DNA of 43,124 bases, taken from the IMG/VR virus record IMGVR_UViG_3300022670_000241, positions 1-43,124 of that record. The stretch is one strand, 5' to 3'. The notes under the pieces are model-generated. The model made no database searches. It was given only the letters and a program-made list of their open reading frames with translations, and had not been told where the DNA came from. The position numbers were made by a program, and so were the translations under genes. This document shows positions 1 through 43,124 of the stretch, one piece after another (the stretch's first letter is position 1; every line of letters begins with the position of its first letter). This stretch comes from a virus. Its lineage: Duplodnaviria; Caudoviricetes.

Positions 1-144
1 ATGCTGCGATAAAGTTTTCATATTTTTTCCCCTTGGATATGCAATAATTCTTAAATGTTTCTAGTATGTCGTGCTCGTTGTGATGTATATATTTTCCCTG
101 CGCTCGTTTTTTTGCTAACCATTCTTGAACATGATTTACAGAAA
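1..144. repeat. Terminal direct repeat (copy 1), circular-assembly overlap
   Basis: Identical to 42981-43124; an ORF reads straight through the junction. Confidence 0.97.
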
Positions 145-589
145 GTTCATCAAGTGAAACTTTTTTTGCTTTAGTCTTTTTAAGTGGTTCTTCTTCTAGT
201 TCTAGTTCTGGTTCTGGTTCTGGTTCTGGTATTGTTCGAACAGCCGTTCGTTTTAATTTCCTAGCTTTCCCCGATGCTATACCGGCTAACTTTTTCTGTT
301 CGATACCAACAATAGCTTTAGTTTCTAGATTATCTAAACGCTCATTGAACGGAAAAGCACCATTCTGTTTGAACAGCCGTTCAACGACCGTTCGAACAGC
401 CGTTCGTTCTACGTCATCAAAAGCAAAGCACATAGCAAATAGTTTCTGCTCATTCTCAAATGCTTCTGGGTTTGTGTGATATATTAGCTTTAGGGAAAAA
501 TATGCACCCCGTTCTGAGAGAGAAAAAGTAGCTATTTCTTTAAGCTCATCCGAAGGGAACTCTTTAATCCATGGAATATGTTTGGTCAT
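1..589 (-). CDS. Replication initiator, DUF1376/YdaU-like (lambda O analogue), 5' part; continues at 42980..42826, 247 aa in total
   Basis: Missing from the ORF track because it spans the junction. Hand translation: MTKHIPWIKEFPSDELKEIATFSLSERGAYFSLKLIY...FNERLD...KLAGIASGKARK...IPEPEPEPELELEEE. The ERGAY, NERLD, AGxASGKAR and (PE)n linker motifs are typical of DUF1376 initiators; it lies upstream of a loader-like gene. Confidence 0.85.
   Translation of the reverse strand, partial: MTKHIPWIKEFPSDELKEIATFSLSERGAYFSLKLIYHTNPEAFENEQKLFAMCFAFDDVERTAVRTVVERLFKQNGAFPFNERLDNLETKAIVGIEQKKLAGIASGKARKLKRTAVRTIPEPEPEPELELEEEPLKKTKAKKVSLDELSVNHVQEWLAKKRAQGKYIHHNEHDILETFKNYCISKGKKYENFIAA
234..408. promoter_or_regulatory. 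Putative replication origin: iterons inside the initiator gene
   Basis: GTTCGAACAGCCGTTCGTT at 234-252 and 390-408; TTGAACAGCCGTTCAA at 369-384. The core GAAC-AGCC-GTTC is a hyphenated palindrome, as in lambda ori within O. Confidence 0.7.
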
Positions 590-629
590 CTTACCCCCGC
601 ATAGGTTATAGGCGCATTCTTTAAAGTTC

Positions 630-689
630 GGCGGGTGGCGAATGCGGTGCCACCCATGTTGTCACCCCAGAGCAACCAGGGGTCTAGCC
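630..689 (-). ncRNA. Structured leader RNA of the initiator gene (C4/CI-like two-hairpin element)
   Basis: GGC..ACCCCTGG-TTGCT-CTGGGGT..GGGTGGC-ACCGCATTC-GCCACCC-GCC. The loop is complementary to 613-619 and 597-602, next to the RBS. Confidence 0.55.
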
Positions 690-726
690 ATTTAATCTAA
701 GAAGTATGACCGTGAAAGTCACAGCC

Positions 727-755
727 AATGTACTCTATGTCATTGCTTCACGCAA
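727..755 (-). promoter_or_regulatory. sigma70-like promoter for the initiator operon
   Basis: TTGCGT-17-TACATT; shares ATAGAGTACATTG with the promoter at 927-954. Confidence 0.55.
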
Positions 756-778
756 GACATTATGAGTAGATAGAGTTA

Positions 779-823
779 GAAAAGAGAAAGGTCTCCGAAC
801 CTTTGGGAGGCAGCGACCTTTCT
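779..823 (-). terminator. Intrinsic terminator-like hairpin
   Basis: AGAAAGGTC...GACCTTTCT followed by CTTTTTCT. Confidence 0.55.
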
Positions 824-926
824 GTAACATTTAATATAGGGGGCGAGTCGTGGGGGGGTTATTAACTGGGGGTGGAGAAAGGTAAACCTCAATCCACGCC
901 ACTCTATCCTCAACAGATAGGTTTAC

Positions 927-954
927 AATGTACTCTATCTCTTGAGTTATGCAA
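927..954 (-). promoter_or_regulatory. sigma70-like promoter for a ~140-nt ORF-less transcript
   Basis: TTGCAT-16-TACATT. Confidence 0.5.
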
Positions 955-1090
955 GTAATTGTTTATGATAGTTTTGGGGAGCAGGGGGCTGGAAGACGGC
1001 CAGACTACTTCCCAGCTTCTTATCTTATCTCTTGTCTAGAAATACCTCCTTTCTTCTTTCTTCTTCTTTACATCCCCATCGGCTGGGTGC

Positions 1091-1399
1091 TTAGTTGGAG
1101 TTATATCTAGTGTTCCAAGCTTTAACCATCTCTTCCTTAGTGTGCCACCAACATGTTTGGTTTCCGCACCCTTCACAACGATACTTCCAGCCATCTACAT
1201 TCTTGTAATCATCATAGAACTGTCCTGCGAATATGTTTGGGTTATGTTGTATCTCATAACTTCCACACTTGCAAAATGGACATGATTTAAACTCTTCAGG
1301 CATAATTTCTCCTTGTGTAAGCCTATTAGTAGCGGGTGGCGACCGGGATAAGCCCAATCCTTGGTTATTGCATCCAGAACTCCAGACGACTGACACCAC
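1091..1399 (-). CDS. Lar-like restriction alleviation Zn-finger protein (true start probably MPEEFKSCPFC, ~1303)
   Basis: KSCPFCK...RCEGCG...KAWNTR matches the Lar family pattern; an AAGGAG SD precedes the internal ATG. Confidence 0.7.
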   Translation of the reverse strand: MVSVVWSSGCNNQGLGLSRSPPATNRLTQGEIMPEEFKSCPFCKCGSYEIQHNPNIFAGQFYDDYKNVDGWKYRCEGCGNQTCWWHTKEEMVKAWNTRYNSN

Positions 1400-1401
1400 C
1401 C
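1334..1401 (-). ncRNA. Small three-way-junction RNA (degenerate tRNA-like)
   Basis: Closing stem GGGTGGT/GCCACCC; hairpins CGTCTGG-AGTT-CTGGATG and GATTGGG-CTTAT-CCCGGTC. Confidence 0.4.
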
Positions 1402-1423
1402 ATAGGTAACGAAATGGTATTAG

Positions 1424-1608
1424 TGGTGGTGGCAGGGCGTTAATTCCTGCTTATGCCAACCCTTCTGACACAGCGTTATTGCTTCACTATTTCTAGCACC
1501 GCGCGGGTCTTCATTTAAGAATGAGCCTTTCGACTACCGCGGATCATACACAATAACAACCTAGCTTTCGCCTAGCAACCGTGCTTCTACTTTCAGCACC
1601 GCACCACC
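1424..1608 (-). ncRNA. 185-nt tRNA-like structured RNA with expanded anticodon region
   Basis: Acceptor GGTGGTG/CACCACC+A, D-like arm GTGCT-GAAAGTAGA-AGCAC, T-like arm GCAGG-9nt-CCTGC, three GAAA tetraloop hairpins; enclosed by a 24-bp stem (1408-1431 with 1602-1625). Confidence 0.7.
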
Positions 1609-1703
1609 AATAATACCACTCCGTTAAGTCGATTTATATTCCGCATGACCAGACGGCAGTGCTTTCCATTTCGGAAACAACTGCTTGAGACACCATTTAT
1701 TAC

Positions 1704-1783
1704 TTGATTATGTGAGGGGGTAGTATATATTGATCTCACCATTCGAACCTCCGTATTGGCGTCCACGCTTGCGGGGGTTTTTT
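1704..1783 (+). ncRNA. Possible short antisense RNA: promoter plus intrinsic terminator
   Basis: TTGATT-16-TATATT at 1704-1731; stem AACCTCCGTA/TGCGGGGGTT (1746-1779, G-U pairs favour the + strand) followed by a T run. Confidence 0.45.
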
Positions 1784-1840
1784 ATGTCTCCGACATCTGT
1801 GTCGGTGACATGCAGTAAGTCCTTGAATTTACTTAACTCT

Positions 1841-1869
1841 ATACTAACTATTATCACTTGTCCAATCAA
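1841..1869 (-). promoter_or_regulatory. sigma70-like promoter upstream of the ncRNA cluster
   Basis: TTGATT-17-TAGTAT overlapping an ATAGAGT motif. Confidence 0.45.
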
Positions 1870-1872
1870 TAC

Positions 1873-2388
1873 CTACTTCTTCTTGGGTGGGGTGGGTATT
1901 ATCAGAAAGTGAGAATAATCTTTTTCTTTCAGCTCAAACTCCCAGCCCCTAGTAAACCATCCTACGCCATAAGGGTATTCTGGCTGCTCTCCATATTGAA
2001 ACTCTTCAACTTGAAACTCTTCAATTTGACTAACGTTTTTCCATAGTAACAAGGCTCTGCCTTCTCTTCCGTATATTTTCTCAATCGGCTGCCACTCCCC
2101 CTCTCTCAGCTTGGCATTAGCTAGAAATTCATCCAGAAACTCCGATAAGTCTTGTTCAGGCCAACAACCAACGGCATGCGCTACTTTTTCAAGATACGCC
2201 TCCTTCTCTCTCAACTTGGCGGATAGCTCTGCCAGTAGGGAAATAAGACTGTCATTCGGAGAATATTTTTGTGTCTTGCTTCGATCGTTTGTCAGGTGCC
2301 TTATTACTGTATCAGCATCCTTGAGTACTGCTTCTGTGGTTCGAGTTATATCGCCCATGTTTTCTTCTCCAGATTCTATACAGTCCAC
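1873..2388 (-). CDS. Phage protein with C-terminal DUF551-like domain
   Basis: EWQPIE...SHFLIIPTPPK pattern; the start is probably the second Met (MGDIT). Confidence 0.6.
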   Translation of the reverse strand: MDCIESGEENMGDITRTTEAVLKDADTVIRHLTNDRSKTQKYSPNDSLISLLAELSAKLREKEAYLEKVAHAVGCWPEQDLSEFLDEFLANAKLREGEWQPIEKIYGREGRALLLWKNVSQIEEFQVEEFQYGEQPEYPYGVGWFTRGWEFELKEKDYSHFLIIPTPPKKK

Positions 2389-2587
2389 AACCAGGGCACT
2401 GTATTTGTTTATGCGTCTTAGCCATACGCTCTACCCAATAATGCCACTGTAAATACCCTTCTGGACACTTAGTGTGCTTGAGCACTTCTGAACACGCGCC
2501 TGTTAGCTCTTCTGTGGTTCGAGTCATCGTTAATTTTCCTTTCTTTCTGCACTCTTTCTGCACCTTTGCTTGCATTATGCTCTCCAT
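2312..2587 (-). CDS. Small Zn-binding phage protein
   Basis: C..HTKCPEGYLQWH..THKQIQCPGCGLYRIW; overlaps its neighbours in an operon. Confidence 0.6.
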   Translation of the reverse strand: MESIMQAKVQKECRKKGKLTMTRTTEELTGACSEVLKHTKCPEGYLQWHYWVERMAKTHKQIQCPGCGLYRIWRRKHGRYNSNHRSSTQGC

Positions 2588-2934
2588 AGCTCCACATCAA
2601 TATCATGTTCTGCTTTTAGGTGTTTACGTTTCCATTTTGATAGCGGCGTATCTTTTCCCTTAGAGTCGACATAAATTGTTTTCATCAATCCAATATCATA
2701 GAAACTCTGATCTAGCTCAATCACACCGATTTTCACACCGTTAACACACGCATCCCATTTAGGCTTATGTTGCAGGTTCGATATCTCACCGGCTCTCTCC
2801 CTAAGTAACGATTCTGCGTAGTGTTTACCCTCTAGCTTGGAATCGCAGGTTTTACCATCTACAACAGTTTTTACCGCTCCGTACTTATTCTTCTTGGCCT
2901 TCACAAGCCAACGCCCAAATCCTTTTCTTATCAT
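2575..2934 (-). CDS. DUF1064 family PD-(D/E)XK endonuclease
   Basis: NKYGAVKTVVDG..DSKLE..GEISNLQ..YVDSKG signature. Confidence 0.85.
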   Translation of the reverse strand: MIRKGFGRWLVKAKKNKYGAVKTVVDGKTCDSKLEGKHYAESLLRERAGEISNLQHKPKWDACVNGVKIGVIELDQSFYDIGLMKTIYVDSKGKDTPLSKWKRKHLKAEHDIDVELWRA

Positions 2935-2937
2935 TCT

Positions 2938-3132
2938 CTACTCAATATTGTAAAAATTAAAATCTGGTATAGTTAGATCAGATTGTAAATCAGGTGCCAA
3001 TTGAATCTTACCGGCTTTTTCCATAGACAGTAATTTTTTATAGCATTTTTTTTCTAAATCGGAATAAGGTTGATAATACTTATTCCTCTTCTTAGCTTTC
3101 GCGAGCCAATATTCCAAGCGTTTTTTTTGCAT
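2938..3132 (-). CDS. Hypothetical basic protein resembling the DUF1064 N-terminus
   Basis: WLAKAKKRNKY..SDLEKK..EKAGKI parallels WLVKAKKNKY..SKLEGK..ERAGEI of the adjacent gene. Confidence 0.55.
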   Translation of the reverse strand: MQKKRLEYWLAKAKKRNKYYQPYSDLEKKCYKKLLSMEKAGKIQLAPDLQSDLTIPDFNFYNIE

Positions 3133-3219
3133 TACAAATACCCTCCCATTCTAGCCAGACCAGCACAGTACAAAATAATTATCATAACAGTAGTAGATAT
3201 CATAATTACGCAAGCTGTG

Positions 3220-3573
3220 TTACAGGTCATCATTCTCTTTCCTATTTATGCGCTCTACTAATTTCTTATTGGTTGCCCGTAATTTCTTAACCTCTTCAGT
3301 AGAAGGAGCCGCCAGTTGTTGCTCAAGTTGCTGTATTCTATGCATCAGCAGACCATTCTCTGTCATTAACTCAATTATCCTATTGTCAGCTTGTATATTA
3401 GCATATGCCGCCCTGCTTCCATACATTTGATTTTGATGTTGCCCCAATCCACTTAGTCCTTGTTGTTGAGGCGATGCGTATAGCATGTGAGTTTTCTCTC
3501 GCATTCGCGCTAGCAACTCATCTGTTGCATGATCCCGCTTCATTTTAGGGCTAAACTTACCGAATAAAGTCAT
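3220..3573 (-). CDS. Hypothetical coiled-coil protein
   Basis: ORF track; ATGA overlap with the upstream gene. Confidence 0.6.
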   Translation of the reverse strand: MTLFGKFSPKMKRDHATDELLARMREKTHMLYASPQQQGLSGLGQHQNQMYGSRAAYANIQADNRIIELMTENGLLMHRIQQLEQQLAAPSTEEVKKLRATNKKLVERINRKENDDL

Positions 3574-3785
3574 TTCCTAAAAGCCTCCTGTTTCTTACGG
3601 TATCTCTCCATTCCTTCTTTATACTTCTCAACCAGGTCATCTTCATCTTTGGGGTAATATTCTGTAACTTTATCCGTTTCCTTGCTCCAAGTCATAATGG
3701 ACATCTTTCCAAAAGAGGCATCTTTCCAAGAGGCTCTTAACTCCTGCTCCGAATGCTCATGTAATATTTGTTCTTTTGTTATCAT
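3570..3785 (-). CDS. Hypothetical protein
   Basis: ORF track; coupled stop/start. Confidence 0.6.
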   Translation of the reverse strand: MITKEQILHEHSEQELRASWKDASFGKMSIMTWSKETDKVTEYYPKDEDDLVEKYKEGMERYRKKQEAFRK

Positions 3786-3919
3786 TTCCCCAAAGCCTTC
3801 TTATAGGAGCTACATAAAAAATTCTCTTCTCTAAATCGCTTCTGCATTATAAAAAATATCCTCCTTGCAAACCAGGATAGAAAAATGCCTGTTATTAAAC
3901 CTAATGTGAAATTAATCAT
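3782..3919 (-). CDS. 45-aa membrane peptide
   Basis: Hand translation MINFTLGLITGIFLSWFARRIFF...; SD AGGAGG. Confidence 0.55.
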   Translation of the reverse strand: MINFTLGLITGIFLSWFARRIFFIMQKRFREENFLCSSYKKALGK

Positions 3920-4037
3920 CGTCTACCTCCTGAAACCAGTCAATAGGATCAACCTGATATAACGAAAAACAGCCTGACAAAATAAATCCCGACACAAGCC
4001 CAATGAACAAATAGAACCGCATATCCTTCCTAGTCAT
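3912..4037 (-). CDS. 41-aa putative lipoprotein
   Basis: Hand translation MTRKDMRFYLFIGLVSGFILSGC-FSLYQVDPIDWFQEVDDD; lipobox LSGC; SD AGGAGG. Confidence 0.55.
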   Translation of the reverse strand: MTRKDMRFYLFIGLVSGFILSGCFSLYQVDPIDWFQEVDDD

Positions 4038-4047
4038 CGTCTACCTC

Positions 4048-4296
4048 CTAAAATAACTCTAATGTTCTATCGCAACGTACAGGTTTCTCTGGTTTCTCTC
4101 TAATCAAAGAGGCTTTTATACCGTAAACATCGTAATCATCATAACTAGCATCTAATGCACACACTTCCGATTGAGTCAATTGTTCGTGGAGACCTGAGAT
4201 TGCCGCTTTCTCGTTTTCAGCGTCTATTTCAACCTCATAATTCTCATGATAAGTCCACGTGTGTAACACTTCTGCTTTGACAGTGTATTTACTCAT
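4048..4296 (-). CDS. Hypothetical protein (C-terminal RCDRTLELF)
   Basis: ORF track; SD AGGAGG. Confidence 0.65.
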   Translation of the reverse strand: MSKYTVKAEVLHTWTYHENYEVEIDAENEKAAISGLHEQLTQSEVCALDASYDDYDVYGIKASLIREKPEKPVRCDRTLELF

Positions 4297-4552
4297 CGTC
4301 TACCTCCTGTGCCCAATCAGCTATTTTAACATCACCCTCTGTAAAATATTCAATTCTGTTGGCAATCCGCATAGATATTCTTTTCTTTCCGCGTTTTAAA
4401 TCAGAAATGTGCGCACTTGAACATGGGATAAATTGAGCCAATGATTTTTGATCTACACCCTTATTTTCAAAGAATTGTTCCAGATTGTGTTCCGCCACTA
4501 ATGTCATATCTATTCCTTTAATTACGTGGGTGGTGTTACTGGTATTGTTCAC
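4289..4552 (-). CDS. Cro-like HTH transcriptional regulator (likely start ATG 4507)
   Basis: QKSLAQFIPCSSAHISDLKRGKKRIS..ANRIEYFTEGDVKIADW is a YdaS/Cro-type HTH; first gene after the leftward promoter. Confidence 0.85.
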   Translation of the reverse strand: MNNTSNTTHVIKGIDMTLVAEHNLEQFFENKGVDQKSLAQFIPCSSAHISDLKRGKKRISMRIANRIEYFTEGDVKIADWAQEVDDE

Positions 4553-4611
4553 GTATCATATTTTCAGTCGGCATGATAAAAATGCTGCTCGAAGCTTCAC
4601 CACCTACCCCC

Positions 4612-4641
4612 ATTATAAACACACATTATATATAGTGTCAA
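4612..4641 (-). promoter_or_regulatory. Leftward early promoter
   Basis: TTGACA-18-TATAAT, perfect hexamers. Confidence 0.85.
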
Positions 4642-4647
4642 TAAATA

Positions 4648-4707
4648 TAATTAGCTATAGGCTAAAATAAATATAAAAAGATGTTGACAGGTAATTAGCT
4701 ATAGGCT
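4648..4707. promoter_or_regulatory. Operator pair
   Basis: TAATTAGCTATAGGCT at 4648-4663 and 4692-4707; near-palindromic core; the second copy fills the promoter spacer. Confidence 0.75.
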
Positions 4708-4713
4708 TATAAT
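4684..4713 (+). promoter_or_regulatory. Rightward early promoter
   Basis: TTGACA-18-TATAAT, perfect hexamers. Confidence 0.85.
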
Positions 4714-4748
4714 GATATTAGCGGAAACAATTAAATGAGGATATTATT

Positions 4749-4988
4749 ATGGAAGATATAGAACACGAACCAACATTAGAGGAGAAAACGGACAACAAGG
4801 ATTTAGCTCTGGATGCTGTTACTGGAATAAGGGATCTGGTAAAAGGCCTCAATATCAAATTGGGTACCCTTATTGAGGAGCTTGAAGAAGAAACAAAACA
4901 AGGTGTATTCGATGGTGACTGGATATCTGAACTTGAGGAGTTTGAAGGCAATTTAATATCTAAGATCAATACTCAATTTAATATATAG
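4749..4988 (+). CDS. Acidic early protein
   Basis: First ORF after the rightward promoter; SD GAGGA. Confidence 0.7.
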   Translation: MEDIEHEPTLEEKTDNKDLALDAVTGIRDLVKGLNIKLGTLIEELEEETKQGVFDGDWISELEEFEGNLISKINTQFNI

Positions 4989-5000
4989 GAGAGTGCAGTT

Positions 5001-5150
5001 ATGCTTATTAATTTACATGGTGAACATCTATCGCCACGAGCCGCAATGAACGTGATTCTTAAAAAGAAACGCACTAAAAAAGAAATCGAGCTGCTTGAAT
5101 GGTTGACAAAACAGGCAATGATAAAATCCAAGGAGAAAACCAATGACTGA
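5001..5150 (+). CDS. 49-aa basic hypothetical protein
   Basis: Hand translation MLINLHGEHLSPRAAMNVILKKKRTKK...; SD AGGAG. Confidence 0.55.
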   Translation: MLINLHGEHLSPRAAMNVILKKKRTKKEIELLEWLTKQAMIKSKEKTND

Positions 5151-5448
5151 ACTAGAGAAACTAAAGGCTGCTGCTGATGATGCTACTGCTGATATTGCTT
5201 ATAGAAAACTCAGGATATACACAGAAGCCCTAGAGGCGGAAATAATTAAACTCAAGGGGAAAGATGATGAGCTAGAGAAATTGAGGAAAGAGAGGGATCT
5301 TACTATTGTTGTGGCTGCTGCTGCTTCTGCTGCTTATGCTATTGGTGCTATTGATGTCGCTGCTTATACTGTCGCTCATGATAAGTGTCGCGCTGCCATG
5401 AAGGCGCATGTCGAGGCAAAACAAATTCAGGAGAAAGATGATGCTTGA
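5143..5448 (+). CDS. Ala-rich hypothetical protein with internal duplication
   Basis: Two ELEKL...KDD units. Confidence 0.6.
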   Translation: MTELEKLKAAADDATADIAYRKLRIYTEALEAEIIKLKGKDDELEKLRKERDLTIVVAAAASAAYAIGAIDVAAYTVAHDKCRAAMKAHVEAKQIQEKDDA

Positions 5449-5584
5449 TGAGTACGTAACGACCAAACAACTAATACTCCTTATGGTAGTGGCGGTTTTA
5501 TTTCAACACTTTTTTCTATAGGGGGATGTATGGATTATGACGAATCAACAGCACTAGAACATTTTTATTCAGAGGAGGAGTATT

Positions 5585-6469
5585 ATGCAGAGTAAATTAA
5601 AGGCCATCAGCCCTAAAGCGGCAGCACCGAGTAAGCCTAAAGTATTAATATATGGCAAGCCTGGTGTTGGGAAAACATGGACTAGTTTGGATTTTCCAGG
5701 AGTTTATTATATTGACTCTGAGGGTGGTGCTAACATGGCGCATTACACCACGAAGCTTGAAGAGTCCGGCGGTGTCTATCTAGGCCTTGAGCAGGGCAGT
5801 TTGGACTTTGGTACTGTACTTGAGCAACTTAAAGCCCTTGCCACAGAAAAGCACGAATTTAAAACCGTAGTTATTGATTCAATAACCAAGATATTCAATA
5901 ACGAAATTACTAAAGAAGCTGAACGACTAGAAGAAAGGGGAATCAAAAACGAATTTGGTAAAGACAAAAAGCCAGCCGTTGCAATGATGAAACGGCTCGT
6001 TGCGTGGTTACAGCGTATCGACATGAATGTTATCCTTATAGCGCATGAGAAAGCCTTGTGGTTCAAGGGTGAGCAAACAGGTGAGACGTTTGACTGTTGG
6101 GACAAGCTCGAATATGAACTACATCTTGCTTTACAAATAATCAAGCAGGGGAATTCCCGTATCGCTAAAGTTCGCAAGTCTCGGCTGGTTGGTTTTCCTG
6201 ATGCCTCAACTTTCAAGTGGTCTTATGAGGACTTTGCAGAACGTTACGGCAAAGATATAATCGAAAAAAGCGCGTCACAAATAGTATTAGCGACCGCTGA
6301 GCAAATAGCTGAATTAGAGAATTTGATTAAAGTTGTTAATCTAGCAGACGGGCAACTTTCTAAATGGCTTGCCAAGGCAAACGCAGAATCCATCAAAGAG
6401 GTAGATACTGTGAGTGCTACGAAATTTATTCAATTTATTAAAGACAAATACTTAAACCAAAAGGACTAA
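5585..6469 (+). CDS. Sak4-like AAA ATPase / ssDNA annealing recombinase
   Basis: KVLIYGKPGVGKT Walker A, IDSEGG, TVVIDSIT Walker B, VILIAHE (AAA_24 pattern); next to a DUF669 SSB. Confidence 0.85.
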   Translation: MQSKLKAISPKAAAPSKPKVLIYGKPGVGKTWTSLDFPGVYYIDSEGGANMAHYTTKLEESGGVYLGLEQGSLDFGTVLEQLKALATEKHEFKTVVIDSITKIFNNEITKEAERLEERGIKNEFGKDKKPAVAMMKRLVAWLQRIDMNVILIAHEKALWFKGEQTGETFDCWDKLEYELHLALQIIKQGNSRIAKVRKSRLVGFPDASTFKWSYEDFAERYGKDIIEKSASQIVLATAEQIAELENLIKVVNLADGQLSKWLAKANAESIKEVDTVSATKFIQFIKDKYLNQKD

Positions 6470-6473
6470 AACC

Positions 6474-6842
6474 ATGAGTTTTATACTAGGCTTTGGCTCA
6501 ACAGAAAAAGACTTTGAAAAGAAATTGGAGTCTAAAATAACTGAGCATGTACTGGCAGAGTTCGAAAAAACAGATAAACTATACTTTAGGGATTCTTTTG
6601 TCGATAAGATAAACGGCTGGATAGAGGCGTTATCAGAGGAAAGCCGAAAAGAAGCTGAGAGTTGTAAGAAAGCAATCGATTATCCTGATAGATATTCTAG
6701 TTTTTATAGCAATATTATAGCTAACGCTTCGTATATAGTTTTCATAATAGGCTTTCACCATATAAATAGACGACACGCAATGTCCCCCGATGGGTGGGCT
6801 TTAATGACCAATGAAATAACTTTTAATGTAAAATGTTATTAG
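6474..6842 (+). CDS. Hypothetical protein inserted between Sak4 and SSB
   Basis: ORF track; flanked by ACTAAAACCATG repeats. Confidence 0.6.
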   Translation: MSFILGFGSTEKDFEKKLESKITEHVLAEFEKTDKLYFRDSFVDKINGWIEALSEESRKEAESCKKAIDYPDRYSSFYSNIIANASYIVFIIGFHHINRRHAMSPDGWALMTNEITFNVKCY

Positions 6843-6887
6843 GATAACTTAACACAGCTTATTAACTTAAAAAAGGAAACTAAAACC

Positions 6888-7394
6888 ATGGAATTTACAC
6901 CAAAAACACGAGAAGAAGCAGAGAAAGAAAGTCAATTTCCAATCTGGGACGCTGGCATATATGACTTTGAAGTTGCAAAAGCTGAGGCACTAATTAGCAA
7001 GAGTGCTAAAGTGCGAGGCGCGTCTGAACCAAACATGATTAAAGTCACTATGAATGTCTTTAATGCAGATAATCAAGTGCAAATAGTATTCGATTATCTT
7101 ATGCCAGCATTTCCGGTCAAGCTCATAGATGCCTGCGAATGTATGGGGTTATCACTTGAATATCAATCAGGAAACCTTGAGCCTTATCAATTTGAAGGTA
7201 AAACCGGAAAAATGAGACTTGGCATTGAAGCTGTTAACTCTAAAAATATAGACCCGAAAACTGACAGGCCATATCCAAGTAAGAATAAAGTAGAGGGTTA
7301 TGTTGTTGATACCTCTAGCGTTACAACTCCTCTAAATAATGTTGAATTTGACGACCCGTTTAATTACGATGATATCTCCTCCAGAGCTGACTAA
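6888..7394 (+). CDS. DUF669 family ssDNA-binding protein
   Basis: AGIYDFEVAKAE..MIKVTMNV..VFDYL..KNKVEGY with an acidic tail. Confidence 0.8.
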   Translation: MEFTPKTREEAEKESQFPIWDAGIYDFEVAKAEALISKSAKVRGASEPNMIKVTMNVFNADNQVQIVFDYLMPAFPVKLIDACECMGLSLEYQSGNLEPYQFEGKTGKMRLGIEAVNSKNIDPKTDRPYPSKNKVEGYVVDTSSVTTPLNNVEFDDPFNYDDISSRAD

Positions 7395-7422
7395 ACAATC
7401 TAATAATATAAAGAAGTAAACA

Positions 7423-7659
7423 ATGAGAACTATTAGCCGCGGAAAAAGAAAGGCACGCAAGACTCACGAATGCTCCGCTTGGGACTTTATAGATGCCGAC
7501 TTCCATCAAGGGCATGGATACAAGTGCAATGGTATAAAGAAAGGTGATATGTACGAATACCAGTTTAATGCCGATTGTAGCGACACTTGGGAGTTTAAAG
7601 CTTGTTTTCCGTGCTTAAAATTTGCGGCTGATAATGATATAGATATGTCCGGGGAATAA
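7423..7659 (+). CDS. Small Zn-binding phage protein
   Basis: KARKTHEC..C..IKKGDMY..CFPC. Confidence 0.7.
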   Translation: MRTISRGKRKARKTHECSAWDFIDADFHQGHGYKCNGIKKGDMYEYQFNADCSDTWEFKACFPCLKFAADNDIDMSGE

Positions 7660-7928
7660 TGCCTAAGGAGAACCTAACAACGGCAAACAGGGAGCGCATG
7701 AGAAAAGTTAAGGAGCTTCCTTGTATAATATGCAAGCATTCCGCGCCCTCTGACTGTCATCATATAACGCAACACGGTCGAAGGTTAGGGCATATGTTCA
7801 CGCTACCTCTTTGCTACGAAGACCACCGTGGTAGAAGGGGCTTCTCAGGTATGGATAGGGGTGCTTGGGATAAGAGTTTAAGTAATCAATTAAAATTATT
7901 AGAAGAGGTTAACAAACAACTTGTATGA
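7659..7928 (+). CDS. Ref/DUF968-like HNH-type recombination nuclease
   Basis: ELPCIIC..DCHHI..TLPLCYEDH. Confidence 0.75.
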   Translation: MPKENLTTANRERMRKVKELPCIICKHSAPSDCHHITQHGRRLGHMFTLPLCYEDHRGRRGFSGMDRGAWDKSLSNQLKLLEEVNKQLV

Positions 7929-7959
7929 GAACTACACAACCTAACAGGACTTATTAATT

Positions 7960-8169
7960 ATGAAAATTCTCAAACTACCTACGCCTTTGTGTGCTTTTTG
8001 CTGCAAATGTTCTCACGAAGTGCATTGTCTTATTGCTGGTTCTAATGCTTTTATTTGTAGTGGATGTATAGCTATTGCAGCGGAGATAACATTAAAAGAA
8101 GGTAGCAATGAGGCTGTCAAGGAACTACGGGATAATTTAACACAAATTATTAACATAGACGAGGAGTAA
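7960..8169 (+). CDS. Stand-alone ClpX-type C4 zinc finger protein
   Basis: CAFC.K...V..LIAG..AFICSGCI matches the ClpX N-terminal ZBD consensus CSFCGK..V.KLIAG...ICDEC. Confidence 0.8.
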   Translation: MKILKLPTPLCAFCCKCSHEVHCLIAGSNAFICSGCIAIAAEITLKEGSNEAVKELRDNLTQIINIDEE

Positions 8170-8173
8170 AACT

Positions 8174-8410
8174 ATGAACGAACCATATGTATCAAGGCAT
8201 TTTGATAAAGACAAACTAGCCAAAAAACTAGATGAATTAATAGACGACCAAGTACGTACGGGCTGGTCAGAATCGACAGCAATATTTGTTGGCTGCACGC
8301 TAGACCACGCTATTAAAGTTATTGTGACGCGAGAGGAAGGCGAATACTACGACGCAGAATCAATGCTGAAAAAACACCCAAATAGTAACTGCTTAAATGG
8401 AAATTATTAA
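8174..8410 (+). CDS. Hypothetical protein
   Basis: ORF track; SD GAGGAG; flanked by 23-nt direct repeats. Confidence 0.65.
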   Translation: MNEPYVSRHFDKDKLAKKLDELIDDQVRTGWSESTAIFVGCTLDHAIKVIVTREEGEYYDAESMLKKHPNSNCLNGNY

Positions 8411-8425
8411 CATAGACGAGGAGAA

Positions 8426-8638
8426 GTGGTGACAGATAACTACAAGCGTGATGCTATGTATTATGAGAAGTGTTTGAGGGATATGCGTGATTCTCATCAA
8501 GAGACGGTAAACAATCCAAAGTACAAACATTTGTCTGCATATTTTCAGGAGCATGTTCGCATAATAGAGAAAGTGTTGTCGCACAAAATAAAAGCGGAAG
8601 GTGTAGACTTAGATAAACCTAATTACGGGATGTTTTAG
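8426..8638 (+). CDS. Hypothetical protein
   Basis: ORF track. Confidence 0.55.
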   Translation: MVTDNYKRDAMYYEKCLRDMRDSHQETVNNPKYKHLSAYFQEHVRIIEKVLSHKIKAEGVDLDKPNYGMF

Positions 8639-9166
8639 ATGACATTAAACATGGAAGTTAAGAAGGATGCTTTGAGGCAAACCCAAGATGGCATATGGAA
8701 GTTAACAGTCACAGTGCATCCTAGCGATATGCCTGTTGACTTAATGATAGCACCAATGGGCACTCGTTACGGCTTGGCAATGGTTGTTATAGAAGATGAG
8801 CAATGTGCAAATAATGCACAATCCAGTTCATCGAAGAGTTCGAATAGCTCAGTTAGTGCAAATAATGCACATACTCAAAACGAAAAGTCAGAGGGGGATA
8901 AGATACGGATAAGGGCTGTTATACTTTGCAAGGACGATCTATTTAGAAATTATTTACGCAGTATTATATATGTAACTGCGAAAGATGAGGATGGGCTATA
9001 TGATACTTGTAAGGATTTTATTCTAAGACAATGCGATATTGAATCACGCTCTGAACTAACAACCAACAAAGAAGCCCAGGAAAAATTCCGACAACTAGAC
9101 CAGAAATTCAAAGATTGGCAGTTTGAGCAAAAATATCCAGACAACTTGACTCGGGAAAATATGTAA
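8639..9166 (+). CDS. Conserved phage protein
   Basis: ALRQTQDG..TVHPSDMP..APMGTRY..AVILCKD..F..CDIESRSEL, a motif set often seen in phage recombination modules. Confidence 0.7.
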   Translation: MTLNMEVKKDALRQTQDGIWKLTVTVHPSDMPVDLMIAPMGTRYGLAMVVIEDEQCANNAQSSSSKSSNSSVSANNAHTQNEKSEGDKIRIRAVILCKDDLFRNYLRSIIYVTAKDEDGLYDTCKDFILRQCDIESRSELTTNKEAQEKFRQLDQKFKDWQFEQKYPDNLTRENM

Positions 9167-9282
9167 TGTATTGTGGGGGTGCAATTAAATTACAGAATTC
9201 TCTTGCACACTTTTTATGGTCTAGGACGGGATTGACGGTAACGTTCCCATTTCTCACATCTGTGATTTAATTGCAGTCCTAG
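9146..9282 (+). promoter_or_regulatory. Promoter plus C4/CI-like antisense leader upstream of the antirepressor
   Basis: TTGACT-17-TATTGT (9146-9174). TGCAATTAAATTACAGA (9180-9196) is complementary to TCTGTGATTTAATTGCA (9259-9275), which lies inside a fold closed by CTAGGAC/GTCCTAG. Confidence 0.65.
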
Positions 9283-10031
9283 TGCCGCCAAAGGAGAACA
9301 ATATGCCTAAGAAGAAAGAATTAATTCAAATAGACTTTGAAAAGCAAACCTGTAATGCGGAGGATTTACATTCTTGGTTAAAAGTTCAAACTAGATTTAA
9401 TGATTGGATAAACAAAAGGATACAAGAATATGACTTTTTAGAGGGAAAAGACTACTTTATTTTTACTCAAATTTCAGTAAAAAAGGGACGGCCTAAACGT
9501 GACTATATGATTACAGTAGATATGGCGAAAGAGCTTTCGATGGTCGAAAGAACTCCGCAAGGAAGAAAGTCACGACAATATTTTATAAAGGTAGAAAAGC
9601 AGTACAAGCGATTCTTAAAAATGCGAACCGCACCAGAGAGAATCCCTCACAGAAGAGAAAACTTAATGCACAATAAAGCATTTAACGAGGCTGTTGAGAA
9701 ATACGTAAAATATGTAGAAGGAAAAAGTAGCTTGCCATCCAGATATTATATGCTTTTTAATAACATGGTTAATCATGCTTTGTTTGAGTTTCCTAAAAAG
9801 TTAAAGGACATTCCTGATAAGCTATCTATTGCTCAACTTAATTTTAGCAACACAGCAAAGCAAGTTGTAGCTAACGAGATAGAAAAACGTCTAAAGGTTG
9901 GAGAAGACTACGAGACTATTAAGAAAGCATGCAAGGAAAGAGTTTTGAAAGTGGCGGATGCTATAGGAGTTACCCCGATACCGGAGCTATTAGAACAAGA
10001 AGAAACAATTTTAATTCAAAACAAAGGATAA
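9282..10031 (+). CDS. antA: AntA/AntB family antirepressor (likely start ATG 9303)
   Basis: NAEDLHSWLKVQTRFNDWINKRIQEYDFLEGKDY..GRPKRDYMITVDMAKELSMVERTPQGRKSRQYFIKVE is the AntA consensus. Confidence 0.9.
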   Translation: MPPKENNMPKKKELIQIDFEKQTCNAEDLHSWLKVQTRFNDWINKRIQEYDFLEGKDYFIFTQISVKKGRPKRDYMITVDMAKELSMVERTPQGRKSRQYFIKVEKQYKRFLKMRTAPERIPHRRENLMHNKAFNEAVEKYVKYVEGKSSLPSRYYMLFNNMVNHALFEFPKKLKDIPDKLSIAQLNFSNTAKQVVANEIEKRLKVGEDYETIKKACKERVLKVADAIGVTPIPELLEQEETILIQNKG

Positions 10032-10034
10032 ACT

Positions 10035-10490
10035 ATGAGCGAAATAAAAAAGTATATGATAAAGGAAGAGATTGAGTCTTACGATTCTAAAAGTGAGTTC
10101 ATGGCTAAGTTGGTTAGCAAATTCCGATCCCGAATCGATGAAAAAATTGAGGATGCCTTCAAGAGATGTAAGTCAGCCTTTGTTGATGAGCTTCTGCCAA
10201 ACTATGACCGCGATTTTCACCACGATATTACTCAATGTTTTCAAGAAGCGTTGGAGGCGGATTATTATAATGATGCGGTTTCGGTGGTTAACAAAGGCGA
10301 AACAGCGTTGGTAAGGAAGCTTGATGAGAAGGTTGGAGAGCTAGAATCCCTTGCATATAGTTTTGATGAACTGGTTCGATGCTTAGATGGTGTTCAAATA
10401 TCTGCAAATATCGCTACCACCAACTACCTTAATAAAAAGACCGATGATATTAAAATAATGCTAGAGGCGTATAAACATGACAGAGATTGA
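10035..10490 (+). CDS. Hypothetical helical protein
   Basis: ORF track; SD AAGGA. Confidence 0.65.
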   Translation: MSEIKKYMIKEEIESYDSKSEFMAKLVSKFRSRIDEKIEDAFKRCKSAFVDELLPNYDRDFHHDITQCFQEALEADYYNDAVSVVNKGETALVRKLDEKVGELESLAYSFDELVRCLDGVQISANIATTNYLNKKTDDIKIMLEAYKHDRD

Positions 10491-10656
10491 GAAAGACTTA
10501 GATATCGCTTTGTATAAATTATTTGAGGCTTTGCAGGCTGGATTATTCGAGCCTAAACACTATGAGAATCTTAATGGGAAGCTTAATGAATTGAGAGCCA
10601 GGCAAGCTGCTAGGACATTACTAGAAAACGAAGCTGTAACACTAATAGAGGAGTAA
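10477..10656 (+). CDS. 59-aa hypothetical protein
   Basis: Hand translation MTEIEKDLDIALYKLFEAL...; fills the gap between neighbours; SD GAGG. Confidence 0.55.
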   Translation: MTEIEKDLDIALYKLFEALQAGLFEPKHYENLNGKLNELRARQAARTLLENEAVTLIEE

Positions 10657-10660
10657 AACA

Positions 10661-10867
10661 ATGCCTGTGAGATACAAGAAAGAAATACTAACTGTTATTG
10701 TTGATGATAGGGTGATTGGTTATATAGCAAGACGTAGCCATATAAGGGGCTATACTTCGGACATACCGGACGGATGGATGATTACCAAAAGTATAGTAGA
10801 TCCTGTGTGGGCAGGGAATTTTGAGAATAAAAGATTAACGAGGAAAGCCCTTACCGGAGATGCTTAG
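10661..10867 (+). CDS. Hypothetical protein, last gene of the rightward arm
   Basis: SD GAGGAG; overlaps the 3' end of the convergent gene. Confidence 0.6.
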   Translation: MPVRYKKEILTVIVDDRVIGYIARRSHIRGYTSDIPDGWMITKSIVDPVWAGNFENKRLTRKALTGDA

Positions 10868-11342
10868 ATTCGGCGCAACCCTTCTGGTTGGGGTATTCAC
10901 ATCGCTTAGGCTTGTATGCCAGAAATGGCGGGTTGTAGGAAGTTTTATAATCTGGGCAACCACCACCGGTACTTTCAATAGCCTTACGTACCATCTTATC
11001 TTGGCATAATATAGCCTTGTATACGGTGGGATCATTAATAAACATCTTAGCAAATTCACGTATATTACAGGGTTTACTTTGAGTGGCTCCACCTAATGAG
11101 AATCCGAAGAATTGCCCTTGTCCTCCTGCGCTAAATGAACCTAAACAATCACTTGTCGCAATTACAGTAGGAGCATAAGCCGAAGCAGCAGTTTCTTGAT
11201 AGTTATTCTCATTTACAATAGATTGTCCTTGGACTTGTCCGTGCGGTTTATAAAAGGGGTGTGGATTGGCATAACTCATAAATGGAAGTGAACAAACTGC
11301 TAAAATTAACAAAAATATTATTAATGAATATCTCTTCAGCAT
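10851..11342 (-). CDS. Secreted Cys-rich protein in the spanin position of the lysis cassette
   Basis: Signal-like N-terminus; DCLGSFSAGGQGQFFGFSLGG..C..AILCQD; directly after the endolysin. Confidence 0.65.
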   Translation of the reverse strand: MLKRYSLIIFLLILAVCSLPFMSYANPHPFYKPHGQVQGQSIVNENNYQETAASAYAPTVIATSDCLGSFSAGGQGQFFGFSLGGATQSKPCNIREFAKMFINDPTVYKAILCQDKMVRKAIESTGGGCPDYKTSYNPPFLAYKPKRCEYPNQKGCAESKHLR

Positions 11343-11398
11343 CTTACGTCCTTTTTACTTGTTATGGGCAGTTAACTATAATCTATTGTTTTAACTAG

Positions 11399-11773
11399 TC
11401 AATAACTGCTTTGCAATTCAAAATGAGGCATATCTTTTATAGATTTAAAATCACCGCCCCATATAATTCTGATATCTTCCTTATATGCTACACCCTTCAT
11501 CACACCAGCCAGTTGCGCAAAGCGTTCCGTGTTGTTCCAGTCTATAGGATATGGCGCGATGTCTACCGCTAATGAAGGCTCGAAGTTATGCTTTGATTGC
11601 TCCCACTTTGCATTACTTTTTCCTTGCCTGTATAACTCATTTTGTTCTTCTCCACCTCTATAGCCACATAGCACTACGAAGTCCATCACCTTTATAACCT
11701 CAGAACAAAGAAGTTGTATATTCTTATGACAGGTTAAAAGTTGTTCTTTTGATTTCCTGCTAAAATAAAACAT
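11399..11773 (-). CDS. Endolysin, M15 L-alanyl-D-glutamate peptidase
   Basis: GYR..EQNELY..SKHN..SLAVD..WGGDFKSIKDMPHFEL. Confidence 0.92.
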   Translation of the reverse strand: MFYFSRKSKEQLLTCHKNIQLLCSEVIKVMDFVVLCGYRGGEEQNELYRQGKSNAKWEQSKHNFEPSLAVDIAPYPIDWNNTERFAQLAGVMKGVAYKEDIRIIWGGDFKSIKDMPHFELQSSY

Positions 11774-11987
11774 TGAATTTCCCTACGACAAAACCAGCAA
11801 TAACAGCCACAGCAGATACCGAAGCTACCAATTTATTTAGTCCATTTAGTTTATTATGTATCTTGGTAAAATGTTCGTTATCACTCTCCTCATGTTTGAT
11901 AATCCATTCTTTTATATGTTTTACCTCAGCCATTATGACTTTAACGTCTCCGTGCATTTCAGCTACCTTTTCGTTTATGTCCGTCAT
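11760..11987 (-). CDS. Holin-like protein (coiled coil plus C-terminal TM helix)
   Basis: Hydrophobic LVASVSAVAVIAGFVVG; overlaps the endolysin start. Confidence 0.55.
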   Translation of the reverse strand: MTDINEKVAEMHGDVKVIMAEVKHIKEWIIKHEESDNEHFTKIHNKLNGLNKLVASVSAVAVIAGFVVGKFNVLF

Positions 11988-12038
11988 AATTGTATCAAAT
12001 TAAGTTTATAAGGAAAAGTGGCATTATTTGAGAAAATG

Positions 12039-12749
12039 CTACTCCTCTATAAATCTTACTATATCATTTAGCATATTTGGGTAAGCAGTTTTTATATTAG
12101 CTATTCTATGATTAGCCGGAACTAATACAACAAATAAACTTGATGCCTGCTCCGCAATTATACCCATCAATTTCATTAAAGGTAGATAAATTTCAGTGCC
12201 GTCCTCATCTACAATGCCCTCAATAGGAACCCTACCATCGCTTAAGCCGTGAATATGCATTACCTTACCACCATAATCGTATGGACTATTTAGTAAAGCC
12301 GTGGCCGATATAACGACTACTCCAGCATAATTAAAGTTTGCTGCATGTGCTATCCTGTAGGCCATCATACCACCATTAGAAGAGCCTACCAGATATACAC
12401 GTTCAGGATCTATGGAATAGTTATTCATTATATGATTACGCAAATCCCTTATATATAGAATATCAGTTATGTCGTTGCCAAATAGACCACCGGATTGCCA
12501 AACTCTCGCACCTACGTCCCTTCTGGCTGGATCAGCACTGGCATATACAATTGTTACATTATCTGGAAATAGATCATTTATTTCCAGGGCGATCAGATAT
12601 CTTCCTGCTGTACTGTTACCCGGATGTAACATTATTACAAATGGCGAATTTGGTTCGGTAGACTCCCTGATTATAAATTCCCTATCTTGAAAGATCTCAC
12701 CGCTCGCGATAAACGGAAATAATAAAACTAAAATAAATATTCTAAACAT
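12039..12749 (-). CDS. Secreted alpha/beta-hydrolase, PHB-depolymerase/LpqC-like esterase
   Basis: Signal peptide; PFVIMLH; IDPERVYLVGSSNGGMMAYR (GxSxG); HIHGLSDGRVP; a C-terminal His. Confidence 0.85.
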   Translation of the reverse strand: MFRIFILVLLFPFIASGEIFQDREFIIRESTEPNSPFVIMLHPGNSTAGRYLIALEINDLFPDNVTIVYASADPARRDVGARVWQSGGLFGNDITDILYIRDLRNHIMNNYSIDPERVYLVGSSNGGMMAYRIAHAANFNYAGVVVISATALLNSPYDYGGKVMHIHGLSDGRVPIEGIVDEDGTEIYLPLMKLMGIIAEQASSLFVVLVPANHRIANIKTAYPNMLNDIVRFIEE

Positions 12750-12762
12750 AAATATTCCTGAA

Positions 12763-13032
12763 TTATAATTTTTCTGGGTAATATATAGTAACTTCTGTTC
12801 TGTTTTTTAGAGCAAAGCCGGTCTTTAAATTCTCTGGCCAACCTCCATTAATTTCAGCCGCAACGGTGCTATCAGAAGGATGTGGTTTACATGATGTTAG
12901 TTCTATAGTCTGTTGATGCTGTGGTGCTAGTTTGCCCGCTACACGGCCAATTTTAGGCAGCCCAGCAGCTATTTTTGCCGCCGCATGTGCAGTATCAAAG
13001 GCTGCTTTTGAATTAAATATAACATAATTCAT
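12763..13032 (-). CDS. Small fibre-associated protein
   Basis: Coupled to the LamG gene; position typical of a fibre chaperone. Confidence 0.5.
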   Translation of the reverse strand: MNYVIFNSKAAFDTAHAAAKIAAGLPKIGRVAGKLAPQHQQTIELTSCKPHPSDSTVAAEINGGWPENLKTGFALKNRTEVTIYYPEKL

Positions 13033-13802
13033 ACTAATGTAATTCCAAATATTTTAGAAAGATATCGATTAACTTTTGGTATCTCTAAAGTTGATAAAGA
13101 ACGATTATATAATATTATTTCACCAAGGCTTCCCGTTAGACTTAGTGTTTCCGTTCCTGACTGCCCAATGAATGCGTCATCTATACTTGCGGCATCCTGA
13201 CCACTGGCATTTGTTATTTCTGCTTCTCCATTAATTGACATGGCTTGAGTTGTGCCATCTCTTCTACAGTTAATAATCTGGAAATCAGTATTAGTATTGC
13301 CCGTAGAGAGAAGAGTACCGGCGGCTCCAGACCTGCTTTTAAAAGCTATAGTACCAGCCGTTGAAGAATATCTAATAATATAATCCGAACTAGCACCTGT
13401 AGCCATACCTATAACATGATCAAAAGTAGAATCTTCACTTGTACGTTTTGATGCAGCAAATATAGTATTTGAACCATCTGGAATAACAAATACTCCACTT
13501 GGCATAATTAAATTATCGCCTCCATCAAAATCAATGATATTTCTTCCGTTTTCCGCAGTGGCATTTGTCGTAGGTTGCTGAGAGCCAGTACCTTGCGTTA
13601 TGTTAAATGCATTATTAGATAAATCATCCCATTGAGATACAGAGCCTGAACTTTCAGTTATGGTACTTGGCGCATAAGATTTAATCCAGAAGAACACTCC
13701 CAGCTCTTTAGGCAAAAAGTTTTCACCATCAAACACAGGCATTCCACCGGGGCTATATGCCGGGTTAGAAGAAGCTTGCATACCAGGATTAAAAGCAACC
13801 AT
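13029..13802 (-). CDS. LamG/ConA-like virion fibre or head-spike protein
   Basis: VSQWDDLSNN..QPT..IDFDG..GSLGEIILYNRSLS..YLSKIFG. Confidence 0.8.
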   Translation of the reverse strand: MVAFNPGMQASSNPAYSPGGMPVFDGENFLPKELGVFFWIKSYAPSTITESSGSVSQWDDLSNNAFNITQGTGSQQPTTNATAENGRNIIDFDGGDNLIMPSGVFVIPDGSNTIFAASKRTSEDSTFDHVIGMATGASSDYIIRYSSTAGTIAFKSRSGAAGTLLSTGNTNTDFQIINCRRDGTTQAMSINGEAEITNASGQDAASIDDAFIGQSGTETLSLTGSLGEIILYNRSLSTLEIPKVNRYLSKIFGITLV

Positions 13803-13804
13803 AA

Positions 13805-14155
13805 TTATCTCATATCATTAATTACATAACGAATGGTAGGAGCTGTAGAGCCAGCAAGAGCCAATCTTATTTGCGTTCTTGTGGCAGAAACAGGATCACC
13901 ATCACCATAAAGCTCAAAATTTGTCATACCATTGGCAGTAAATGTGATAGCGGCTCCCGAAGAGTCTGGTACATCTATGAATGTTGTACCGCCATCGGGA
14001 CTCGATTGTAGGGTTACTGTGCCACTACCAAAATTATTGCCACCCCCCCCAAACACCCATAAAGTACCACGATTAGGTGATTCTTTTCTCGCTGGTTTCC
14101 AGTCGATATCCGTGTTTCCATCAACGGAAACTGTTGTATCTAAAACATTAGCCAT
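13805..14155 (-). CDS. Jelly-roll virion decoration / spike-base-like protein
   Basis: FGSGTVTLQSSPDGGTTF motif; upstream of the LamG gene. Confidence 0.55.
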   Translation of the reverse strand: MANVLDTTVSVDGNTDIDWKPARKESPNRGTLWVFGGGGNNFGSGTVTLQSSPDGGTTFIDVPDSSGAAITFTANGMTNFELYGDGDPVSATRTQIRLALAGSTAPTIRYVINDMR

Positions 14156-14157
14156 TA

Positions 14158-16182
14158 TTATTCTCCTTTGTTAAGTTCATTTATTAATACTTCACGCTCT
14201 TCACCTGAAGGTATAGTCCTGATTAAACGTAATACGGCAGATCTCTGAGCCTTTTGTGTTAGTGTAGAATCAAGAGCAGTAGTTAAAGATTTTAGTTTAG
14301 CAGGATCAGACAGAATCTTTGATCCTTCTCTTGCGGCAACTACAAGAGCTATTCCTTTCGGACTAATAACTCCTTGGCTTATTGCAAATCCCCCCGCAAC
14401 CCCTCTAAGACCCTCAAATACAGCCTTTCTTTTAAGGAAAGTTGCAACATCGCCAATTTCCACACTACCAACCGCTTTTGCAACTCTAACAAAATCCTCA
14501 AGGTCACTAATTTTTAAAGGAGTGTCTTTTAACATAGTTTTTAAAACATTTCTACCTTCTGGTGTAGCTAATCCTAATTGTTGCTCCAACTTTATAGGGT
14601 CAAAAATTCTTGCCGCGCCCTCTGAAGCCGGTTCAGTAACAGATTTATTTACCGCTGTATCCAGATGCTTTCTAACGGCCTGTTTAAATTGTTTGCCGCC
14701 CACAACCTTTCTTAGATTCTCTAATGCCTGTGGACTTTTGGAATTAAATACCGCACTAAATGCCTCATCAGCTTCCTTTGAACCGGCTTTAAAAAACTTA
14801 GGCTTGAATATGTTTTTTTCAATTCTGCCAAACTTCTGGGTAGTGGCCGTTTGGAATTGTGGTATATTATTGGCAAAGAATTTATTGGCAGTTGTTAAAG
14901 AATCTACAAGCTCTTTTCCTTCCTGAGCATTCAATAAATCCACCTGGGGATTGTTAAAGTCTGCTTCCAGGGCTTTTTTAAGCTGCACACCCCGTGATAC
15001 ATCAAAACCATCAGCACTGGCCTTACTCATTGTTTCCTGTAAAGAGCGTTGTAAAGCTCTTATTTGTTGCGCCGTTAATCTCTCTGGTAGTTGTGTGGAA
15101 TTTTCAATAAAATTTGAAATAGTATCGGCTTGAACCGTTCCAAATTTACCACCTTCTTCAAGGGTAATTTCACCGGCTGCTTGTAATTGTTTGATTTTAT
15201 TAGCCTCTCCTTTTAAATTTGCAGTAGGGAATATATCCGGTACAGTGGCATTTTCTGCTTTATTCAAAAAATTATCATACAAGGAACCCGATAACCTACG
15301 GAATGCTTTAAATCTACTCTCAGCCGCTTTTGTTAAATTAACCCCTATTTCTTGTAAGGAGGCCGTAGGAGCCACAGCATTAAGAGTTTCGTCCAAAGAC
15401 CTATCCAGTGCCGTTTGCGCCGTTTGCTGCGCCTGTCTTATGGGAGTGCCTACAAATGGGAATACACCGGCCACTTTTGCAAATCCTTTTACCGCCTCAC
15501 TTGGTGTAACATTAATAGCCCCTAATGGCACACCCAATTTTGTGGCCAACGCAGCTAATTCTTTTGCTTCTGTTGTGGCAACTCCTATAGCTCTTCCCAC
15601 CAAAGGGGCTACACCTCTTGCCGCCCTTCCCACAGCCCCGAGTCCTAAAGTAGCCGTGATATCTTCTTTTGCGGCTTTAATCGGCCGAGCAAAGGCTTCC
15701 TGAACTCCTTTTGCGCTTATTGGGGCTATTTCTTGTCCGGCAAATGCATTTTTAGCAGATTCTATTATATTAAATAACGCATCGCCACCAGCTGCACCCA
15801 ATGCCCCTCCCGCCACTACTCCGGGAGCTCCCGCAGGAATTCCTGCCACACTTCCAAGTGCACCTCCTGCTGCCTGAAATGTCCCACGACTGGTTAAGGC
15901 CTGCCCTACTTCCGCAGGGAATCTTGCCACAGCTTGCTTGATCCGCTCTTGTTCTTCGGTTGTTTTGGGAGGCGTCCCAAATAAGTCAAGGATTGAGCCT
16001 TGTTCTGTAGGTGCTGCTGTAGGCACCGGTGGTGCTGTCTGAGGTTGTAATGGAGTGGGCTGTACGATATTAGTTTGCTCTTCCTGTCCAAATTTAGCGC
16101 GCAATCCGGCAACGGCCTGTTCAGGAGGTACTGAATCAGGAATATCAAATTGTCTGCCGTCTGGTAACTCGAAAATAGCCAT
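14158..16182 (-). CDS. Large DNA ejection (internal virion) protein
   Basis: Helical with Gly/Ala hydrophobic segments; N-terminal ELPDGRQFDIPD; third of three genes after the tail nozzle, as P22 gp7/20/16. Confidence 0.7.
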   Translation of the reverse strand: MAIFELPDGRQFDIPDSVPPEQAVAGLRAKFGQEEQTNIVQPTPLQPQTAPPVPTAAPTEQGSILDLFGTPPKTTEEQERIKQAVARFPAEVGQALTSRGTFQAAGGALGSVAGIPAGAPGVVAGGALGAAGGDALFNIIESAKNAFAGQEIAPISAKGVQEAFARPIKAAKEDITATLGLGAVGRAARGVAPLVGRAIGVATTEAKELAALATKLGVPLGAINVTPSEAVKGFAKVAGVFPFVGTPIRQAQQTAQTALDRSLDETLNAVAPTASLQEIGVNLTKAAESRFKAFRRLSGSLYDNFLNKAENATVPDIFPTANLKGEANKIKQLQAAGEITLEEGGKFGTVQADTISNFIENSTQLPERLTAQQIRALQRSLQETMSKASADGFDVSRGVQLKKALEADFNNPQVDLLNAQEGKELVDSLTTANKFFANNIPQFQTATTQKFGRIEKNIFKPKFFKAGSKEADEAFSAVFNSKSPQALENLRKVVGGKQFKQAVRKHLDTAVNKSVTEPASEGAARIFDPIKLEQQLGLATPEGRNVLKTMLKDTPLKISDLEDFVRVAKAVGSVEIGDVATFLKRKAVFEGLRGVAGGFAISQGVISPKGIALVVAAREGSKILSDPAKLKSLTTALDSTLTQKAQRSAVLRLIRTIPSGEEREVLINELNKGE

Positions 16183-17138
16183 TATTGAATTATATTAAAG
16201 TTTTCATCAAGTTTTATTACTGGTGATTTTTTTACCGGTAAATCGAATCCCGCCTCTCCTGCCCGACCTACCAATGATTCAAGACTAGTTTGCAGTTCTT
16301 TTCTTACCTGCCTTAAAGAATCTAATGTTTGTCGGCCACTCGTGGCTTCTGCAATATTAACATCTTTCCTCGCTAATTCCAGTTGTTGCACCGGAATACG
16401 TCCGCTATCTCCAAATCTTGATCTTGCCAATCCTGACGCAAGTTTATTTTGAAGAGGTCTTAAACCTCTAATAGACTCACCAAGTTTAGGTTGAAGTCCT
16501 TCGACCGATTTTTGCACTCCTTCAAAACCAGGTAGAAAAGATGATACGTCAGAGATAACTCCTCCGGCAGTTTCCGCAATCCCTCTACCAAATCCAAGAA
16601 TACCAGCCCTTGTTGGATCTTCTTCTATTTTACTTATTAATTCATTAACTGCCGCTAGTCCTTCTGTCAATTGATCACGGGAAGTTCTTGTTTTCGCTTT
16701 CTCGCCAGAAGTTATTTGTACAAGAGGTGCTCTAGGGGCTAATAGCTTTTTCTTTGCCTTATCAAAGCCCTCTTGAGTAATCTTTTTATTAGTTAGGTCT
16801 TGTCTTAGTTTACCAAGCGGACTCGCGGCGGTGACTGGCTTTTGTGCTAACGGAGATATTCCTTGCAGGATTTTTAATGATTCCGGCGTTGCCAAACCCG
16901 CCAGTTCATTTAACTGTAATTGTTGACTTTGTTGGGGCGTTAGTCCTTCTGCGCCACCTGGACGTAAAAATTCAGGTGTAGAGCGACCGGCTAAGATATT
17001 GCCGAGTTGTTGGCGTTCTTGTTGTTCAAGTTGTTCTTTTTTGCGTTGCTGTACTAATTTAAGACTAGCACTAGGATCAGCCAATCCCGCACTAAATCCA
17101 CTTAATCCCGCACCAATCTGTGATAATATACTACTCAT
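16182..17138 (-). CDS. DNA ejection protein
   Basis: Gly-rich N-terminus, Gln-rich coil, synteny. Confidence 0.65.
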   Translation of the reverse strand: MSSILSQIGAGLSGFSAGLADPSASLKLVQQRKKEQLEQQERQQLGNILAGRSTPEFLRPGGAEGLTPQQSQQLQLNELAGLATPESLKILQGISPLAQKPVTAASPLGKLRQDLTNKKITQEGFDKAKKKLLAPRAPLVQITSGEKAKTRTSRDQLTEGLAAVNELISKIEEDPTRAGILGFGRGIAETAGGVISDVSSFLPGFEGVQKSVEGLQPKLGESIRGLRPLQNKLASGLARSRFGDSGRIPVQQLELARKDVNIAEATSGRQTLDSLRQVRKELQTSLESLVGRAGEAGFDLPVKKSPVIKLDENFNIIQ

Positions 17139-17149
17139 TATAAAACCTC

Positions 17150-17887
17150 CTATGAAACTGCTGTCAGCGCACCACCGATTCCACCTGCTAACTGTCCTAA
17201 CTGACTTACTAATCCCTCCGTAGCACCTGTGCTAACGCCAGAAGTAGTAGCGCCACCACCCGTTGGCAATGCCCCTGCCGTTCCTGTCAAGAATTGAGAT
17301 GCCGCTATCGGAGCCTGTTGTTGCTGTGTGGCAATCTGCCTTTCGATATCACCTAATCCAAATAATGTCGGTGCTAACTCCTGACTCCTGGCTATATCCT
17401 GTAATGTCCTGTCTGCTGCTGCCTGGAATCCTTGTGAGCGTAATTGTGCGGAAACATCACCAATAGACTGTTGAATATTTTTCTGTAGTTCTGATTCCAG
17501 TAATGCTTGACGTGTTCCGCCAAAACCACCGGCCGCACTTGCCATTGACCCTATATCACTAAACTGCCCGGCTCCAGCTTGTTGAATATCGCGTATTACA
17601 TTTTGTATGACCTGTTCTTGAAACGGATCACCAAACGTTGTAAGCCCTTGTTGAAATGCCTCTGGTGATGTCGGCTGTAAACCTGCCGTCAAAGTACCTA
17701 AAGATGCTTGTTGTTCGGGTGTGAGTCCTACAGGGGCAAATACATCAGGTTGTCCGGCTAGTTGTTGCGCTCCGGTTACAGCCTGTTGAAAGGCTTCCTG
17801 ACCAAATCCCGGCAATGATGCGAAACTTGTAGGAGTTGCTGAACTTGTAAACTCTTTAGATGGCTCTCCGAATAATTCACCAACCAT
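17150..17887 (-). CDS. DNA ejection / pilot protein
   Basis: PFQEQVI..AAGGFGGTRQALLE..LRSQGFQAA motif common in podophage pilot proteins. Confidence 0.7.
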   Translation of the reverse strand: MVGELFGEPSKEFTSSATPTSFASLPGFGQEAFQQAVTGAQQLAGQPDVFAPVGLTPEQQASLGTLTAGLQPTSPEAFQQGLTTFGDPFQEQVIQNVIRDIQQAGAGQFSDIGSMASAAGGFGGTRQALLESELQKNIQQSIGDVSAQLRSQGFQAAADRTLQDIARSQELAPTLFGLGDIERQIATQQQQAPIAASQFLTGTAGALPTGGGATTSGVSTGATEGLVSQLGQLAGGIGGALTAVS

Positions 17888-18306
17888 TATAACCCCCAGA
17901 ACATATGTTGTTGTTTTCGACCCTTTTTAATAAACCCATTATTTTGTAGCCTACTTATAAATTTATTACTCGATGTCGCAGTATATATATATTTGTAACC
18001 CATTTCCTTACAAAAATCTATTGCATTTTGTAACATAATATCAATAGCATAGTTCCTTATTGCTTTTTCTATATTTTTATTACAAGCCATAAACTCTAAC
18101 ATTCCCATTTCAGAAGTAGGATTAAATATAAAAATAGAACAAAGACTATTATTATCAAATTTTCCTATAAGACCATTATCTCCCAATACCCCGATAGGAG
18201 GAGCCGTTAAGCCTTGTGACTGCCACATCTCACAAATCAAACCATAGTCCTCTTTTTTGTATTTTTCTATTGTTACCATCCGATGCTCAACGCTCTTTGA
18301 TCCCAT
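17887..18306 (-). CDS. GNAT-fold acetyltransferase-like virion assembly protein (likely start MVTIEKY)
   Basis: GNAT-like AIDFCKEMGYKYIY..LQNNGF; position of T7 gp13/P22 gp14. Confidence 0.6.
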   Translation of the reverse strand: MGSKSVEHRMVTIEKYKKEDYGLICEMWQSQGLTAPPIGVLGDNGLIGKFDNNSLCSIFIFNPTSEMGMLEFMACNKNIEKAIRNYAIDIMLQNAIDFCKEMGYKYIYTATSSNKFISRLQNNGFIKKGRKQQHMFWGL

Positions 18307-18590
18307 CTTAAACCTGTACCCGAGATATTTAATAATTTGTATTCGTGAGTTGCGTCATTTACTATATCACCTTCTTCATCAGTTGACAAAACATCTGACG
18401 GACTCGATGGTGCAGCGCGTGTTTCAAACAATCCTCGACCACTTACAAAACGTTGGGTAAGATTCTGAAAATCGGAAATATCTTCCGCTTCTCTCAGTCT
18501 GGCTATTTCCTGTAAATTATCTACAATATCAGAAACAGTTTTTTCTATATCGGTGGATTTGCCAGTCGTAGGATATAAACTTGTTGTCAT
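18273..18590 (-). CDS. Tail needle/plug-like protein
   Basis: Coiled coil plus APSSPSD..EGDIV; follows the nozzle gene. Confidence 0.5.
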   Translation of the reverse strand: MTTSLYPTTGKSTDIEKTVSDIVDNLQEIARLREAEDISDFQNLTQRFVSGRGLFETRAAPSSPSDVLSTDEEGDIVNDATHEYKLLNISGTGLRWDQRALSIGW

Positions 18591-20641
18591 CGACTGCCTC
18601 CTTTACTAAGGAATTCTAACCATCTTCCAGCTCTCCAGCTTTGACCCAACACGTTACCTGCTAGAATATACTGAATAAACCTGCTATTTTGTCTGAACTT
18701 CTTCACTTCCGTAGTAGGAGTAATTGTTAATATCCTACTGCCGTATAATGAAGCACTTTGTGGATATTTCTTTACATTAACTGTACATGTTATATTACTT
18801 GTCTGTATGCTGTCCGGCACGACTGCCAGTGCATTTACAGTATCACGTCCCGAATCGAAAAAATGTGTAGAGATTGTAAATGCAAGAGAACTTCCATTGT
18901 CATCATCACCTTTCTCGTGTTGGAATAAAGTTGAGGTTAGGTCATCCGCTGCTACTTCTGCCAGATATGGAAAATCCTTCAATTGTGTCGGATATTCTCC
19001 TGCTGATCTATCGTGAGTATCGGGCGTCCAGGTCAAATCTTTGACATTGAAATATGCCACTTTATCAGGTTCGGAGCTTGCAGTGGACGGATAATGTGTC
19101 CATACCTCATTAAAAGCCCGGTTAAACCACATGAATATCTTACTTTTCTGTGATGAAGTAATATTGTTATAAATGAATTTTTTTAATGTTGTCTCATTTG
19201 TGGTATTCGATGGAATAATCTCTACGTTTCCACTGCGATAACGATAAAAATTATCACTTCCCTGCCAATAACCTACACCATTATGCTGAACACGGGCATT
19301 CTTTGCTATAATACCGGACTTATCATCTAAAAGTTTGATTTCCCAAATCAACGGCCTACCAATGTAACGCATGGTATAAACTTGGGAATCAGTAAAAAGT
19401 AAATTAATTCCTTTAACTTTTAAATGTGATATGAAGGTGCTAGCTCCTTCAATATCATCTTGGCCAGCTTGGTTGGTAGACAACTCAGCCCACTGGGTAG
19501 AAACTCCCTGATCTGACCATTGTACACGATTACCAACGCCCCCTGCTCCCAGGGTTACCACGATTTCATTACTGACAAACATATAATTCACAGCAGTAGG
19601 AGCGTTAGAAAGTAAAACAGGCGCAACAGTAATAACACTATCCCATGTAAAAACACCAGTTTGATCTCCGGGAGTTGTGATTATATTATCTCCGAATCTA
19701 TCGGTTATCCATGAGCGCACCGGGATTTCACCAGTAGAGCTTACAAGGGCAGTACCATAAAGCCCTATTCCATACAATCCAGCCCCGTATCCTTGTGCAG
19801 ATGCAGCATCACATATACCATCTGCTATTTCACCCTGTACGGTCGTTCCTGCGCCACCACCTCCCGTCACACTGGATGTTGCAGTTGTTGCAACAACGAT
19901 ATCGTATGCATTTGTTGAAGGATTTCTGATTATATGCTCAATATTCAAATCACCAGCAGGAATTCCGGCAAAAGCAGCAGCAGCCAACATTTTGATTCTT
20001 GCTCTATCAGGAAAAGTATGTGCAGTTTGATTTACTGTAACTATATTTGTCGCTTGTACTACGGAAGCACCACCGCCTGAACCGGTAGAGGTAGCGTTTG
20101 TTGCCACTAATATTGTATAGCTATTTGTGCTTTGTGATCTTACAAATTGAGTAGTATTAATCTCAACAGCGGGTACGCCATTTACGGCTGTAGAGCCAGA
20201 TAATGTGGTTGTATCGCCGGCTCGAACTTTTGTTGCCGTGTCGGTGATTGTTAAAGTGTTGCTTCCGCTTACTGTAGCAATCGGATCATTTCCTAATGTG
20301 GCAAAATTAGAATCCAAAGAATTTGCGATAGCTGTCGTTGCTGTAACAAGTGGAGTTATATTTGTCAGTTGACTCCCGAGCAAAGAATATAAATTAGAAT
20401 GTGTCCCAATAAGATAACGAGTGCTACCACTCAGAGTATAACTAAAAATTGAGCGTGCGCAGCCATTTACCGAATCATTGTTGTTTGTGGCTACAGTTTC
20501 CCAACCGCCTATTTTTTCCGGGAAACCATCACGGAATCTTACCTTATCTGCCGCCACAAAATGTGGTGTAGATGATGTAGTAAAATCCGTACTTGGCTGT
20601 ACTCCCGGCGTTACGAATATTGGTCGTGATATTTCAGCCAT
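18587..20641 (-). CDS. Tail nozzle / packaged-DNA stabilisation protein (P22 gp10 / tail tubular B-like)
   Basis: DKVRFRDGFPEKIGGW, RVQWSDQ..W...TNQAG, FNEVWTHYPS beta-propeller motifs; two Thr/Gly-rich inserted domains. Confidence 0.8.
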   Translation of the reverse strand: MAEISRPIFVTPGVQPSTDFTTSSTPHFVAADKVRFRDGFPEKIGGWETVATNNNDSVNGCARSIFSYTLSGSTRYLIGTHSNLYSLLGSQLTNITPLVTATTAIANSLDSNFATLGNDPIATVSGSNTLTITDTATKVRAGDTTTLSGSTAVNGVPAVEINTTQFVRSQSTNSYTILVATNATSTGSGGGASVVQATNIVTVNQTAHTFPDRARIKMLAAAAFAGIPAGDLNIEHIIRNPSTNAYDIVVATTATSSVTGGGGAGTTVQGEIADGICDAASAQGYGAGLYGIGLYGTALVSSTGEIPVRSWITDRFGDNIITTPGDQTGVFTWDSVITVAPVLLSNAPTAVNYMFVSNEIVVTLGAGGVGNRVQWSDQGVSTQWAELSTNQAGQDDIEGASTFISHLKVKGINLLFTDSQVYTMRYIGRPLIWEIKLLDDKSGIIAKNARVQHNGVGYWQGSDNFYRYRSGNVEIIPSNTTNETTLKKFIYNNITSSQKSKIFMWFNRAFNEVWTHYPSTASSEPDKVAYFNVKDLTWTPDTHDRSAGEYPTQLKDFPYLAEVAADDLTSTLFQHEKGDDDNGSSLAFTISTHFFDSGRDTVNALAVVPDSIQTSNITCTVNVKKYPQSASLYGSRILTITPTTEVKKFRQNSRFIQYILAGNVLGQSWRAGRWLEFLSKGGSR

Positions 20642-20642
20642 G

Positions 20643-21428
20643 TTAATTTATTCTATATAGTTTAAATATACCCGATACTATATTACCTGTATTCATAATA
20701 AATCTAATAGCATCAACGTCCGATGCTGCAAATCTAGCTCCAGCACCGGATGCAAATTGCATCCTTGAGCTTGTAGGTGTCATGCCTTGCCAGGTAAAAT
20801 GAGTAAAGACAGCCGAGTTATTTGGAGCATACATAAAGATTGTGCCACTAAAACCACCTTTTGAGGCTACAGAATTTATAGTCTCACCCAATAGAATACG
20901 TGAGCTACCGGCAGTACCTTGTCCAGCATATGAATCAGAATTGGAACTTTGCAACATAGTATGATATTCATAATCTGAAGCTCCGGCATCAAATGACGAT
21001 CCTCCATCTGTGCTTACACGCAAGAGAAAATCTGCTAAATCTGTCGCTGGCAAAGCATTCGATATTGTAATTGCAAAGACATTAGAAGTGCCATCTATAT
21101 TACTTGTAAAGTCGATCGAAGTATCATTACTGGCAGTTTGTGTTTCTAATAATGTCCAATCTCCTCCTGGAAGTCCGAAAGCTGGTAATGTGTCGGGTCC
21201 AGTTGACTGTAGGGTATCACCGCTATTGCCTTGTCCCGATAGAATCTCATAACCGGTATCATTAGTACTCTGCACCACAAGCGCACCAAATTTACTAGCA
21301 GCCGGAACAGGTAATATTGCATCGACACTATCCCAGTTATCATTTAACTGACCACCCCAGATATCTTCATCTATGGGATCATTTACCAGTGGTTTATTAA
21401 AAGCAAAATTCGTTGTTGGAGTTGGCAT
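20643..21428 (-). CDS. Tail fibre protein
   Basis: N-terminal TTNFAFNKP..WGGQLNDNWDSVD anchor; C-terminal WTLLETQTAS..SGIFKLY knob. Confidence 0.75.
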   Translation of the reverse strand: MPTPTTNFAFNKPLVNDPIDEDIWGGQLNDNWDSVDAILPVPAASKFGALVVQSTNDTGYEILSGQGNSGDTLQSTGPDTLPAFGLPGGDWTLLETQTASNDTSIDFTSNIDGTSNVFAITISNALPATDLADFLLRVSTDGGSSFDAGASDYEYHTMLQSSNSDSYAGQGTAGSSRILLGETINSVASKGGFSGTIFMYAPNNSAVFTHFTWQGMTPTSSRMQFASGAGARFAASDVDAIRFIMNTGNIVSGIFKLYRIN

Positions 21429-21447
21429 TATTTTTTCCTCTTTTTAA

Positions 21448-21741
21448 TTATCCTAAATCGCCCCAGCCGATCCACTTGTTATCAGCAATCTTCTGGAATC
21501 TTGCGAAGCCACATTGTTTGTTGATAGTAGCGGCGGCGGAGCTTAAAGTTACACCAGTAGCCGGTACAACTGATACTGTATCTGCAGTGTCTCTAAAAAC
21601 ATCTATCCAGTCAGTTATAAGATATTGATGTGTCGCATCTGCAGGAATTGTTAAAGTCGCAGTGGCGATAACGCGTTGCAATGTGCCATCATCACCTTCA
21701 CCAAAAGTTTTATCTCCTTCTACTATTACTACATTTGTCAT
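21448..21741 (-). CDS. Small virion/fibre domain protein
   Basis: TLTIPAD..VSVVPATGVTL..DNKWIGWGDL fibre C-terminal-type motif. Confidence 0.6.
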   Translation of the reverse strand: MTNVVIVEGDKTFGEGDDGTLQRVIATATLTIPADATHQYLITDWIDVFRDTADTVSVVPATGVTLSSAAATINKQCGFARFQKIADNKWIGWGDLG

Positions 21742-22973
21742 AATTTTGGAACCGTTAAGTTGTAGTCAATTACTAAAATAGAATCAGTTGTATCTTCATT
21801 CTTAACTTGACATTTAATTTGATCATTTGTTTGCAAAATTACAGTTTTCGTCACAAAAGACAAATTTCTAGCTGCACCTACCATGCTCATGGAGAAGCTA
21901 TCAGCCTGTTCAACAAAACCTGATCCTGAATCAATAAATACAGCGGCTCTGATAACTCTTCCAGAAGAAGCCGGTATTGTCCTACTGGCGGATATACTGA
22001 CTTTTATTTCCGTTTTAATCTCTTCCAGACCAATGTAGGTTATTGTGTCTCCAGATATGGTAAATCTTTCATTATCAACACCGGCAACCATTGTCCCGGC
22101 GATATCTGTGTAGGTATTTAAAGCTACAACTGTGGGCGTTGCATTTTCCTTAAATCCAAGGGAGCCTACCCAGTAACTATCAAGAGCATTACCATTATTA
22201 CGTGCTATAACTTGAGGATCAGTTTGATCCAAGCCACCTGCAGCAAATAAAGTACCACCGGCTGCATCACTGAACAGGTTGTCATGTATTAATATTTGAG
22301 TGGTGATAGACAGGCCTGAATCAATATTAAATAAAGCATCTCCCGTAAGTGGGGACGCTATCATAGAATCAAATGTTGCCCCTATAAGAGTTCCGGTTAA
22401 TTTTATATGATCCCCTTTTTGAACGGTAAAAGCCTGTTCCCGCATAACGATGAACAACATGTCATTTAAAGTTATACCATCATCACAGAGTATCCAGCCA
22501 ACATTCTCAGTAGAAAAACTACAACCTTCAATACTGCCTATAGAATCAAACCCTTGCGCTGTAGCCTGATCGAGAAATACGAATCCGGGGCCAATATCAT
22601 TAGATAAATTAAAGAAATGACCGCCATTAGTAGATACAGTATTTAATTGATCAATTGTTAATCGGGTAATATTTCCAGTAAAACAAGGAGTAGTCCCGCT
22701 GATCTCAGTAGTTAGAAAATTAGCTATAACATTTGTAGTGCTAAATTGCACTGTTCCATTATCAGGAATCTGTAATGAATTATCCTCCACATTTAAAGGC
22801 TTTGTAATAATAAAATGAATAAAATCCCGAAGAGTAATATCTTGTAAAAGCATTACATTGGCAATAGGCTCAGGAAATATAGTGAAATTTTCTACATAAA
22901 CGGTATTATTACGAGGAAGATCGGTTATGGTTGTGCTAAAAGTATTTCTCAATCCCATTAGAAAGTCCTCCAT
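21738..22973 (-). CDS. Beta-rich tailspike/fibre-like protein (likely start 22958)
   Basis: Beta-helix-like composition; TAATG coupling to the upstream gene. Confidence 0.6.
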   Translation of the reverse strand: MEDFLMGLRNTFSTTITDLPRNNTVYVENFTIFPEPIANVMLLQDITLRDFIHFIITKPLNVEDNSLQIPDNGTVQFSTTNVIANFLTTEISGTTPCFTGNITRLTIDQLNTVSTNGGHFFNLSNDIGPGFVFLDQATAQGFDSIGSIEGCSFSTENVGWILCDDGITLNDMLFIVMREQAFTVQKGDHIKLTGTLIGATFDSMIASPLTGDALFNIDSGLSITTQILIHDNLFSDAAGGTLFAAGGLDQTDPQVIARNNGNALDSYWVGSLGFKENATPTVVALNTYTDIAGTMVAGVDNERFTISGDTITYIGLEEIKTEIKVSISASRTIPASSGRVIRAAVFIDSGSGFVEQADSFSMSMVGAARNLSFVTKTVILQTNDQIKCQVKNEDTTDSILVIDYNLTVPKL

Positions 22974-23395
22974 TCTAATGCAAAAGGAACAAACATCTCA
23001 GCGTTCCCATCACCACTTATCACTAAAGTTCCCGAACCATCTACTGTGTCGCTTCCATCTGGTGTATTGGTCACAGTATTTCCACCACCAGCATTCTTTC
23101 TTACGTAAAGCGGTTTTATCGGAGCCGTTGATAATGGGAGAAAATTGATAATGACATTGCCCCCCGTAGCGTCTACATTTATATAATCATCTAAAGTGAT
23201 AACTGAATATGGACTATCAGCAAATGCTATCTCTTTTGTGGTGGTATTCTCAGCTACAATATATGCTGCCAACTCATCAGCTGCTACTCTGAATATCACA
23301 CCGTTGCGAAGAATAGTAAAATCGTCAGAGTCATTTATACTTGTCGCGCTAGTAAGCCTTCCTATTTCTCCAGCTCTCAAAATTCCTGTAGTCAT
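22958..23395 (-). CDS. Virion fibre adaptor protein
   Basis: SPYSV..DDYINVDATGGNV..LP..GSDTVDG domain; N-terminus shared with 24050..24847. Confidence 0.65.
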   Translation of the reverse strand: MTTGILRAGEIGRLTSATSINDSDDFTILRNGVIFRVAADELAAYIVAENTTTKEIAFADSPYSVITLDDYINVDATGGNVIINFLPLSTAPIKPLYVRKNAGGGNTVTNTPDGSDTVDGSGTLVISGDGNAEMFVPFALEWRTF

Positions 23396-23398
23396 TTA

Positions 23399-24037
23399 TC
23401 ACTCTCCAATGCCTCCTCTAAAAAAGTCCAAAGCTTCTTCATATCCACTAAAATAATTAGCGTCGTCTCTGGCTCTTTCCTTGCGTTTATTAGCTCGTTT
23501 TATACCGGTCTGTAAACGCATATGATCTTCATCACAATAAAGGGGAGCTTTAAATAAAGAACTGTCGGGATGAACAAAGGTAGGAATTCCGCGCCCTTGA
23601 GCAAATCTTAAATATCCTTCAATAGCAGCCCTTTGATTGGCATATTCATTATTTCCGCTACAATGCACACCCCAAAGTCCCAATTTCTCCGGATTTTCAA
23701 GTAATGCTTCTCCTAACATCCAGGCGATTGAAGAAGTAAAATATGGCTCAAAAGTATTTATCAATTCATCGCGTTTTAATACTCTGGCCTTTGGTGTTTC
23801 TGGTTCTGATTGCATAGTGGTTAACTTGTCACCAAAAATAGCCAGAAAATCAAAGTAGTCTTTTTTAGCACCACAATATTTCCTCAGGATACTAAAACGA
23901 TGCATTTCAAACCACCGATCTACACGAACCCCCGGAATCTTATGATTTTCAGTCATTGACCAAATTTCCCAAGCAGGATCATGAAATGGCGCGTTCTTTG
24001 CACTGCCGGCTGTTCCAACGATTGCTATATTAACCAT
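23399..24037 (-). CDS. Glycosyltransferase-like (Maf/DUF115/sialyltransferase-like) enzyme
   Basis: IAIVGTA, WEIWS, RWFEMH, YFTSSIAWML, LGLWGV, EYANQR. Confidence 0.6.
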   Translation of the reverse strand: MVNIAIVGTAGSAKNAPFHDPAWEIWSMTENHKIPGVRVDRWFEMHRFSILRKYCGAKKDYFDFLAIFGDKLTTMQSEPETPKARVLKRDELINTFEPYFTSSIAWMLGEALLENPEKLGLWGVHCSGNNEYANQRAAIEGYLRFAQGRGIPTFVHPDSSLFKAPLYCDEDHMRLQTGIKRANKRKERARDDANYFSGYEEALDFFRGGIGE

Positions 24038-24049
24038 AAAATTTCCTAA

Positions 24050-24847
24050 TTACAGGTCGTTTCTCGTAAAGTTAAGGACTGTACCAATATAGTCATATGT
24101 GCTTGTAGTTGCGGCATCAACAGTGATTTCAAGAACCACTTTAGTAAGTGCAGTTACTTCAAAAGCTGGAGTGGTTACAGTTAATCTGTCAATTTGAGGG
24201 TCCGCATCCTGCCCTACCCCCAATGTACCAGTTATGGGCATGTCTGCTACGACCTCTGTTGTAGAATCTGCATATGTTATTCTGCTTAAAGTAGCTGAAT
24301 GAGCCTCTAAGTCAGCAGTAGAGTTGGCAAATATCACATCCATTGTATTTAACTGAAAACCCTTTGAAGCTGTCGTACGCAACTCTTCGGTAATGTCGAT
24401 CATAAGTATAGAAGTATCATCAGCCGCTGATTTTCTTGAAACAACAAGCCCTTTTGATTCACGTGTTGTAGTAAATGTTCCAGTGGTTGCAAGTATTACA
24501 CTATCAATACCAAGAAATTTATCATAGTCCGTTTTGGCTGACGTAGTTGTAATAGCTCCAGTAGCTGTCACTGCCACAACTCCAGTCATATTATCCGAAT
24601 CATCAACTAATACTCCTGAATCTTGTATAAGTTTTCCGGTAGTACCGTTATATCTTGGAAGGGCATTATCGGTTGCAGAGGCGGGCCCATCTACTGTGCC
24701 TGCGCCGGCTTGTATCTGGTCTGGTGTGAAGGTCGTTGCCAAACCCGTCGATCTATCGAAACCAACAATTTTATCATCTGAAGCAGCATTACCACTAGAT
24801 TCAGGCATTCTTCCAATCTCGCCACTTAATATAACTCCTGTAGTCAT
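24050..24847 (-). CDS. Head/tail fibre protein
   Basis: GTVDGPASATDNALPRYNGTTGKLIQDSGV fibre repeat. Confidence 0.7.
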   Translation of the reverse strand: MTTGVILSGEIGRMPESSGNAASDDKIVGFDRSTGLATTFTPDQIQAGAGTVDGPASATDNALPRYNGTTGKLIQDSGVLVDDSDNMTGVVAVTATGAITTTSAKTDYDKFLGIDSVILATTGTFTTTRESKGLVVSRKSAADDTSILMIDITEELRTTASKGFQLNTMDVIFANSTADLEAHSATLSRITYADSTTEVVADMPITGTLGVGQDADPQIDRLTVTTPAFEVTALTKVVLEITVDAATTSTYDYIGTVLNFTRNDL

Positions 24848-24858
24848 TTTAATTCTCC

Positions 24859-25527
24859 TTAATAATTACTTGAATAATAACTGTTGCTTCCATCTACAAT
24901 ATTTTCTGTGGTTAGAAGTCCAGTTACCGTTCTGTTATTGGTTTCTTTTTTAATTTTATTGTACTCAACTTCAACACGCCTGTCGTACCTTTCTGCCCGT
25001 TCCTCATCACTACGATAGTCTCTGAGCAAATCAGCTAACGTTTTGTATTCTACTAATCTTGCGGCATTAGTAGCAAAATCATTAGTATCCGTATCGCCAC
25101 TTAAATCTGCATAGGTTTTACGATAAAATAAATTTACTGTATAAACTCTATCAGGTATGTGTAAAAACTCAATCTGACCCTTCCTAAAAGTGTACCCCTG
25201 CGGTCTGGACTCTGAACTGTCAACAAATCTTGATTCATATTGTAATGGTGTTAATTTTTTCAATGGATAATGTACTTGTCCATCAATAATAGTTAAACCA
25301 TTAGGTATTATAATTTGCTTAAAATCAGAAGGAATACTACCTAATACAGCATTCCCGGCCGTTGTACTCAGTGCCGCAATCTCCTCAGAAAACCAGAAAG
25401 CGTCAGTTTCATAGTATTCTATAGTAGAATTAATTTGTGCGTCAATCTGGGCTGAGGTGGGGTCTATTAAATCCCCATCTGCTAATTTATTACTTATTAA
25501 CGTCCTCAACCCAGATAAAGTAGCCAT
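24859..25527 (-). CDS. Head-tail adaptor (tail tubular A-like)
   Basis: ATLSGLRTLI..FWFSE..IPSDF..RP..Y..IPDRVYTV..DTDTN. Confidence 0.8.
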   Translation of the reverse strand: MATLSGLRTLISNKLADGDLIDPTSAQIDAQINSTIEYYETDAFWFSEEIAALSTTAGNAVLGSIPSDFKQIIIPNGLTIIDGQVHYPLKKLTPLQYESRFVDSSESRPQGYTFRKGQIEFLHIPDRVYTVNLFYRKTYADLSGDTDTNDFATNAARLVEYKTLADLLRDYRSDEERAERYDRRVEVEYNKIKKETNNRTVTGLLTTENIVDGSNSYYSSNY

Positions 25528-25529
25528 AA

Positions 25530-25994
25530 TTAACCCTGGTAGGAAATTGTACCATTAAAGGTAATATCTCCCGGATTGTTAGTCGAAACACCACCAGTGG
25601 TAACAGTTATCCAGCCATCAGCAGTGGCCTCAAACGTAGCCCCCGCCACCGCAGTTGGCCGCAATACACCGCCAGCTTGTGCAGTCGCAGCAGCAGCCGC
25701 AAAGGCGTTCGTGTCGTTAATATTGGTAACCGTATCATTGGCGTCATAAACAAAACCCCAATCGAGTGTCACGTCGGTTCCGGTATCCAGGTCATCTACT
25801 GCCAAAGCAGAACCATATTGCAATCTCGCGCCTCGTCTAAAAGGTACAAGTCCTACAATAGTGCCGGTTGTTGAAGTGTCAGGTACTGTAGCCGTTCGAA
25901 CCACCACACGTGGACCATCATGTGGTCCCGAAGGGGCTTTTAGAAAAGGATTTACAGTATCTTGATCTGAAGGAAATACATCAGGTGTAGTCAT
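25530..25994 (-). CDS. Capsid decoration/cement protein
   Basis: Immediately after the MCP; DDLDTG..TLDWG jelly-roll motif. Confidence 0.65.
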   Translation of the reverse strand: MTTPDVFPSDQDTVNPFLKAPSGPHDGPRVVVRTATVPDTSTTGTIVGLVPFRRGARLQYGSALAVDDLDTGTDVTLDWGFVYDANDTVTNINDTNAFAAAAATAQAGGVLRPTAVAGATFEATADGWITVTTGGVSTNNPGDITFNGTISYQG

Positions 25995-26005
25995 TTTAAT
26001 TCTCC

Positions 26006-27151
26006 TTATGAAGTGTGCGCAGCCGCAAACGTTGAAATAACGGTAGAGCCATAATCTTCACCATCGAATACAAGCTTTCTTAACCCGTAAATCATACGTG
26101 CTTCTATCGCTTTATCGTGTTCAAAGTCTTTTAGCTCTGTGAAAAATTTAAGCGGTACATTACCCCTTTCATCAGCAGATGCGTCAGAAAGTTCACCACC
26201 AAATCTTGAAGCAAAAGCCGCTGCATCACGCCCACACATAACCGCTCTACGTACAGTAGTAATTGCTGCAGAAGTAGAACTATTTACACCCGTAGCAACA
26301 CGGAATGTAGGAATAATGTTTACATTGGCATATTTACCAATTGGAACCGTACCGTATTTATCACCAACCATGATAGGATTGTTCTCAATACTACCACCTT
26401 CTTGTTGAGATAAATAATTAGTGTACCACTGGATACGCCCGGAAGTATCACGCTTAAGGTCAACAGACTGTTCAAAAGAAATATACAAATCAAACTCTTG
26501 TCCATCTAACGCACCAGCATAAGGATAAGTTCTTTGTAGCTGCTCAACAGCCGCATCGATCAAATCAAGATTAAAGGTATCAGCACTTGTTAAAGCCTGG
26601 TCTGTAGCTGCACCGGCCGCCCGTATAATACGGTTCGTGGTAGGTGCTCTTGTTGTGTTTAACCCTTGCACGAAAGTTCTATCCGTACCGGAATATACCG
26701 TGCCATCTACTGTTATAGTCGTAGAATTAACACCGGCAAGTTGGTTGAATATCGAAGCATCTAAACGTGATGCATGGAATTCAGGCAAAAGCCTACGCGC
26801 CCTTTCTTCAAAAGGTACTAACGTACGCGACTGTTCAATTGTATCGGTATTTGGAGAAGAGACGGCATGTCTAAACTCATTATAAACCATTGAATCACTT
26901 TGTAGGTCAAGAGCTTCCTCATTTCCTACTAAAGTTCCACCTTCACCAATACCCGTCCCCGTTAGGATTCCAGTAAAGCTAAAAGTTACATCATCACCAG
27001 CTTTAGCATCATTAAGTTCCTGGGCTTTCATTATTGTACCACGGCGAACCATACGTCCAAACGCAGTATTTTTGTACATATCGACAAAACCTTTCTTCGA
27101 CCATAATTTTACGGTCAAGGCATTGCCTGTAAGCATTTCTGTTTCAGCCAT
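26006..27151 (-). CDS. Major capsid protein, N4-gp56/DUF4043 family
   Basis: VKLWSK, GDDVTF..L.G.G..TLVGNEEAL, RHAV, RRAVMCG..A, GLRK..F..EDYG. Confidence 0.9.
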   Translation of the reverse strand: MAETEMLTGNALTVKLWSKKGFVDMYKNTAFGRMVRRGTIMKAQELNDAKAGDDVTFSFTGILTGTGIGEGGTLVGNEEALDLQSDSMVYNEFRHAVSSPNTDTIEQSRTLVPFEERARRLLPEFHASRLDASIFNQLAGVNSTTITVDGTVYSGTDRTFVQGLNTTRAPTTNRIIRAAGAATDQALTSADTFNLDLIDAAVEQLQRTYPYAGALDGQEFDLYISFEQSVDLKRDTSGRIQWYTNYLSQQEGGSIENNPIMVGDKYGTVPIGKYANVNIIPTFRVATGVNSSTSAAITTVRRAVMCGRDAAAFASRFGGELSDASADERGNVPLKFFTELKDFEHDKAIEARMIYGLRKLVFDGEDYGSTVISTFAAAHTS

Positions 27152-27324
27152 AGCGACTGCTCCCTCAATTAATTAACAAAATATGATTGCTAATTACTCG
27201 GTTACAGCCTGATTACAGCCCGGCGTTAGGCGTGGTGAGTAAATGATTTCTTGCCCATTTCCCAATATACTGCTTATTTTACAACCCAGCGAAGGCGTTA
27301 GTGGGAAACTTCGAAGATTCCATA

Positions 27325-27353
27325 ATTATGGAACAATAAAAATGATTTGTCAA
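27325..27353 (-). promoter_or_regulatory. Capsid gene promoter
   Basis: TTGACA-17-CATAAT, about 170 nt upstream of the MCP start. Confidence 0.7.
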
Positions 27354-28312
27354 CTATGTCTTGCTACTGCCTTTTCGATGGCCTTGTTATATTCATCTGC
27401 GCCGAATTTATGGATCTCCTCTAAAGACATATTAAGTAATTGTTGGGGAGTACGTGCATCACCACCGTCACCAGCAGGTGAACCACCAATAAGAGATGCA
27501 CTTTTCTTGGCGTTTTTCTTTATCTCTTTAATATTAGGTTTCTTTTTCGGAGCCTCCTTTGGTTTGTCCTCAATACGATAACCAGCCTTGTATGCCAGAT
27601 ATTCAATATGTGCAGTGGGGACAATACCGGCTTTGGCCGCGTTACCAGCCTCTGCATATTCAGCTTGCTTTATCGCCTGGGCAATCTGTGCATCTGTAGC
27701 AGAAGGATGTCTGTCCTTTAACTTCTGGGTCTCATGTTGGATTAAAAACTCTTTGGCATTATTATAATCAGGGCTAATCCTGGCGTGTTCTGTCTGCATA
27801 GTTTCCCATTGACGTTCTGCATTAACTCGTTTTTGAGTAGCCTCCATCTCCTGGACACGTTTCTCTAGTTTGCCATTTTGATATTGAGCGTATTTTTCCG
27901 GCTCGTATTCAGGGTCGGGTATTTCTTCTTTAGGTGCTTCGGAAACTGGTGTAGCATCTGCCCTACCCTCCAATCTGGCAAGGCGTTCACGTAATTCTTG
28001 ATTCTCACGTGCTTTATCCGCTTCGGCGGCCTTGGCTGCTTTTAATTTGTGACGCATTTGCGCGCCCGGCTTTACTTCCTCTTCCTCCTCCTCCGAATCT
28101 GTTACAGATTCTTCCTCCTCGCCATCTTTAGATTCTTCTTCGGTCTCCTCCTCGGATTTTTCCTCGGTTTCCTCCTCACCGGTTTCTTCTTCTTCCGGTT
28201 CTTTGGTAACTTCCTCCAGCAATTCCTCAGAGTCTTTTTTGTCCTTTTCAGGCTCCTCGGCTAGTTGCTGTAGTTCTTCTAGGATTTTTTGTTCAGTTTC
28301 AGCTATTCCCAT
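27350..28312 (-). CDS. Scaffolding protein
   Basis: Very acidic N-terminus and coiled coil; between portal and MCP. Confidence 0.8.
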   Translation of the reverse strand: MGIAETEQKILEELQQLAEEPEKDKKDSEELLEEVTKEPEEEETGEEETEEKSEEETEEESKDGEEEESVTDSEEEEEEVKPGAQMRHKLKAAKAAEADKARENQELRERLARLEGRADATPVSEAPKEEIPDPEYEPEKYAQYQNGKLEKRVQEMEATQKRVNAERQWETMQTEHARISPDYNNAKEFLIQHETQKLKDRHPSATDAQIAQAIKQAEYAEAGNAAKAGIVPTAHIEYLAYKAGYRIEDKPKEAPKKKPNIKEIKKNAKKSASLIGGSPAGDGGDARTPQQLLNMSLEEIHKFGADEYNKAIEKAVARHS

Positions 28313-28463
28313 GTTTATTCTCCTTTTTGTTACCCAAGGGATTGGTTAAAGTTAATACAACTTCTGTAAGTTCCTGTTTTACTTCCTCGACCTGCTTTTT
28401 TTGCTCATCAGCTTGCACTTCGAGTTTGTTAACTTTGGTTCTGATTTTCGCTAGTGTGGTCAT
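28299..28463 (-). CDS. 54-aa coiled-coil protein
   Basis: Hand translation MTTLAKIRTKVNKLEVQ...; ATGA-coupled to the portal. Confidence 0.5.
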   Translation of the reverse strand: MTTLAKIRTKVNKLEVQADEQKKQVEEVKQELTEVVLTLTNPLGNKKENKHGNS

Positions 28464-30562
28464 ATGTTTAAATTAACCTGATCAACACCACGTTTTATAA
28501 AGCTATTCTCAAGTTGTTTTTGCTCACCCTCAGCCAGGGTTCTAAGAGTATCAGCACGTGTATTGTCGGTCTCGGCTTCTGTTTGCGGGACTTCCGCATC
28601 GGTTTTGGCTGCTTGTGATTGCTTAAATACAGCTTCACTTTTAGTTTTAACTATTTCCGCAAGCTGTCCTTGTTTGGCAATTTCCTGTATTTCTTGTTTT
28701 TGCTTCTGCTCCTCTGGAGATGGCGGCTTAGGTGTCAGAATTTCTATTAATCTCTGTTTGTCAGTTTGTTTAATCGGTAGATACGGAATCACAACAGGAT
28801 AGATATTTTGTCCTAACAATGCTAATTTATCAGCTAACGCTATCATTATTTGAGTAGTTTCCTGTTTCTGTGAAGCAGAAGATGGAGCCTCGCTAATCAT
28901 AACGTCGTATTCTTCGGCCAGTCTATCACTTGATAACGCCTCAAATCTTGGAGCACCATTCTCCCCTATTATTTTTATCAAACGTCCCTCCGAATTCTCA
29001 GCCAATACACGGAAAAGAGTTATCATATATCTGGCGTGCTCTTTCTGATACAAAGAGATGGAATCAAAATAACAACCTAACGTACTAACCACTTGGTTTA
29101 TACGTTGGCTTTCCAGTAATGCGCTTACTTGCTGGTTTTGTGCGTTGCCGAGGAACTCTTTGTTTATGCCGGTCACTTCTCCTAAAGACTCTGTAGAGAT
29201 AGCATAAATCTCCTCATAGCCATTTGGTAGTTTTGCTGTAGCTTTTGGCATGATTTGGTTGCCAGACACAGCACCATCATTAACTTTAATAGCGGCCTTG
29301 GTTGTAGCATACTCTTGCTCAAATTTTGCAGGATCTTCTACGGCACTTTCCTCATATATCACGCCACCTTTAGAATTAGAGGCAATAACGTATAACATTT
29401 CTGTCAATGCTTTATTGGCGTAACGGGCAGGAGATTTAAGAGCGGCAACCATGCCAAACCAGCGTTCGTTTTCGTGGTCGTAATCACCTGTTTTAAATTT
29501 AATAGTGAATCCTTGCTGGTCTAATGACCTGAATTTATCAAGAATTTTCTCCTTATCAGAAAGTATAGCTGTATAGTATACGCGTTTCTGGTGCTTCTGG
29601 TAATCAACATCTATATCAAATCTGTCAAACACTGCTTGCATGTCTTTCTTAATTTTAGGAGTCATCACAAGAAATTCAGCAAACGGATCAAACTCAAAGA
29701 AGTCCTCAACCGCATCATCATCAGCGGCCTCTTCTCTTTTGAGGCGCATCAACTCCATCAATTGGCCAAGCTGATTAACAATATCTACATCCTCAATCTC
29801 AAACAAAGGATTAGCCGCACGGTAATAGGTTTCTAAATTCCACCACTGATAATAAAACACCTCAACCAAATCTTCCTCTGTGACTCCAACACCAATTGCA
29901 ACCGCACTGTATGCCCCACCGGACGGATTGTAGGAAAACTTTGTTTGATCACCTTTATAACTTGCAAAATCCTCTGGCTTAGTGCCGGGGAATCTTTTTA
30001 CAGCTTCATCACGGCTGAATTTTTTACGCCTAAATACCCAACGAGCATCCAGCAAGTTGGGTTCTCTTGCCTGCGGATCCCAGTATATATCATCGAACTC
30101 TGCATTTTCCGCGTCAACTTCGCCATCCGGGTTAATCTCATATCCGACATTGGTATCAATTGCCCCGTAACCTGTTATCAACATCTCCCTATCCTGACGG
30201 CTTTCAAGATGGTCAAGATTAGCATTCTCACGGCTGTAATCAGATAGTGAATTGAGATAAGTAGAGAATTCTTGTTGCTTCTTGTCATCAAAGATGCGTG
30301 CAAGATAGTCAGGCTTACGCCTCAACTGTACCATAAATCCGGTAACTGCATCGATGTAAGGTTTTACCTTATTGAAGATAACCATTGATCGGCGGCTCTT
30401 ATCTATGACAGTGGCAGTATATGCCATTTGATCACCGGCATGGAATGCGTGGTCATTTCTTGCCTCCGAATGTTGACCGTCAAGTGAACCCTCAGAAATG
30501 TTCTTGTGTTTTTCCCACTGCTCTAAAAGCTTTTTGTCACTCTTGATAGGCATTATCTTCAA
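28460..30562 (-). CDS. Portal protein, P22-like
   Basis: GDQ..FNKVKPYIDAVTG, GYG, WDP.A...L.DARW, YDVMISEAPSS, C-terminal helical barrel; 700 aa. Confidence 0.9.
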   Translation of the reverse strand: MKIMPIKSDKKLLEQWEKHKNISEGSLDGQHSEARNDHAFHAGDQMAYTATVIDKSRRSMVIFNKVKPYIDAVTGFMVQLRRKPDYLARIFDDKKQQEFSTYLNSLSDYSRENANLDHLESRQDREMLITGYGAIDTNVGYEINPDGEVDAENAEFDDIYWDPQAREPNLLDARWVFRRKKFSRDEAVKRFPGTKPEDFASYKGDQTKFSYNPSGGAYSAVAIGVGVTEEDLVEVFYYQWWNLETYYRAANPLFEIEDVDIVNQLGQLMELMRLKREEAADDDAVEDFFEFDPFAEFLVMTPKIKKDMQAVFDRFDIDVDYQKHQKRVYYTAILSDKEKILDKFRSLDQQGFTIKFKTGDYDHENERWFGMVAALKSPARYANKALTEMLYVIASNSKGGVIYEESAVEDPAKFEQEYATTKAAIKVNDGAVSGNQIMPKATAKLPNGYEEIYAISTESLGEVTGINKEFLGNAQNQQVSALLESQRINQVVSTLGCYFDSISLYQKEHARYMITLFRVLAENSEGRLIKIIGENGAPRFEALSSDRLAEEYDVMISEAPSSASQKQETTQIMIALADKLALLGQNIYPVVIPYLPIKQTDKQRLIEILTPKPPSPEEQKQKQEIQEIAKQGQLAEIVKTKSEAVFKQSQAAKTDAEVPQTEAETDNTRADTLRTLAEGEQKQLENSFIKRGVDQVNLNI

Positions 30563-30705
30563 TGTTATATGTTAAAGTTGTCTTATAATAAGGCTCTTTC
30601 TCGACTTTACGAAAAAAGAATTCATTTACAGCATCGCTTTTCCTATTTTGAACTTTGGTAAAGTATTTTATTAATTCTTTTTGTTCTTCTGAGAATTCTA
30701 CCATG

Positions 30706-30966
30706 TCATTTTTCATCTAATTCATTAATCGCCTTGACAATTGCTATAGCCATCACTACAGGCAGACTGCCAATATTTTTATCATTTTTTTCTGGAAAAT
30801 TGTGTTCCAAAAATTCCCCCACAATTTGCTTAGTTATTTTAATTTGCTCTTCATGCCTGTTCAGGGGCATTCTATCTGGAAGCGTATTAGCTAACCATTT
30901 TAAAACCCCTTCTTTTGTCGGCAAATTCCCTGCTTCATAAAGAGGGTCATCAATAATTTCCAGCAT
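30706..30966 (-). CDS. Hypothetical protein between TerL and portal
   Basis: ORF track. Confidence 0.6.
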   Translation of the reverse strand: MLEIIDDPLYEAGNLPTKEGVLKWLANTLPDRMPLNRHEEQIKITKQIVGEFLEHNFPEKNDKNIGSLPVVMAIAIVKAINELDEK

Positions 30967-30969
30967 AAC

Positions 30970-32532
30970 CTACCATGTCATTATATCTTCTTCATCAAAA
31001 TCACCAGTGTAATAATCTTTCAATGTCTTGTTATCATCAAGATACATCACGTTAATCTTAGGAAAGCGTGCCATTAAATCAGCGTCAAGTATTCGGGCAA
31101 ACGCGTCAATCAAATCGTCATGACGACCCACCGGGAAAACCGTAAGTTCCTCTTTTATAAATACTTCTACCAGATCATAGGTGCTTCCGTCAATACTATC
31201 ATACAGAATACTTTTAGGCAAGTACACACGTGTATTCTCGAATAAAGGAATCAACTTGCGTATTCTGTCCTCTTTTCGCACCTGTCCCTTGACCTCTACA
31301 ATATGGAATCTGTAGTTTCCTTCGTCCTGCTCTTTCTTGATATAAAATGCATCTGTCATCATTCCGTATTGCTCAATGCCAACAGTTGGAGGCTTGCCGG
31401 ATAGCTTGTTCCATTTTTGGTGAAGCTCAATTAATTTATTCACACGTTCAGTTGGGTTGAATCTGTCACGTACCATATCAAGGACATAGTAATTATTGTC
31501 GTTTGCCAGTCCCACCACAATCATAGCTGTGTAGTCAGGATCCAGTCTTTCCTTGTTCTTCTTGGTGTTGGCCGGATCATACAATATATATACATTCATC
31601 CCGTGCGCTGTGAATTTACGTGAGTAATTGTTGTAGTATTGGATCCATCTTGCCTGGAACTCTCCCCCTCCTTCCGGTGTTGGACGCTGCATATACTGCC
31701 CGACAAATCCATACATTCCAAGTTCAGTTAGTTTCTTGTCAAGTTCATCCTCTCCCAATCTATCCTCTTGCAGGAACGAATCCCTCTCGCATATCCACTT
31801 CCTTTTGTTGACTGTAATGACTGTGCGCTTTTCAAAGTAAGCCGGTAATAATAATTGTTCCCAGCCTTTTTCTAGCAAATGTCCCGACGGGTCATCTTCA
31901 TGCAAACGCTGCATAACAAGGAGAGCACGTGAGGTTTTGGGGTCATTCTCGCGGGTTAGGAATGTCTGGTCTATCCAGTCGTTGGTTCCCTTACGTATAA
32001 CATCAGACAATGCCTCATCAGGTTTTACAGGGTCATCCAAGATCAGATAATCACCACCATCACCCGTAATTGAACCACCAATTGATGTAGCCTTCCTGTG
32101 CCCCCGCTGCGTGGTCTGGAATTTACGCTTTTCGTTCTGGTCTTTGGCTATTATGGTGTCCGGAAAGCAGCGTTTGTACCATGGTTGTTCCATAATGAGG
32201 CGCGTGTCTACGCTGTGCTTTACTGCCAGGTCAGCAGCATAGGATGCCGTGACAATCTGTTCCGATGGATTCTTGCCCAATAACCACGCTGGCCATGCAA
32301 CACAGGCGGTTATGGATTTAAGAGAACGAGGAGGCATATTTATAATGAGCCGTCTTATTTCCCCACGCTCCATTGCCTGTAGATATTCGATAACGCAATC
32401 AATATGCCAGTTGTGTAGGTATTCGTGTGCCGGATCTACTGTCTGAAAACATTGCTGGGTAAATGCTATTTGATCATTGGAGAGGAGGGCGAAAAACTCA
32501 TCGTCACTTGTGTCTATCAATTCGTCAGTCAT
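30970..32532 (-). CDS. terL: Terminase large subunit
   Basis: RLIINMPPRSLKS Walker A, LILDDP Walker B, MQRLHEDD, nuclease DPA..DYTA..HDDLIDA. Confidence 0.95.
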   Translation of the reverse strand: MTDELIDTSDDEFFALLSNDQIAFTQQCFQTVDPAHEYLHNWHIDCVIEYLQAMERGEIRRLIINMPPRSLKSITACVAWPAWLLGKNPSEQIVTASYAADLAVKHSVDTRLIMEQPWYKRCFPDTIIAKDQNEKRKFQTTQRGHRKATSIGGSITGDGGDYLILDDPVKPDEALSDVIRKGTNDWIDQTFLTRENDPKTSRALLVMQRLHEDDPSGHLLEKGWEQLLLPAYFEKRTVITVNKRKWICERDSFLQEDRLGEDELDKKLTELGMYGFVGQYMQRPTPEGGGEFQARWIQYYNNYSRKFTAHGMNVYILYDPANTKKNKERLDPDYTAMIVVGLANDNNYYVLDMVRDRFNPTERVNKLIELHQKWNKLSGKPPTVGIEQYGMMTDAFYIKKEQDEGNYRFHIVEVKGQVRKEDRIRKLIPLFENTRVYLPKSILYDSIDGSTYDLVEVFIKEELTVFPVGRHDDLIDAFARILDADLMARFPKINVMYLDDNKTLKDYYTGDFDEEDIMTW

Positions 32533-32711
32533 AATTTCACAATTCTAAGATCAGCAAGACAACAATCATCACCGTGATCTTTCTTAAATTCTTTCACTTT
32601 CGAGTCGAATTCAAGCCCCATTTCCATTATACTATCTCCCCCTAACATACCAGCACCCACGAGTTTTGAATCTTTGTACCTATTGTAGCTTAGTAGATAA
32701 TAATCACTCAT
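32529..32711 (-). CDS. Hypothetical protein
   Basis: ATGA overlap with terL. Confidence 0.55.
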   Translation of the reverse strand: MSDYYLLSYNRYKDSKLVGAGMLGGDSIMEMGLEFDSKVKEFKKDHGDDCCLADLRIVKL

Positions 32712-32816
32712 TGTTACGCTTCTCCCCTCGTTTTACCCCAATCTCGGTTACCTGCCCGCCACACTCTAGCGTCTAATATGCTCAGAATCACGGGTTTAGA
32801 CCGCTATTGTGTCATA

Positions 32817-33149
32817 TTACCATGAATATAGGCTAGATTCTTCATATATTTCACTATCGGACGCTTTCGTCTCGGTTTTGCGGCCACTTTGTAACATGGA
32901 TTCCCTCACTTTCTCCGCCGCCCATTTTGGTACACCACAGTACTGACAACACCCATTCCAGGTAAATGTATGCGTGCACTTATCTGTTTCGGGGCTGCTT
33001 TGTAACAGCGTTTTGGTTAATTCAGCACCGCTTTCAACTGTCGCACGAGTTAATCGCTCAACAGCAAACTTGAAACCAGCGTTATATCCCTGACGATACG
33101 CCTCACGTTCCCCCTCTGTGCGTCTGTTAAGCGGTATTTCTTTCACCAT
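32817..33149 (-). CDS. Hypothetical protein with Zn-knuckle
   Basis: AYRQGYNAGF; CTH..CCQYCG. Confidence 0.55.
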   Translation of the reverse strand: MVKEIPLNRRTEGEREAYRQGYNAGFKFAVERLTRATVESGAELTKTLLQSSPETDKCTHTFTWNGCCQYCGVPKWAAEKVRESMLQSGRKTETKASDSEIYEESSLYSW

Positions 33150-33315
33150 CCCTCACTTTCTCCGCTGCCTCCAGTGCAGCACGCGCCCACACGTAGTATT
33201 TAGCGTTCCGTATATCTGGTATGCCATCAATGAGGGTGAATAGCCCCTTATACGTAGGCTCCTCATTCCATATAGCCTCTGCAGCCGCGTCTACCTCTGG
33301 TTCTGTGGGCATCAT
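33127..33315 (-). CDS. Small phage protein, paralogue of 34853..35164
   Basis: PT..E..AAA...ARAALEAAEKVR. Confidence 0.6.
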   Translation of the reverse strand: MMPTEPEVDAAAEAIWNEEPTYKGLFTLIDGIPDIRNAKYYVWARAALEAAEKVRDGERNTA

Positions 33316-33782
33316 TCCTCCGGGGTAACATTGATGATTCTCTGCTCGATACGTTTCCGGTAATTATCAAGTATAGCTTGCTTATTACGGTCTGATAACA
33401 GCCTGTCATTTTGTTTGTCTTCGTTTAAATCGTACATATTATTGAGCATTCCGTAGCCTTTGAGGGTGTTTGAGTGGTCTCTGTCTACTATTGTACGGTC
33501 AATTGTGTTTAAAACGCCGTTTGTAATGTATGTTCTATCTATGACAAGCCTCTCTAACACCATGTCTTTTATATCTTTTATTCTCTGGGCTATCGCTGGG
33601 TGTATGGTGAGCTTCCATGCAGTGTCGTTAATGGTGACATCTTTCATATTCTCTGTGTTGTATGCATGTCGATACGCATCACTGGCATTGTCACATTCGA
33701 GAAACTTAGCTACAAATGCTTCCTGTTTTTGTGTGAGAGCCATGTTATATACTTGATGTTTGGTTGTCACCACCTCTGGCAA
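33312..33782 (-). CDS. terS: Terminase small subunit (likely start MALTQKQ, 33743)
   Basis: LTQKQEAFV..NASDAYRHAY..A.KL...P.IAQRI HTH signature. Confidence 0.9.
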   Translation of the reverse strand: MPEVVTTKHQVYNMALTQKQEAFVAKFLECDNASDAYRHAYNTENMKDVTINDTAWKLTIHPAIAQRIKDIKDMVLERLVIDRTYITNGVLNTIDRTIVDRDHSNTLKGYGMLNNMYDLNEDKQNDRLLSDRNKQAILDNYRKRIEQRIINVTPEE

Positions 33783-34218
33783 GCTTGCGTTTGCAGTATT
33801 CTTGAGCTTTTCGTATGATGAATTTATCTTCTACTATCATTGTGAGTGATTCTGTACCGGCGGCTCCTCCACTGAATTGTATCTGGAATTCACCTTGTTC
33901 GTAATTTAACTGAAAATCAAATTTAGCATTTCCGGCAAAGATGGGGTTTAATTCATCTGTTAGTTTTTGGAGGCGTTGTTCTGTTAGCCATGGTTTAAAC
34001 CTGGTTATGTCTACCTTTGGGGTGAATGAGGCTTGGGGTAAATACTTGTTAAGATCTTCCTGAGTGGCCGGTATAATGGCCTTAGGTTCTGGAATTGGTT
34101 TTTCGGGTTTGCCTTGTAGGCGTTCCAATAGAGCTTCTCTTTTCCCTTTGGAATCTAAGCCTTTTTTCTTGCACTCGTTCTTTAGATTCCAGTAATTCAT
34201 GTTATCATAATCTTGCAT
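33745..34218 (-). CDS. SAP/HeH-domain protein
   Basis: YDNMNYWNLKNECKKKGLDSKGKREALLERL. Confidence 0.75.
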   Translation of the reverse strand: MQDYDNMNYWNLKNECKKKGLDSKGKREALLERLQGKPEKPIPEPKAIIPATQEDLNKYLPQASFTPKVDITRFKPWLTEQRLQKLTDELNPIFAGNAKFDFQLNYEQGEFQIQFSGGAAGTESLTMIVEDKFIIRKAQEYCKRKLARGGDNQTSSI

Positions 34219-34257
34219 GATATCTCCTGTTTTATTCTCTCACAGGGAGAGAGATTG

Positions 34258-34371
34258 TTATTTTTTATGAGAAGATTTTTTCTTCTTAGTCTTATGAGTT
34301 GCACGCGCTGCTTTTTTTCTCGCCTTGGAAGGACGACCTGGCTTTCCATATGATCCCGGTTTATCTGGCAT
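34258..34371 (-). CDS. 37-aa highly basic AT-hook peptide
   Basis: Hand translation MPDKPGSYGKPGRPSKARKKAARATHKTKKKKSSHKK; SD AAGGAG. Confidence 0.7.
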   Translation of the reverse strand: MPDKPGSYGKPGRPSKARKKAARATHKTKKKKSSHKK

Positions 34372-34393
34372 TTCTATACTCCTTTTAGGTTAT

Positions 34394-34422
34394 ATTTTAA
34401 GCCATTGAAAACCTTATGTCAA
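34394..34422 (-). promoter_or_regulatory. Late/packaging operon promoter
   Basis: TTGACA-17-TAAAAT. Confidence 0.75.
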
Positions 34423-34706
34423 TTGTCTTCTTCCTCTATTAATTTTAACCCCCAGGCTAAACCCAATAAATACCTATCACTTACAGGTTTACAAGCTAAT
34501 ATCCTGTCTAACGTACACGACAGAATTTCTGCACCTCTATTACCAGCCAGAGCGCAAGAGGATAAAGCTTCCTTAATCATACCTAATCTCTTTGGATCCA
34601 GCACAAACGCCAGCACATACTCTTTAGCGAATTGAGCCATAGGATGAGGCTCTCCTAACTTTAATGTCCCTGGTTCTTCGGCGGGTAATTTTACAATGTC
34701 TACCAT
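34419..34706 (-). CDS. Conserved phage hypothetical protein
   Basis: ALSSCALAGNR.AE...TLDR....PVSDRYLLGLAW. Confidence 0.65.
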   Translation of the reverse strand: MVDIVKLPAEEPGTLKLGEPHPMAQFAKEYVLAFVLDPKRLGMIKEALSSCALAGNRGAEILSCTLDRILACKPVSDRYLLGLAWGLKLIEEEDN

Positions 34707-34852
34707 TTAATCTTCCTATTTTTCCCGTAAGTCGCATCGTAATGTTCTTTTAGATACTTATCAACAGCACGCGCAAAAGGTTTAACCGAATCCCCTTCAG
34801 GATCAAGCCACGCAGCTAACCTCACAAGTAAATAAGCTGTTTTAACTTTCAT

Positions 34853-35164
34853 CTAATCCTCCTTAGGGGTTATATTGGCTTGGATGGGGAAGAGAAACTC
34901 TCCCTTCGTAATTTGCTTTTGCACTACTTTCCCATCCACATATGAAGTCCTGTAGCCAATAACCGCGCCCGACAGTAGAGCCTCTTCCCTCACCTTCTCA
35001 GCAGCTTCAAGGGCGGCTTTTGCTTTCGCTAATAAAAGTTGAATACATTCATCCCCATAAGACACAAGCCCCGTTTCTTTTATTATTTTTAACCATGCAC
35101 CTTCCCCGTTTACATGTTCGTAACTTGCTTGTGCAGCGGCTTCTATTTCCCTATCTGTTGGCAT
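34853..35164 (-). CDS. Small phage protein
   Basis: Paralogue of 33127..33315. Confidence 0.65.
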   Translation of the reverse strand: MPTDREIEAAAQASYEHVNGEGAWLKIIKETGLVSYGDECIQLLLAKAKAALEAAEKVREEALLSGAVIGYRTSYVDGKVVQKQITKGEFLFPIQANITPKED

Positions 35165-35165
35165 C

Positions 35166-35411
35166 TTAATTCTCCTTCACCTTTAATTTAAGTACCTTCT
35201 CCCACTCTTCCACGTCATCAACCTCACCAGCCCACCCCGCCTCAATCGCATGGCGTATATCAAATTGAACCTGCCTTTGATAACTCCCCAACACATCCCA
35301 ATATTCGAGCAGGTATCTTACACACTCGGCGGCTATTCCGGTACGGCGATTCAGGCAATACCTAAAAGACAGCAGCAACCATGTTCTTGCTATGCGATCC
35401 GGTATTTCCAT
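35166..35411 (-). CDS. Conserved phage hypothetical protein
   Basis: FRYCLNRRT motif. Confidence 0.65.
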   Translation of the reverse strand: MEIPDRIARTWLLLSFRYCLNRRTGIAAECVRYLLEYWDVLGSYQRQVQFDIRHAIEAGWAGEVDDVEEWEKVLKLKVKEN

Positions 35412-35412
35412 G

Positions 35413-35742
35413 TTACTTCTCCTTTGGGGGTTGGGGTAACGGTTGCCAGTGGGCAGGGTTGATAGCTAAATAATAAGCACCACCACCTCTAGGGTCTTGA
35501 GCGCACCAAGTGCCCCCATCGCGTTGATAAGCCTCAAAGTGATCTCCATTAAAATCACGCACAAGAATAGCCTCGTTTTTCCGAGCTGTAGAAATATCCT
35601 GCCACTCCTTCCCCCTCACCTCATCGGCTAGGGCTTTGATAAGGGTGAGCAATTTTAAAACGTCACGCTCACCCTTTGGGGAATAAGTTATAAAGTTTTG
35701 TGTTAGTGCTTCATCTGCCTGTTGCAGTAGTTCTTTTGTCAT
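35413..35742 (-). CDS. DUF551-like protein
   Basis: EWQDISTA..PAHWQPLPQPP. Confidence 0.75.
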   Translation of the reverse strand: MTKELLQQADEALTQNFITYSPKGERDVLKLLTLIKALADEVRGKEWQDISTARKNEAILVRDFNGDHFEAYQRDGGTWCAQDPRGGGAYYLAINPAHWQPLPQPPKEK

Positions 35743-35743
35743 C

Positions 35744-36067
35744 TTACTTCTCCTTAATTACATTTATAAAGTCCAAAGCTCTAACCCTCATCTGCTTTAA
35801 ATCATACAAAGCTATGTTCTTTTGGTTAGAAAAATACGCCCCTTGATTACCCTCTGTCGATACCTGACTTAACGCTAGTTTTTCTGTATACCTATTGCCA
35901 TTTTCAAATATCATTACAGACTTGATAAAATCCTCACTCTCTAGCCTCTCCATATACTCATTGAGGGTGGATAGGGCTTTCTCAAAAAACGCCGTGTAAT
36001 CACCGTCACCGTATTTATGCTTTGCTGCCAGCTCCAGCGCCTCTTTTACTTCCTGTAGTTTATTCAT
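35744..36067 (-). CDS. Hypothetical protein
   Basis: ORF track; coupled. Confidence 0.6.
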   Translation of the reverse strand: MNKLQEVKEALELAAKHKYGDGDYTAFFEKALSTLNEYMERLESEDFIKSVMIFENGNRYTEKLALSQVSTEGNQGAYFSNQKNIALYDLKQMRVRALDFINVIKEK

Positions 36068-36291
36068 TTGTCTCGCCTCAGCTCTTCAATTGCGTAATTC
36101 AGATATTGCTCAATTTCCTCTCCGAAACCTTCGTTGTTTGATTCTAAATAGTCCGCTATCTCTTCCCTGCTTGGCATGAGGGCTGCTTTGAGACTCTTGA
36201 AACTGTCCCAGTGTGCTATTCGACCCTCCATAGACCCGATGTTCTCCACATCCTTTATAAAAGCCTCTGCCTTCTCTCTTATGTCTGTCAT
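36064..36291 (-). CDS. Hypothetical protein
   Basis: ORF track; coupled. Confidence 0.6.
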   Translation of the reverse strand: MTDIREKAEAFIKDVENIGSMEGRIAHWDSFKSLKAALMPSREEIADYLESNNEGFGEEIEQYLNYAIEELRRDK

Positions 36292-36364
36292 TTAATCTTT
36301 CCTCTCTGGTGTTAAAAAATGCTTGAAATGTGTTTGAGCTGTTTTCATTGATTGCCATTTCATG

Positions 36365-36838
36365 TTATTTCTCCTCTGGGGGTTGGGGTAACGGGTCAAT
36401 TATTATATTAGGGTTGGTTATGTATTTAGGAATCCTCATTGATTGCAATCTACATAAATGCTCAACTAATGGTTTTGACCTATGCTCAAACTCTCTTTTT
36501 AGAGCCTCTAAACATTCCAGCACAGTCTTCTCTTGTGGCAGTGGTTCAGAAATATCCACAATACCAGGGATAACGTCTTTCTCCTTCCCCCTCAGCTCAT
36601 CGGCTAGGGCTTTGATAAGATCATTTACCCACCCAAGACCACGTTCATCGGCACCTTGAGCAAACTTTGACCGCTTATATTCATCGGCCTGTTGCAGTAG
36701 TTCTTCTTTGGCCATCTTCTCCTCCTGTTCTCTATTCCATTCTTCAAATCCCTCAGGGAGTTTAACGCCGCCGATGGGGACTACTCTTATTTGATAATCT
36801 TCATAATCGTCATATGTGGTATCAGCTTCTTCTCCCAT
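36365..36838 (-). CDS. Mosaic paralogue of 35413..35742
   Basis: Shared ELLQQADE, LIKALADE.RGKE, DIS and PLPQPP.EK blocks. Confidence 0.65.
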   Translation of the reverse strand: MGEEADTTYDDYEDYQIRVVPIGGVKLPEGFEEWNREQEEKMAKEELLQQADEYKRSKFAQGADERGLGWVNDLIKALADELRGKEKDVIPGIVDISEPLPQEKTVLECLEALKREFEHRSKPLVEHLCRLQSMRIPKYITNPNIIIDPLPQPPEEK

Positions 36839-37051
36839 TTAATCCTCCTCACTGTCTATGGTTGCTTCTAGCTGCTTTTCATAATGATATTTCATGTCGC
36901 CATAGTGTGTAGATTCAACTACACTCTGTATTTCCCTTATACCATTTTCCCTCATAAACTTCCCTAATTTACAAGCCATTTTAAAGTATTTCTTAGGAAT
37001 AAAATGGAGTTCAGGCTCCCACATAATACCAGTTTCTTTAAATTTCTTCAT
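36839..37051 (-). CDS. Hypothetical protein
   Basis: ORF track; SD AGGAG. Confidence 0.6.
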   Translation of the reverse strand: MKKFKETGIMWEPELHFIPKKYFKMACKLGKFMRENGIREIQSVVESTHYGDMKYHYEKQLEATIDSEED

Positions 37052-37077
37052 CTCCTACTCCTGTTTGGTTGATTCTA

Positions 37078-37359
37078 TTAGAGGCCTAACAATTCTTTAA
37101 TATCGCCTGTTAAATTTGTCATTTGGAAATCATACTCATCTACAGTGTGATATTTCTCCTCACATTCTACAACTTTCCTCAAAGCCTTCTCCAGCGCCGC
37201 TATCCTCTCGTCCTTTGCTGCTACATCACTTTGATGCTCACGCCATAATTGACAAGCCTCTGCCATACCTAAGCGTTTTAGATTATGCCTCTTCATGTAA
37301 GCGTTACGAAATTCTCCTAATTCTACACACTCTTCTGCAAAACTCTTAAATGCTTTCAT
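37078..37359 (-). CDS. Hypothetical protein
   Basis: ORF track. Confidence 0.6.
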   Translation of the reverse strand: MKAFKSFAEECVELGEFRNAYMKRHNLKRLGMAEACQLWREHQSDVAAKDERIAALEKALRKVVECEEKYHTVDEYDFQMTNLTGDIKELLGL

Positions 37360-37360
37360 C

Positions 37361-37633
37361 TCATTTCCCTGTTGATTCTATTGCTTTGCGTATTCTCGCT
37401 ACAATTATAGTATGATACTCTTCGTTTTCTCCGGCTTCCTTCTTAGGCATTTTAGCGTCCAGCCTCTCCACCTCCTTCAAAATATCATCCACAGCTATCA
37501 AGTCTTGTATTATTTCGAGGAACTTAGGCGCTTGAAGTGTAAACATTGGTATCATGGTGCGATTGAATAGTTCATCACTTCTTATTCGCGTCTTAACATC
37601 ATCCTCCAACTCCCTAACTTGATCTATCAGCAT
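37361..37633 (-). CDS. Hypothetical protein
   Basis: ORF track; SD AGGAG. Confidence 0.6.
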   Translation of the reverse strand: MLIDQVRELEDDVKTRIRSDELFNRTMIPMFTLQAPKFLEIIQDLIAVDDILKEVERLDAKMPKKEAGENEEYHTIIVARIRKAIESTGK

Positions 37634-37645
37634 AATGTGTTACTC

Positions 37646-37897
37646 CTAAACATAAACGTGCCAAACAAGTTGATCTATAACAACTGTTCCTATATACAAA
37701 CCAGCATCAGTAGGTACTAAGTTTCCAGTTCCTACTATATGAACTAACACATCTTCTTTCGCATGCTCACTGTCTACCTGAAACCATATACACAGCTTAC
37801 CATCCTGCTCCGCGACACTAAGAGCCCTCCATACAGATGGAACCTTTATTATTTGGTGATCCACTATCTCTAACTGGTATTTAAATACTGTCCTCAT
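37646..37897 (-). CDS. Conserved small beta-rich phage protein
   Basis: MRTVFKYQL..LSVAEQ..LCIW..GTG..YIGTV..LVWHVY. Confidence 0.75.
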   Translation of the reverse strand: MRTVFKYQLEIVDHQIIKVPSVWRALSVAEQDGKLCIWFQVDSEHAKEDVLVHIVGTGNLVPTDAGLYIGTVVIDQLVWHVYV

Positions 37898-37903
37898 AAT
37901 CCG

Positions 37904-38128
37904 TTACTCCTTCCCTAACCGTTGAATCTCACGCTCAATATACCAAGCTGCTTTCTTTAGATCCTCAATCCCGTTCTTATGGTCTGTACGCCATAAATAT
38001 TTTATAGCGTTTCCTAAGTTAAAATTCATATGCTCCACCACCTCGATACACTCAATACCAGATGGATGAGAGTTATAATGTTTAGGCTTATTTATTAATT
38101 CTTCCATACATACTGTTGCCATTGCCAT
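37904..38128 (-). CDS. DUF3310 protein (T7 gp1.7 nucleotide-kinase related)
   Basis: INKPKHY..GIECIE..FNLGNAIKYLWR..KNGIEDLKKAAWYIEREI. Confidence 0.9.
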   Translation of the reverse strand: MAMATVCMEELINKPKHYNSHPSGIECIEVVEHMNFNLGNAIKYLWRTDHKNGIEDLKKAAWYIEREIQRLGKE

Positions 38129-38134
38129 AAGCTG

Positions 38135-38347
38135 TTACTCCTTCTTCAAATTAAATATTCTCTCAGCTAACTCTTTTGTCATCTCAACTGTTACAAACCT
38201 ATGACCGCACTCTTTACACCTGCGCTCCCGTATGCGAAAGTTACCTGCCGGCCTACTGTCAACTACTTTGGTAGCGCCATCACACTCGGTACATAGCATT
38301 TTTCGCTGCCTCTTTCTTAGCCTTGGCCATAGCCCTATACATAGCAC
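38135..38347 (-). CDS. NrdR-like Zn ribbon protein (likely start 38299)
   Basis: C..C...TKVVDSR....RERRCKECGHRFVTVE; no ATP cone. Confidence 0.8.
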   Translation of the reverse strand: MLCIGLWPRLRKRQRKMLCTECDGATKVVDSRPAGNFRIRERRCKECGHRFVTVEMTKELAERIFNLKKE

Positions 38348-38455
38348 CTTGTTTATTAGCCTTCCTTTTTATACACTCAGGATCAAGACAATATTTAGCC
38401 TTACGCCCCTCCTCTATAATTTCGTTACAGTCTTCTTCCTGGCAAATGTCCTCTG

Positions 38456-38860
38456 TCATTCCCCCTCCTTTAGTTCGGGATATTCCTCTGCTTCATACCA
38501 TGTTGAGCGCGCTACATTTCTGAACAGAGCGTCAATATCAATAAAATCATTCTCTGGTACTGGAGTGTCATACCTACTAGAAAAACCAAGAGGCGATTCA
38601 TTGCCATTCTTTCTACTATTCCAATCTAAAACCTCTGGGGTCTTGTCTAAAGCCTCCCTCAAAAACTCCTCAATCTCACCAGAATCTTTAACATATTTCA
38701 TTGGTAAGCTTTCCGGCTCAAACCCTTTCGTTGGTGCTAATTTCATTAGTCTGGCGTTCGCACTATCAACGTGTACAGTTAGATGGTAAGGGTGTTGCTG
38801 ACATACCCACCTTGCTAAATTGGCGCATATATCATATATTCCTACTAATCTTCTTGTCAT
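38456..38860 (-). CDS. Hypothetical protein
   Basis: ORF track; SD AGGAGG. Confidence 0.65.
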   Translation of the reverse strand: MTRRLVGIYDICANLARWVCQQHPYHLTVHVDSANARLMKLAPTKGFEPESLPMKYVKDSGEIEEFLREALDKTPEVLDWNSRKNGNESPLGFSSRYDTPVPENDFIDIDALFRNVARSTWYEAEEYPELKEGE

Positions 38861-38904
38861 TTCTCCTCCTTTAGTTGGTTAATAAACTCGGTTATATTGG
38901 TAAT

Positions 38905-39258
38905 CTATTCCTTATCGACAGCCTCCAGAATCCGCCTTAAATATCCATCTGTTTCCGAATAAATACCAAATACACCACCGGCTTCTGCAATTATAACGGC
39001 GGCTCGAAAGTTTCCACGATACACCGCGACATCAAGGGGTCTATGGTCATTTTTGTCGTGTGCATTGCAATCTATACCAAGACGTATCAATTCTTTAGCC
39101 AGCCGATCATGAGAAGACTCCGCAGCCAGATGTAGAAGCGTAGTGCTGTATTCGCCTTCAATATTTATATTATCCAGCTTCCTCACAAGCCCTATTTGAC
39201 AATCACTAGAAGCAGCTTTTATTTTTGCAAAATCCGCCAACTCTTTTTCTCTATCCAT
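38905..39258 (-). CDS. Ankyrin repeat protein
   Basis: TTLLHLAAESSH...KELIRLGIDCNAHDKNDHRPLDVAVYRGN...IIAEAGG, two ANK repeats. Confidence 0.9.
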   Translation of the reverse strand: MDREKELADFAKIKAASSDCQIGLVRKLDNINIEGEYSTTLLHLAAESSHDRLAKELIRLGIDCNAHDKNDHRPLDVAVYRGNFRAAVIIAEAGGVFGIYSETDGYLRRILEAVDKE

Positions 39259-39434
39259 AGTCAGTCCTCCTTTAGTTGGTTAATAAATTCTTGACTATCC
39301 ATAAATTCATCCACGGCTTTCTTAGCAGCAATAGTTAGCCACCAGTGGCACTTAGTTTTGCCTTCCGCCTTTCTGGCAGAAATATATTTATCCTGCGCTA
39401 GTCTGTTTTGTTCTTTGCGTTTATCTGATGTCAT

Positions 39435-39800
39435 TTATTCATCCAGTAAATAATTTAACTTTGGATATTCCGCACACTTCCAGTAAATATCGCCCAATAA
39501 ATCTTTGTTATCTATCTTTAGAATATCATCCCCGCCATCTAGAGAACAATAATGCATGCTCACCTCTCCATCCCAATTAATAAACAGAACACCCATGCAA
39601 CTTATATAATGAAGCTTATGCTCAGCATTATTTACTACAAAATTTATATTCCTAGATTGGTAAGGACCTTCGCTATCGCCCCCAGAATTAGGAGGTAAAT
39701 TACCAGATATATTCTTCCAGCCTTGCGACTCTAATATTCCCATATTTTTAAACCTCTTTATCTCAGTCCACCTTTGCTTACGCTGTTCCATTGTGCACAT
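39435..39800 (-). CDS. Hypothetical protein with own promoter (moron-like)
   Basis: ORF track; promoter at 39831-39858. Confidence 0.65.
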   Translation of the reverse strand: MCTMEQRKQRWTEIKRFKNMGILESQGWKNISGNLPPNSGGDSEGPYQSRNINFVVNNAEHKLHYISCMGVLFINWDGEVSMHYCSLDGGDDILKIDNKDLLGDIYWKCAEYPKLNYLLDE

Positions 39801-39830
39801 AATCTTAATCCTTTATTTGTGTTCAACCCC

Positions 39831-39858
39831 ATTATACATAATCATTATACATAATCAA
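39831..39858 (-). promoter_or_regulatory. Promoter built from a tandem 13-bp repeat
   Basis: TTGATT-16-TATAAT; GATTATGTATAAT twice in tandem. Confidence 0.6.
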
Positions 39859-40094
39859 CCCCTAATCCACATTTATTTAAACTTTCTTATTCCTCCAAAC
39901 TCGCCCCACAAGCCCCCTTCTTTTATCTGAGTAGAACGCAACCTATTTTGCAGTTTCATCGCTCTGTGAAGAGGTTTGGTCGCAAGGATTGAAATTTTCT
40001 CTAGGTAGCGTACCCATCAGAAGAAAAACCATTACCATAAGAAGATAGACACACGCTACAAACCCCAGCCCATAGAATCCTGGATGTATTTCTT

Positions 40095-40397
40095 TCATTT
40101 TTCACCCCCCGGATCGCCGTGTGGGAATCCTGGAGCGTTTAAAGCACATTGTGGACACACACATGTATGTATATTATTGTGATGAACTACATTACCACAT
40201 CCGGTACACTCTGCCATATTAGGAGATACCTCACGAAATGGGGCTGCATATAAGACGGTCTTAGCCGTTTTTATAATTAATCTAGCACCTGGATCGGTTC
40301 TATTTTGTGCGCTGCCTGGGTATACACAATCAGGATCGAACTCTTCTATCATTCTTTCCAGCATATCTTTTAGTGTTTTCATTATTCCTTCTCCCAC
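40095..40397 (-). CDS. Zn-binding hypothetical protein
   Basis: CTGC..CPQC. Confidence 0.6.
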   Translation of the reverse strand: MGEGIMKTLKDMLERMIEEFDPDCVYPGSAQNRTDPGARLIIKTAKTVLYAAPFREVSPNMAECTGCGNVVHHNNIHTCVCPQCALNAPGFPHGDPGGEK

Positions 40398-40717
40398 TTT
40401 TCTATCTTAGCCAGTAAATCATGGATTCTTTTAGCTTGCGCCTTTGTTACAGAGCTTTCCCACGAGAGAAAAGATAACAGGCTCTTTATCTCCGGCATGA
40501 GCGTCACCATCTCCCTTAGCTTGGCTTCCATCTTTGGTACATCTGCATTTAAGGCGTTTACAAGGTGCTCCGCCAGTTCTTGATCGAGATGTTCAGCAAT
40601 ATGCTGAAAACCCCCTTTACCCTTATTTGTATCTCGCCGTCGGCGTACACTCCACGTAAAGCCATCATCCCAACTTTTAGCCTCCCACTTTCCTATATAT
40701 AACGTCCCTGCTGTCAT
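40382..40717 (-). CDS. Hypothetical protein
   Basis: ORF track; coupled. Confidence 0.6.
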   Translation of the reverse strand: MTAGTLYIGKWEAKSWDDGFTWSVRRRRDTNKGKGGFQHIAEHLDQELAEHLVNALNADVPKMEAKLREMVTLMPEIKSLLSFLSWESSVTKAQAKRIHDLLAKIEKWEKE

Positions 40718-40932
40718 ACTTCCTCTCCTAATCTAAGCATATGAAGTTTGGCCATTTCTAGCAGATAAACCACATTAGCAACATTCCCAGAGCTTCCTGC
40801 CACATAAATCTCATCATCTGCATCTGTGCCAATCACAACGCACTCCTTAAGATCTTCGGCGTATTTAATAACTTTATTTGGCGATAAATCCAAACATGTT
40901 GTTCCTGTGAATTCATATATTTTTGCTGTCAT
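40714..40932 (-). CDS. Conserved small phage protein
   Basis: F.G.T.LD..P..V...L..VVIG.D..E.Y.A.S...YLLE.AK motif. Confidence 0.7.
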   Translation of the reverse strand: MTAKIYEFTGTTCLDLSPNKVIKYAEDLKECVVIGTDADDEIYVAGSSGNVANVVYLLEMAKLHMLRLGEEV

Positions 40933-40951
40933 ACTTCCTCCTTTGGTTAAA

Positions 40952-41182
40952 TTAATCTTTCGGGTCGTGCTGCTCCTGTCCTAACTCAATTATAACCTCT
41001 GCGCCTCCTTTTTCTAAAGGCTCACAGCTTTCCCAGTGCTGTTCACATAAAGGCTGGATAATATTACCCACCACATGACACCCACCTTTCACCCGGGCAA
41101 TCATAGCAGCCTCAGCGGCTGGAAATTCAGGTGTTGCGGACTCCTTGCAAACAAGGCAATCTATCTTTAGAATTGGTATCAT
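40952..41182 (-). CDS. Small Zn-binding protein
   Basis: CLVC..LCEQH. Confidence 0.6.
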   Translation of the reverse strand: MIPILKIDCLVCKESATPEFPAAEAAMIARVKGGCHVVGNIIQPLCEQHWESCEPLEKGGAEVIIELGQEQHDPKD

Positions 41183-41223
41183 AATCCTTTTAAATCCTTC
41201 CGCTCAGTCAAAGCAACTGAGCC

Positions 41224-41427
41224 TTAAAGTGTTGAGATATAAGGTAACATCTTGCCTATAGGCTTGTCACTCTCTAATGCTTTCATATTCCGTGCTTGCC
41301 AGTACCATTCTTTACCACCAAAACAATCATAAAGTATTACAGCCTTCCAACTTCCATCTTTCTCATCCCACCAAGTGCCTTCTGGCAGATTCTCAATTGT
41401 TATATCTTCTGTTACAGACTCTTTCAT
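41224..41427 (-). CDS. Hypothetical protein
   Basis: SD GGAGG. Confidence 0.55.
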   Translation of the reverse strand: MKESVTEDITIENLPEGTWWDEKDGSWKAVILYDCFGGKEWYWQARNMKALESDKPIGKMLPYISTL

Positions 41428-41467
41428 TCTATCCTCCAGTTACTATTATCCCCCTTTCCGCTAAAGG

Positions 41468-41746
41468 TTAAATTAATCCGCCTGCCTTTAACTCCTTCTT
41501 GTACCCGCTTGATAAGCCCAAAGTCTGCCCGCACCCGGCAAACAACCCATCATCCCCAGCGGGAATCAAAAGCCCTTGTTCCAACATACTCAAGGCCGCA
41601 TTTTGATTGATCGAATCCCCCGTTTTAGTATCTACTATAGGCTTTCTATTAAATCTAGTTGCCAAGGTAAGCATTAATCTTCCGTTATTAGCAGCCTTGG
41701 CAACAGCAAGCCGTTGTGCTGTGGTTATTCTTTTTCTTGCGGGCAT
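41468..41746 (-). CDS. Hypothetical protein (possible winged helix)
   Basis: ORF track; L.EQGLL.P..DGLF..GQT. Confidence 0.6.
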   Translation of the reverse strand: MPARKRITTAQRLAVAKAANNGRLMLTLATRFNRKPIVDTKTGDSINQNAALSMLEQGLLIPAGDDGLFAGCGQTLGLSSGYKKELKAGGLI

Positions 41747-41988
41747 TACTTTACTCCTTGTTTTAAATTACCTTTCCACTCAACAAGAGCCTTCTGCCCT
41801 TCTTGTTTGTGCTTTATGTTACATGCAAAGCCGCCGCCAGATAAAATCTTACAACCACCTTCTTCCTCTTTCTGTGCTGCGAAGTGAGTCTTTACGGTGG
41901 GAGCTTTAGTATTAAATATTTCCTTTTGTCTAGCCATACGCCGGCTGTTCATCTGTCCGATAGTTTCCTTCTTCATTCTATTCTCCAC
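41746..41988 (-). CDS. Hypothetical basic protein
   Basis: ORF track. Confidence 0.55.
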   Translation of the reverse strand: MENRMKKETIGQMNSRRMARQKEIFNTKAPTVKTHFAAQKEEEGGCKILSGGGFACNIKHKQEGQKALVEWKGNLKQGVK

Positions 41989-41991
41989 TTA

Positions 41992-42207
41992 TTAAATCTT
42001 GTCGTAGTTCCTATCCAAAACATAGCTGTGGTGTAATGATAGTATCAACTTAGCCAACAACTCAGGATCTTTTTCCTTTAGGATATTCTTGAGGCTAGTC
42101 ATGTATCTGCGCTCTTGTGAGTCCATCTTGTCGTATATCTTGTCATACTTGGTGGTGGCGAACCTCTCTAAGTCGTATGCGTCTAATTTAACCATCTTAT
42201 TTCCCAT
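41992..42207 (-). CDS. Hypothetical protein
   Basis: ORF track. Confidence 0.55.
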   Translation of the reverse strand: MGNKMVKLDAYDLERFATTKYDKIYDKMDSQERRYMTSLKNILKEKDPELLAKLILSLHHSYVLDRNYDKI

Positions 42208-42443
42208 CCCTTATATTCTCGATCCAATCCTGCACCATCTCAGCCGCGCCTTCTAACTGCTCGGCGTGACAATGCACATCTACATCTTTTAGCTCTCTTA
42301 TCTCAATCGCCGTGAGTACCATTTTAGACCTCAACGACTCCAGACTCGGTAATATTTTATAATTACTCATCTTATTTAGCTCCTTGTTTTAAGTTATTCT
42401 TCCAGTCAACTAAAGCTGCTGAGCCTTCTTCTTTGTGCTTAGG

Positions 42444-43001
42444 TTAACTTTCACTCCAATATCTTTGATCTTCAACTGCTGCTTGCCTCATAGTATCTTC
42501 GATCAAAGACTTTTGCTCTTCTGGCGCATTGACTTGCGCTTTTAGAAAGTCTTCACAGTATTTATCCTCCTCTAAGGTAGTAAATACATTCTCACGGCGT
42601 TTACGCTTAATTTCCAGAAAAGTCACCCTGCACCACTTTTTAGGCTCAACAGGGGGTTCTATTATCTTCACTATGTCAGCTGGCTTCGGCATGGTAGTTT
42701 GTGTCTCCATGTACACCCTAAACGCCGCCTCGACTTCTTCTATAGAAAATCTACCCAAAACCATTTGGAAAGCACCTTCAAGATTTTTCAATTGGTCTGG
42801 CTCTTTCCCGAATGTATCAAGCGTATCAAAGCATATTAGCAGGAGTGACATCAATTGTTTCTGGTGCTTCGGATTCTCCTTGATCGAGTCCGAGGGCAAT
42901 TCTGGCTTGCTCATGCTTACTGAGTTTTTGTTTTGCGGCTGCTTTCGGCTGGCATCTATCCCATTCAAAAGCGTTTCTGTATGCTGCGATAAAGTTTTCA
43001 T
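42444..43001 (-). CDS. Helicase loader/inhibitor-like protein (lambda P / G39P analogue); start uncertain
   Basis: Directly downstream of and overlapping the initiator; FQMVLGRFSIEEVEAAF..Y.....MPKPADI motif. Confidence 0.65.
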   Translation of the reverse strand: MKTLSQHTETLLNGIDASRKQPQNKNSVSMSKPELPSDSIKENPKHQKQLMSLLLICFDTLDTFGKEPDQLKNLEGAFQMVLGRFSIEEVEAAFRVYMETQTTMPKPADIVKIIEPPVEPKKWCRVTFLEIKRKRRENVFTTLEEDKYCEDFLKAQVNAPEEQKSLIEDTMRQAAVEDQRYWSES

Positions 43002-43124
43002 ATTTTTTCCCCTTGGATATGCAATAATTCTTAAATGTTTCTAGTATGTCGTGCTCGTTGTGATGTATATATTTTCCCTGCGCTCGTTTTTTTGCTAACC
43101 ATTCTTGAACATGATTTACAGAAA
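42826..43124 (-). CDS. 3' part of the replication initiator (...KGKKYENFIAAYRNAFEW...VTPANML*)
   Basis: In frame with 1..589 across the overlap; TGA at 42826-42828. Confidence 0.8.
   Translation of the reverse strand, partial: SVNHVQEWLAKKRAQGKYIHHNEHDILETFKNYCISKGKKYENFIAAYRNAFEWDRCQPKAAAKQKLSKHEQARIALGLDQGESEAPETIDVTPANML
42981..43124. repeat. Terminal direct repeat (copy 2)
   Basis: Identical to 1-144. Confidence 0.97.

What the first reader, a model, noticed from the sequence alone, without database searches (positions are those of the whole stretch)
1408..1625. 185-nt tRNA-shaped RNA whose anticodon arm is replaced by a GAAA-capped multibranch domain, inside a 24-bp closing stem
Seen on the minus strand, 5' to 3': acceptor GGTGGTG (1608-1602) pairing with CACCACC plus discriminator A (1431-1424); a 2-nt linker; D-like arm GTGCT-GAAAGTAGA-AGCAC. 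Where the anticodon arm should be there is ~110 nt: hairpin CTAGGC-GAAA-GCTAG, then stem TGTTATTG/CAATAACG enclosing CGCGG/CCGCG, AGTC-GAAA-GGCT, TCATT-CTTA-AATGA and GCTA-GAAA-TAGT. A long variable-arm-like hairpin TGTGTCAG/TTGGCATA follows, then T-like arm GCAGG-AATTAACGC-CCTGC. The flanks extend the acceptor helix to 24 bp (1625-1602 with 1431-1408; two G-U pairs, one mismatch), and the wobble pairs work only on this strand. Established: it is not a canonical tRNA (no TTC T-loop, no D-loop GG, no anticodon loop), not tmRNA (no G3-U70, has a D stem), too short for a group I intron, and not permuted like YrlA. Inference: a processed tRNA-mimic ncRNA, cut out by RNase III and/or RNase P. It could be an anticodon-less decoy for tRNA-targeting defence toxins or a tRNA scaffold displaying a protein-binding domain. 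It is transcribed just upstream of a Lar-like anti-restriction gene. I do not recognise it as a described family.
Basis: partly seen in the sequence, partly recalled or inferred. Interest (0 to 1): 0.9.

Follow-up and report, generated by a model that had tools for sequence, protein, structure and literature searches.

The report
Phage tRNA-shaped RNA with rewired elbow
This 185-base stretch of a phage genome belongs to a large, apparently uncatalogued family with the layout of a transfer RNA, whose two corner loops are tied by a base pair that changes in step across hundreds of phages and whose decoding arm is replaced by a swappable insert; it is likely made as a separate small RNA that acts as a stable carrier for that insert, a role not yet tested.

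Summary
Real, and larger than reported. The helices are in the sequence. The element is one of 277 distinct members found, mostly in phage contigs (six cultured phages included), of a family with no Rfam 15 match. The frame is a closing stem of 7 or more bp, a CG linker, a D-like hairpin (loop GAAAGYAGA), a 27-270-nt insert, an A, and a 5-bp T-like hairpin (loop NNUNRCGN). All three stems covary. A D-loop/T-loop pair covaries across the insert (C-G 162, U-A 108, U-G 5, G-C 1, G-G 1, C-A 0), supporting a tRNA-like corner built without TΨC or D-loop GG. Members sit directly behind promoters, in tRNA arrays, or inside 19-29-bp duplexes like this one, which suggests a discrete RNA. Not supported: a Lar link (0 of 90 downstream ORFs), discriminator/CCA identity, and better-than-shuffle folding of this insert (z +0.4). 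The closest known RNA, phage T5 RNA1, shares the design but has canonical loops. This scan noted similar designs on other DNA before; whether any is this family could not be checked. Expression and function are untested. Best guess: a tRNA-shaped chassis presenting protein-binding cargo.

The parts
1602..1625 (-). 5' arm of the closing helix P1: acceptor-like 7 bp (1608-1602), U1609, mismatch U1610, 15-bp outer extension (1625-1611)
   Evidence: Sequence and pair list; inverted repeat I1; family pairing 99-100% at bp 1-6, 94% at bp 7, 83% at bp 8 (finder required 6 of 7 pairs)
1600..1601 (-). 2-nt linker CG (tRNA positions 8-9 equivalent, inferred)
   Evidence: CG in 97 of 117 well-parsed elements selected on the 3' hairpin only
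1581..1599 (-). P2, D-like arm: 5 bp, loop GAAAGUAGA (1594-1586); G1590 and U1589 are the kissing bases
   Evidence: Pair probability 0.99; 4 of 5 pairs with two-sided changes; loop position 6 covaries with P3 loop
1451..1580 (-). 130-nt variable insert in the anticodon/variable-arm position, ending in the conserved A1451; predicted multibranch fold
   Evidence: Fold predicted, insert alone z +0.39; no close relative among 276 other inserts; last base A in 267 of 277 (the finder gave a point for it)
1487..1502 (-). Degenerate internal copy of the 5' half of the D-like arm inside the insert (13 of 16 identical to 1587-1602)
   Evidence: Direct repeat D5; meaning unknown
1432..1450 (-). P3, T-like arm: 5 bp, loop AAUUAACGC (1445-1437); A1440 and C1439 are the kissing bases. 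The only 9-nt loop among 277 members (273 have 8 nt)
   Evidence: Pair probability 0.98; 5 of 5 pairs with two-sided changes; loop lengths
1408..1431 (-). 3' arm of P1 (1431-1425 acceptor-like, A1424, mismatch C1423, extension 1422-1408); no encoded CCA
   Evidence: Sequence
1633..1638 (-). TATAAA hexamer 12-13 nt before the outer stem; weak promoter candidate only
   Evidence: not called by the promoter scan; only 1 of 37 long-stem members has a -10 hexamer at that distance
1091..1303 (-). Neighbouring Lar-like gene (70 aa); context only, not part of the element
   Evidence: phrog_599, E 2e-8; no Pfam hit; not shared by relatives

Best explanation
The element has a tRNA-like frame whose D-like and T-like loops share a covarying base pair, and it is likely expressed as a discrete small RNA in which that frame would act as a compact, nuclease-resistant chassis presenting the swappable insert to a protein partner. 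Shown: three covarying stems and the loop-loop pair (U1589-A1440 here, next to an invariant G1590-C1439). Inferred: P1 stacks on P3 (7+5 bp) and the two-pair kiss closes an L-shaped corner. Inferred: the RNA is produced by three routes, namely transcription starting at the first base of the stem, trimming out of tRNA arrays, or cutting of a long closing duplex, probably by RNase III, which would be the route here. Inferred: lacking TΨC, D-loop GG, discriminator identity and CCA, it would not be charged or enter the ribosome. Least certain: the insert is the working part and binds or sequesters a host or phage protein.
For: Loop-loop covariation 107/3/0/107, Fisher p 2e-59; holds when selecting on the 3' hairpin instead (U in 12 of 12 parsed with A; C in 76 of 79 parsed with G); both states occur on the common stem backgrounds and switch inside at least 7 clusters of related inserts, including C-G to G-C in L262/L354. 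19 of 21 pairs show two-sided changes, 0 of 500 shuffles reach it. -10 hexamers peak 13 and 12 nt before the 7-bp stem (16 and 13 elements against about 1.5 expected per position; p 4e-19), many with a visible -35. 13 of 277 lie within 60 nt of a tRNA, several with 2-7-nt spacers. 26 of 277 have P1 of 20 bp or more. Inserts are depleted of AGGAG (23 vs 52.8 +/- 6.3) and enriched in canonical T-loop hairpins (13 vs 0); some insert modules persist between frames with different stems. No shared neighbouring gene.
Against: No expression, end-mapping or binding data. Inserts as a set fold only slightly better than shuffles (median z -0.46; 8 of 105 below -2), this one not at all. 248 insert clusters among 277 members would imply very many cargo functions, whereas the frame is what is conserved, which favours the first rival. 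The shortest inserts (25-32 nt) leave little room for cargo. Only 46 of 277 show a -10 hexamer in the peak window. The G-C half of the kiss never varies, so it is not shown by covariation.
Confidence: 0.4

Rival explanations
1. The frame itself is the working part: an L-shaped tRNA mimic that binds one conserved host factor recognising tRNA shape (a defence sensor or toxin, a processing or modifying enzyme). The insert is a tolerated expansion slot.
For: The frame is nearly invariant across phages of very different hosts while inserts are unrelated; insertions are also tolerated in the D-like loop right after the kissing bases (L374, L395, L406, L424, L433, L475; L088); minimal members are about tRNA-sized; inserts fold weakly.
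Against: The surfaces that tRNA-binding proteins are known to read (TΨC loop, G18-G19, anticodon loop, N73, CCA) are the ones that are absent or variable; some insert modules are conserved between divergent frames; no partner gene travels with it.
Confidence: 0.3
2. A cis-acting processing or stabilising signal inside long phage transcripts (an RNase III or RNase P site, or an exonuclease block) with no role as a free RNA.
For: Intergenic and co-oriented with flanking genes here; long-duplex subclass; terminators are not enriched behind it (10 vs 8 of 210), so transcripts often read on into genes.
Against: Promoters placed to start exactly at the stem and tRNA-like spacing inside tRNA arrays fit a gene; a cut site would not need a conserved tertiary pair or a 27-270-nt insert.
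Confidence: 0.12
3. A ribozyme core (self-cleaving, or excising the insert).
For: About 20 near-invariant unpaired or junction bases plus a pseudoknot-type pair.
Against: The invariant bases map onto a tRNA-like corner; no match to any ribozyme family in Rfam; insert ends are not conserved apart from the last A.
Confidence: 0.07
4. A selfish or DNA-level mobile unit, or a decayed tRNA gene.
For: Scattered, unrelated gene contexts; slight excess of flanking direct repeats of 7 nt or more (27 vs 6 of 270 in a cross-genome control that does not match base composition).
Against: Terminal stems covary rather than keep a sequence; G-U outnumbers A-C 63 to 6 on this strand (finder counted G-U as a pair); the tertiary pair is maintained; one copy per locus in nearly all cases.
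Confidence: 0.05

Closest known systems
Phage T5 RNA1 (misc_RNA rna1, AY543070 30501-30644, annotated 'tRNA-like stable RNA with unknown functions'; also RNA2)
   Same: Acceptor-like stem, 2-nt linker, D arm, insert in place of the anticodon arm, T arm; lies in a phage tRNA region; RNA1 has no encoded CCA.
   Different: T5 RNA1 keeps a tRNA-Leu-type D loop (GAAUUGGUAGA) and a 7-nt UUCAACU T loop; this family has a 5-bp D stem, loop GAAAGYAGA and an 8-nt NNUNRCGN loop joined by a covarying pair. Model R1 finds nothing in the T5 region up to E 10.
Phage T4 RNAC / species 1 RNA (NC_000866 70908-71046) and RNAD
   Same: Phage-encoded small RNA in a tRNA cluster with a T-arm-like 3' end; function unknown, expressed late (passages of PMC9697503).
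   Different: Canonical GGUUCGAAUCC T arm, no GAAAGYAGA hairpin; no R1 match.
tRNA (Rfam RF00005), class II tRNA-Leu in particular
   Same: Order of arms, 7+5 bp top helix, 2-nt linker, D/T loop contact; the D-like loop resembles the T5 tRNA-Leu D loop with UUG or CUG replaced by one A (by eye).
   Different: No anticodon arm, TΨC, G18-G19, fixed discriminator or CCA; not found by Rfam or ARAGORN.
tmRNA (tRNA-like domain with a large domain in the anticodon position)
   Same: Same topology of ends with a large inner domain.
   Different: G3-U70 in 2 of 277 (U3-A70 here), D stem present, no CCA, inserts down to 27 nt, no ARAGORN tmRNA call.
YrlA Y RNA (Chen et al. 2014, PMC4201824, passages read)
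   Same: Non-decoding RNA of bacteria and phages that mimics the tRNA D/T corner.
   Different: [quoted passage not shown]
GOLLD and ROOL RNAs (passage in PMC5737381)
   Same: Phage and prophage non-coding RNAs of unknown role, often near tRNAs.
   Different: Much larger (recalled); no Rfam match to either.

Membership tests
tRNA (RF00005) | Match to the tRNA model / ARAGORN call | tested here: not met
   55 relative-bearing loci scanned gave tRNA hits only beside the elements
tRNA (RF00005) | TΨC loop and D-loop G18-G19 | tested here: not met
   Loop column counts
tRNA (RF00005) | Anticodon stem with 7-nt loop | tested here: not met
   Insert folds
tRNA (RF00005) | 7-bp acceptor-like stem plus 5-bp T-like stem and a D/T loop contact | tested here: met
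   the stem often runs on to 8-11 bp and the contact uses other bases
tRNA (RF00005) | CCA end and aminoacylation | not testable with these tools
   CCA is not encoded; post-transcriptional addition cannot be seen in DNA
T5 RNA1-type anticodon-less tRNA-like RNAs | tRNA upper body with an insert replacing the anticodon arm | tested here: met
T5 RNA1-type anticodon-less tRNA-like RNAs | Canonical tRNA-Leu D and T loops; sequence-structure homology to T5 RNA1 | tested here: not met
T5 RNA1-type anticodon-less tRNA-like RNAs | Accumulates as a stable RNA in infected cells | not testable with these tools
   No RNA holder listed
tmRNA | G3-U70, D loop without stem, CCA, tag reading frame | tested here: not met
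YrlA Y RNA | Acceptor-like stem-loop between T and D arms; Rfam match | tested here: not met
YrlA Y RNA | Ro60 gene nearby | tested here: not met
   No TROVE hit among the window ORFs scanned (58 on PHROGs, 54 on Pfam, of 181 listed) or 160 flanking ORFs
C4 antisense RNA (RF01695) | Two adjacent hairpins in a long closing stem; complementary targets in the same phage | tested here: not met
   Six fetched C4 loci have another layout; longest complementarity of members to their flanks equals the control; no R1 hit in two C4 loci
Acido-Lenti-1 (RF01687) | Shared hairpin (a lead recalled from memory) | tested here: not met
   Eight fetched matches are two-hairpin repeats without either loop motif

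The most novel reading that the evidence does not exclude
Phages across several host phyla share an orthogonal tRNA fold, with a re-coded corner that host tRNA enzymes would not read, and use it as a general display cassette for hundreds of different aptamer-like RNA domains that neutralise host defence or redirect host proteins: a natural RNA plug-in system with two cargo slots.
Probability: 0.22. Interest if true: 0.92.

Novelty: new variant of a known kind. Interest (0 to 1): 0.72.

Why it matters
Phage 'tRNA-like stable RNAs of unknown function' (T4 RNAC, T5 RNA1) have stood unexplained for decades as single cases. Here is a family of at least 277 distinct members (roughly 620 exact-pattern stretches in IMG/VR), with a covariation-defined frame, a way of closing the tRNA corner that differs from the canonical one, and unannotated copies in six cultured phages. 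That makes expression, structure and knock-out tests directly possible. For RNA structure it is a candidate alternative solution to the tRNA elbow. For phage biology it may be a platform for RNA-based host manipulation.

Tried and rejected
Rfam on the window and on 55 loci with relatives: no family covers the element. blastn of the window region against cultured phages: no match. E. coli complete genomes, one compact member as query: no match. Plasmids: only short partial matches, not followed up. Relatives of this phage through the neighbouring resolvase-like gene: none confirmed, so covariation inside this insert could not be tested. Sequencing runs: no RNA holder listed, which is no evidence either way. 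Lar link: rejected. Antisense to flanking DNA or to the window: no excess. CsrA/RsmA-type sponge: GGA not enriched in inserts (629 vs 669 +/- 20). Acido-Lenti-1 and C4: different RNAs. An AGUAGCGU octamer in T4 rnaC looked like the P3 loop but lies inside a longer predicted stem; dropped. Variation at the invariant G of the kiss: 7 hits, none with a 3' module passing the finder; one (L484) still scored 26.6 bits on R1 and was left out. Second copy in the window: none. Own promoter for long-stem members: not a class feature (1 of 37). Terminators downstream: not enriched. L183 was dropped by eye from the 106 rows as a false parse. Literature: ten full-text searches showed no paper describing this family; five listed nothing and the motif hits were unrelated papers by title.

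Full report
Setting. The window is a whole 43,124-base virus record with a P22-like portal, terminase, major head protein, Sak4-like annealing protein and antirepressor genes, so a tailed phage. The element lies on the minus strand between a 171-aa unknown ORF and a 70-aa Lar-like gene.

Observation. All helices described are present. The 218-nt stretch folds with z -4.77 on the minus strand and -3.11 on the plus strand. That signal comes mostly from the outer duplex: the 185-nt core gives z -1.37 and the 130-nt insert z +0.39. The small insert hairpins have pair probabilities of 0.34-0.83. Rfam 15 and ARAGORN see nothing over it.

Family. The D-like hairpin, used as a pattern, hit 4 IMG/VR stretches and 83 metagenome stretches; relaxed patterns added 61 viral, 32 bacterial-genome and 121 of about 560 viral stretches of a second loop variant. 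Patterns for the T-like hairpin gave 27 and 121 of about 200. Of distinct 5' hairpin hits, 110 of 132 (U variant) and 107 of 120 (C variant) were followed within 520 nt by a T-like hairpin whose 3' neighbour pairs with the bases before the linker. The same finder gave 0 of 399 on mismatched DNA. The final set holds 277 distinct elements: 209 IMG/VR, 39 metagenome, 22 GTDB genomes, 6 cultured phages and the window. Members with loop insertions or odd loops fall outside the finder, so this is a lower bound. A model built from 60 compact members, not including the window, finds the window element at 42.4 bits, E 2e-7 and only 1 of 34 genomes of one bacterial genus, which fits a phage-borne element. 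Cultured carriers are POI1126, Ssp-JY40, PotUPM1, D14H, Persinger and Orimi01; none of these records annotates an RNA there.

Secondary structure. On the 60-member alignment, 96.5% of cells pair and 19 of 21 pairs show two-sided changes; none of 500 shuffles reaches this and slid controls fall to 31-46%. The finder required pairing, so the percentages are inflated, but the compensatory changes are not produced by that. P1 pairing is 99-100% over six pairs, 94% at the seventh, 83% and 66% at the eighth and ninth, then about half. Inserts run from 27 to 270 nt, median 94, in 248 clusters.

Tertiary contact, the main result. Position 6 of the D-like loop and the purine before the invariant C of the T-like loop change together: U-A 107, U-G 3, C-G 107, C-A 0 (Fisher p 2e-59; the finder did not score these positions). 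In the final set: C-G 162, U-A 108, U-G 5, G-C 1, G-G 1. Selecting on the T-like hairpin instead gives U in 12 of 12 parsed elements with A and C in 76 of 79 parsed with G; 7 and 19 could not be parsed. Members are related, so the p value overstates independence, but both states occur on the common P2, P3 and loop backgrounds and the pair switches inside at least seven clusters of related inserts, including C-G to G-C between L262 and L354. The neighbouring G and C would extend this to two pairs. They are fixed by my patterns; a scan for non-G variants gave 7 hits, none with a passing 3' module, so that pair is consistent but not shown by covariation. In the window the pairs are U1589-A1440 and G1590-C1439. 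The first and last bases of the T-like loop also covary weakly in a non-standard way (A.C, G.A, G.U). I infer an L-shaped corner, closed by an antiparallel kiss instead of the canonical G18/G19-TΨC contacts. The D-like loop resembles a shortened tRNA-Leu D loop by eye; descent from tRNA-Leu is inference.

How it would be made. Three contexts point to one discrete product. First, -10 hexamers peak 13 and 12 nt before the first base of the 7-bp stem (16 and 13 elements, about 1.5 expected per position; 46 of 277 in the -20 to -12 window), often with a -35, so transcription would start at the stem. Second, 26 of 277 have a tRNA within 600 nt (flanks are shorter for some loci), 25 on the same strand, 13 within 60 nt, with spacers like those between tRNAs, for example tRNA-Thr, 4 nt, element, 7 nt, tRNA-Gly in L265. 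Third, 38 of 277, the window among them, extend P1 to 19-29 bp allowing two mismatches, and almost none has a promoter right before it (1 of 37); that length suits RNase III by my own knowledge of the enzyme, untested here. The window's TATAAA at 1638-1633 is a weak candidate only.

What it is not. No conserved discriminator, CCA or G3-U70. No shared neighbour: of 90 downstream ORFs from the first 105 members, 22 had a PHROG hit and none was Lar-like; of 70 of 95 upstream ORFs, 15 had Pfam hits, of mixed kinds. No antisense complementarity beyond control. No GGA enrichment.

The insert. As a set the inserts fold only slightly better than shuffles (median z -0.46; 33 of 105 below -1, 8 below -2). 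They still look selected at the RNA level: AGGAG is depleted, GNRA motifs are mildly enriched (1385 vs 1235 +/- 29) and canonical T-loop hairpins occur 13 times against 0 in shuffles (mononucleotide shuffles). Some modules persist between frames with different stems (L048, L107, L135, L371, L423; L003, L070, L082, L192, L203). A second slot exists in the D-like loop just after the kissing bases. The window's insert has no close relative in the set, so its fold remains a prediction.

Mechanism. I commit to a chassis model at 0.4: the frame folds into a compact tRNA-like shape that host tRNA enzymes would not charge, protects both ends, and presents a structured insert that binds a protein. The main rival (0.3) is that the frame is itself the ligand for one conserved host factor and the insert is a tolerated expansion. 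That the element is a real structured RNA gene with this frame I put near 0.85; the uncertainty is in the role. A decoy for anticodon nucleases is unlikely since the anticodon loop is the missing part.

Known relatives and novelty. T5 RNA1, annotated in GenBank as a tRNA-like stable RNA with unknown functions, has the same design with canonical loops, and R1 does not match it or T4 RNAC/RNAD. So this works like T5 RNA1 in layout but is not a member by loop sequence. Ten literature searches showed no description. Papers seen: PMC10690425, passages plus supplement tables searched without hits, its model and alignment files unreadable; PMC5737381, passages, supplement unreadable; PMC7609411, PMC4201824 and PMC9697503, passages. 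The family may therefore sit in a candidate catalogue that I could not open, and subscription papers are not covered. Earlier notes of this scan describe similar anticodon-less designs on other DNA and led me to T5 RNA1; look-ups by sequence with the window and two members found no note on this family, and none of the notes shown mentions this loop-loop pair.

Verdict. A real, widespread phage RNA family, new variant of a barely described kind, with strong comparative evidence for a re-coded tRNA-like corner and no evidence yet on expression or function. Interest 0.72.

Noticed in passing
window 38456-38860 (-): ORF matches Pfam Tad5, a type I Thoeris inhibitor (E 5e-22); an ankyrin-repeat ORF lies next to it at 38905-39258.
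   Followed up: no
window 1487-1502 (-): The insert holds a 13-of-16 copy of the 5' half of the D-like arm, 100 nt downstream of the original; possibly the remnant of a duplication or nested frame.
   Followed up: no
window 1332-1402 (-): A second predicted three-way junction directly behind the element, before the Lar-like start; z -0.9, not above shuffles.
   Followed up: partly
window 1783-1811: Strong hairpin (z -3.3 for 1755-1815) followed on the minus strand by an A run, so next to a T run on the plus strand; terminator-like but not called by the scan.
   Followed up: partly
window 726-741 and 926-941: 16-nt direct repeat, 94% identical, 200 nt apart in the non-coding stretch before the replication gene; could be operator or origin sites.
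   Followed up: no
L488 (phage phiAH14a), about 370-620: A canonical-loop tRNA-like body locked in an 18-bp helix, followed directly by what looks like a variant of this family with a different D-like arm.
   Followed up: partly
L003, L036, L070, L082, L192, L203: Inserts contain a conserved nested module ending in a canonical T-loop hairpin, like a second tRNA-like body inside the frame.
   Followed up: partly
L106, L113, L093, L419, L432, L435: Elements with the family's T-like arm and closing stem but a different D-like arm; possible sister subfamilies.
   Followed up: partly
L030/L031, L154, L201: Loci with two copies of the element close together.
   Followed up: no
L221 (Orimi01) 1493-1966: A 'hypothetical protein' is annotated over the element in this record; probably a spurious gene call.
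   Followed up: no
L159: Element lies between an Acb2/Tad1-like anti-defence gene and two tRNAs plus an RtcB-like ligase gene; a single case.
   Followed up: no
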